NCBI GenBank assembly: GCA_048939245.1 | Contig: JBHLPR010000019.1 | Location: 1-37,514, forward strand | Reading direction: 5' to 3' | Source: Promethearchaeota archaeon | Lineage (GTDB): Archaea; Asgardarchaeota; Hermodarchaeia; Hermodarchaeales; Hermodarchaeaceae | Length of the DNA: 37,514 nt | Position numbers and translations under genes: made by a program | In this document: one piece after another, positions 1 to 37,514 of the stretch | Layout of the letters: every line of letters begins with the position of its first letter | Position numbering within the stretch: position 1 is the first letter of the stretch | Notes under the pieces: model-generated | What the model was told of the DNA's origin: nothing | Database searches by the model: none | Seen by the model: only the letters and a program-made list of their open reading frames with translations

Positions 1-827
1 AAGTCCTGAACTTGTTCAGGTAGAACAAGTGAGAAAGCATTTTCGCCAAATATTGCCGTGCTACAGGTGAATCCTGCCCTGTCAGTTTCTTTCAGGACTC
101 TCTTTACTCGATTAGTGATAAGGCCAATGTGTTCTGCGAAATGTCGGGAAAAATCCATAAGGTTAGATGCGGTTGGGTTGGCTTGAAGGGCCTCTGTCAG
201 AAGTCCTCCTCTTTCATTAATGCGCTTACGTGAAGCTGGATCATTCAAATGTTTCGGCGTGGGAATAGGACCGAATGGTAAACATACTACCTGGTATTGA
301 TCACTCGAAGGCAGAGTTTGTACTTGGCCAACACCTGGTCCCCCAGGGCTGGTCCGAATTTCAATTCCTCCTACCATTTCCGCTACCACCGTACCTAATC
401 CGGTACGATTCTCAACCTCTACTAGGTGAGCAATTTGTGCTGCTTCTAGTTTAGTTAAGTCACATTCCAAGACGTCATTCAAAGCCAACGCTAAACTCAG
501 CGCAGCGGCTCCGCTTGTCCCAAATCCTGCACCAATTGGTAAATCAACCTGATGATGTATGTGAATGAGATAATTTTGGTCGGCTTTGAACTCAAGAAAA
601 TGAGTAAGGACTCCCTGGGAAACCGGAGCTTGGACGGAAGGATTTCCATTGATTTCAATGTGGCTGGCAGGGGACTTTGAGAATTTGGCTTTAACCGAGG
701 TTGTGACTCCTCTGCCCACTGAGACACCTGCTCCACGCGATCCTTTTTCCATTGGCTTCTCAAAATCATCGCAGATTTGAAAAAAACCTGTGATGTGCCC
801 AGGGGAAAACGCGCGACTATTCTTCAT
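1..827 (-). CDS. Pantoate kinase (GHMP family), paralog 1; 3' end runs off the window
   Basis: Not in the ORF track. Manual translation from ATG at 827 gives MKNSRAFSPGHITGFFQ...KGSRGAG...LPIGAGFGTSGAAAL...AHLVEVENRTGLGTV, i.e. PoK/GHMP motifs. Frame stays open to the window edge. Confidence 0.88.
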   Translation of the reverse strand, partial: MKNSRAFSPGHITGFFQICDDFEKPMEKGSRGAGVSVGRGVTTSVKAKFSKSPASHIEINGNPSVQAPVSQGVLTHFLEFKADQNYLIHIHHQVDLPIGAGFGTSGAAALSLALALNDVLECDLTKLEAAQIAHLVEVENRTGLGTVVAEMVGGIEIRTSPGGPGVGQVQTLPSSDQYQVVCLPFGPIPTPKHLNDPASRKRINERGGLLTEALQANPTASNLMDFSRHFAEHIGLITNRVKRVLKETDRAGFTCSTAIFGENAFSLVLPEQVQD

Positions 828-907
828 TTTTGGAGCCTGCCTTCGGTGCAGCTGGGATTGAGCTTTTATGTGCGTGGTGTCTATTGAGAAAATAAATATT
901 CTGTAAC

Positions 908-932
908 TGAAATTTAAATTATTTAAATTTCA
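908..932. promoter_or_regulatory. Perfect 12-1-12 palindrome (TGAAATTTAAAT-T-ATTTAAATTTCA); candidate operator or bidirectional promoter element
   Basis: Read directly. It lies almost midway between the two divergent kinase starts, and each arm contains TATA-like TTTAAAT. Confidence 0.6.
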
Positions 933-995
933 TACGGCTTTCCTCCCGGAACAAACCATCATTTGCCACTAGCTTAAAGAAGAATAGTTGGTCAA

Positions 996-1934
996 TTGTT
1001 TGAGTATATGAAGCGTGTATCTGCCTTCTGCCCAGCAGGAATATCTAGTTTCTTTCAAGCGGTTACCCCTGAAATGCCTCCCCAAGAAATGGAGGCTGCA
1101 TATAGAGTTGGGGCTAAAGGTGGAGGCTTCATATTAGAGAAAGGAGTCTATACACATACACAAGTTGAATCCGCTGATTCTAACCAAATAGAAGTCACAA
1201 TTAATGGTAAGAAAGCACCCGATGCTAAGGTAACACATGAAGTATGCCAGTTACTTCTTAGTCAAGTGGACGAAAACTTCTGCATCCATATCGATCACGA
1301 AGTGGAAGTCCCTATCGGGGCGGGTTATGGGGCAAGTGCCGCTGGGGCTGTTAGTACCGCTATGACCCTCAGTCGCCTTCTCGGAATGAATCTTACGTTA
1401 AATCGGATTGGACAGTTTGCGCATTTTGCTGAAATCCGCTGTGCAACTGGACTGGGAACTGTGAGCGGGGTCCTTCGTGGTGGCATGATCTTAATTTTGG
1501 AAGCGGGAGCACCTGGATATGATCGAGTAGATTGGTTACCCTTTGATGCCTCCTATCGGATAGTAACAGGAAGCTTCGCTCCAATCTCAAAGAAAGATAT
1601 TATTTTTTCAAAGGAAACATTAGTCGCCGTTAATCGAGAAGGCCAGGGTGTGTTAAAGCAAATTTTAGGTAATCCCGATCCTGTTCGATTCATGAGATTA
1701 TGTTCTGGGTTTGCAAAAAAAATTGGTTTTCTTTCTCAGCGAATTGCGAAGGTACTAAAGGTCGTCCTTGATGCTGGAGCACTTGGGGCGACGCAGAATA
1801 TGATTGGGGACGCCTTTCATGCCTTAGTCGATGTTGACGCAATTGATTCAGTGATGCATTCAGTAATGCATCTTTTTCCTCCCAATTCTCTATTCGTTTC
1901 CGGTTTATCCTTGGTTGGACCAAGATATAGATAA
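996..1934 (+). CDS. Pantoate-kinase-like GHMP kinase, paralog 2 (likely start ATG 1008)
   Basis: AFCPAGISSFF, GAKGGG, VPIGAGYGASAA (GHMP ATP loop), AHFAEIRCATGLGTV, QNMIG. Confidence 0.82.
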   Translation: MFEYMKRVSAFCPAGISSFFQAVTPEMPPQEMEAAYRVGAKGGGFILEKGVYTHTQVESADSNQIEVTINGKKAPDAKVTHEVCQLLLSQVDENFCIHIDHEVEVPIGAGYGASAAGAVSTAMTLSRLLGMNLTLNRIGQFAHFAEIRCATGLGTVSGVLRGGMILILEAGAPGYDRVDWLPFDASYRIVTGSFAPISKKDIIFSKETLVAVNREGQGVLKQILGNPDPVRFMRLCSGFAKKIGFLSQRIAKVLKVVLDAGALGATQNMIGDAFHALVDVDAIDSVMHSVMHLFPPNSLFVSGLSLVGPRYR

Positions 1935-2720
1935 ATGACGGTTTTCTCCCACTATTTGGGATGGATTCTTATGAGTGAATCATCAATTTTTATTCCTCAA
2001 ATGCCCAAAACAGTTCTCCTCTCAATTGCGGCCCTTATGACCGCTTTAGTCGCAGTCTTGACGGTCTCATTTCAAATAGCCGTTCCTGCAACTCAAGGGT
2101 ACTTCAACCTCGGTGAAGTTGGAGTATATATTACTGCCCTCTTATTTGGTCCCATTATTGGAGGTGTAGCAGGGGGTGTCGGGTCAATGATCGCTGATCT
2201 GGCGACAGGCTATGTACTCTATGCTCCTGGAACTCTCCTGATTAAAGGGTTTGAAGGATTTACTGTTGGTTATCTGAGTTGGGCTTTTAGAGAGCGGTTT
2301 GCACCAAAACAACTGCGTTATCTTGGAATTGGAATGGGGCTAGGTTTAGCTGTGTGCATGGTAGTTATTGGCGTTTTACGTTTTGGTGGAGAACTTGCCT
2401 CTTGGGGAAGTCCTTGGTGGGAAATTCCCTTCCTCCTTCCCTCTTGGGTTTGGTTTATACTAGCTATCTTTCTTGGATCAATGACCATTTTTCTTACACT
2501 TAGATACGATCCCAAAGTAGCTTGGAATATTACCTCGATGCTGATGGGTGGGGTCATAATAATAGCTGGCTATTTTCTCTATGAATTTTTCATCTTTCAA
2601 TATGCAGCCATCGCCGAATTGCCTATCAATTTCATGCAAGTGATGATGGGTATTTTGGTTGCACTCCCGATAACTGAACGGTTATTGCTTACTGTGAAGA
2701 ATTTAGGATGGATAGGTTAA
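1935..2720 (+). CDS. ECF transporter S component (substrate-binding membrane subunit; alternative start 1971)
   Basis: ALMTALV...PATQGYFNLGE...LLFGP..GG.AGGVGSMIADL..GY..YAPGTLLIKG.EG signature and multiple TM helices. Confidence 0.85.
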   Translation: MTVFSHYLGWILMSESSIFIPQMPKTVLLSIAALMTALVAVLTVSFQIAVPATQGYFNLGEVGVYITALLFGPIIGGVAGGVGSMIADLATGYVLYAPGTLLIKGFEGFTVGYLSWAFRERFAPKQLRYLGIGMGLGLAVCMVVIGVLRFGGELASWGSPWWEIPFLLPSWVWFILAIFLGSMTIFLTLRYDPKVAWNITSMLMGGVIIIAGYFLYEFFIFQYAAIAELPINFMQVMMGILVALPITERLLLTVKNLGWIG

Positions 2721-2788
2721 TCCTAATACTTAGCGCAGATTTTTAGGCAGTCGAATCAAGTGTTAATTCCAATATCAACTGCTATTCT

Positions 2789-3193
2789 GTGTTGTCTATG
2801 ACTGAGCCACCCGACATTGAAGACCCAATGGAAGCGATTATGCAGATTCTTCGGGAGGCAGAACAAAGTGTAGATGGAATTCAAGGTGTAGCAGTGGTAT
2901 CTACTGATGGATTACCAATGGCTAGTGCATTTGATGGGAAAATTGAAGAGGCTGAACTTGCCGCGTTGGCTTCTTCCATGCTCTCCATTGGATCAACGGC
3001 AATGGAAAATCTCAAGAAAGGCGAACTTGATAACATCTATGTGAAATGTGATCGTGGGTATATTCTTCTTCGTTATAGTGGGCCTTTAGCTGTCATCTTA
3101 TTCATTACCGAAAAAAATGCCCGGTTAGGTCCTTTACTGCTTGAACTTAAACGAACTGCAGCTCGTCTTGAAAAAATGTTGAGTTTTGGTTAA
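2789..3193 (+). CDS. Roadblock/LC7 (MglB-like) domain protein
   Basis: GIQGVAVVSTDGLPMAS...LAALASSMLSIG...GEL...GYILL...ARLGPLLLELK roadblock pattern. Confidence 0.9.
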   Translation: MLSMTEPPDIEDPMEAIMQILREAEQSVDGIQGVAVVSTDGLPMASAFDGKIEEAELAALASSMLSIGSTAMENLKKGELDNIYVKCDRGYILLRYSGPLAVILFITEKNARLGPLLLELKRTAARLEKMLSFG

Positions 3194-3210
3194 TGAATTT
3201 GGGTAGCTGC

Positions 3211-3969
3211 TTAGAATCCTAAATGTTGAATTATTTCGTCGACTCCATTGTCGTTTCGAATGCTGGTTCGGAAGACTTTGAGATTGGGGTTTACCTGTTT
3301 TGCATCGCGTTCGAGTTGATCAACATCCACTTCCATCACTTCAGCTAAATCGATTTTGTTAATTGCTAATATGTCTGCCTCGTGAAACATGACTGGGTGC
3401 TTCTGAATCATCCATGGTCCCTCTGTTACGCTAACGACAACTAATCGAAGGTGACTTCCAAGGGGAAAATCAGCAGGGCAGATGAGGTTACCAACATTTT
3501 CAATAATGATGATTTTGATTGAGCTAAGATCAACCGAATCAAGGGCTTTCTTAATTAATTTTGCATCAAGGTGGCATTCAACACCCGTATTGACCTGAAT
3601 TGTTTTCACACCATGTTTTGCAATACGATCTGCATCAATGGTTGTTGTAACATCCCCTGCGATAACCAATATCTCGTCTCGACGGTGTGCAAGTTTCTGT
3701 GAAATGGCTTCAACTAATGAAGTTTTTCCTGAACCAACGCTACCTAAAATGTTAATTGCGTGGATGCCGTGGGCATCAAAATACTGAAGATTTTCTAAAG
3801 CCAATGATTTATTTCGGTCCATGAAATTTTCTTCTATAGTGATATCAATAGTATCTGAACTTGGGGGGTGTGAATGTCCATGATTATGTCCATGAGGATG
3901 AGTATGATGGTGTTCCCCTTCGTCGGGTGTTATGATTGTTCGCTTTTTCTCTTCATCTTTTAGTCCCAT
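3211..3969 (-). CDS. hypB: Hydrogenase nickel incorporation GTPase HypB with His-rich N-terminus
   Basis: GSVGSGKT P-loop, ECHLDA, ENVGNLICPADFPLG, SVTEG, NKID; N-terminal HHHTHPHGHNHGHSH. Confidence 0.93.
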   Translation of the reverse strand: MGLKDEEKKRTIITPDEGEHHHTHPHGHNHGHSHPPSSDTIDITIEENFMDRNKSLALENLQYFDAHGIHAINILGSVGSGKTSLVEAISQKLAHRRDEILVIAGDVTTTIDADRIAKHGVKTIQVNTGVECHLDAKLIKKALDSVDLSSIKIIIIENVGNLICPADFPLGSHLRLVVVSVTEGPWMIQKHPVMFHEADILAINKIDLAEVMEVDVDQLERDAKQVNPNLKVFRTSIRNDNGVDEIIQHLGF

Positions 3970-4102
3970 TGTTAGACCTCCTGGTGTGTTGGCTTATCCA
4001 TTATCTGTGCCTTTTGAATTCTTCCTTTCCTCTATTAATCTGATAATAAACCGACTAAAATCTTGGCTTTTTTAAATATATAGAAGTTGCACTTCATAAT
4101 GA

Positions 4103-4915
4103 GTGGTTGGAGGTATTTTGGTGCAGGCTTTTCATATTACTGAAACCCGAGCTATTGTCCCAGTTACACGAAAGTTGACGCAGCTGCGATATACTTTGGA
4201 TGATATTGCGGGACCTGCTGTATCTAGTGATGAGGATGCAGACTCAGCAGGTAAACGTGGTCGAATGAGCACTCGACGCATTGGACAACTGCTTCCCAAT
4301 GCAGTCTTACAATGTCAAAAGGCATCATCGAATTTTATCGAATTGACTCTTTCTTATGATCGGATTATCAAAATTCCGGAAATACGAGGACGTGAAAGGC
4401 GCTACCGTTTTGTTCCATACTCAGTAACTTCACCAATCCTTTGGCGTCCTGAAACAGGATTTTGCTTCATAATGGATGTTCCCAGCCGTGCTGTCTCAGC
4501 TGCAACATGGCTATTGTCCTCTGCGGTTCTCGGCTATCCTGGAAGATTATCTCCCTTTGAAATTGACACCAAGAAAATGCAAAAGGTAATTCGAAATCTC
4601 ACCGATTCCACAAAGGGTGGTCATGGTGAATTAGTTCGTGCAATATTTCGAGACATTGAGTTCGATGGGAGTTACTTTGATGAAATAAATATTCGAGCGC
4701 GTGATTTGAACAAGGTGGATCTCTACAAGGATATTCAAAAGACTGCTACGATAATTCATGCAATCAGTTTTGTCACTCCCATGATTGATGATGTTGGTCG
4801 ATCACTTTCTTGCCGAATAGATCAAACAGGATCTGTTCAGATTTATTCACCCCGTCTTTCTAATGACGCCCTTCGTGCACTTGTTCTCTGGTTCGAGGAC
4901 ATGCTTGCGAAGTAA
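4103..4915 (+). CDS. Hypothetical protein (likely start near 4118-4121)
   Basis: 270-aa ORF with a GGAGGT SD just before TTG/GTG; no family confidently recognised. Confidence 0.75.
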   Translation: MVGGILVQAFHITETRAIVPVTRKLTQLRYTLDDIAGPAVSSDEDADSAGKRGRMSTRRIGQLLPNAVLQCQKASSNFIELTLSYDRIIKIPEIRGRERRYRFVPYSVTSPILWRPETGFCFIMDVPSRAVSAATWLLSSAVLGYPGRLSPFEIDTKKMQKVIRNLTDSTKGGHGELVRAIFRDIEFDGSYFDEINIRARDLNKVDLYKDIQKTATIIHAISFVTPMIDDVGRSLSCRIDQTGSVQIYSPRLSNDALRALVLWFEDMLAK

Positions 4916-4991
4916 TCTAAAGACGGTTATTCAATCCACTGGTATCCACTAAGCTTATTTGTATTGAATTAAAGATAAGAATCACCGCCAC

Positions 4992-5897
4992 GTGAGGACA
5001 ATAGACATGGTCATAGTCACAAGTGGAAGTCCTTCTAAATATCTCGCTTGGAATGTTGCCCAATCACTCAAGGCTAATTATCTCAATACTGAAGTAAAGC
5101 ATTTCCCCGATGGGGAAACCTATATTCGATTTGAAGGTGAGGTAACAAAAGAAGAGGTAATCATAATCCAATCTCTGGCACTAAAACCAAATGATTATCT
5201 CATGGAACTTTTTCTCATGCTCGATGCTCTCAAAGACCTCAAAGCAAAACGCGTAATCACAGTCTTACCATATTTTGCCTATGCTAGACAAGATGAACGC
5301 TTCAAGCCAGGTGAAGCTGTCAGCCTAAAAACCGTGAGTCGTCTCATTGAAGCCGCTGGTTCCGACTATATCTTCACAATCGACTCTCATCGCCACCGGG
5401 TTGTTGACCAAGATAATCTCACAACGGTCCCGCTACATGATCTTACAGCAATGAGGGAATTAGCTCAACACATGAATAATAAACACACACTTCACAATCC
5501 GGCTGTCATCGGACCAGACGCTGAAGCAGGGGCGTGGGCAAAAATAGCAGCTGATGCACTCTCTGTTGACTATGATGCTCTTGAAAAGAAACGCTACGAC
5601 GCAGAAACAGTAGAAATAAAGCCTCGAAAACTAGACCTCAAAGGACGGGACGTAGTAATTGTCGACGACATCATCAGCACAGGTAATACCATTATTAAAG
5701 CAATTGATGTGCTGAAAAAAAACGGTGCAAAAAACATCTACGTTGCTTGCACGCACCCCCTTCTTGTCTTAAATGCACTCGTTCGAATTTACAGCGCAGG
5801 GGCCCTTGATGTTGTCGGGACAGACACTGTACCCTCAGCTATTAGTCACGTTTCAGTCGCGCCTGTCATTGCTGACGCTATAAAGAAGCTAAAGTAA
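4992..5897 (+). CDS. prs: Ribose-phosphate pyrophosphokinase
   Basis: FPDGE, PYFAYARQD, GPDA, VVIVDDIISTGNT PRPP-binding motif. Confidence 0.95.
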   Translation: MRTIDMVIVTSGSPSKYLAWNVAQSLKANYLNTEVKHFPDGETYIRFEGEVTKEEVIIIQSLALKPNDYLMELFLMLDALKDLKAKRVITVLPYFAYARQDERFKPGEAVSLKTVSRLIEAAGSDYIFTIDSHRHRVVDQDNLTTVPLHDLTAMRELAQHMNNKHTLHNPAVIGPDAEAGAWAKIAADALSVDYDALEKKRYDAETVEIKPRKLDLKGRDVVIVDDIISTGNTIIKAIDVLKKNGAKNIYVACTHPLLVLNALVRIYSAGALDVVGTDTVPSAISHVSVAPVIADAIKKLK

Positions 5898-5900
5898 CTG

Positions 5901-6164
5901 GTGAAATCCTGGATGTCAAAACCTCCTCGCAAATTTTGGAAAGCCCTTAAATGCCCTATATGTGGTGAACGTGCCGTCTTCTATGTCACTATGGATGCAG
6001 TGAAGGATGCAACTCAATATCCAGTACCTTTTAACGTCATCCACGAAGATCATAATTTTACAATATTCCTTGATTCCGGATTACTTATTAGCCGTATAGA
6101 AGAACCAACACCAACCTCCACTCCAGCACCAACAAAGAAAACCAAGAGCAAAAAGACTAAATAA
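5901..6164 (+). CDS. Small putative Zn-binding protein (CxxC...HxxH)
   Basis: CPICG...IHEDH and a basic tail; starts 3 nt after the prs stop. Confidence 0.7.
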   Translation: MKSWMSKPPRKFWKALKCPICGERAVFYVTMDAVKDATQYPVPFNVIHEDHNFTIFLDSGLLISRIEEPTPTSTPAPTKKTKSKKTK

Positions 6165-6191
6165 GAACACTTCAACTTTTTTTACGCTGGA

Positions 6192-6318
6192 AGCCCGGTA
6201 GTGTAGATAACTCACCGCTGAGTATGCACTTTGGTCAATCATCCGAGGCTCTGGTTCACATCCCTACATTGTGAAGAGAAACCTTGGGACCGCGGTTCGA
6301 ATCCGCGCCGGGCTACCA
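6192..6318 (+). tRNA. tRNA-Gln(CUG) with two introns (D-loop ~6207-6231; canonical 37/38 at 6255-6280) and encoded CCA
   Basis: Acceptor stem AGCCCGG/CCGGGCT-ACCA; T-arm CGCGG-TTCGAAT-CCGCG; anticodon stem CGAGG/CCTTG around CT-CTG-G. The canonical intron forms a BHB (CTCT/AGAG helix, TCACA/TGTGA stem). Confidence 0.92.
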
Positions 6319-6333
6319 CTCTCTTCTCCAATG

Positions 6334-6882
6334 TTATCGGTCAAAGAATGGACTCTTTCCAGTAGCTGCAAGAGGGATGGCAATGAGGATTGTGCACTCA
6401 GGCATTAATTTCAACCGATAAGCTGCTGCTCCTGCACGGAAAAAGATACGATTGTCCACATTATGGATTTGAGCAGTTTTTACAGCACTCCCCAAAGCAA
6501 TCCCCATATCTATCGCCTTGATTACACAATTGGGTCCAGCAAAGAAACGTCCTTCATTTCGTCCCTCCTTAAGCATGTGCGCACAATCTTCAAACCCACA
6601 AGCCCCACATTGTGTATCTACAGCTGTGGGTCCTTTGAGTCCAATAAGAACCAGGACTGGACACTTTTCCACGTTCTTTGCGTCACGGGTCCAATGATCA
6701 TCAGGATTCTTGGCCATTTCATACATTTCTTTGGCGACAGCATCCTTGTCTTTCCCTGTCAGAATCATTGATTCTAGATCATCTATTCCACGACCCTTTG
6801 GTGCCGTACGTGCTGCCAATAACATAAGTCGAGCAACATCTAAGACTGCTTTAGTTTCTTCTTCTGAGCCAGTAATTCGCAT
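6334..6882 (-). CDS. DUF2148-type ferredoxin-domain / nitroreductase-like Fe-S protein
   Basis: AARTAPKGRG.D, RDA.NV, CGACGFEDC, GPNC, DMGIALGSAVK.A....VDNRI. Confidence 0.85.
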   Translation of the reverse strand: MRITGSEEETKAVLDVARLMLLAARTAPKGRGIDDLESMILTGKDKDAVAKEMYEMAKNPDDHWTRDAKNVEKCPVLVLIGLKGPTAVDTQCGACGFEDCAHMLKEGRNEGRFFAGPNCVIKAIDMGIALGSAVKTAQIHNVDNRIFFRAGAAAYRLKLMPECTILIAIPLAATGKSPFFDR

Positions 6883-6975
6883 GGAAACACCAGCTCATCC
6901 TGGGGCGTATTCTAATTTTAGGCTTTACCTTCAACGGCTAGGATTATATGCAGATTCATCCATGACTCCTAACCG

Positions 6976-8187
6976 ATGGCTGATACAACATATGATGTAA
7001 TAATCGTAGGCGCTGGTCCTTCAGGTCTTCTAGCAGCTGAAACCCTTGCAAAACAAGGAAAAAATGTGGTCGTCCTCGAAAAAGATCAAATTCCAGGGAA
7101 AGACAAACCGTGTGGTGGATTTCTTACCTTAAAGGGTGTACAAGAGGGTCAAATTCCAATTAGCCATGCTGAAAGGATTACAAGGGGAATTTCTCTCGTA
7201 ATACCTTATTCTCCAATATATCATGTTGATTATCCGACTCCCGTTGGAATTCAAATTACTCGAGAAGCACTCGGTCGTCATCTATGTCAACGGGCTGAGG
7301 CTGTCGGTGCGAAGGTCCTTCTTCAGCATCAGGTAATCAATTGTCTAAGAGAGGATGGGTTATGGCGGATAATCAGTAGGGGAAGAACAGAAGAACTTCA
7401 AGGCACACTGCTTATTGGGGCTGATGGCGTCAACTCAACAGTTGCTCGGCAGGTCGGAATACGACCCCGGTTTAGGAAGGACCAACTCGGTCTTACAGTT
7501 CAGGTGCATATTGCTTTACCTGAGGAAGAGATTACCAAACGATTCGGAGAGCGCATGGAACTATATTATGGAAGAGATGTGTGTCCCTACGGTTATCTTT
7601 GGATTTTTCCCAAACGCAATGTAGTGTATGTAGGCGTTGGTTCTCTACTTAGTGCTGTGACTGATCGGTTAGAACGATATCTAGACCGATTCATTGAAGC
7701 CCATCCCAGAGGAAAAATTCAGCTTGCTGGTGGTACGCTTCAGATGAAAGAAAGGGCGTTAGTGCCACTAACTTTCGAACGTCCATCCATTGCAAACGGA
7801 GTTCTATTAGTCGGAGATGCGGCAGGACACTGTAGTGCGATTACTGGCGAGGGAATCCATTATGCTTTAATGGCAGGCATGCTTGCAGGTGAAATAGCAA
7901 CAAAAGCATTGGACAAAGGTGACACTAGTACTCGATACTTGCAGCAGTACGAGAACCGTTGGCAACAGCTTTTTGGGAGTGATCTCAAATGGGGTCTTCG
8001 TCTCCGCAATTATTTCTATCGAAGTTTAACCTCTCTAGACGTAAGTTCTGGGCTGGCATCAAATCAGCGGTTCCTCAAACTTGCCGCTGATCTCATTGTA
8101 GGAATACGACCTTATAGAGACACCATATTACGTACTATTCCCTTTTACCTTTGGCAGCGGTTCAAACGAGCAATTTCCCTTGAATAA
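6976..8187 (+). CDS. Geranylgeranyl-reductase-family FAD oxidoreductase (LipT-like by context)
   Basis: GAGPSG, KPCGG, GADG, GYLWIFPK, LVGDAAG...GEGI; immediately upstream of the lipS2-lpl-lipS1 genes. Confidence 0.88.
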   Translation: MADTTYDVIIVGAGPSGLLAAETLAKQGKNVVVLEKDQIPGKDKPCGGFLTLKGVQEGQIPISHAERITRGISLVIPYSPIYHVDYPTPVGIQITREALGRHLCQRAEAVGAKVLLQHQVINCLREDGLWRIISRGRTEELQGTLLIGADGVNSTVARQVGIRPRFRKDQLGLTVQVHIALPEEEITKRFGERMELYYGRDVCPYGYLWIFPKRNVVYVGVGSLLSAVTDRLERYLDRFIEAHPRGKIQLAGGTLQMKERALVPLTFERPSIANGVLLVGDAAGHCSAITGEGIHYALMAGMLAGEIATKALDKGDTSTRYLQQYENRWQQLFGSDLKWGLRLRNYFYRSLTSLDVSSGLASNQRFLKLAADLIVGIRPYRDTILRTIPFYLWQRFKRAISLE

Positions 8188-8291
8188 TTGATAATATCCG
8201 AAAATCATAAACCCGAAAGCCTAATTTTTCTTGTTTACCTGCTATCTAACATAACAGAAGGTTTCAGTAATTCCTCGGTGAGGAAGGATTC

Positions 8292-9287
8292 TTGTCGAAA
8301 TTTATTAGGCTTTCAGTTGGAACAGCGGCACTTCTTGGACTTGTTCAATGTAGATTAGATGCCCAGCCTAAAACCGCCTACACAATGATGTTCACAAAAT
8401 CACGTTGCAGTGCCAATTGTGCGTTTTGTGCTCAAGCACGAGAAAGTAGTGCAAAAGCTAGCCAGCTTTCTCGTGTGACATGGCCTACTTATACCCTCAC
8501 CCAATTTATTGAAAGCATAACCCAGAATGGTATCAATTTTCCTTTTAACCGCCTATGTATTCAAACTATTTGTTATCCAACCCTTGTTAAAGATTTGAAG
8601 TACCTCATTGCACTCTTCAAGAACTATTTACCCACCATTCCCCTCTCCCTTGCGTTACCCCCTCTAAGTACAAATGACTTCCAAGATTTTTACAACTTGG
8701 GCGTTGATAGAGTCGCTGTTTCACTTGACACAATCACAACTGAATTATTTGAACACTATAAAGGCTCAGGAATGGGTGGTTCGTTTTCTTGGTCCACACA
8801 TCACCAGGCTTTGGAATCTGCCCGCGCAATCTTTGGACCAAATCATACAACTACCCATCTCGTCATCGGATTAGGAGAGACGGAATTCCAAACCGTATTT
8901 CTGCTTCAAGATCTAGTCAATAAGGACATCACAGTTGGACTATTTCCTTTTACACCGATCAGTGGAACATCATTAGAGAATAAGGCACGTCCAGCACTTG
9001 ATCACTATCGTCGTATTCAATTAGCCCACTATTTGGTTCAGAACCGTCTTGTAAACGCCCAACAGATGCAATTTAATTCGTCAAATCAGCTTACGGATCT
9101 TGGTCTCTCCAAAGAGAGGTTAATTGATATAATCGCACGAGGGAAGGCTTTTCAAACTACTGGCTGCCCTTCGTGTAACCGTCCATTCTACACAGAACAA
9201 CCAGGAGGCCCGTTATTTAACTACCCTTATCCTCCCAATGAAGAAGCAATTAAAGAAATCGAAGCCCAACTAGCAGGAGTCCTCTAA
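8292..9287 (+). CDS. lipS2: Radical SAM lipoyl synthase component LipS2
   Basis: CSANCAFC radical-SAM motif and C-terminal TTGCPSCNRP, matching the LipS2 TxGCPxC(N/D)RP motif; adjacent to a lipoate ligase. Confidence 0.85.
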   Translation: MSKFIRLSVGTAALLGLVQCRLDAQPKTAYTMMFTKSRCSANCAFCAQARESSAKASQLSRVTWPTYTLTQFIESITQNGINFPFNRLCIQTICYPTLVKDLKYLIALFKNYLPTIPLSLALPPLSTNDFQDFYNLGVDRVAVSLDTITTELFEHYKGSGMGGSFSWSTHHQALESARAIFGPNHTTTHLVIGLGETEFQTVFLLQDLVNKDITVGLFPFTPISGTSLENKARPALDHYRRIQLAHYLVQNRLVNAQQMQFNSSNQLTDLGLSKERLIDIIARGKAFQTTGCPSCNRPFYTEQPGGPLFNYPYPPNEEAIKEIEAQLAGVL

Positions 9288-9290
9288 CCA

Positions 9291-10088
9291 ATGGCAAAAT
9301 TATGGCGTCTAATACGAACTGGAATCTTCAATGCCTTTGAAAATATGGCAATTGATCATGTCTTACTTGAGGCCTGTCATAAAGAAACAGCTGCAAATAC
9401 AATTCGTTTCTACCGCTGGAGCCCCTCAGCAGTATCAATTGGACGATTTCAACACCTTGATGACGAAGTAGATTCCGAAGCCTGTCGTAAACTCAATGTC
9501 GACATCGTACGTCGACTATCCAGCGGTGGAGCCGTTTACCATGATTTTGATGGGGAACTCACCTATAGCATCATCTGTCGCACAGATGATACGCAACTCC
9601 CATCAGGTGTAATTGAAACATACCAATACCTATGTAATGGGTTATTAGTAGGTCTAAATCGCCTTGGTGTTAGCGCAAAATTTGCACCAGGAACTGAAAG
9701 CTTCTGTCCTAACCTATATGTGAAAAAAAGGAAGATTTCAGGAAATGCTCAATCTCGACGGGGCAATACCTTACTCCAACATGGAACCATCCTACGGAAC
9801 CTTGATCTTAACAAGATGTTTACGTTTTTAAAAATCAACAAACAGAAACCGGATTTAAATGCAATTAAAAAAGCAGCAAATAGACTTACTTCGCTACAGC
9901 AAGAACTCGGAAAACCACCATCCTTCGGACAAATTGAAGAGGCTCTTATTGAAGGTCTTTCTAGCACCTTACCTGCACGGTTTTATGAAGAAGGCTTAAC
10001 TGACGCTGAACTTCAGTCGGCTCGAAAAATCGCTGACTCTTGGTATTCAAAATCTGATTGGACGTTACAACGGGGTTTAAAGACATGA
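9291..10088 (+). CDS. lplA: Lipoate/octanoate-protein ligase (catalytic domain only)
   Basis: NMAID, SIGRFQ, VRRLSSGGAVYHD, KISGNAQ, LQHGT. Confidence 0.9.
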   Translation: MAKLWRLIRTGIFNAFENMAIDHVLLEACHKETAANTIRFYRWSPSAVSIGRFQHLDDEVDSEACRKLNVDIVRRLSSGGAVYHDFDGELTYSIICRTDDTQLPSGVIETYQYLCNGLLVGLNRLGVSAKFAPGTESFCPNLYVKKRKISGNAQSRRGNTLLQHGTILRNLDLNKMFTFLKINKQKPDLNAIKKAANRLTSLQQELGKPPSFGQIEEALIEGLSSTLPARFYEEGLTDAELQSARKIADSWYSKSDWTLQRGLKT

Positions 10089-11044
10089 CCTCAACAGGCA
10101 AGGGAACAAAAACCTTGCAAGAATGGTTTACTTCGCCTTATACTGATCTAAAGGAATTATACAACCAAGCATGGGCTTTAACGCAAAAAACTTTCAAACA
10201 AAAAATCACAGTATTTCGACCTGGAACTGCTTTTCCCTCAGTCTCTGTTACTGGAACCCGCTGTAGACTACAATGTCAACATTGTGTTGGTCATTTTCTT
10301 CATCACATGCACACTATCAATACCCCGCAGGAGCTAATCACTTTCTGCAACAACCTCGCCAATAAACAAGGTGTTGGCTGTTTAATCAGCGGTGGTTGTG
10401 ATGAAAACGGCACAATTCCTCTAACCCCCTTTTTATCCGCATTCTCTGAAATCAAACAATCGACGAATCTTTTTTTGAACGTGCACACAGGATTTCTCTC
10501 AGCTGAACAAGCTCGTGGGCTTTCTCAAACTGGCATTGACTGCGCTTCTGTCGATGTAGTTGGTGACGACCAAACAATCCACACAGTCTATGGTTTAACA
10601 CAACGTACGACAACTGACTATGTTGAAACATTAAAAGCGCTTGAAAAATTCCATATTCCAATAGCGCCACACATTTGTGTGGGTCTCCAAAACGGAGCAT
10701 TGGTAGGTGAACTCAACGCGCTCGAACTCATAAAATCAACCATTGAACCCAAATTGATTGTCATCATCGCTTTAATGCCAACAGAAGGAACACCAATGGC
10801 TGCTAGTGATCCCCCACAACCCCCTGATGTCGCCCGAATTTGTGCTATCGCTCGTTTACTTTTTCCAAATACTGAAATTGCACTTGGCTGTATGCGACCC
10901 CGTGGCGCTATTCGACGTCAAATGGAACAACTAGCAATCCAAGCAGGAATCACACGTCTTGTCCAACCGACGAATGCTACGCTCCAAAACCTTGAGAAGA
11001 GTGGCTACACAATCAACTGGCAAAATGCTTGTTGTGTAATGTAA
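10085..11044 (+). CDS. lipS1: Radical SAM lipoyl synthase component LipS1
   Basis: SVTGTRCRLQCQHC, LISGG, GCMR and C-terminal CC motifs; ATG overlaps the ligase TGA. Confidence 0.85.
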   Translation: MTSTGKGTKTLQEWFTSPYTDLKELYNQAWALTQKTFKQKITVFRPGTAFPSVSVTGTRCRLQCQHCVGHFLHHMHTINTPQELITFCNNLANKQGVGCLISGGCDENGTIPLTPFLSAFSEIKQSTNLFLNVHTGFLSAEQARGLSQTGIDCASVDVVGDDQTIHTVYGLTQRTTTDYVETLKALEKFHIPIAPHICVGLQNGALVGELNALELIKSTIEPKLIVIIALMPTEGTPMAASDPPQPPDVARICAIARLLFPNTEIALGCMRPRGAIRRQMEQLAIQAGITRLVQPTNATLQNLEKSGYTINWQNACCVM

Positions 11045-11066
11045 AACTCTCAGTGTAAAAAGAATG

Positions 11067-11690
11067 TTAAGCAGATATTTTCTCTCGAGATATATTTACA
11101 CCTTCAGAATCGATAATTGCCATCTGAATGGCGCCCCCTGAGGCAATATCACGCTTTCGCGCAGCATTGACAGCTCGGGTGACGAGGTTTTTTCCTTCCT
11201 CAATGGTCATGTTTTCACGATATTCATCTTCCAAGACACCGTAGGCCACAACAGATCCACTCCCTGTGGCTGTAAATTCCTCTTCCTCCAGCATGCTTCC
11301 CAACGGATCAAGCATATAGATATGGCCTCCCTCTTTGTCTACTCCACCAACGATGAGCATCGTAATAAGAGGAAACATACGGTTACGAAACAGAACCGTT
11401 GATGTTAATCGTGAAATCGCTTTTACAGTCAACTCACGACCTTTCTCTAAGGCTTCTAATTGGGCTATGGCGCGAATATTATTTGTGAGTTGTTGTGCGT
11501 CTGCAACGGATCCCGAAATTGTCATTGCTGTATGGTCTGTGATTTGAAGGATTTTCGGAGCCGTATCGCTCGCAACCAGGTAACCCATTGATGCCTGTGA
11601 TTCGGTACCAAGAATCACGCCGCCATTTACTTTCACAGCAACAGTAGTTGTGTGAGACATTAATCGGTGGTTATCATTTTGTCCCATCAT
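11067..11690 (-). CDS. psmB: Proteasome beta subunit
   Basis: TTTV N-terminal nucleophile, E17, K33, GSVADAQ, ATGSGS, RDIASGG. Confidence 0.93.
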   Translation of the reverse strand: MMGQNDNHRLMSHTTTVAVKVNGGVILGTESQASMGYLVASDTAPKILQITDHTAMTISGSVADAQQLTNNIRAIAQLEALEKGRELTVKAISRLTSTVLFRNRMFPLITMLIVGGVDKEGGHIYMLDPLGSMLEEEEFTATGSGSVVAYGVLEDEYRENMTIEEGKNLVTRAVNAARKRDIASGGAIQMAIIDSEGVNISREKISA

Positions 11691-11871
11691 GGCTTGTTAA
11701 CCTCTACCTCAGTGATTAATTGCCCACGAATATATCCACCAATTTAAGTTTTCTTCTCTTTTCGTTTTCGCCACCAACTAATCAAAAACACCAAATCATT
11801 AATGATGGGTCAAAAGATTTTTAGCTGGGACTCTTCTCGTCTCCTTCACTCAGCTTCAAGGTGATTTAATC

Positions 11872-12570
11872 TTGGCATTCCGACCAGAAATCCATGCTCC
11901 CCAAAGCGGTGAATCTCGTAAGGGTCGGGGGTTCAGCCTCAAAGAACTCAAAGATGCAGGTATCGGTCTAGCCGATGCCCGTTGGATGGCAATCCCAATT
12001 GACTCTAGGCGAAAAACCAATCATTCCGAAAATGTCCAATTGCTCAAAGAATACATGAAACGAATTAAGAAACTTGATAAAAGCGTCAAGAAACCTGCAC
12101 CGAAGCCCAAGGCTAAGAAAGCAACACCAACCAAAGCCGCGCCTAAACCTGAGCCCATAGAAACCGACTTAGCAGATCTTAGTGGAGTAACAAAGAAATT
12201 AGCTGAAACTCTGGTGGACGCAGGTGTTAGAAACATTCATGATTTAGCAACAATTTCTCCTCGTCGCTTGGCTCGAATGACTAAATTGAAGCGGAACCGG
12301 GCTGAAAAAATAGTAGATACTGCAAAACGTTATGAGCGGGAAAAGGCGAAGGCAGCCCGTGAAGAAAAAGCAAAGGAACCAAAAATCAAGGAACTGAAAG
12401 ACCTTCCCGAAATCACCCGTTCAGATGTCAAGCAGCTGAAAGAACTCGGTGTCGAATCCCTTAATGATCTTAAAACAGAAAATCCGCGCGACCTTGCTCT
12501 GCTGACTGGAATCTCTGAGGCGCGAATCAAAGATTGGCGAAAAATCATCCGGGACCTAACTAAGAAATAA
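11872..12570 (+). CDS. rpl13e: Ribosomal protein L13e fused to two helix-hairpin-helix-like domains
   Basis: RKGRGFSLKELKDAGI...IPID.RRK...ENV..LK (L13e), then a K/P/A linker and two repeats (LADLSGVTKKLAETLVDAGVRNIHDL; LKDLPEITRSDVKQLKELGVESLNDL). Confidence 0.88.
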   Translation: MAFRPEIHAPQSGESRKGRGFSLKELKDAGIGLADARWMAIPIDSRRKTNHSENVQLLKEYMKRIKKLDKSVKKPAPKPKAKKATPTKAAPKPEPIETDLADLSGVTKKLAETLVDAGVRNIHDLATISPRRLARMTKLKRNRAEKIVDTAKRYEREKAKAAREEKAKEPKIKELKDLPEITRSDVKQLKELGVESLNDLKTENPRDLALLTGISEARIKDWRKIIRDLTKK

Positions 12571-12603
12571 TCAAATCACGGGTTCTGGGTCAAATTTGTT
12601 AGG

Positions 12604-13590
12604 CTATTGCAAATAAGGCTCCCATGGAAACGCTTGTTCTGTAGAATACCAACCAAATTCTCGGTAGAGAATGGCAATTGCCCCTTGAGGTGGTATCAGC
12701 CCCTGTTCTGTAATAATCGCATCAATATATTCAGGCGGTGTAACATCAAAAGCTGGGTTACGAACACTGACCTTTTTCCAGTTTGAAAGTTTTTCCAGTG
12801 AAATTACCTCTGAAGCGTCCCGCTCTTCGATTTCGATTAGCTCTCCAGCCATTGTAGCTGGACTAAATTTGTAGCTTTCAGCGGCAACAAAAAAGTCAAC
12901 TCGCGCCTCGTTAGCTGCTAACGCGACCAAACTGGTCCCAATCTTGTTTACCACTGCACCATTCGCTGTAACCGAATCGGCACCTACAAACACCTTATCA
13001 GACCGAGCAATGAGAAACCGAATAGAATTATCCGTAATCAATGAGCAAGGTATACCTGCTTCATCCAACCATGTTGCTGTAATATGTCCTTGATATTTTG
13101 GTCTGGTTTCAGGAACATAAACGGTGAATTCTGTCCCCATTTGATACGCAGTCTTAAGCACCCCAAAAGCTGTGGCACTATTACAATATGTAAATATTAT
13201 ATCTCCATCTTGAATCAGTCTGGAGCCAATCTGACCAATTGTTTTAACGGCATTATTTGACATTTCAATAAATTTCTCTCCTATCTTTTGACCAGCTTCT
13301 TTGAGTTCGGGAATACTTTCAGTTTGTTCGATTTTTTTGAGTAATCGCGTATAGTAATAGCGCAAGGCATTGGGCAATGATACGGCCGAGGGACGGGTTT
13401 CGTATAATACCTGGGCAGCTACAGCTACGTCTCGAAGAAGCCTAGGAACTCGTTTAGCATTTGACTCCTGTGTAGCGATAACTAGTCCTTTTGCCGCTGC
13501 ACGAGCAATACGTCCAGCACCGCGTGTACGCATCGATTGAATGGCTTCAGCAATTTGCTGTGTTTCCGAGGGAATTTGGCTCATCTTCAT
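12604..13590 (-). CDS. Ribose-1,5-bisphosphate isomerase (eIF2B alpha/beta/delta family)
   Basis: MRTRGAGRIA, TRPSAVSLPNA, TYCNS, ETRP..QG, VGADS...NKIGT, NPAFDVTP. Confidence 0.9.
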   Translation of the reverse strand: MKMSQIPSETQQIAEAIQSMRTRGAGRIARAAAKGLVIATQESNAKRVPRLLRDVAVAAQVLYETRPSAVSLPNALRYYYTRLLKKIEQTESIPELKEAGQKIGEKFIEMSNNAVKTIGQIGSRLIQDGDIIFTYCNSATAFGVLKTAYQMGTEFTVYVPETRPKYQGHITATWLDEAGIPCSLITDNSIRFLIARSDKVFVGADSVTANGAVVNKIGTSLVALAANEARVDFFVAAESYKFSPATMAGELIEIEERDASEVISLEKLSNWKKVSVRNPAFDVTPPEYIDAIITEQGLIPPQGAIAILYREFGWYSTEQAFPWEPYLQ

Positions 13591-13648
13591 TCGCCGAGCA
13601 ATTTAATACGGCATCAGGGTATTAATGCTGTCATGGAGGCGTAATTCG

Positions 13649-14572
13649 TTGAATGTTGATTGGCTCATTAAGAAACTCAAAAGCTATGATATTGCCAGTG
13701 CTGATGGAACCGCCATTGCTGCGGCTTCAGCGCTGAAAGACTTGGCTTTGAAAACAGAAGCAAAATCAACAAAGGATCTTTTTGACCAATTGAAAAAAGC
13801 GGCATATGGCTTACGGGCCGCGCGCCAGAGTTCAGCTGCCCTACATAACTGCCTTGATTGGATCGAGGATGCTGGGCTGAAAGCTTTTCATGAAAAGGTT
13901 TCATTGAAAAAAATGCGTGCAATCGTTGGTAAAGCCTGTGATGAATTCGTCAAACGAATCGCTGAAGCAAAACAAAAAATCGGTGAAATCGGTTCAAAAC
14001 GCATACGATCCGGTGATCGTATCTTAACGCTCTGCCGGAGTACGACAGTGCTAGCTATTCTACAAAAGGTCGTAGAGCAAGGTAAAAAAATTGAAGTCTT
14101 TGTTGCCGAAAGTCGACCCGACCTCGAAGGTCGTCTTTTGGCAAATCAGGTTGCCGAATTAGGAATTCCAGTAACACTCATCACCGATTTTGCTGCACGA
14201 ATATTCCTACCAGACACTGATATACTCTTAGCTGGAGGCGAAGCGATTGCGGCTAATGGTGCTATCGTCTCCAAAGTAGGAACTGCCACGCTCGCTGAAT
14301 TATGTCATGATGCACGGGTTCGCGTCCTCATCGCGGTAGGTAGTTACAAATTTTCCCATGAAACGATATTAGGGCGTCTTATAACACTCGAAGAGGGGAA
14401 TCCTGGGCAGGTCGTCCCCGCTGACGAAATTAATCCACAAATCACAATTAGAAATCCATTATTCGATGTAACCGGACACGAACACATCGATGCCTTCATC
14501 ACAGAACAAGGCATCATTCCACCTCAAGGGGCGTATCTCATTTTCACAACTAACAATCAAAACAAAGAGTAG
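13649..14572 (+). CDS. Divergent eIF2B/R15P-isomerase-family paralog
   Basis: TLCRS, ESRP..EG, GGEA...SKVGT, NPLFDVT; GGAGG SD before TTG at 13649; the N-terminal RGA motif is absent. Confidence 0.85.
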   Translation: MNVDWLIKKLKSYDIASADGTAIAAASALKDLALKTEAKSTKDLFDQLKKAAYGLRAARQSSAALHNCLDWIEDAGLKAFHEKVSLKKMRAIVGKACDEFVKRIAEAKQKIGEIGSKRIRSGDRILTLCRSTTVLAILQKVVEQGKKIEVFVAESRPDLEGRLLANQVAELGIPVTLITDFAARIFLPDTDILLAGGEAIAANGAIVSKVGTATLAELCHDARVRVLIAVGSYKFSHETILGRLITLEEGNPGQVVPADEINPQITIRNPLFDVTGHEHIDAFITEQGIIPPQGAYLIFTTNNQNKE

Positions 14573-14622
14573 AAAGGCTCAAAAGCCTAACTTACCGTGT
14601 TCTCCTTAATACTTCCGAGGAA

Positions 14623-14856
14623 ATGGATAAAATGCCTCCTACATCGTCCAGTTCAAGTAAAAAGCGAGCCAAGAAATTAGCTGAGGTTGATGGGGAACTC
14701 TGTGGCGTCTGCCAAGCATGCGCTACTGTCTGTCCCGTGAATGCAATTGAGGTAACAGAAAATTTCATCCTCATTATTCCTCAAAAATGCACAGGCTGTG
14801 GAATCTGCGTGAAGGTGTGTCCTGTAGGGGCAATCAATCTAATCGAACGTTCATGA
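14623..14856 (+). CDS. 2x[4Fe-4S] ferredoxin
   Basis: CGVCQACATVCP and CTGCGICVKVCP. Confidence 0.92.
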   Translation: MDKMPPTSSSSSKKRAKKLAEVDGELCGVCQACATVCPVNAIEVTENFILIIPQKCTGCGICVKVCPVGAINLIERS

Positions 14857-14878
14857 TAAATTACTATTCGAGGAGTAA

Positions 14879-16096
14879 ATGAAATTGGACAAACATGTTA
14901 TTGTGGTTGGTGCAGGACCTGCCGGCTCATCAACGGCCATTGGTGCACTTAGAGCAGGGGCAGAAGTCATTATCATTGATAGAAAGACCAACGTGGGGGT
15001 TCCTGTACAATGCGGAGAAGCTATTGGTAAGACTGGCCCGGGAGTTGCAGAAATCGATATTCCTGAAGAAGCAATTCGTGCACCAGTTCGCGGGTTTCGT
15101 CTTTATAGCCCTGGACAGATATGCGTCGATTACGCTACGGCTGAACCGAGTGGCTTCATTATTGATCGACGTGTATTTGACAAAGAGCTATTTGCGCGCG
15201 CAACAGAAGCTGGTGCAGATAGCCTTCTAGGTGCCCGAGTAATTGATGTAACACGCTCTAACGGGGCTATTGCCGGTGTGGTCGTGCGTCATGATGGTAA
15301 ACGCAAAACTCTGAAAGCCAGAGTAGTGATAGGTGCTGATGGCGTAAATAGTCAGATTGCCCGATTTACAGGGCTACGAAAAGCCTACAAACCTGATGAT
15401 ATTGACTCATGCTTCGCTTACGAAATGGCTAATTGTAACCTCGAAGTCACCGATCTGATGGAATTTCTCCTCGGCAGTGAGGTGTCACCACGAGGATATA
15501 TCTGGATTTTTCCCAAAGGAGAAGGCCGTGCAAACGTAGGAATCGGGATCGGCGGTGGGGTCGAAGCAAAGACTGCCAAGGAATATCTGGACCATTTTCT
15601 CAAACACCATGATGTAGCAAAACAGCAATTACGCAACGCAAAGGTCATCGAAACTCGAGTAGGTGCATTACCCGTATGTGGTCCAAATAAAACCAATGTT
15701 GTTGATGGCGCGCTCCTAGTCGGGGATGCAGCTGGGCAAATTCACCCAATCACTGGTGGGGGAATGGGCTATGCTATAGTCTGCGGAAATATTGCAGGGA
15801 ATGTTGCCGCAGAATGTGCACAAAAAGAAACTGTTAGGGCATCAGACTTGCAGAAATACGAGAAAGAATGGCGAAAGCTCTACGACGATGAATTTGAGCA
15901 ATCTCTGAAACTCCGAGACCTCATCTTACAAACTGAAGATGAAACTCTCGATAAACTCGCAAATATTGTCACAGGCGAATCAATCGTTGCAATGACAGCT
16001 GGTAAAAAAGTCAAAATTTTCATGAAAGCAATGGCGACAAAAGATCGAAAACTCATCGCCTTAATGAAGGAATTAAGAAAACTTCGTATGGTCTAA
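14879..16096 (+). CDS. Digeranylgeranylglycerophospholipid reductase (GGR family)
   Basis: GAGPAG, PVQCGE, DRRVFDKEL, PRGYIWIFPKG, GDAAGQIHPITGGG; ferredoxin gene upstream. Confidence 0.9.
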   Translation: MKLDKHVIVVGAGPAGSSTAIGALRAGAEVIIIDRKTNVGVPVQCGEAIGKTGPGVAEIDIPEEAIRAPVRGFRLYSPGQICVDYATAEPSGFIIDRRVFDKELFARATEAGADSLLGARVIDVTRSNGAIAGVVVRHDGKRKTLKARVVIGADGVNSQIARFTGLRKAYKPDDIDSCFAYEMANCNLEVTDLMEFLLGSEVSPRGYIWIFPKGEGRANVGIGIGGGVEAKTAKEYLDHFLKHHDVAKQQLRNAKVIETRVGALPVCGPNKTNVVDGALLVGDAAGQIHPITGGGMGYAIVCGNIAGNVAAECAQKETVRASDLQKYEKEWRKLYDDEFEQSLKLRDLILQTEDETLDKLANIVTGESIVAMTAGKKVKIFMKAMATKDRKLIALMKELRKLRMV

Positions 16097-16169
16097 TATC
16101 GAATCGAATACTGTAAACAACTTTAAATCATCATTCTCCTTTCATAAGCAAGGAACCGAGGTAAGATCC

Positions 16170-16652
16170 ATGGCATCTTCAAACACTAGTTTAATTGTCG
16201 CGATAATTGTTGGCTTCATTGCCACATTAGGTATTGCTTATGGACTCATCTATGCAACAGCAATAGACCTGTTACCGATTGTTGGACCCGGTCTGGTTCC
16301 AGGCTCACTTGCGTCAACCTTCGATGGGGAAAGTCTAATAATGCAAATTTTCATGATTTACCATGATCTGCTTCTCAATATCCTCGTCGTCTATATTCTG
16401 GCTCCAGCTATCTGGCTAATCGGTGGTCTCATTGCAGGATTAATTAGCCGGGATATGGTAAAGGGTGCTGCAGCAGGATTAATCATGGCAATGATTGCTC
16501 CTTTCCTTTGCTACGGATTAGACTTCCTCCTTGGCGGCGCTAATAGCGCACTCCTTCTAACGTGGGTTCTCAATGGTCTACTAGCGGGACTAATTGCTGC
16601 TGTTGGAGGAGTCATAGGCGGGACTCTCACTTCACAATTTGAGGCACATTAA
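16170..16652 (+). CDS. Gly-rich integral membrane protein
   Basis: About 4 hydrophobic segments with GGLIAG / GGVIGG small-residue motifs; GAGGT SD. Confidence 0.8.
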   Translation: MASSNTSLIVAIIVGFIATLGIAYGLIYATAIDLLPIVGPGLVPGSLASTFDGESLIMQIFMIYHDLLLNILVVYILAPAIWLIGGLIAGLISRDMVKGAAAGLIMAMIAPFLCYGLDFLLGGANSALLLTWVLNGLLAGLIAAVGGVIGGTLTSQFEAH

Positions 16653-16696
16653 AAGCTAAATCATATTAATAAGCTTAAACGCACAGGCTCCTTACT

Positions 16697-17293
16697 ATGC
16701 CTCAAGTTAGGAATTCACGTATTGCTTCACTAGGAATTCCCATAGGCATTGGAATCGCTGTTATCCTATATATAACTCAACCATACTTGATTCAGCCAAT
16801 CGTCTATACTACATACATTACGCTTATCGATCCCCTTCAATTATATGAGCTAGCTTGGATAATGGCTACTATCGATTTACTCCTGAATTTTTCATTCCAA
16901 TTTTCCTTCCTTCTTTGGATTGCAGTTACTATTATTATTGCACTATTTCTCAGGAAACTTCATATTACTCTCTCAACCCTGAGTGCAGCTATTCTTCTTC
17001 CCGCAGGTACATGGCTCCTTTTTACAATCAAATATCTCTACTTACCCGGATTTTCAATCGGTTTTTTGTTATCATTTCTAATTTGGCAGACATTGCTACC
17101 TCTTGGTATTACGCTAGGGTTGGCAACTCTCATCACTCTACCTTTCATCATATATCAACGACAAAAATCATCTCTCATAACCGCTCCTATCTCGGTCAAA
17201 TCTACCTGCACCAAATGTGGCGCTGTTTACCGATCAAAGCCACAGATTTGCATCCAATGCGGTGAAGAAGGCACATTAATCGATAGTCAATAG
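16697..17293 (+). CDS. Membrane protein with C-terminal zinc ribbon
   Basis: Several TM segments followed by CTKCG...CIQCG. Confidence 0.8.
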   Translation: MPQVRNSRIASLGIPIGIGIAVILYITQPYLIQPIVYTTYITLIDPLQLYELAWIMATIDLLLNFSFQFSFLLWIAVTIIIALFLRKLHITLSTLSAAILLPAGTWLLFTIKYLYLPGFSIGFLLSFLIWQTLLPLGITLGLATLITLPFIIYQRQKSSLITAPISVKSTCTKCGAVYRSKPQICIQCGEEGTLIDSQ

Positions 17294-17373
17294 GTGTTTA
17301 ATTGAGGTTTCAACAATTCCTCTTGTGATTACCGCAATTTTTGTATGGTCGTATTGAGAAAATGATAAAGACT

Positions 17374-17381
17374 TATAATTT
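17374..17381 (+). promoter_or_regulatory. Candidate TATA box for the intergenic RNA
   Basis: TTATAATT preceded by purine-rich GATAAAGA and centred about 24 nt upstream of 17401. Confidence 0.5.
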
Positions 17382-17400
17382 CCACTAATACTAATTCATA

Positions 17401-17532
17401 AGCCGGTCAGGGCAGCGACGCAATTTTAAATCAAACGCAACACCCCTCATAGGCAGAATCCTCCCAAGGCCTCAGGCCCGAATCGTCCTCGCCCTCCAAA
17501 AAATCTCCCTCCTCCCTCGACTGCCCTCCGGC
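17401..17532 (+). ncRNA. Unassigned structured non-coding RNA candidate (~132 nt)
   Basis: 5' GCCGG-TC-AGGGCAG-CGA pairs with 3' TCG-A-CTGCCCT-CCGGC (15 bp). GC-rich island in an AT-rich spacer, with a TATA box upstream and TTTTTTCTTT downstream. Confidence 0.55.
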
Positions 17533-17578
17533 ATCATTTTTTCTTTAAAAGTAATTTCACGCTTCTTGTTGAGAATGC

Positions 17579-18442
17579 TTAGGCGGAGGCTGGTGTGGCT
17601 AGAATGCGATTGCTGATTGCAAACTCTAAAACATCAACAATGGCATATTCGGGGAGTCCTAAAAGGAATGCGATGGTTTTCACATCGCGTTTGCCATCTA
17701 CAAGGAAAAGCACATCTCGCGCGTAAGGACCAAATTTGTCATAGAGTGCTGTTCCAACTGGTGAACCTGTATCGAGGGCTGCAAGGAGATCTTCACCACC
17801 TTGAGGAATGAAGGTCAAATCAACACGTCCTTCTTCAGGGGCTGGTGGTAGAGGTGGTGGACCGGCTTCGGAGGGTTCAGGCGGAGGAGGTTCCATAGGT
17901 GGGGGCATGGATTCTGTGTCTGGAATTGTGGGTGGTGGAATCGGTTCTGCAGGTGGGGTTGTTGCTGGGGCTGGAGTGGGTTTTGGTGGAGGTTCTTCTG
18001 TTTTTACTTCTGAAGAGGGTGTCGGGCTAGGCTGGGGTGGAGGGACAGGAGGTGGAGTCACTGGTTTGGTTAATGGTACGGGCTTTGGTTCGGTTGACAG
18101 TGTTGGCATAGTTTCAATAATGCGGAGGTTCAGTTCGCGAAGGGCTAGCAGCGTTGCTTTGGTTTTCACTACTGCTATACCAAGGGAAAGGTTTGGTGGA
18201 AAAAGCACGGCAAGAAGCCAATTCTCGGCGATTTTAGAGATTACCACAAGACCGGCTTCAGTGTTAACAGTGAGTTGGCTAATCTGTCCTTTATACAGAC
18301 TCACAGTCTCTTTAACCATGGCTTCGGTTTCCTGGTCAAGGGTACTTTGATAGACAGTATTGTCAGGTGATATGATGCAGAAAGCTTTCACCATTCGGTC
18401 GAAACGAAGGTTGTCCAATGCCCGCTGTACTTCCTCGGCCAT
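17579..18442 (-). CDS. Roadblock-like N-domain + Pro-rich linker + C-terminal winged-helix protein
   Basis: N-terminal AFCIISPDN...LTVNTEAGLVVIS...LLAVLFPPNLSLGIA; ~85-aa P/T/E linker; VLFLVDGKRDVKTIA..LGL....IVDVL wHTH pattern. Confidence 0.75.
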   Translation of the reverse strand: MAEEVQRALDNLRFDRMVKAFCIISPDNTVYQSTLDQETEAMVKETVSLYKGQISQLTVNTEAGLVVISKIAENWLLAVLFPPNLSLGIAVVKTKATLLALRELNLRIIETMPTLSTEPKPVPLTKPVTPPPVPPPQPSPTPSSEVKTEEPPPKPTPAPATTPPAEPIPPPTIPDTESMPPPMEPPPPEPSEAGPPPLPPAPEEGRVDLTFIPQGGEDLLAALDTGSPVGTALYDKFGPYARDVLFLVDGKRDVKTIAFLLGLPEYAIVDVLEFAISNRILATPASA

Positions 18443-18522
18443 AGCTTTGTCTGTACCCCCGATTGCGCAATACTAGCTATACGGTATTTAGAATCAGCGC
18501 TCTAAAATCTTTGCGCCCTACT

Positions 18523-20286
18523 TCATTCAGTCATATTTATGTTGACTTTCTCCCCAATTTTTTCTACGAAACCAAATCCCTTTCGTTCTAATTGGATGAT
18601 TGTTCCTGTTTTTACCTCTTGAAGGGCTTTTTCACCAAGGGCTTCCAAGATTTGAAGGCTTTTTGGGTTCACATCGCCGTTTTTAAAGAGCACATCAGGG
18701 ATGAATATCTTCACTGGAATGGAACTTGGAGTTACCCATTGAACCTTCATTTCTGCTTGATCTACTGCATCTCCAGCGAAACTGCATTTTAAGGCTGTTT
18801 TTGTTTTGTGGTCAACTCGCAGATTAAAGGCGTATTTAAGGCGAAATACATCGTTCTTTCGGAGTTGCTGGGCATCCGTCCCATCAACGAACACGCGATT
18901 CTTTATTACTGCTTGACGGGTTCCTCGCTCTTTAAAATCAGGATGATATGGAAGTTCGGCTGTGAAAGGCTTAGCATCAATGATATCGACAGGCATTGGT
19001 TGCGTCACACAATAATACCGGTTTGCCAGCGGATCAACAAGCTTACGATTTATACCTAATAAGACAGACCAGTCTAAAATCGGTTGAGCCACGCTAAGAC
19101 CCACTTCTCGAGTCATTTCTTTAATTGCTTCAGGAATGATGCCTCGACGGCGAAGCGCTGGCAAAGTCGTAAGACGGATATCGTCCCATCCACTAATTAC
19201 ATTCGTTTCAATGAGTGGTCTAATTTTCCGCTTACTTACTGGGCTCCCTTCTATAGCGAACCGAGACCATTCCTGAATGAATGGCTGAGGATACTGAAAG
19301 AGGTTTCGGATATAAGTTTGAAGTTCCCCCCGGCTAGCAAATTCGTTACTTCGTAGGATGTGGCTAATCTCGTTCCGGTGGTCCTCTAAGGCATTTGCGA
19401 AATCGTAGGTGGGCCAAAGGCGGTATTTATCGCCTTGTATGGGATGAGGAAAGTCAATAATACGAAAAATATTCGGATCGCGCATTACTGCATTAGGATG
19501 TGTCATGTCGATGCGAAGGCGGCAGACAATTTCTCCTTCCGAATACTCTCCGTCAAGAATTGCCTTCCAAATATCGCGAGTTTCCTTCTTTTTGGTCTGA
19601 CGGTGCTCGCAGCTCTTTCCTGTTCGGCGATTCTCACTGATAACATCTGCTGAACACGAACAAAAATACAATTCGCCACGATCAAGTAACTTTTCAGCAT
19701 GCTCGTAGAAATAGGGCATATCGTCAGAAACGTTAAGTTCATCATCCCAATCAAGATTCATCCAACGGTACCCTTTTCTGAATGCCTCATAGTACTCCGT
19801 GTGAACGTTTCGAGGATTGGTATCCTCAAATCGAAGAATTATTCGACCATCGTATTCTCGTGCATAATACCAGTTTATGTATCCTGCATAAGCGTGTCCT
19901 ATATGGGGGTAACCACTCGGTTCAGGCGGTAACCGAGTTATCACTTGTCCCTTTTTCGCTTCCTTTAATGGGGGTAATTCTTTTACTCGTCTTTCTCTCG
20001 TTTTCTCAAGTAATTCCGGTGCCAGTACTTCAAGTTCAGAAATTTGATCATTAATTGACATCTGGTTGATTGTATTTACTGTGCGGTTCACTTTTTCAAT
20101 AATCTCTCGAGCTTGAGGACGTAAGTCGGTTCGTTCAGCGAGTAGCTTCCCAATGACAGCCTTAGCGTCAGCTTTTCCCTCAAATTTAATGGCATTGGCT
20201 AGACTATATTTGCGAATTAAATTCTGAATGACTGAGTTAATATCATCGTTCACGTGACGTCGACCTGTTTTTTCTACAATCTTCAA
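18523..20286 (-). CDS. gltX: Glutamyl-tRNA synthetase (archaeal type; likely start GTG 20253)
   Basis: RLPPEPSGYPHIGH, RFEDTNP, WPTYDFA, SHILRSNEF, VSKRK, GWDDIRL. Confidence 0.95.
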   Translation of the reverse strand: MKIVEKTGRRHVNDDINSVIQNLIRKYSLANAIKFEGKADAKAVIGKLLAERTDLRPQAREIIEKVNRTVNTINQMSINDQISELEVLAPELLEKTRERRVKELPPLKEAKKGQVITRLPPEPSGYPHIGHAYAGYINWYYAREYDGRIILRFEDTNPRNVHTEYYEAFRKGYRWMNLDWDDELNVSDDMPYFYEHAEKLLDRGELYFCSCSADVISENRRTGKSCEHRQTKKKETRDIWKAILDGEYSEGEIVCRLRIDMTHPNAVMRDPNIFRIIDFPHPIQGDKYRLWPTYDFANALEDHRNEISHILRSNEFASRGELQTYIRNLFQYPQPFIQEWSRFAIEGSPVSKRKIRPLIETNVISGWDDIRLTTLPALRRRGIIPEAIKEMTREVGLSVAQPILDWSVLLGINRKLVDPLANRYYCVTQPMPVDIIDAKPFTAELPYHPDFKERGTRQAVIKNRVFVDGTDAQQLRKNDVFRLKYAFNLRVDHKTKTALKCSFAGDAVDQAEMKVQWVTPSSIPVKIFIPDVLFKNGDVNPKSLQILEALGEKALQEVKTGTIIQLERKGFGFVEKIGEKVNINMTE

Positions 20287-20300
20287 ATCATGGGAGACAC

Positions 20301-20909
20301 TTATGCTTTTTGTGACAGTGAAGGGAGCTGTTTTTTCTCCATTATTTTATGTATTAGTTGCGGATCGAGGGTTCGAAGCCAGGAGGTTTTACCCACCGAA
20401 TATTGGTCACCTTTACCAGAGAGAATTGATTCTATTGCGGTAACAACTTCATCGGTCGTCGCATTGGTTGTATCAATTTCAAAGATTCTATGGCGACTAA
20501 TCTTTGCCAGTCCTTGGGAGGTGCATTCACCAAGGATTTCAGCTTGAATGTTTTCCAAAATCTTCTTTGATGACCAATTGCGCTCAGCTAATCTCCTGAT
20601 AAGTGTCAATGGGTGGCAACGAAGAACCACTAACACTCTCAAGAACTCCTTCGGAACTAAATCGGCGAAATGCCCAGTGACAACAAAGAGCTGGTCACTA
20701 TCCTGAAACTGGTTTGTCAGATATTCCTGCAACCTATCAATATCTGCAATAAGAGTTTCTCGCTCGGTATCCTCACCAAAATGAAATTGGTGATTTGTAA
20801 CAACTTGGCTCAGTTCAATAAATTTGGCATCAAGTTGATGGCTGAGAAGGTTTCCTAGCGCGGTTTTGCCTGTTCCGGGTGTGCCAGAAATGGCAATTAC
20901 ATTCTCCAT
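20301..20909 (-). CDS. AK6/Fap7-family adenylate kinase/ATPase
   Basis: ISGTPGTGKT, VLRCHP..L..RL..R.W...KI.EN..AEI. Confidence 0.88.
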   Translation of the reverse strand: MENVIAISGTPGTGKTALGNLLSHQLDAKFIELSQVVTNHQFHFGEDTERETLIADIDRLQEYLTNQFQDSDQLFVVTGHFADLVPKEFLRVLVVLRCHPLTLIRRLAERNWSSKKILENIQAEILGECTSQGLAKISRHRIFEIDTTNATTDEVVTAIESILSGKGDQYSVGKTSWLRTLDPQLIHKIMEKKQLPSLSQKA

Positions 20910-21019
20910 AGATAATCACCAATTATTCATCCATTACGATATGTGCTTAGATGAAAATGGTTGTCTCTCTGATAAGAACTCTCCCACTAAAAATGAAATG
21001 TATAGCTCCGAATTCAGCG

Positions 21020-21235
21020 CTAAGCATGAGCCGTCTGTGTTCGGAGTTCTTGACGTTTTTTCCGTTCGTAATCTTCAAGTGCGGATAATTCTCGCTGAAG
21101 GCGGATTCGATGGGTTCCACTCGATGCAGCGATTGCTTGGCGTAGCAACCGTTTTTCACGGCGTATATCCCACTGAGGAATGTTTTCGAATGGTCGTGGA
21201 TTACGACGGATGGGTTCTACACAATCAGTACTCAC
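21020..21235 (-). CDS. Small basic hypothetical protein
   Basis: 71-aa charged helical ORF co-oriented with both neighbours; no motif recognised. Confidence 0.45.
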   Translation of the reverse strand: MSTDCVEPIRRNPRPFENIPQWDIRREKRLLRQAIAASSGTHRIRLQRELSALEDYERKKRQELRTQTAHA

Positions 21236-21312
21236 TTGTTGGGCACCATACTAGAATTCCAAAAATAACTATTTAAAATAATAGAGGGTTGTGTATAAGT
21301 GAAATAAAGTGC

Positions 21313-21981
21313 TTAGGTGTCATTCGAGACCTGATAGCGGGTTCCCCGTGTGAAGCTCTTCTTTTGAACAATCATCTTCTTGACTATTAACGCATCTAGT
21401 GCAGTTCTAACACGAGCCTGTGGCCACCCTGTCGAAAGCATAATCTGTTCCCTCGAGACCTTTCCATCTTTTCGCGTGGCAATATCAAGAATTGTCGCTT
21501 CATCTTCACTGAGAAATTCATCTCGTAATCGAACTACAAGGGTTCCCTGAATTTCACTCAGCCGAATAGCCTCTTCCTTTTCAAGTCGATCAAGGGTCTT
21601 CTGCAATTCTTTTCTCGAGATTTTCCGGAATTGCTCTATTTCATGAATCCCTGAATATAAATCAGCCACAGAGATAGTAGTGCCTGAAGGTCTAATCACC
21701 TGTTCTTGAGCTAGGCTGTAAAGGACATATTCTTGCAATGTATTAGGAACTTGAACCTCAATATGAAAGTCTTCTCGGAGCTGTTCAAGTCGCGCTTCTT
21801 CATCTGTAAAAAGCTTAGATTTTGAGGGGGCTTGTCTGTCGACCTCTTCAACTCGTGCACGTAACTGTTCATCTTTAGAAGGGTCTTCAGCTGCCACTTT
21901 GGATTTTAAGCGTTTACTATATCGAGAATAAGCCTCGTCAAGGTTATTTTCTTCGGAAGGCATTGCAATTGCTCCTGGCAT
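21313..21981 (-). CDS. ESCRT-II (Vps22/Vps36, EAP30)-like tandem winged-helix protein
   Basis: GTTISVADLY...ISRKELQKTLDRL and LSEDEATILDIA..DGKVS..QI....GWPQARVRTALDAL resemble the two WH domains of Vps22/36. Confidence 0.7.
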   Translation of the reverse strand: MPGAIAMPSEENNLDEAYSRYSKRLKSKVAAEDPSKDEQLRARVEEVDRQAPSKSKLFTDEEARLEQLREDFHIEVQVPNTLQEYVLYSLAQEQVIRPSGTTISVADLYSGIHEIEQFRKISRKELQKTLDRLEKEEAIRLSEIQGTLVVRLRDEFLSEDEATILDIATRKDGKVSREQIMLSTGWPQARVRTALDALIVKKMIVQKKSFTRGTRYQVSNDT

Positions 21982-22196
21982 TTGTTCATTACCTCTAAGA
22001 AGTGCCGCACTTTTAAAGCCTCGGAGCTGCACCTTCCAGCAAAGAACTATATCAGATTTGATTGACCTTTAATTACACCTCCTTTCGATGAAGATGGTGT
22101 GAACTATCCTTAGCAATCAGACAGGTACCTGTTACTTGGAAGCGATTTACCCAAATTGTGATGAAAATAACCAGGCTACTTCATTAGATTCAATGT

Positions 22197-23579
22197 TTAC
22201 TTGATGAGAATGAATTGCCGTGATTTCGAAATCCATGTGAGTGTCTGAAGTTCAAGATCGCTTGAATCATTTGGAGGGTCTTCAATGGAATGACCCGATG
22301 TTGGGTTCGTCTCTTGCCATGCTGGGAGGCTGGGAGTCGGAATTTGTGGGTCGAATAAATTTGGAGCCATTTGATAGTACATAGTTCCGTTATCAAGACA
22401 AATTTTTGGAAATCGTATCACGATATCGGTATAATTCTTCTTTAGTCGATCAGAAATCGGTGTAAGAATCTCCAGGTCTGCTTTCGGTAAGTGTAGTTCT
22501 TGCTCTTCAACTGCACCAGTGAAACCTGATTGCAAGAAAAATTCGTTCTCAACTGTTGTGAGATCCAATAGGCAGAATGAGCTATTGGTAAAGGTCGTCA
22601 CGTTCAAATCAAAGATGTATCCCCAAGTTTGGTTCTGTGACATCGATGTGGTAATGGGGTTGGCTTGTAAACCAATATAAGTTTCATTATTAATAGTGTA
22701 ATCGCTAAAATCTTGGTCAACAATGCTCCCAACCCGGTAAACATCATGAAGGGTGATGTTTGCGAGTAATATGGTGTCATTAAATACCTGCTTGGGGAAT
22801 AGGAGATTCGACTCGCCAAAATTATAGACATTTGTACCTTCGGCTACCAGCGTATTGAAGGTGATGTTACAGTGAACAATGGTTGGAGTATTGAAGGGAA
22901 GGGTGTCATTTTCAGGATAAATATCAAAAGTGAAAGTGTACATATCTTCCATTGAGTCCGTCTGAAGCCAACTGTTGTCACTACTATTGAGGATGTAATC
23001 CCACAATAGTGAATAATACCCTCGCATTGTGGACCCCCCCCGAAACTTGCGTTCTTGGTATCCATAGAACATGTTCGGATAGATCTCATCTACACGGAAT
23101 TCGAGGCTATTTGCTCCTACCTCTGGTGGTATATAGTAAGCATTTCCGAAATAATCGTAGAAAACATATGGCTCAATCAATGTGAAATTAACTTGAGTTT
23201 GGTCGAATGTTCGGTGGATAGATACATTTAGGGGTTGGTTGCCTCCAAAAGTCCCTCCGCCATATCGGCCTACCATGAAATCGATTTGAATCTGACCTGT
23301 GTCATTAATATTAACATAGAATGTATCCTGTTGAAGCACGTATACTTCACCAGGAGATGGTAGTGGTGGCTCATATGGGGGCTGTTGAATCCACCATATC
23401 CAAATACCGCCAGTAATGATTACTGAAATGAGAACAATGACAAGACTGACTCGAATCCCTCTGGGCATTCGGCGGGTGCGTTGCCTTTCTTGGCGGTCTC
23501 GTTTCCGCTGGAGTTTCTCAGGAACTCTTTCTAGACGCTTCTGTTTTCGTTTCTTGTCCTTCCGTTGTCGTCGTGACAC
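22197..23579 (-). CDS. Type II single-pass membrane protein with large N-glycosylated extracellular domain
   Basis: Very basic R/K N-terminus, one TM helix, then a beta-rich region with many NxS/T sequons; likely GTG start at 23579. Confidence 0.78.
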   Translation of the reverse strand: MSRRQRKDKKRKQKRLERVPEKLQRKRDRQERQRTRRMPRGIRVSLVIVLISVIITGGIWIWWIQQPPYEPPLPSPGEVYVLQQDTFYVNINDTGQIQIDFMVGRYGGGTFGGNQPLNVSIHRTFDQTQVNFTLIEPYVFYDYFGNAYYIPPEVGANSLEFRVDEIYPNMFYGYQERKFRGGSTMRGYYSLLWDYILNSSDNSWLQTDSMEDMYTFTFDIYPENDTLPFNTPTIVHCNITFNTLVAEGTNVYNFGESNLLFPKQVFNDTILLANITLHDVYRVGSIVDQDFSDYTINNETYIGLQANPITTSMSQNQTWGYIFDLNVTTFTNSSFCLLDLTTVENEFFLQSGFTGAVEEQELHLPKADLEILTPISDRLKKNYTDIVIRFPKICLDNGTMYYQMAPNLFDPQIPTPSLPAWQETNPTSGHSIEDPPNDSSDLELQTLTWISKSRQFILIK

Positions 23580-23701
23580 CGCGAACAACCTACCTTTCAG
23601 GCGAGACCGTCGATTATACTTCCCGTATTTCAACCTTACGGCTACGGCTATTAACAATACTTGAATATGAGGGCTAGCTTAACAGAAAATTTAAATGACT
23701 C

Positions 23702-24115
23702 ATGGTGAACAAAAGTCGCGCTACCCAACAACCTTCCTCTGGAAAAACTATGGCGATTACCGTGTCGAAGAAGAAAACTAAACCCGAAGAAGCCTCCGAA
23801 GAGTCCACACCAGAAGTAGAAGATACAAATGATCAACCATCTGATGAGGAAGAAGATGAGATTGAAGAATCCGCCAAAATGAAAAAAGCCAAAGGAAAGA
23901 AAGTCTCGAAGGAACGCACCAAACTTTCTGTACTCCAAGCAGCTGTGCTTGAAACTATCCGCGATCGACCCCAACGTCCACGTGCCATTCAAACGATAAT
24001 TCGAGGGGCTGGTGGAGTTGAAGTCCCCAGAAATGAAATCCTTCGCTCACTAAATGAATTACGTGAAAAGGGCCTTGTTGATAAAGTTACCACAAAAGCT
24101 TGGCAGGCAAAGTAA
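23702..24115 (+). CDS. Winged-helix protein with acidic/basic disordered N-terminus
   Basis: LSVLQAAVLETI...RAIQ...EILRSLNELREKGLVDKV. Confidence 0.75.
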   Translation: MVNKSRATQQPSSGKTMAITVSKKKTKPEEASEESTPEVEDTNDQPSDEEEDEIEESAKMKKAKGKKVSKERTKLSVLQAAVLETIRDRPQRPRAIQTIIRGAGGVEVPRNEILRSLNELREKGLVDKVTTKAWQAK

Positions 24116-24135
24116 CCAGACCTTGTGGCTACAAA

Positions 24136-25677
24136 TTAACGCCCTTTTAATTCTGATAAAGCTCGCTCCGCGATGTTCATAGCTTTCTGATATTTCTTTT
24201 CAGTTTTTTTCAATTCCACTTCAAGTTCACGTAGACGGACTTTGAGTTGATTATTCTCTTCTCGTAGATCGTGGAGTTTCTTTTCTGTTGCTTGAAGCTC
24301 GGACCGAAGGGCATGAAACTGTCGAGGCATCTGCCCTCCATTAGCATTTGCGGTCAACTGCTGAAAACGTTCAACGGACGCTTTGATTCGTCCAGCAAAA
24401 TCCGTACGTAATCGGATTCGGCGTTTCTCTAATTCTTCTAAGGTCTGTTTTTCTGCGAAGTCCAAAGGATTAAACCCGGTTGCGCCGTGAGTGGTTTCGC
24501 GGGTTCGTACATCTAGAAACACTGGAACATCAACGGCATCGCCTGCTACTATTGCTTGGCCAGTATCAAGTCGTTGAATATCTTCTGACCATTCCTTGGA
24601 TAGTCCTTCAGTACTTGAGACCGTAATGTCCACATCACGAATATCGGTTAACTGGTGGATAATCCAGGTGCCAACCTGACTTCTCACGGTTGTGTCAAGT
24701 AATTGTGGTTTTTGGGTAATCACCACTAAATTAGCTGCAAATTTCCGTCCTTCTTGTGCAAATAAGCGCATCATACCCGTTGTTGCAACTTTGCCCCGGT
24801 TTGGCGCCAATGTATGCGCTTCGTCAACGAAACAATAGAAAGGGGGAATTTCGCGATTTACGGCTGCATTATAAAGGTCATTTAGGATTTCTTGTGATAG
24901 CGCCTCTTGAATGCTTAAATCAAGGCCACGAAAATTGATTATCGTTCCTTGCCCAGAGACAACTAAATCCTTCGGGTGTGTACCAAGGAGTGCTTCAATT
25001 GGTAGATCTGCTCCCGGATTAGCATGCAAATCTGCAAATTCAATAACACTCAACTCATAGCTGCGGGGTTCCACTCCAAAACGGTCGCTCCCTGATTCCG
25101 CAGGAATCTTTAAACTCGAATACTCTCCATGCCGATCAAGTATTACAATGGGTATCCCTTTTTTCAGAAATTCTTCCATGATTACAGCTGTTGTATAGCT
25201 TTTCCCACTCCCGGTTTTGCCAACAACAAATAATCGTCCCAGCCGTTTCACAGGCAAACGAACAGGAACCTTTTTTCCAGAAATGTGACCCGTATAGGCC
25301 CCCTCATCGAGAGGAATATCAATACCTAAAGCTGCACTGACTGTGCGCGGAGTTGCCTTATACACCATCATCTCTGGGTTAAAAGGGGTTCGAGGCATTG
25401 AACCAACAACACTGCACTGTCCCAGCGTTTTTCCTCTTTCTCGCCAAAGCTCCTTACAAAGGAGTAGGTATTCTTCACCCTGATGATTAATAGAAAGAAA
25501 ATCATTTCGACCCACCTCTCCTTGTTTAATTACCCGGATTTTCAGGGTGTGTGTAGTTGTCTTACCAACGAGTTCAGCTACTGGTTCAATTTGTTTGGAA
25601 TCCATTGAGGTTGAAGCAAGGTCATCTTGCTCAGTAGTTTTCTCTGACTTTTCATCAGGTGGATCCGTATTCATCAT
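24136..25677 (-). CDS. HerA/FtsK-family ATPase with C-terminal coiled coil
   Basis: GKTGSGKS, ILDRHGEY, FVDEAH, EGRKF, ITQKPQ, RETTHGA; C-terminal heptad repeats; ATG with GAGGT SD. Confidence 0.88.
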   Translation of the reverse strand: MMNTDPPDEKSEKTTEQDDLASTSMDSKQIEPVAELVGKTTTHTLKIRVIKQGEVGRNDFLSINHQGEEYLLLCKELWRERGKTLGQCSVVGSMPRTPFNPEMMVYKATPRTVSAALGIDIPLDEGAYTGHISGKKVPVRLPVKRLGRLFVVGKTGSGKSYTTAVIMEEFLKKGIPIVILDRHGEYSSLKIPAESGSDRFGVEPRSYELSVIEFADLHANPGADLPIEALLGTHPKDLVVSGQGTIINFRGLDLSIQEALSQEILNDLYNAAVNREIPPFYCFVDEAHTLAPNRGKVATTGMMRLFAQEGRKFAANLVVITQKPQLLDTTVRSQVGTWIIHQLTDIRDVDITVSSTEGLSKEWSEDIQRLDTGQAIVAGDAVDVPVFLDVRTRETTHGATGFNPLDFAEKQTLEELEKRRIRLRTDFAGRIKASVERFQQLTANANGGQMPRQFHALRSELQATEKKLHDLREENNQLKVRLRELEVELKKTEKKYQKAMNIAERALSELKGR

Positions 25678-25892
25678 GAATACCTCGCGCGTGTAAAGCC
25701 TTTGAAAGCACGCCCTTATAGACTTCGCGTGTGTCATTATCAGGACATTCGTAAGACAATTTTTTCGAATCAACTCGTGTCTTGTTCATTTTCCCTTGCA
25801 TTATATACCCCAAGTGCCTGTTCTCAATCGATTCATTAATCCATCAGAACACTTTTTTCCTCTTCAACCACAGTTGGTAGGAGGGTTCTACC

Positions 25893-26531
25893 GTGTCAAC
25901 AGAGATATCTATCGGGGAATTATCACCTAGTCTAGCCTTTGGGGCTGCGTATTTCTGTATTTCATCAATTGGTACTCGGTTAACAAATATCGCTGAAACT
26001 TATACTGAAGAAGGATTCTTCGGCACTGCAACCGTTTCCTTTCGCATGCCTAGCAACAAGGAGCGACTCGAAGTAACACTCCTGGTCGATTCTAAAAAAC
26101 CGCTTATCCAACTCGATATTACCGGAGGAGAGGATGAAAAGCGTCCTGATTATCTCAGCGAAATTGCTCAACGAATTACCGAAACACTTGAACAATTTAG
26201 CAGCGTTCCCGGAGTCAAACTTTCGCATGCTTCGAAGGCTGTGGTCGTTGAACGCAAAATCGATGAGGCTCTTAACCAGCTTCTCACAAGGCCTGATTTC
26301 CAAAAGGTGTATGTCCAAATAGCTGATGCACGGGAACGTCTCATTCGAATCGGTGGGGACTTCCAGCCTGCAACACTCGAAATGAGCTCCGTTCTCACCC
26401 CACTAGCTGGGAAAACCGGCACAATCCCTGAAGAGGATCGTGAAGAACTTGCTCTAAATTTACTCCACTGGAAAAAACAAATTAAAAAAGTCGTCAATCA
26501 ACTGACAACCGAAACTGACGACGAGCACTAA
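25893..26531 (+). CDS. Hypothetical protein
   Basis: 212-aa ORF with GGAGAGGG SD; alpha/beta N-half and helical C-half. Confidence 0.72.
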   Translation: MSTEISIGELSPSLAFGAAYFCISSIGTRLTNIAETYTEEGFFGTATVSFRMPSNKERLEVTLLVDSKKPLIQLDITGGEDEKRPDYLSEIAQRITETLEQFSSVPGVKLSHASKAVVVERKIDEALNQLLTRPDFQKVYVQIADARERLIRIGGDFQPATLEMSSVLTPLAGKTGTIPEEDREELALNLLHWKKQIKKVVNQLTTETDDEH

Positions 26532-26542
26532 CTCAATATGGA

Positions 26543-26767
26543 CTAAACGCCATACCGCCACTTATCCACTTTCTTATCCTTTTTCGTCTGTTTTTTGTAC
26601 TCCCTATAGTGCTTCTGGCATAAGTAAATTCGGCGTGCCCGGTCGTCATCGAAGACTACGCCCGTGGATTGTAATGCTTCTCGAGCTTTGTCCGCTGTAA
26701 GTGATCGAGTAGCTTTCTCATTACAACCCCTCACGCTGCAAACCGTACCCTGCTTCACTTTACCCAT
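26543..26767 (-). CDS. Small conserved archaeal Zn-binding basic protein
   Basis: CSVRGC...RSL...YLCQKHYREYKK...KWR (C-C-C-H ligand set). Confidence 0.78.
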   Translation of the reverse strand: MGKVKQGTVCSVRGCNEKATRSLTADKAREALQSTGVVFDDDRARRIYLCQKHYREYKKQTKKDKKVDKWRYGV

Positions 26768-26788
26768 CCAGCTACACCACGTTCACTT

Positions 26789-27919
26789 CTAACCGTATTC
26801 TACTTTCACCGCATCGTGCGAACACTTCGCAACACAATCGAGACAGAGGATGCATTCGGGATCATGGATAGGTCCAAAGGGTTTGGTCATGACGTCGATG
26901 CCGACGGGGCAGGCTTGTTTACATCGTGGGGAATCACAGGTGGGACCCAGGCATTCGGTGGCGCTACGGCTCACGGTGAGGAAGCTAAATTGGCTGACTA
27001 GCCCCATCAAGGCACCTGTGGGGCAGAGATAGCGGCAAAATGGACGCATCATGAATAATGACATGATTAGTACAATTGCAAGGAAAGCGAGCCGGATATA
27101 CATAGCCCAACTCCATGTGATGAATGGGGGGTTCCATTGAGTGAGGATGGGAGAAATTATTCCATTGAGATAAAGGTAGGGCAAAATGACAAAGAATGTA
27201 CCTGAGGGATTGAGGGCTGACCAAAGTGCTGTGGCAAATGCGGATCCGAATAGTGACTGTGATAAGGCTTGCCTTAAACCTTCATCGATTCCAAGAAACG
27301 TCCAATAACCGAGCCAAGCAACAAAAAACAACACGACAAAGAGAATCACGTATTTGACACTCTTTAGGCGTTGATCCCATTGCTTGGATGGGTATCGTTT
27401 ACGAATTGGAGTGAGTGCGAAGAGGTCTTGAACAAATCCAAAGGGACAAATCCAACCACAAAAACTACGACCAATCAGAATAGGTACAATGAGGATAACA
27501 CCGACGGCAATATAGGGAAAAATGCCCTGTTGTCCAACGAATTGAATCACCTCGAAATAGCCAGTGGCTGTTCCTTGGGCAATGCCTTGGGGCATATCAA
27601 AAGGCATGGGAATATATCCAAAGATGGGAATGAGCCATGCAACACCTGAAAAGATTGTACCCATGAGAGGGTCATAACCTAAAACAAACACGATTCCCGC
27701 ATAGAAAAGGACAAGGAATGCAGCTAGTTGAACAATGAACCGGACGATGCGGATAGCCAGCAATTCTTCAAAGGCTTTTTTCACCCAATAATGGAGGGTT
27801 TTGTGTGGCCGTGATTTCTCAAGAAGGGTTCTTTTCCATCGTGCTAAGGGGCGTTCAATTCGGTCCCAAATACGCGTAGAATCCTCTTCTTGTTCAACTT
27901 CGTTTTCGTTGTCGCTCAC
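26789..27919 (-). CDS. NapH/MauN-family membrane 4Fe-4S protein
   Basis: GRSFCGWICPFG, RPFCRYLCPTG, CKQACP, CILCLDCVAKC; AGGAG SD before GTG at 27919. Confidence 0.88.
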   Translation of the reverse strand: MSDNENEVEQEEDSTRIWDRIERPLARWKRTLLEKSRPHKTLHYWVKKAFEELLAIRIVRFIVQLAAFLVLFYAGIVFVLGYDPLMGTIFSGVAWLIPIFGYIPMPFDMPQGIAQGTATGYFEVIQFVGQQGIFPYIAVGVILIVPILIGRSFCGWICPFGFVQDLFALTPIRKRYPSKQWDQRLKSVKYVILFVVLFFVAWLGYWTFLGIDEGLRQALSQSLFGSAFATALWSALNPSGTFFVILPYLYLNGIISPILTQWNPPFITWSWAMYIRLAFLAIVLIMSLFMMRPFCRYLCPTGALMGLVSQFSFLTVSRSATECLGPTCDSPRCKQACPVGIDVMTKPFGPIHDPECILCLDCVAKCSHDAVKVEYG

Positions 27920-27932
27920 AATGGTTATCTCC

Positions 27933-28088
27933 TTAGAATGTGATGGGTTGTGGGAAATAGGGTGCATATACGTCAGAAAAGACTTGAAGCCATGAGCGTA
28001 CAAGCTCATGCTGCCCTAGTGAGATTCCAAAGGCAAGGGCGGCTAATCCCACACATAGAATGGCGATGGCAATGACTCGTCGGTTCAT
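27933..28088 (-). CDS. 51-aa single-TM microprotein
   Basis: MNRRVIAIAILCVGLAALAFGISLGQHELVRSWLQVFSDVYAPYFPQPITF; GGAGGA SD; the stop overlaps the SD of the NapH-like gene. Below the ORF-track cutoff. Confidence 0.75.
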   Translation of the reverse strand: MNRRVIAIAILCVGLAALAFGISLGQHELVRSWLQVFSDVYAPYFPQPITF

Positions 28089-28184
28089 CTGAAATGTCCT
28101 CCGGTGAGAGGTTCAGAATTACACTAGTGTATAAAATGTTTTGTGTTCAGGAGTAATTTCATGGGGAAGTTGGAACCCAAATGA

Positions 28185-28940
28185 TTAGAAATCTCGAAGC
28201 ACCGCTTCAAAAATTTCCACTTGATGACCAAGCACCTTTGATCGTTGCTCTAAATTCGTTTTACGTGATTTGTAATCTTTTTCTTTAACTTCTCCAACGG
28301 AATGACGTGCATCGAGTAAAGATAATTCATCACGGACTCCTTTGTATTGGGCTTTAAGTAAGGTCAACCATTCACGGGCTAAAATGACCTGTTCTTGGTA
28401 TTGAGCATCCGCTTCTGCCATACCCTGCTCATATTCATCTTGAAGTCGAATATAGACGCTTTCGCGGACTTTTCCGCCTTCTTTTAACTCTTCAAGTTTA
28501 GTCATCCTTTCTTTCAATCGTTGCCGTTCTTTCCCTGCTTTTTCAAAATTGAATTCTTTAACTTTCGAGTTAAGTTTCTTTTCTTTGGTCTTAAGCGCCT
28601 TAATCTTCTGTTGCAGCGGTTTAATTTCCTTTTCCAACTCTGCAATTGATCGGTCGCCCTGTTCTAGCTCTTTTTCAAGAGCTTCTAATTCACTGAGCAA
28701 CTCCGACTCTTCTTCTTCAATGCCCATTAATTGTGCCCGAACTTCCAGTTGTGCTAATACTTCTGCGGGAACCTCTGTCACTGGCTCTCGATCCGGCATA
28801 ACAGCAGGTGCTGCACGCCCCGTTGTAACTGGACGTGACACCGGTTTTGCTACCGGGGCACCAAGTTTCGAGCCACAATACTTACAAAATTTCGCTGAAT
28901 CCTTCACCGATTGCCCGCAATTAGGACAGATACGCGACAT
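28185..28940 (-). CDS. Zinc-ribbon + CdvA-like coiled-coil protein
   Basis: CPNCG...FCKYCG ribbon, then coiled coil with GKVRESVYIRLQDEY and LDARHSVGEVKEKDY; ATG at 28940 with AGGTGAG SD. Confidence 0.75.
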   Translation of the reverse strand: MSRICPNCGQSVKDSAKFCKYCGSKLGAPVAKPVSRPVTTGRAAPAVMPDREPVTEVPAEVLAQLEVRAQLMGIEEEESELLSELEALEKELEQGDRSIAELEKEIKPLQQKIKALKTKEKKLNSKVKEFNFEKAGKERQRLKERMTKLEELKEGGKVRESVYIRLQDEYEQGMAEADAQYQEQVILAREWLTLLKAQYKGVRDELSLLDARHSVGEVKEKDYKSRKTNLEQRSKVLGHQVEIFEAVLRDF

Positions 28941-29077
28941 ACACTCACCTGCCGAATTCCTTGTAATTTCACGCCTAAAATCCTTCGCTACCCCACGTTT
29001 TCCATCGAACAGACTCCTAAAAGTCCGTAAAGTATTTTCCCTTGTAATAAGCACCAATACATGAAGGGATAGGAACC

Positions 29078-29968
29078 ATGCAATTTGACATATTCTACTT
29101 CTTCCAAGCCTATTGGTGGCTCATTGTCATCCTTATCTTCATAATTGTCTTACTCCTCATCGTTCCCTTCATCCGCGTCCTCAAAGAGTACGAACGTGCG
29201 GTCATCTTCCGCCTTGGTCGTGCTCTTCCTGGCGTCAAAGGTCCCGGCGTCATCTTCCTTATACCAATCCTTGACAAAATGGAAAGAGTCGACCTCCGCG
29301 AACAATACTTCGAAATCGAACATCAACGCTGCATCACCAGCGACAACGCTCCAGTTGACATCGACCTTCTCATATATCATCGGGTAGTCAATGCCCGAGA
29401 CAGCGTCCTTCGAATTCGAGATTTCAGCGGTGCTGCACTCGGAATCAGCCAAACCACACTCCGCGCTGTTGTGGGAGACATCACCTTAGATGATGTCCTA
29501 GCAAAACGGGAATACATCAACAGTGTGCTTCGCGAAAAACTTGATGAAAATACAGAACCGTGGGGCGTCAAAGTCACGAAAGTCGAGATTCGTGAAATTC
29601 TACCGCCTACAAAGGTGAATGAAGCGATGATTATGCAGATGGAGGCTGAGCGACGACGCCGTGCTATGGTGACAGAGGCCGCTGGTAAACGGGAGTCGAC
29701 GATTGCTATTGCTGAGGGTGATAAGCAATCGGCTATTCTACGGGCGGAGGGTGAACGGCAGTCATCGGTTTTACGAGCGGAGGGTGAAGCCTTAGCGTTA
29801 CAGAAGGTCTTTGATGTCGCGAAGGGTATTGACGAAAAGACCATGGTGCTTCAGTACATGCACACGATCCAAGCTCTCGGTACGAGTCCCAGTACCAAGT
29901 ATATAATACCCATCGAATTCACCCAGTTAGTAACACCGATTCAAAAGTTCTTGAAAGCCATCAAGTAG
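29078..29968 (+). CDS. SPFH/band-7 (stomatin/QmcA-like) membrane protein
   Basis: N-terminal TM, EYERAVIFRLG, ITSDN, QTTLRAVVG..LD..L..RE.IN, WGVKV..VEI, AE-rich coiled coil. Confidence 0.93.
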   Translation: MQFDIFYFFQAYWWLIVILIFIIVLLLIVPFIRVLKEYERAVIFRLGRALPGVKGPGVIFLIPILDKMERVDLREQYFEIEHQRCITSDNAPVDIDLLIYHRVVNARDSVLRIRDFSGAALGISQTTLRAVVGDITLDDVLAKREYINSVLREKLDENTEPWGVKVTKVEIREILPPTKVNEAMIMQMEAERRRRAMVTEAAGKRESTIAIAEGDKQSAILRAEGERQSSVLRAEGEALALQKVFDVAKGIDEKTMVLQYMHTIQALGTSPSTKYIIPIEFTQLVTPIQKFLKAIK

Positions 29969-30063
29969 GACTAGGTTGTAGAGAAAAGGAATCCGAGCCA
30001 GTGAACTGGCACCGTTAGTTCTATTTGTTAGGCTATCTGGGTATTGAAAATAAATGGTGTTGA

Positions 30064-30384
30064 TTACTTCGAGGCCGCTTGGATTTTTTCTTTGACAGTT
30101 TCGCGGGTATCATTATCAAGTACTGTCGTATAGGTCTTGTATCCAGGAAGTCCAGTAGTGATCTCTTCAATGAGGAGCATTAGAGCTTTTTCTGCATCGA
30201 GGTCTCGAACTTCTAAGCTGGCATCATCAAAGATAAAACTTGCTTCCTTCCATTTTCCTTCTCCAAGTTGATACATCATGTACAGGTAGTCGTCGGTCAT
30301 CACAATAGCGGATTTCACTTTCCACGCTTCTTCAAGGAGTTCTAGGGCTTTCTTTGCATTCTCCTCTTTGCTCATAGGTATCAC
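30064..30384 (-). CDS. Hypothetical protein
   Basis: 106-aa ORF with globular composition, co-oriented with endA. Confidence 0.7.
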   Translation of the reverse strand: MIPMSKEENAKKALELLEEAWKVKSAIVMTDDYLYMMYQLGEGKWKEASFIFDDASLEVRDLDAEKALMLLIEEITTGLPGYKTYTTVLDNDTRETVKEKIQAASK

Positions 30385-30455
30385 GTCTGTGTAAGTGAAC
30401 TCTACAACGCCTCATAAAAATCCAATGGTTAAAATTCGGAGGGTCGTACAATTTG

Positions 30456-31016
30456 TTAAGGTTTAATCCATGAGAATACGAAATATCGTACTTTTCCTGT
30501 TTCGGTTGCAGTGGCTAGTACGAACCGTTTACGGACAGAAGTTGCTAGACGTCCTGCCCGCACAACTTCGATAGCAGAAATCTCATCGGATTTAGCGATG
30601 ACTTCGACAATAAACAAAGAATGGTCGATTCCTGGTCCATGTCGATATACGGCAAAATCCGCGCCAAACTTTAACCCTGGTCGGACAATGAAGCCTCGTT
30701 TGCGGAGATCTTCGTACACTTGGTATTTTCGACTGAAGTCCTTATGTTGTTTTTCAGCTACAGCAACAAGGGCTTTTTCTTTTAACGGGGCATTTGATTC
30801 ATCAAGATAGACATCGATTTTGCCTTTACGAAGCAGATGTAAGGCTTCAAAGAAGGAAAGCTGGGAAGGCCGGTCAAATTCGGTGGTTTTAGGTTTTCGA
30901 ATGCCGAGTGGCTTACCAAAAAATCCGTTTCCGTAGAGTTCTGACCCGTCTTCCGGGTTCCAGACTACAACTTTATTTTCTACAATTTGAACCGGGATAC
31001 GCTTGGTTTTTGGCAT
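30456..31016 (-). CDS. endA: tRNA-splicing endonuclease catalytic subunit
   Basis: LSFFEALHL, VYEDLRKRG, GLKFGADFAVY, GPGIDHS, SVRK (Y/H/K triad). Confidence 0.93.
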   Translation of the reverse strand: MPKTKRIPVQIVENKVVVWNPEDGSELYGNGFFGKPLGIRKPKTTEFDRPSQLSFFEALHLLRKGKIDVYLDESNAPLKEKALVAVAEKQHKDFSRKYQVYEDLRKRGFIVRPGLKFGADFAVYRHGPGIDHSLFIVEVIAKSDEISAIEVVRAGRLATSVRKRFVLATATETGKVRYFVFSWIKP

Positions 31017-31074
31017 CTCATCTCACACGGACACAGTTCTGGATATTCTGTGGTTGCGAAGTTTAAAAGAAGTA

Positions 31075-31755
31075 CTATGGGACACGGGCAATGGCAATAA
31101 TGCGAACCGCATCCGCCGCATCTTCCGCTGCATCTGCAATTTCCTCTAGATGCTGTCCAAGATCCTTTAACCGTAACAGAACTGGAACCTCAGGATTGGA
31201 TTTGTAAAGAAACTGAGTGAAACTTCGGTGTGCTGCATCTGCTTCTCGCTCAGCCAGGTCAACTTGCGTGGCGAGTTCGACTGCCTTATTAGAATTCTGT
31301 TCTAAGAACAGAATGGCTTGGCGCATTTTGTAAACCGCATCAGAGAGGGCATCCAGCAAGGCTTTGAAATGTTTACGAGTTTTTGAATCTGGTTGGAATT
31401 CTTCTAGTCCCGATAGGTCCCATGCAGATGCTTCACATAGGTCAGCAATATCATCAGTGCGCATAACAAGACGGAAGTAATCGCTTCGCCGCAGCATAGT
31501 TTCTGAAATGGAAAGTTCGTCTAAGAGCGATCGTTTGATATTATCGGCTTTTCTTTCGAGTTTTGCTAACTTATTAAAATGGTCACGTTGGCGCTCTTTA
31601 CGACCGTCCATCCAGTCTTCAATCATAACTCGAAGTTCCTTTGCTGCTTGTAAGACGATACCTGCATGGTCTTGAGCTATTGCGATGGCTTTGTATTCTG
31701 CCCGATTTCCAGGGGTTTCTAGTGTCACCTTTGCTGACCTCAGAGCGAGGGTCAT
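31075..31755 (-). CDS. DUF47 / PhoU-like phosphate transport regulator
   Basis: LERKADNIKR, DDIADLCE, EREADAAHR, EEIADAAEDAAD repeats. Confidence 0.85.
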   Translation of the reverse strand: MTLALRSAKVTLETPGNRAEYKAIAIAQDHAGIVLQAAKELRVMIEDWMDGRKERQRDHFNKLAKLERKADNIKRSLLDELSISETMLRRSDYFRLVMRTDDIADLCEASAWDLSGLEEFQPDSKTRKHFKALLDALSDAVYKMRQAILFLEQNSNKAVELATQVDLAEREADAAHRSFTQFLYKSNPEVPVLLRLKDLGQHLEEIADAAEDAADAVRIIAIARVP

Positions 31756-31787
31756 CGTCACCTCTATTAAAGCATATCGCCTTAACT

Positions 31788-32639
31788 TCAAGGAACCGGA
31801 AAAAGAATTGGGGGAACAGTCAGAATAATGATAAGAATGCCCAAACAGAAGCAGAAAATCCACCATGGAACCCGAATGGCATAATAGCGAAGCAGGCTAA
31901 GAGTAACTAATCCAGTGAGTAAAGCCACCAGCATTAGAACTAGAAGCAAGGGGAAAGGCAGAATGAGGACCGCGCCTTCGATGATAAAGTCCAAAACGAC
32001 GATACCAAAAATCGCAGGCACGCTTAGGAGAAAACTCAACCGAAGTGCTTCTTCTCGTTCTACCCCACGTACTAATAGCCATGTTAATGTCATCGCAGAT
32101 CGACTTATTCCGGGAAGCACTGCGATCCCCTGGAGGAGGCCAATCACAAAAGCCTCACGGAGAGAAACATCCGCCAATCCGAGATTTTCTTTGGCACCTC
32201 GCTGGAAATATAAGATTATACCAGTTACCAGCAACAATACACCAATGAGGAGTGTAACAATACTGCCCATAAGGAGGGTTACCCAACTTTTCAGAAACAA
32301 ATACAAAGGCACTGCAATCAATGCGGTTCCCGCTGTTCCCACAAGTACAAACATAAAGAGGGGACCAAAAGTTTTCGTTGCATAATTGTTTTCCTCTGTT
32401 TTGTCGAGATGTATTCGCTGATATAGGAATCCAAAAACATCTCGATGGTAAAAGATAATGACGGTGAAGGCGGTTCCCAGGTGCAACCAAAAAATCAGGG
32501 ATAGTATGAAGGTGGGATCGAAAAGAAACGCGTTTACTCCGACAAGTAAAATCTGTCCTTCACTGCTTACTGGAAGATATTCCAGGAGTCCTTGGAGGAA
32601 TGCCAAAATTAGAAGCGGAATAATCATGGCTGATATCAC
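31788..32639 (-). CDS. uppP: Undecaprenyl/polyprenyl-diphosphate phosphatase (BacA family)
   Basis: QGLLEYLPVSSEGQ, LHLGT, QGIAVLPGISRS, SFLLSVPA. Confidence 0.88.
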   Translation of the reverse strand: MISAMIIPLLILAFLQGLLEYLPVSSEGQILLVGVNAFLFDPTFILSLIFWLHLGTAFTVIIFYHRDVFGFLYQRIHLDKTEENNYATKTFGPLFMFVLVGTAGTALIAVPLYLFLKSWVTLLMGSIVTLLIGVLLLVTGIILYFQRGAKENLGLADVSLREAFVIGLLQGIAVLPGISRSAMTLTWLLVRGVEREEALRLSFLLSVPAIFGIVVLDFIIEGAVLILPFPLLLVLMLVALLTGLVTLSLLRYYAIRVPWWIFCFCLGILIIILTVPPILFPVP

Positions 32640-32785
32640 TCAAGCTAGTCTCCGTTGATACCTCATTCCCCTATAAGAATGTCTGAAAGGGCGCCAAGTA
32701 TTTAGATGTTGAAAGGAAGGCTGAAAAAACCAAGGGGCTGTCCTGCTCTTTTTTGGTCTTGTGGCGAATGGCTTAAAACCTACCG

Positions 32786-33157
32786 TTGACAAAAAATTCT
32801 GGAGGCTTTGCTGTGGACTCAGAAGGTAAATCATCATCAGCAAAGAGCCAGAAACTCACTCGCCTTCAGAAAATGGCTGAAGAAGATCCAGTGAAACGAG
32901 AGCTGTTACGCTGTCTTAGCGACGGATTATGGCACACAACTTCCGAACTGGCTCGCTTTGCGAAAAAAGCCAATCCTGTGGTGGGCCTTGTCACTGTGGG
33001 CACTATTTTGACTCGAATGCAAGATCAGCTTGGTGAGTATTTTCTTGAACAGATGGTCCAACAGGCGGCTGAAGGGGTGTCTTCTTGGCGGATTGGGGTA
33101 GAATGGCTGGATGTTGTAAAAGAACTTTTGAGACCACCAGCGTCTGCTTCTTCGTGA
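32786..33157 (+). CDS. Putative winged-helix protein
   Basis: DPVKRELLRCLSDG..HTTSELAR...VGTIL HTH-like pattern. Confidence 0.65.
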   Translation: MTKNSGGFAVDSEGKSSSAKSQKLTRLQKMAEEDPVKRELLRCLSDGLWHTTSELARFAKKANPVVGLVTVGTILTRMQDQLGEYFLEQMVQQAAEGVSSWRIGVEWLDVVKELLRPPASASS

Positions 33158-33317
33158 ATCTAAAGTGTGTTTTTTTAATGATGGTCGCTATAGAGCCGTT
33201 TTTTGATTGAAATAATTGGATTTAATACTGTATTTATAAGTAAAGAGGTTTTAATCGGTGTAAAATTTAAGTAGGGGCAGTAAGAACGGTTATTTTAACA
33301 AATAACCGGTGATTCTT

Positions 33318-33557
33318 ATGCCCCGAGAAAAAACAACTCGAATAATTCCCCTTGCACCCGTTGATAGGCTGATTCGAAAAGCTGGGGCTGAACGCGTAAG
33401 CGAACATGCAGCCACAGAACTTGGTGAAGTCGTCGAGGAACTTGGAATTGAAATCGCCACCATCGCTAAAGAACTCTCAGAATTTGCGGGACGAAAAACA
33501 GTTACACGAAAAGACGTCAAACTCGCATATAAGCAATGGAAGAAGACGCGGCGCTGA
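33318..33557 (+). CDS. Archaeal histone with short basic extensions
   Basis: IPLAPVDRLIRKAGAERVS...FAGRKTVTRKDVKLA histone fold; GGTGA SD. Confidence 0.93.
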   Translation: MPREKTTRIIPLAPVDRLIRKAGAERVSEHAATELGEVVEELGIEIATIAKELSEFAGRKTVTRKDVKLAYKQWKKTRR

Positions 33558-33640
33558 TTTTTTCTTACTGACAACGAACAATCTTAAGGCTTAAAATGGG
33601 TGCAAATGCACAATCCTAGTTAGTGCTACCTTTTTCGTAG

Positions 33641-34867
33641 GTGATACTAATGCCCACCAACTCCTTCCGGAATAATCTCATCACCAATCGGACGAAAACC
33701 ATTCACTATGCAATCCGTGATGTCGTTGTAACTGCTAAGCAGCTCGAAACGACGGGAAAGCAGATTACATATCTTAATATTGGCGATCCGATTGTCTACG
33801 ATTTTGAAACTCCCTCCTTTATGATTGATGCATTTTGTGCTGCTGCGAAAGAAGGACATAATGGTTATTCGGCTTCTGCAGGAATTCCTGAATTTCGCAA
33901 AGCCGTCGTTGAAAAAGAAAAACGTGTCAACCAAGTATCCGTGGACTCCTCAGATGTAATTGCGACCGCTGGGATTTCAGAAGGAATACAAATGATGATG
34001 GCGGCGCTTGTTCATCCTGGGTCCGAGGTCTTGGTGCCTGGACCAACGTATCCGCCTTATCTAGCTTTTGTCCGCTTCTTTGAGGGAGTCGCTCATACCT
34101 ATCGTTGCCTCGAAGAAGAAGGCTGGCAACCAGATCTTGATGATATTCGCGCAAAGATTACTGAGAAAACCGCTGCAATTGTTTTGATTAATCCTAATAA
34201 CCCAACCGGGTCGGTCTACGATGAAAAGACGGTTAAGAATTTTGTCGACCTTGCGGGCGAGTTTGGCCTTCCCCTAATCTCTGATGAAGTCTATGATCGT
34301 CTTGTGTATGACCGAACCCCCAAAAGCACAGCCGCCATAGCTAACGATGTTCCTATCATTGGGTTCAATGGACTATCCAAAGTTTATCTTGTCCCTGGTT
34401 GGCGCATAGGATATATGTACTTTCATCACCCAAACCAGGAGCTGGAATCGTTGAAAGAACATATCCTAAAACAGGCACGTATACGAATTTGTACGAACGC
34501 TCCTGCTCAGTACGCTGCTGCCGCTGCTCTCCGTGAAAGTGACGAATATCTTAAACCGGTCCTCACACGGCTACGTCAACGGCGCGATCTTGTATTCAAT
34601 CGATTAAATGAAATCGAGGGCATTTCAACTTCGAAACCTGAAGGCGCTTTTTACATATTTCCAAAAATTGAATTGGGCACTAGGTGGTCATCGGATGAAG
34701 CCTTTGTCATGGACTTACTCCATAAAACTGGTATTCTAGTGGTCCATGGATCTGGTTTCGACCCCAAGTATGGGGCAGGTCATTTCCGTCTTGTTTTCCT
34801 TGCTCCACCATCAACTCTGAACTCAGCTTTGGATGCTATTGGAGCTTATCTAGAACAAAAATCCTAA
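33641..34867 (+). CDS. PLP-dependent class I/II aminotransferase (alanine aminotransferase-like)
   Basis: YAIR, LNIGDP, INPNNPTG, SDEVYD, NGLSKVYLVPGWRIG, HFRLVFL. Confidence 0.92.
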   Translation: MILMPTNSFRNNLITNRTKTIHYAIRDVVVTAKQLETTGKQITYLNIGDPIVYDFETPSFMIDAFCAAAKEGHNGYSASAGIPEFRKAVVEKEKRVNQVSVDSSDVIATAGISEGIQMMMAALVHPGSEVLVPGPTYPPYLAFVRFFEGVAHTYRCLEEEGWQPDLDDIRAKITEKTAAIVLINPNNPTGSVYDEKTVKNFVDLAGEFGLPLISDEVYDRLVYDRTPKSTAAIANDVPIIGFNGLSKVYLVPGWRIGYMYFHHPNQELESLKEHILKQARIRICTNAPAQYAAAAALRESDEYLKPVLTRLRQRRDLVFNRLNEIEGISTSKPEGAFYIFPKIELGTRWSSDEAFVMDLLHKTGILVVHGSGFDPKYGAGHFRLVFLAPPSTLNSALDAIGAYLEQKS

Positions 34868-35190
34868 TCAAAGCTTGAAGGGTCGGTGGGGGGTTGGGAA
34901 CTCATATCTGACTCAGGCGGTCTAGATATATTGAGTCGCGCTTCCTGTACCATACGCCCAATGGTACCAAACATTCGCTCAGGGCTAAACATTGGCATGG
35001 AGACGTTATTTTGGATGGCGTTAAAAATCTCGTTATGATTGAGGTCGGTTGTTAAGGGTGTTGTACTAATTTCCGTGGGACCACGGAATACTTTAACAGC
35101 CCATCGGTCACCCATTCGTCCGAGCTCAACGAGGTATGAAGTCATTGGCAGAATGTATTTTTGTGTGATGGGGTGGTATTCTTGTGACAC
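34864..35190 (-). CDS. Hypothetical protein
   Basis: 108-aa ORF with GGAGG SD; stop overlaps the aminotransferase stop. Confidence 0.65.
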   Translation of the reverse strand: MSQEYHPITQKYILPMTSYLVELGRMGDRWAVKVFRGPTEISTTPLTTDLNHNEIFNAIQNNVSMPMFSPERMFGTIGRMVQEARLNISRPPESDMSSQPPTDPSSFD

Positions 35191-35254
35191 GCTTCATCGC
35201 CTCCATCTACCGTAACCACCGATATCGGCTAAAAAGGCTTTGTGACAACTGAAT

Positions 35255-36505
35255 TTAGGATTCATCGGTTGCAGCTTCACCAAGAATCGCTTTTACCTCA
35301 TCAGGAAACTCGATTTCAATGTCCCCACGAAGAATTTTCGATAGTGCTTTTTCAAGCCGTGTTTGGAGCGTTTTCAATCGCGCTGACACTTTGTTAATTT
35401 GTTCCTGAATATGTTTAATTTCCGCTGCTACATCGCGTTTCTCCCATTTGGCACGTTCCAAAGATTTCTCCAATTCCCGTCGCTCATCAACCGAGACGGA
35501 GGACTTTAGTTCAGTTTTCCGAGATTCAAGAGCTGAAAATCGTAGGCGGTACTCATCCAAATTGCCTTTCTCAACCACTTGTCCGCGACTATCAATTACC
35601 TTGCGATTCAGACGCGTTTTGAACTTAATCTTCTTTTTTTCAATTGCATCCACTAACGCGTTTAATCCCGCCTTCAACCGAGAAAGGTCTTCGGTATCTT
35701 TTTGAAAGGCGTGCCATGGATCCGCTGAATAGGCATCAGCGCCTTCCCCCGCTGTTGAAGAAATCATGACCGCTTGTCCCGCCACTTGGCTGAGTTTCTT
35801 GAAGGGTTTTTTGAGAAAATTCAGTTGATTGGTCACCAGCATCCGAATGCTGTCGATTTCGCGTCGGATCTCTTCAATTTCCACCAACCCCGAATCCATT
35901 CGAAATTGCTCAATTCCGTCTTGGTGCTTTTCAACCCGTCCTTCCACTTTTTCACGCTGCCTTTGAAGTTCCACCAACTGCTCCGAGAGGTTCACTAACT
36001 GATGAGATCGGTCTTCTATCTCCTCGACCTCTTCACGGATTAGGTCCACTTGTTTCGGAAGCTTATCTTTTTCCCAGATTTTCTTAATTTTTTGATATCC
36101 TTGGTTAATGGTACGGAATTGGTAATCCAATTCCTTGATAATACGCTTATGCACCTTTGGTAGCCGGCGAATATACCGTTGCCCAGCTAAAGTCACATCG
36201 CGAAGATACCCTTCCAGATCCTGCAATAGTTCCTCCACTGAGGTAAATGTGATTTCTTCAGGAAACTCGATGGTGTCAAACAACACTTTCAAGCGATTCG
36301 CCAGCTTTGCAGCTGCACCTGGCACCGTCATTTCTCCATCAATGACCACTTCTTCGAGCAACTGTTCTGCCGACTCCGTGCTAGCAACCAACGCCTCTTC
36401 AATCCGATCCATCTGTTTCTGAATATCCGCACGGTAATTGAAGAGCAAATCCTTTGTCTGCTCCATAAACCAATCCGGTAATTCATACACATCAATCGAT
36501 GACAC
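35255..36505 (-). CDS. Long coiled-coil hypothetical protein
   Basis: E/K/L/R-rich heptads over most of ~416 aa; no ATPase motif. Confidence 0.8.
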   Translation of the reverse strand: MSSIDVYELPDWFMEQTKDLLFNYRADIQKQMDRIEEALVASTESAEQLLEEVVIDGEMTVPGAAAKLANRLKVLFDTIEFPEEITFTSVEELLQDLEGYLRDVTLAGQRYIRRLPKVHKRIIKELDYQFRTINQGYQKIKKIWEKDKLPKQVDLIREEVEEIEDRSHQLVNLSEQLVELQRQREKVEGRVEKHQDGIEQFRMDSGLVEIEEIRREIDSIRMLVTNQLNFLKKPFKKLSQVAGQAVMISSTAGEGADAYSADPWHAFQKDTEDLSRLKAGLNALVDAIEKKKIKFKTRLNRKVIDSRGQVVEKGNLDEYRLRFSALESRKTELKSSVSVDERRELEKSLERAKWEKRDVAAEIKHIQEQINKVSARLKTLQTRLEKALSKILRGDIEIEFPDEVKAILGEAATDES

Positions 36506-36654
36506 GCCGTTGTCCTCGCAACACCTGAAAAGCCTCATGCATTAAAAAATTACCTCAAGAGAACCTAATCCCACACCCCTCTTAGCAAGACGCGCCAAAA
36601 AGCTTATCAGCGCCACTCCGATAAACAACAATGACGTAGCAAAACACCTGGGAT

Positions 36655-37514
36655 GTGCGGGCCATAATCCACAACGCAATACTTTTTAGCATCAGCCCCC
36701 GCAAAGACGAAGTCGGCCTCCAAGCCAGCGTCATCTTTCGCAAACAATATTGGCGCGTCGACCTTCCCGACGAGCAAATCCGTGAATTCCTTCGCGCCTA
36801 CAAAGAATTCATGAGTCACGTCCAATCCACCGACATCCCCTCCCTCCCCATCCACATCCAAGGCGCCAAATACATCTTCAGCAACATCGAAGATCTTCTC
36901 CTCGTCTTCATCAGCCACATGCAAGACGAAGACAACCGCGTCGCCGAAAAAGTCAAAACCGCCCTCCGCATGATCGTCGGTAAATACGGCACCGAACAAA
37001 CCAAAGAAATCGGCAACAGCGACAACCCCCAACCCCTCGAAGACCTCATCGACAACTACATCATGAGCAAACTCAAAGTCAGCCTCGTCGGCGAAGGCGG
37101 CGTCGGCAAAACCACCCTCCTCCGACTCCTCAAAGGCGGCGCCCCACCCACCGAATACGTCCCCACCATCGCCCTCAGCATCGAACAAATCGAAGCCACC
37201 CGCTACGGCACCTACACCATCATCCTCTGGGACTTCGCCGGCCAAGAACGCTTCCGCCGACTCTGGACCATCTACTTCCGCGGCTCCGACATCGTCTTCA
37301 TCATCACCGACTCCACCCTCAACAACGTCATCGCCACCAAAGAAATCCTCGACGTCATCCGCAAAGACGCCCCCGGCGTCCCCGTCTGGGCCATCGCCAA
37401 CAAACAAGACCTCGAAGGCGCCCTCACCCCCGAACTCGTCGAACGCATCCTCGGCATCCCCGCCTTCGGCATGGTCGCCATCGACCAAAGCCGCAAAGAA
37501 GAAATGATGCAAAT
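36655..37514 (+). CDS. Longin-like domain fused to Arf/Rab-like small GTPase; 3' end runs off the window
   Basis: Not in the ORF track. Manual translation gives IIHNAILFS...AKYIFSNIEDLLLVFISH (longin-like), then KVSLVGEGGVGKTT (G1), YVPTI (G2), LWDFAGQERFRRLW (G3) and ANKQD (G4). Confidence 0.9.
   Translation, partial: MRAIIHNAILFSISPRKDEVGLQASVIFRKQYWRVDLPDEQIREFLRAYKEFMSHVQSTDIPSLPIHIQGAKYIFSNIEDLLLVFISHMQDEDNRVAEKVKTALRMIVGKYGTEQTKEIGNSDNPQPLEDLIDNYIMSKLKVSLVGEGGVGKTTLLRLLKGGAPPTEYVPTIALSIEQIEATRYGTYTIILWDFAGQERFRRLWTIYFRGSDIVFIITDSTLNNVIATKEILDVIRKDAPGVPVWAIANKQDLEGALTPELVERILGIPAFGMVAIDQSRKEEMMQ

Follow-up and report, generated by a model that had tools for sequence, protein, structure and literature searches.

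The C-rich element with a closing stem at positions 17402-17532 (+ strand) of the 37,514-nt stretch of DNA analysed here (the window) is very probably a real small RNA gene and the Hermodarchaeia ortholog of a family of Asgard small RNAs, the CU-box family. As read from the sequence, it would specify a non-coding RNA of ~135 nt that is transcribed from the + strand between its own TATA promoter and an oligo-T terminator. The orthology was concluded from a common box (CGCCCUCC), a U-tract, a conserved gene order and an upstream palindrome. We regard the RNA as a new, uncatalogued family of archaeal intergenic small RNA with two unusual traits, the loss of a kink-turn (K-turn) and the presence of a paralog specific to Hermodarchaeia. 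To our knowledge, very few Asgard non-coding RNAs have been recognized beyond rRNA, tRNA, SRP RNA, RNase P RNA and guide RNAs. The features of the element are collected in Table 1.

Table 1. Features of the small RNA gene and of a second small RNA candidate. Positions refer to the window except in the last row.
Feature	Position	Strand	Evidence
Imperfect palindrome TTGTGATTACCGCAA, consensus TTGTGAT-N-ATCGCAA, ~65-80 nt 5' of the RNA	17323-17337	+	Kept in Hermodarchaeia genus 1
TTGAGAAAA box, BRE-proximal promoter element, 5' of TATA	17354-17362	+	Conservation
TATA box TTATAAT	17373-17379	+	Conservation
5' stem strand: GCCGG, UC bulge, AGGGCAG, CGA	17402-17418	+	Sequence, fold, covariation
3' stem strand: UCG, A bulge, CUGCCCU, CCGGC	17517-17532	+	Sequence, fold, covariation
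Stem pairing, outer part (GCCGG/CCGGC)	17402-17406/17528-17532	+	Sequence, fold
Stem pairing, middle part (AGGGCAG/CUGCCCU)	17409-17415/17521-17527	+	Sequence, fold
Stem pairing, inner part (CGA/UCG)	17416-17418/17517-17519	+	Sequence, fold
U-tract, single-stranded AAUUUUAAA	17422-17430	+	Near-invariant in both genera
Conserved core AUAGGCAGAAUCC	17449-17461	+	Identical in 16 of 20 distinct sequences, both genera
Small-hairpin region, with GGCC-UCA-GGCC at 17468-17478	17460-17478	+	Fold, alignment
CU box 1, UCGUCCUCGCCCUCC	17483-17497	+	Conservation, genome-wide occurrence
CU box 2, CCCUCCUCCCUC, 3' of an A-rich spacer	17507-17518	+	Conservation
Oligo-T terminator TTTTTTCTTT	17537-17546	+	Conservation
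Second small RNA candidate	G000:C11:43904-44074 = L078:905-1075	+	Duplex scan, conservation

Structure and surroundings of the element

The element is single-copy in its genome (assembly of 2.52 Mb, 44% GC, 88% complete) and lies between a 198-aa ORF (16697-17293, + strand) and a 287-aa ORF (17579-18442, - strand), neither of which has a Pfam match. Its ends pair over 15 bp interrupted by two bulges, UC at 17407-08 and A at 17520. The minimum-energy fold keeps this closing stem and leaves the interior mainly open; the fold z-score was -2.4, and 4 of 200 shuffles folded as well. When the 18 Hermodarchaeia sequences were folded singly, the closing stem was predicted in every one of them. The 94 nt of the stem interior (17421-17514) comprise 38 C, 27 A, 18 U and 11 G, which corresponds to 40% C and 12% G.

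The motifs named in the initial annotation (stem, bulges, two ACGCAA copies, GGCC-UCA-GGCC, CCTCC, TATA box and T-tract) were all found in their places. Its description of the element as a GC-rich island holds in part, as the GC content exceeds that of the genome only moderately (57% versus 44%). The ACGCAA copies, at 17418 and 17435, both fall in a variable stretch and are not conserved. CCTCC starts at 17460, 17493, 17508, 17511 and 17525. The small hairpin takes the form CCUCC-CAA-GGAGG in the relatives, and a 3-nt deletion in the window's genome leaves CCU/AGG plus GGCC-UCA-GGCC. One pair of this hairpin changes from U-A in genus 1 to C-G in genus 2.

Promoter, terminator and strand

TATAAT begins 28 nt 5' of the stem, at 17374, and the distance from TATA to the first stem base is fixed at 28-30 nt in all Hermodarchaeia sequences; the transcript is predicted to start at 17402 or just 5' of it. 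The promoter box is TTGAGAAAA in genus 1 and TTGCGAAAA in genus 2, and TTAGAAAAA stands at the same place in family f20. On the 3' side, a run of five to eight T follows the stem by 4 nt in 20/20 distinct sequences. Conservation spans the region from ~80 nt upstream to the T-run and then stops abruptly. The promoter and the terminator assign the RNA to the + strand; the comparison of G:U with A:C pairs (14 versus 16) does not discriminate between strands. The spacing of promoter and T-run in the 20 sequences thus bears out, as far as sequence can, the initial proposal of an independently transcribed, stem-closed, C-rich + strand RNA. In family f12, a counterpart of the palindrome, TTGTGAT(N2)TCGCAA, precedes the orthologous RNA; because it is conserved there and in Hermodarchaeia genus 1, it is likely a transcription-factor site.

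Conservation in Hermodarchaeia

A covariance model trained on the Hermodarchaeia sequences (R1) found one copy in each of the 18 genomes of the GTDB family and none in 132 other Asgard genomes. Six further copies were located in metagenomes. Identity of the element was 79-89% in 14/14 genomes of the window's own GTDB genus, which is also that of Ca. Hermodarchaeum yapensis, and the core was kept in 4/4 genomes of the second genus. The upstream protein has only 33-69% amino-acid identity in the same genomes. Conservation and covariation in relatives had been proposed as a check on the RNA, and both were found. In the stem 87% of alignment cells were paired, eight pairs showed double changes, and the covariation score was reached in 0 of 500 shuffles. 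We grade this as moderate support for a paired RNA stem because alignment shifts account for part of the count. The bulge varies in sequence (UC, UU, UA, UGU or AGU) and in length among the 20 sequences.

Orthologs with a kink-turn in other Asgard families

A search of the phylum for the box motifs (TCCTCGCCCTCC) yielded RNAs that are preceded by a TATA box and closed at their ends by a K-turn. Outside Hermodarchaeia the ends read NNGA-GCC ... GGC-(G/A)AUGA, which is the K-turn signature; the K-turn is the binding site of the protein L7Ae. A second covariance model (R2), built from six of the K-turn-closed RNAs, found exactly one copy per genome in 3/3 genomes of family f12, 3/4 of f14, 2/3 of f20, 1/1 of f8, 4/5 of f7 and 4/6 of f18. 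The large families f4, f6 and f9 gave no R2 match, nor did any of the 18 Hermodarchaeia genomes; R1 and R2 each miss the other's group. The two helices of the K-turn forms covary strongly (9 of 12 pairs with double changes; score 0.442 versus 0.193; 0/500 shuffles), and the signature GA ... AUGA is invariant in 17/17 orthologs. All K-turn forms have a U-tract (GGAUUUUUGG in f14, for example) and CU boxes with the core CGCCCUCC(UCCCC), and their TATA boxes, TTTAAATA or TTTATATA, lie at about -30.

The gene order GGR-up160-up198-sRNA-<GluRS was present, whole or in part, in f12, f14, f20, f8 and f7; GluRS itself was seen in f12 and f14 only. The up160- and up198-like genes encode two small membrane proteins, and GluRS is convergent with the small RNA. 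The Hermodarchaeia RNA shares the CU box containing CGCCCUCC in the loop, its own TATA box ~30 nt upstream, the single copy per genome, and the position after GGR and the small membrane-protein genes and convergent with GluRS, with one extra gene before GluRS. It has no kink-turn in the closing stem, where U-rich loops are found instead, and the dinucleotides at the inner end of the stem (GA, GG, AA or UU) are not conserved. From these comparisons, the K-turn is taken to be lost in Hermodarchaeia, with a plain 15-bp stem and a small U-rich internal loop in its place. The RNA occurs as a single copy, keeps its genomic position in at least seven GTDB families and is better conserved than the neighbouring protein genes, which argues for a basic cellular role.

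The extra gene is the 287-aa ORF, which has the layout Roadblock - polyproline - wHTH and lies between the small RNA and GluRS in Hermodarchaeia only. Its homologs in f6 (~27% identity overall, 36-40% in the Roadblock domain) are head-to-head with an up198-like gene, and a simple composition screen of these f6 loci found no C-rich RNA.

Loop motifs and a second small RNA

The U-tract AAUUUUAAA is a plausible candidate site for SmAP/Lsm proteins. The 11-mer CCTCGCCCTCC occurs at two sites only in the 2.5-Mb genome, in CU box 1 and in a second small RNA (C11:43980). The 12-mer of UCGUCCUCGCCCUCC is also present in the RNAs of f12, f14 and f20, with a one-base variant in f8 and the core in f7 and f18; the latter two families carry CCCUCCUCCC adjoining CGCCCUCCUCCCC. 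Further copies of the 11-mer, in genus 2 as well as elsewhere, were considered as paralogs and rejected, as they proved to be ordinary coding sequence.

The second small RNA candidate came from an RNAduplex scan of the genome whose energies mainly reflected base composition. Conserved in 16 of the 18 family genomes, it combines a TTTAAATA box with a C-rich loop that is closed by a perfect stem of 14 bp (GAAGGAAGCGAAGG/CCTTCGCTTCCTTC). A 16-17-nt box, UCGU(U)CCUCGCCCUCC, is common to this RNA and to the element at 17402-17532.

Three further C-rich stretches were noted in the same genome, at G000:C96:22453-22502 (- strand), G000:C74:27918-27993 (- strand) and G000:C66:13975-14025 (+ strand), none with an Rfam match. 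All six frames are short, with at most 45, 111 and 98 codons between stops, respectively. The C96 stretch, with its TATA-like box and terminal hairpin, and the C74 stretch look intergenic; the C66 stretch is part of a longer inverted repeat, rich in GC, at the end of a contig.

Comparison with known RNA families

A scan of the whole window with Rfam at the gathering score gave no match for the element, and at E<=10 the region 17250-17650 returned only noise (ZEB2_AS1_3 at 14.5 bits, sR53 at 11 bits). Together with the single copy, this answered two of the initial questions, as the element matches no Rfam family and is not a multi-copy MITE or other repeat: one copy is present in the window's genome and in each relative. 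No description of the RNA was present in Rfam 15 or in the literature found on Asgard small RNAs, L7Ae and K-turns, and Hermodarchaeota. ARAGORN found no tRNA or tmRNA in the window, with the qualification that intron-rich Asgard tRNAs may escape this tool.

Archaeal SRP RNA was rejected: the window's genome gave no match to RF01857, and 16 of 18 relatives have a normal SRP RNA of ~340 nt elsewhere. A box C/D sRNA was likewise rejected, as the + strand has neither a C box (RUGAUGA) nor a D box (CUGA). The minus-strand AUGAUGC/CUGA pair is on the wrong side of the stem and is not conserved, and the 11 bits of the sR53 match compare with a gathering score of 49.

Pairing with ribosome-binding sites

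The loop contains four or five CCUCC motifs, which makes the masking of ribosome-binding sites the most economical mechanism. The initial annotation had suggested pairing with GGAGG Shine-Dalgarno (SD) sequences, and such pairing is possible because genes here use GGAGG(TG). A GGAGG peak lies 12-17 nt before ATG in ~107 of 1,755 long ORFs, with GGAG and GGTG giving larger peaks. In relatives, GGAUCACCUCCU forms the end of the 16S tail. The bases 5' of the CCUCC motifs are AU, GC, UC and CU, so that pairing cannot extend to GGAGGUG and the RNA does not faithfully copy the CACCUCC of the 16S tail. For the strictly conserved G in the box (CGCCC), a specific protein or target is a better explanation than generic SD masking.

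Target prediction did not strengthen the case. The best contiguous helices of the loop with the 1,755 start regions (top scores 31, 30, 30) equalled those of the reversed RNA (32, 30, 30) or of shuffles, with no excess. There was no long antisense match in complete genomes of relatives or in the window's genome, where the best blastn-short alignment (17/18 nt, E 0.39) fell in a coding region. With wobble allowed, the complement of the 11-mer had seven sites beyond the two small RNA genes, none at a clear start codon; one of the seven lies 9 nt before a TTG whose status as a start is doubtful. In five genomes, of which two are complete, the complement of the CU-box 16-mer, also with wobble, was no more frequent than its reversed control. 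Complementarity to the 16S rRNA loci of two relatives was within the shuffled range, and inspection by eye of the ribosome-binding sites of five neighbouring genes showed no notable complementarity.

Two observations were made in the course of these searches. A three-copy match to the 16-mer complement in the complete Asgard genome G029 is not rRNA; it lies inside a repeated 569-aa ORF (L194, G029:C1:1926500-1929500 and two other copies) that carries a CU-box complement of 13 nt, GGGAGGAGGGCGA, and is probably a mobile or paralogous gene. The 16S gene of Ca. Hermodarchaeum yapensis (L122, G006:C71:619-4212) extends over ~3.6 kb for 1,478 model positions and has an insertion near the 3' end, and another congener (L123) also has one there; these insertions are probably large rRNA introns.

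Discussion

In the mechanism that we tentatively favor, the RNA would mask purine-rich sites by antisense pairing. The closing stem would hold open a largely unpaired loop, as the predicted fold suggests, and the loop would display the U-tract, which may bind Sm-like proteins, and the CU boxes UCGUCCUCGCCCUCC and CCCUCCUCCCUC. The boxes would pair in trans with purine-rich GGAGG/GGGAGG sequences at or near the ribosome-binding sites of a subset of mRNAs, and by analogy with Methanosarcina sRNA41 such pairing could block the initiation of translation. The upstream palindrome suggests that transcription of the RNA may be regulated.

That the element is not a free-standing RNA is very unlikely. 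It could instead be the 3'-UTR or terminator of the upstream membrane-protein gene, a DNA-level element (G-quadruplex or i-motif) or the complement of a minus-strand micro-protein gene, and the gene on its 5' side is indeed always the same and in the same orientation, with seven tracts of three or more G, a 19-codon ORF and other short ORFs on the minus strand of the element. However, the TATA box, which is conserved, lies between the stop codon of the upstream gene and the stem at a constant spacing, and the stems covary at the RNA level. No ORF is conserved on either strand of the element: some genomes lack the ATG of the minus-strand ORFs, one has a stop after six codons, and the frame shifts over the variable spacer. 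The indels are not multiples of three, and no minus-strand promoter is conserved. The G-quadruplex and the minus-strand ORF, both offered initially as alternatives, were set aside as unsupported or rejected. The initial annotation also compared the RNA to Y and vault RNAs, and the bulged paired ends, the pyrimidine-rich loop, the 3' U-run, the size and the Asgard host do give it a superficial likeness to them. A homolog or analog of these eukaryotic RNAs, working with Ro60/La or the major vault protein, is nevertheless extremely improbable. The Y RNA covariance model (RF00019) had no match at E<=10, the bulge is variable, unlike the conserved Ro60 site, and the relatives of the RNA carry a K-turn, which is absent from Y and vault RNAs. 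The 88%-complete genome had no match to Ro60/TROVE (PF05731), for which the positive control in Deinococcus matched, to La, searched without a positive control, or to the vault repeat (PF01505), for which no positive control matched. The suggested search for protein homologs was fruitful only for Sm proteins, as the genome has three LSM genes, and it has two L7Ae-family genes as well.

A protein-binding scaffold or sponge is possible though doubtful. The CU boxes and AUAGGCAGAAUCC would then be sites for KH/poly-C-type proteins, SmAP or, in the K-turn forms, L7Ae, and the RNA would work as a stable ribonucleoprotein, sequestering or delivering a protein, rather than as an antisense regulator. 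Long stretches of the RNA are invariant base by base, without the looseness usual in antisense seeds; no targets stand out; and the second Hermodarchaeia RNA presents the same 16-17-nt box in a different scaffold. The conserved U-tract and the LSM and L7Ae-family genes point the same way, and the invariance of the K-turn signature in the orthologs makes at least one protein partner likely for the K-turn forms. Yet no candidate CU-box-binding protein was found, and the RNA is linked to protein genes only via conserved gene order. Moreover, Hermodarchaeia kept the RNA despite losing the K-turn, which argues that L7Ae binding is not its core function. Since the invariance of the box, the K-turn in relatives and the U-tract suit a protein-bound particle equally well, antisense masking is put forward as a tentative reading and the scaffold is kept beside it.

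A further reading, which we consider unlikely, is that the CU-box RNA is the core of an ancient Asgard ribonucleoprotein with an L7Ae-bound kink-turn, an Sm-type U-tract and pyrimidine boxes that recognize purine-rich RNA, of which Hermodarchaeia would have a K-turn-less derivative and a duplicated paralog. The combination of a K-turn with an Sm-type site is otherwise typical of eukaryotic spliceosomal U4-type snRNPs. If true, the CU-box particle would be an undescribed kind of archaeal small RNP with a bearing on the origin of eukaryotic snRNP and snoRNP architecture. 

The distribution of the RNA amounts to a natural experiment: six families have it with a kink-turn, and Hermodarchaeia have it without and add a second RNA with the same box. 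Should the boxes mask ribosome-binding sites, this RNA would regulate translation across a whole lineage of the prokaryotes most closely related to eukaryotes; should they bind proteins, the RNA would define a new archaeal ribonucleoprotein.

Comparison with known systems

In proposed function there is a likeness to sRNA41 of Methanosarcina mazei, for which masking of ribosome-binding sites was reported (Buddeweg et al. 2018, summarised in PMC5867862). sRNA41 is, like the Hermodarchaeia RNA, an intergenic archaeal small RNA with a proposed role in translational repression through the masking of ribosome-binding sites (PMC5867862). It has experimental targets, whereas the predicted targets of the Hermodarchaeia RNA show no excess, and the likeness drawn here is one of proposed function. 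Y RNA resembles the element in its paired ends with a bulge, pyrimidine-rich internal loop and 3' U-run, and differs from it in the covariance model, the Ro60 partner and the conservation of the bulge. RsaE/RoxS of Firmicutes are bacterial small RNAs with C-rich regions in hairpin loops and with shown targets. Like the Hermodarchaeia RNA, they expose C-rich motifs to which G-rich SD sequences could pair. The parallel is no more than an analogy, as their folds, with hairpin loops, differ from the closed panhandle described here.

The closest match is to the K-turn CU-box small RNAs of f12, f14, f20, f8, f7 and f18. Single copy number, a TATA box ~30 nt upstream, an open, pyrimidine-rich loop enclosed by paired ends, the U-tract and the CGCCCUCC core are common to both, as are GGR, the two small membrane-protein genes and GluRS as neighbours, and the palindrome is shared with f12. 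The Hermodarchaeia RNA is longer (135-165 nt versus 90-125 nt), has the invariant block AUAGGCAGAAUCC in addition, and is separated from GluRS by the inserted Roadblock-wHTH gene, unlike the K-turn forms. Where these have GA ... (G/A)AUGA, the Hermodarchaeia RNA has a U-rich loop of 1-3 nt.

Follow-up and report, generated by a model that had tools for sequence, protein, structure and literature searches.

The small GTPase gene at the right edge of the window (the whole 37,514-nt stretch of DNA analysed, which is one whole contig) appears to be the left arm of a two-armed, strand-polar scar whose centre, judging from base composition, would be a hot spot just downstream. On one side of it silent sites have been driven to C and A, on the other to G and T. 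We consider it probable that the scar was left by break repair or gene conversion recurring at homing sites, with mismatches treated differently on the two strands; NucS/EndoMS is the candidate cause.

A GTPase gene saturated with codons ending in C or A

The gene matched the Pfam families Arf (2e-18), Roc (1.4e-17) and Ras (5e-15), and its stop lies at joined position 37554, 40 nt past the window, on contig C18 (Table 1). The preliminary description had reported a run of 177 codons free of synonymous G or T endings, and the count was correct: in the ORF 36655..37512 (plus strand), none of the 177 codons between 36982 and 37512 has G or T in its last position, save ATG (Met) and TGG (Trp). Third positions in this tract were C 0.77, A 0.19, G 0.04 (all ATG/TGG) and T 0.00. 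Codon usage in the ORF approached one codon per amino acid (CTC 22, ATC 30, GTC 19, GCC 17, GGC 17, ACC 16, CCC 12, CGC 13, AAA 16, GAA 20, CAA 13). The tract contained neither TTR Leu nor AGR Arg codons, Leu and Arg being encoded wholly by CTC and CGC, a full recoding which requires transversions, and the Lys, Glu and Gln codons of the C/A arm carried A instead of G throughout. The share of codons ending in C or A, ATG and TGG left out (CA3), had a mean of 0.52 (sd 0.07) in this genome, and among its 2858 stop-to-stop ORFs of at least 120 aa the GTPase ORF showed the maximum, 0.946; given that mean, the chance of 170 C/A endings in a row is about 5e-49. The increase of the bias from the left that had also been described was evident, CA3 being 0.87 in codons 1-109 and 0.99 in codons 110-289, and the four-fold sites of the latter stretch were C 86, A 3, G 1 and T 0 (~95% C).

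A spill of the bias into the oppositely oriented neighbour had been proposed as well. It is real, since 39 of 56 informative endings in the first 60 codons of the coiled-coil gene were G or T (p 9e-4; third positions G 0.45 and T 0.27 over the first ~60 codons), but small, the other 367 codons standing at 0.52. The plus-strand C excess over this gene stems mostly from its Glu/Lys/Arg-rich amino-acid composition.

Table 1. Features of the scar. Positions refer to the window unless preceded by L118, the locus at the start of contig C18.
Feature	Position	Strand	Remark
5' end (first ~60 codons) of the divergent coiled-coil gene 35255..36538	36360..36538	-	outer fringe of plus-strand C/A arm
Intergenic spacer, non-coding, plus strand C/A-rich	36539..36654	.	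A 45, C 35, G 17, T 19 of 116 nt (69% C+A)
Arf/Roc/Ras-type small GTPase gene with N-terminal extension	36655..37514	+	codons 1-286 of 299; left (C/A) arm
Saturated tract, 177 codons without synonymous G/T ending	36982..37512	+	codon count
G3/switch-II motif WDFAGQE (37228-37248) and preceding codons	37213..37248	+	third-position flip in two orthologs
Exact 77-nt overlap with start of contig C18 (L118)	37438..37514	.	joins window to rest of scar
GTPase end, including the 13 codons beyond the window	L118 1-117	+	contig join
Unbiased core (~550 nt): spacer and endonuclease codons 361-543	L118 118-~660	.	composition
LAGLIDADG homing-endonuclease gene (HEG), 543 aa, convergent	L118 161-1789	-	open ORF
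G/T arm, ~1 kb G/T-rich plus strand	L118 ~620-1835	.	5' two-thirds of HEG

Four runs, each belonging to a different study, yielded contigs with the GTPase sequence, which was also found in every one of the 14 congeneric genomes and in metagenome contigs of independent origin. The tract is therefore not an assembly artefact, and its presence in independent runs also speaks against a chimeric join to foreign DNA. Assemblies often break near the G3 motif: contigs of three runs begin at 37218-37219, and contigs L043-L046 end at codons 184-191.

Two orthologs switch strand bias at the G3 motif

The bias was common to the GTPase genes of all 14 congeners, whereas the sister-genus ortholog had a CA3 of 0.54-0.58. 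Two orthologs, G013 and L041, the latter from a second, more distant lineage, flipped their third positions from C/A to G/T at the same place, exactly at the G3 motif. To the right of the motif, the counts in G013 were G37 T7 C4 A1 at four-fold sites, T15 C4 at Y sites and G15 A6 at R sites; the corresponding codons of the present genome (G000) gave C49 A3 G2, C19 T1 and A15, respectively. By these base counts, the pressure is strand-symmetric and not codon-specific, and the region 37213..37248 is a candidate for a second homing or recombination site.

At sites encoding the same amino acid, codon identity between congeners was 0.73-0.91 in the GTPase gene and 0.38-0.48 in the two flanking genes, from which it follows that the pressure is long-lived. 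The summed contig depth climbed from 17 to 115 within the stretch shared between species. A search among longer proteins for an intein-bearing GTPase ortholog, which would have established a homing site at the G3 motif, turned up no intein families, the matches being confined to paralogs of 45% identity extended at the C terminus. Two further candidates were discarded. The relaxed stretch of the G008 ortholog (codons 155-250) resembled no other lineage more closely than the adjoining codons did, which gives no evidence of import. A 282-aa ORF downstream of the G013 gene, considered as a partner common to G/T-ending 3' halves, had no homolog in L041, the other loci or G000.

The mirror arm and a LAGLIDADG gene lie beyond the window

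The mirror-image G/T-rich zone and the focal feature anticipated just right of the window were both found on the adjoining contig C18, where the switch is occupied by a LAGLIDADG HEG. CA3 was 0.99 in GTPase codons 110-289, 0.51 in HEG codons 361-543 and, on the opposite strand, 0.85 in HEG codons 81-360. The middle of the scar is thus unbiased, although within the HEG this core is confined to the final third. On each side, the strand that runs 5' to 3' toward the centre has gone to C (to A where C alters the protein) and its complement to G (or T). The view that the bias tracks position rather than gene was borne out; a codon pattern shared by orthologs whatever their location, which would have told against it, was not seen, the sister-genus ortholog and the highly expressed genes of this genome being unbiased.

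The HEG is an intact ORF beside a conserved gene and shows two LAGLIDADG-like motifs (alignment A1). Pfam LAGLIDADG_3 matched 4 of 4 members of the HEG family (best E 1e-8), the copy of this genome scoring 18.7 bits, under the 22.5 cut-off, and in the PDB, queried with the HEG both by sequence and by profile, the only matches were weak helix-turn-helix ones. The gene was present in this genome, G003, G008 and G012, the last three having the GTPase-HEG order on single contigs, and absent from G011, G006, G013 and the sister genus g2. The HEG-less congeners G011 and G006 have kept the C/A arm, with no clear G/T arm. With its intact ORF and its presence/absence polymorphism, the locus fits a free-standing HEG, with putative cleavage activity, beside its target gene. 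A tblastn search with the last 60 and 110 GTPase residues against the 7.3 kb past the gene gave no significant copies of the tail.

Other scars in the genome

The genome (2.5 Mb) holds 24 tract loci, 7 of which have a LAGLIDADG element within 2 kb, against 0.51 expected (0 of 5000 permutations reached 7); at the remaining 17, no recognised endonuclease was found within that distance. Of the 8 HEG paralogs detected by tblastn, only 3 were skewed. Adjacent opposite arms ran from C/A to G/T in 7 cases and in reverse in 1, according to a segment scan of composition plus the C90/C18 join. Because such a composition-only scan is confounded by amino-acid effects, the tract statistics rest on the third-position tract list instead; a G/T segment at 17723-18247 of the window was rejected as a scar, being a Pro/Thr-rich linker.

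The same layout of C/A, intein and G/T was found inside single ORFs. CA3 was 0.94 before the PolB intein, 0.52 in it and 0.38 after it, and the corresponding values at intein sites were 0.90 | 0.51 in MCM and 0.80 ... 0.12 in PolD. In PolB, family f1, CA3 was higher upstream than downstream in all 14 loci having both sides, intein-less alleles included. A DinB-family gene (E 9e-19) had a CA3 of 0.21, contrary to a preference tied to the coding strand.

Break repair with asymmetric mismatch handling as the favoured origin

Under the reading we favour, a homing site would suffer break after break, with another genome copy or lineage serving as the repair template; in each arm one particular strand would be the invading or newly copied strand in every repair, and mismatches on that strand would be handled asymmetrically. 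The candidate cause is a lineage endowed with NucS/EndoMS and devoid of canonical MutS. This enzyme cuts G/T, G/G and T/T but not A/C, A/A or C/C (PMC4838380, PMC6159521), so that G and T on the invading or nascent strand would be lost or converted while C and A would pass, and NucS is also known to block homeologous recombination (PMC5290159). Over time, the outcome would be a strand-polar biased gene conversion in which only the silent sites of constrained proteins are rewritten. Several of the observations above speak against this reading: the few skewed HEG paralogs, the 17 tract loci with no recognised endonuclease nearby, the C/A arm of G011 and G006 that persists with neither HEG nor clear G/T arm, and a core that takes in just part of the HEG. 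In the EndoMS data, T/C cleavage is moderate and A/G cleavage poor; the exclusion of G and T fits the specificity of the enzyme, but A should then equal or exceed C on the protected strand, and the observed preponderance of C at four-fold sites means that an extra GC-favouring step is needed.

NucS genes were found in all 15 genomes of the genus; both in this genus (g1) and in the sister genus g2 NucS was present and the MutS-like match was weak (730-750 aa). We then compared 41 genomes by counting matches to a pattern of 50 successive codons ending in C or A, two mismatches allowed, for which the control column was uninformative, the pattern being identical when read backwards. The ten genomes with canonical MutS gave 0-79 matches and the MutS-less ones 87-2622, save one 0.9-Mb genome with 2, and NucS was detected in most of the MutS-less genomes. 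EF-2-like and S12-like genes, in which ordinary codon selection may be at work, are among the matches in other phyla-level relatives, and the genomes are not phylogenetically independent, so the correlation with MutS is no more than suggestive. Moreover, NucS without canonical MutS is also the condition of genus g3, whose PolB carries an intein at the same position, yet no polarity was seen there, so a NucS-only status is not sufficient. Our literature searches found no account of silent sites skewed in a polar manner at homing or intein sites and no link between NucS specificity and strand-polar composition or homing sites. It is possible, although we hold this more tentatively, that MutS-less, NucS-only archaea undergo an undescribed strand-polar biased gene conversion (or repair-filtered mutagenesis), in which, owing to the mismatch preference of NucS, each break mended from a diverged copy would push the strand with its 3' end at the break toward C/A, recode all silent positions around homing sites and bring conserved genes of long-diverged species close to identity in their DNA.

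Alternative explanations

Deamination of single-stranded DNA, the signature suggested in the preliminary description, would require one strand per arm to be repeatedly exposed, for example as the nascent strand displaced in break-induced or strand-displacement synthesis, and to gain C>T and A>G, leaving its complement C/A-rich. The two-fold sites do equal G>A plus T>C on the C/A strand, the polarity is the one expected of a nascent strand that leads outward from the centre, and arms of ~1 kb are plausible for repair synthesis. However, transitions only would leave a two-base mix, whereas the four-fold sites are nearly all C (86 C to 3 A) and Leu and Arg have been recoded through transversions, so a pure C>T/A>G signature could not be maintained. 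In addition, the 3' tails left by ordinary 5'-3' resection, of all exposed strands the best documented, would acquire the reverse polarity if deaminated. All 15 genomes of the genus carry genes for EndoV and UDG, which led us to reject a loss of deamination repair as the cause. Deamination as a whole seems unlikely. Error-prone fill-in of the resected strand, with a hypothetical polymerase over-inserting dGTP (and dTTP) into a G/T-rich resynthesised strand, would give the right polarity, and dGTP misinsertion opposite T and A could explain the excess of G over T (C over A on the complement). Nevertheless, the resulting G/T mismatches are precisely those that NucS repairs best (PMC4838380), and very many events would be required; we regard it as very unlikely. 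Selection at the level of the element seems quite unlikely to us: flanks giving 3' tails that are unstructured or invisible to NucS would ease homing, also across species, and hitch-hike with the endonuclease gene. It would account for the C/A strand being the future 3' tail on both arms (strands of C and A only cannot self-pair) and for recoding that renders the DNA of diverged species near-identical, as the codon identities and contig depths given above attest, but the invading tail in homing is the recipient's and not the element's, and the arm is kept in HEG-less genomes.

Expression-linked codon selection would hold that C/A-ending codons are translationally optimal and the GTPase very highly expressed. 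In other Asgard genomes, EF-2-like and S12-like genes do contain runs of such codons, and several of the biased genes here are conserved housekeeping genes; against this, the CA3 of EF-1a (0.50), the thermosomes (0.47/0.54), L2 (0.51), L3 (0.60) and L4 (0.48) is far from the 0.95 of the GTPase. The sister-genus ortholog is unbiased, the two orthologs that switch at the G3 motif have G/T endings in their 3' half, PolB flips within a single ORF, and intergenic DNA and the 5' end of the neighbour are affected too. On this evidence the reading is scarcely tenable. Hardly more credible is a replication origin, or that of an integrated replicon, just right of the window. The polarity is that of a classical skew switch, with the plus strand C/A on the left and G/T on the right, but 24 such loci in 2.5 Mb are too many for origins, and the same pattern recurs at intein sites inside PolB, MCM and PolD. 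What lies at the switch is the GTPase gene and the LAGLIDADG ORF, not an origin or RNA gene; no ORB-like repeats and no Rfam matches or RNA genes were found at the scar centre.

Relation to known systems

Intein and intron homing with co-conversion, and the intronless homing of phage T4 type by free-standing endonucleases, copy the flanks of the donor. The scar shares with them an endonuclease gene beside a conserved host gene, its presence or absence among close relatives and flanks rewritten over hundreds of bases; to our knowledge, neither a directional base composition nor a mirror-image skew has been described as a product of such co-conversion. In yeast, strand-coordinated mutation clusters form around double-strand breaks and in break-induced replication by single-event C damage on exposed strands. 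There too the mutated strand switches at the break on a kilobase scale, whereas the scar is an evolutionary steady state whose spectrum differs and whose polarity is the reverse of that expected for resected tails. Origin skews and the mitochondrial heavy-strand gradient have in common with it the passage from C/A on the left to G/T on the right, graded with distance; the scar differs in its saturating amplitude, its ~1 kb scale, the dozens of sites per genome and the inteins or HEGs at its centre, with no origin features. As for NucS/EndoMS repair, its blind spot matches the bases excluded and tolerated here and leaves C over A unaccounted for.

GC-biased gene conversion, which acts at recombination hot spots (Duret & Galtier 2009, as cited in PMC11276520), is likewise a non-adaptive, recombination-linked drive that brings silent sites locally near saturation while proteins stay intact, and its weak-to-strong (A/T to G/C) bias recalls the excess of C over A and of G over T at four-fold sites. 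It acts on both strands alike, however, whereas the scar is strand-polar and complementary between arms, has more A than G at purine two-fold sites and is tied to homing-endonuclease sites in an archaeon.

Implications

If break repair with asymmetric mismatch handling is indeed the origin, the blind spot of a repair enzyme would be readable as a genome-scale signature, offering a direct and testable in-vivo readout of NucS/EndoMS action in uncultured Asgard archaea, and recombination driven by selfish elements, rather than mutation or translation, could govern the silent sites of core genes, namely those of the small GTPase, actin, RadA, MCM, PolB and uS19. Analyses of dN/dS, codon usage and phylogeny of the eukaryote-like genes of Asgard archaea would be distorted accordingly. 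The polar switch from C/A to G/T could serve as a computational marker of present and past homing sites, empty ones included, and near-identical DNA in conserved genes could lower the barrier to recombination or homing across species. Convergent recoding would also give co-occurring species identical stretches and so break metagenome assemblies inside these genes; the window's own end and many contig ends of its relatives do fall inside recoded genes.

Results

The window comprises contig C90 in full. In the small GTPase gene that runs off its right end, C or A ended 177 of the 177 codons of the saturated tract, ATG and TGG excepted, with nearly one codon per amino acid and third-position frequencies of C 0.77, A 0.19 and T 0.00. 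Given the genome mean of 0.52 for the fraction of codons ending in C or A (CA3, ATG and TGG left out), the probability of this run is ~5e-49, and the CA3 of the ORF (0.946) was the maximum of a set of 2858 ORFs with 120 aa or more (mean 0.52, sd 0.07). CA3 climbed from 0.87 in codons 1-109 to 0.99 thereafter, the 116-nt intergenic spacer beside the gene was also biased (69% C+A), and ~180 nt of the divergent neighbour were affected, seen as G/T-ending codons (39/56, p 9e-4). The saturation, the ramp and the spill into the opposite-strand neighbour reported in the preliminary description were thus all confirmed.

Coordinates of the features described (contig or locus, feature, position, strand, remarks)
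C90	Arf/Roc/Ras-type small GTPase gene with N-terminal extension, running off the window	36655..37512	+	Pfam Arf 2e-18
C90	Saturated C/A tract	36982-37512		
C90	Segment around the P-loop (124 nt)	37037-37160		
C90	G3 motif WDFAGQE	37228-37248		
C90	Small ORF resembling an archaeal histone-fold protein, upstream of the aminotransferase gene	33309-33557	+	Ordinary composition
C90	287-aa protein with long Pro/Thr-rich linker	17579-18442	-	
C90	G/T-rich plus-strand segment over the linker	17723-18247		
C13 (L121)	uS19 gene, single-copy	3147-3539		Pfam 1.8e-31; CA3 0.93
C25	Run of same-sign C/A segments (12 kb), up to contig end	8067-20579		
C25	20-codon copy of actin C-terminus	10916-10975		90% identity
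L030 (G011)	Second, paralogous GTPase	11871-12740		CA3 0.88
L036 (G018, sister genus)	Second GTPase	7742-8605		CA3 0.61, not biased

The G/T-rich segment over the linker of the 287-aa protein was rejected as a silent-site phenomenon, being an effect of amino-acid composition, which calls for caution over composition-only scans.

The first 77 nt of the adjoining contig C18 repeat the end of C90, and the gene order of the resulting join was found on single contigs in 3 congeners. The joined sequence held 13 further GTPase codons, over which the bias faded, a 40-nt AT-rich spacer and, in convergent orientation, an ORF of 543 aa that carries two LAGLIDADG-like motifs plus helix-turn-helix regions, a homing-endonuclease gene (HEG); Pfam LAGLIDADG_3 matched 4 of 4 aligned family members (best E 1e-8), the copy of the source genome falling under the cut-off. 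Its last 183 codons showed no bias (CA3 0.51), and codons 81-360 had a CA3 of 0.85 on their own strand, making the plus strand G/T-rich over ~1 kb. A mirror-image G/T zone, as sought downstream, is therefore present, and the HEG lies at the switch; of the RNA gene and the repeats envisaged there, neither was found, as the switch region matched no Rfam family and lacked repeats of the origin type. HEG-less congeners still kept the C/A arm, and just 3 of 8 HEG paralogs retrieved by tblastn were skewed. The second GTPase, a few kb downstream, was C/A-biased in the genus (CA3 0.77 in the source-genome copy, which lies where contig C39 ends), and the interval between both GTPases held different accessory genes genome by genome.

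Within the genus, 14 of 14 GTPase orthologs were C/A-biased (full-length copies 0.80-0.94). The codon pattern was nevertheless not common to all orthologs: that of the sister genus, with 73% amino-acid identity and the same neighbours, had a CA3 of 0.54-0.58. Selection for codons linked to expression, which would bias highly expressed genes, was further contradicted by EF-1a (0.50), two thermosome genes (0.47, 0.54) and ribosomal proteins L2 (0.51), L3 (0.60) and L4 (0.48) of the source genome, all unbiased. The deciding case was the ortholog of the relative G013 (98% protein identity), C/A-only until the G3 motif and G/T-ending thereafter (four-fold sites G37 T7 C4 A1; Y sites T15 C4; R sites G15 A6), the exact complement of the matching sites in the source genome (C49 A3 G2; C19 T1; A15). 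The flip fell at the same codon in L041, a metagenome lineage at greater distance (84% identity), and a DinB-family gene (E 9e-19) within a plus-strand C/A zone had a CA3 of 0.21. Expression-linked selection was accordingly rejected: the pressure is strand-symmetric and, as first proposed, follows position rather than gene. At same-amino-acid sites of congener pairs, identical codons made up 0.73-0.91 in the GTPase. The share was 0.38-0.48 in the two genes that flank it, where silent sites were saturated, and the pressure on GTPase silent sites is, judging from these comparisons, long-lived.

The biased GTPase sequence is not an assembly artefact, nor a chimeric join to foreign DNA, as it was present in contigs of 4 runs from 4 studies. 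Inside the gene these contigs broke into 100-300-nt pieces while summed depth rose from ~17 to 115; 8 of 14 congeners had contig breaks within it, and 4 metagenome contigs ended at its codons 184-191. This shattering and raised depth indicate that co-occurring relatives have identical recoded stretches in common, at which assemblies fragment, hence the end of C90 inside the gene. The segment around the P-loop had ~86x summed depth in two metagenomes vs ~16-17x for flanking contigs, identical DNA being common, through recoding, to different co-occurring genomes (or paralogs).

Third-position scans of the genome revealed 24 tract loci, in genes including uS19, actin, RadA, hydrogenase subunits, POR and Mrp. 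Seven lay no more than 2 kb from a LAGLIDADG element (0.51 expected; 7 reached in 0/5000 permutations), so the bias is a genome-wide phenomenon linked to homing elements. Within single ORFs, CA3 was 0.94, 0.52 and 0.38 in the upstream extein, intein and downstream extein of PolB, and 0.90 and 0.51 in the upstream extein and intein of MCM; the PolD large-subunit extein (0.80) fell to 0.12 over the final 42 codons on its contig. CA3 was higher upstream than downstream of the PolB intein site in 14 of 14 host-family loci having both sides, also in intein-less alleles (e.g. 0.80/0.28 and 0.77/0.28). None of the other Asgard families sampled showed this polarity, nor did a further genus, g3, with NucS and an intein at that site. 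Neighbouring opposite arms ran C/A then G/T in 7 cases, the C90/C18 join counted, and in reverse in 1. Occupied sites had an unbiased core, and empty sites switched directly from C/A to G/T, as in the G013 GTPase. Intein-less PolB of two genera (L131, L135-L138; G012, G015-G018) switched at precisely the point where the motif-B intein inserts, and the polar switch may mark empty homing sites.

Discussion

In each arm, the C/A strand is oriented with its 3' end facing the centre. The ssDNA deamination signature originally read into the bias does not account for this: a bias of opposite sign is expected if resected tails are deaminated, deamination cannot yield the C 86 : A 3 of four-fold sites, and EndoV and UDG are present. 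We infer instead that break repair with strand-asymmetric mismatch handling lies behind the scar formed by both arms and the core between them, no cleavage or recombination event having been seen. The C/A strand would be either the tail that invades or, where a gap is filled by copying a donor, the strand growing toward the break; the insert, which can be copied from either side, would be left unbiased. Asymmetric mismatch handling is a candidate source of the strand bias. The host family has NucS plus only a weak MutS-like gene; EndoMS/NucS cuts G/T, G/G and T/T mismatches efficiently, T/C to a moderate extent, and A/G, A/A, A/C and C/C poorly (PMC4838380; PMC6159521), and NucS blocks homeologous recombination (PMC5290159). 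With this specificity, an invading or nascent strand would have its G or T cut and replaced, and its C or A let through; it would however give A >= C, whereas here C >> A. Matches to 50 successive C/A-ending codons (at most 2 mismatches, 41 genomes) numbered 0-79 in ten genomes with canonical MutS and 87-2622 in those without, one 0.9-Mb genome excepted, a correlation that is no more than suggestive, the lineages not being independent and some matches elsewhere resembling EF-2 and S12 genes.

The scar resembles biased gene conversion, co-conversion at homing sites, break-centred strand-coordinated mutation clusters and origin skew, but in every case the sign, spectrum, scale or context is different, and our literature search found no description of a polar silent-site pattern.

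The 20-codon copy of the actin C-terminus on C25 lies inside the C/A run. At the uS19 locus, apart from the L3-L4-L2 operon (C53), no endonuclease gene was recognised nearby; uS19 itself is C/A-saturated, and the opposite arm is carried by a convergent 659-aa gene.
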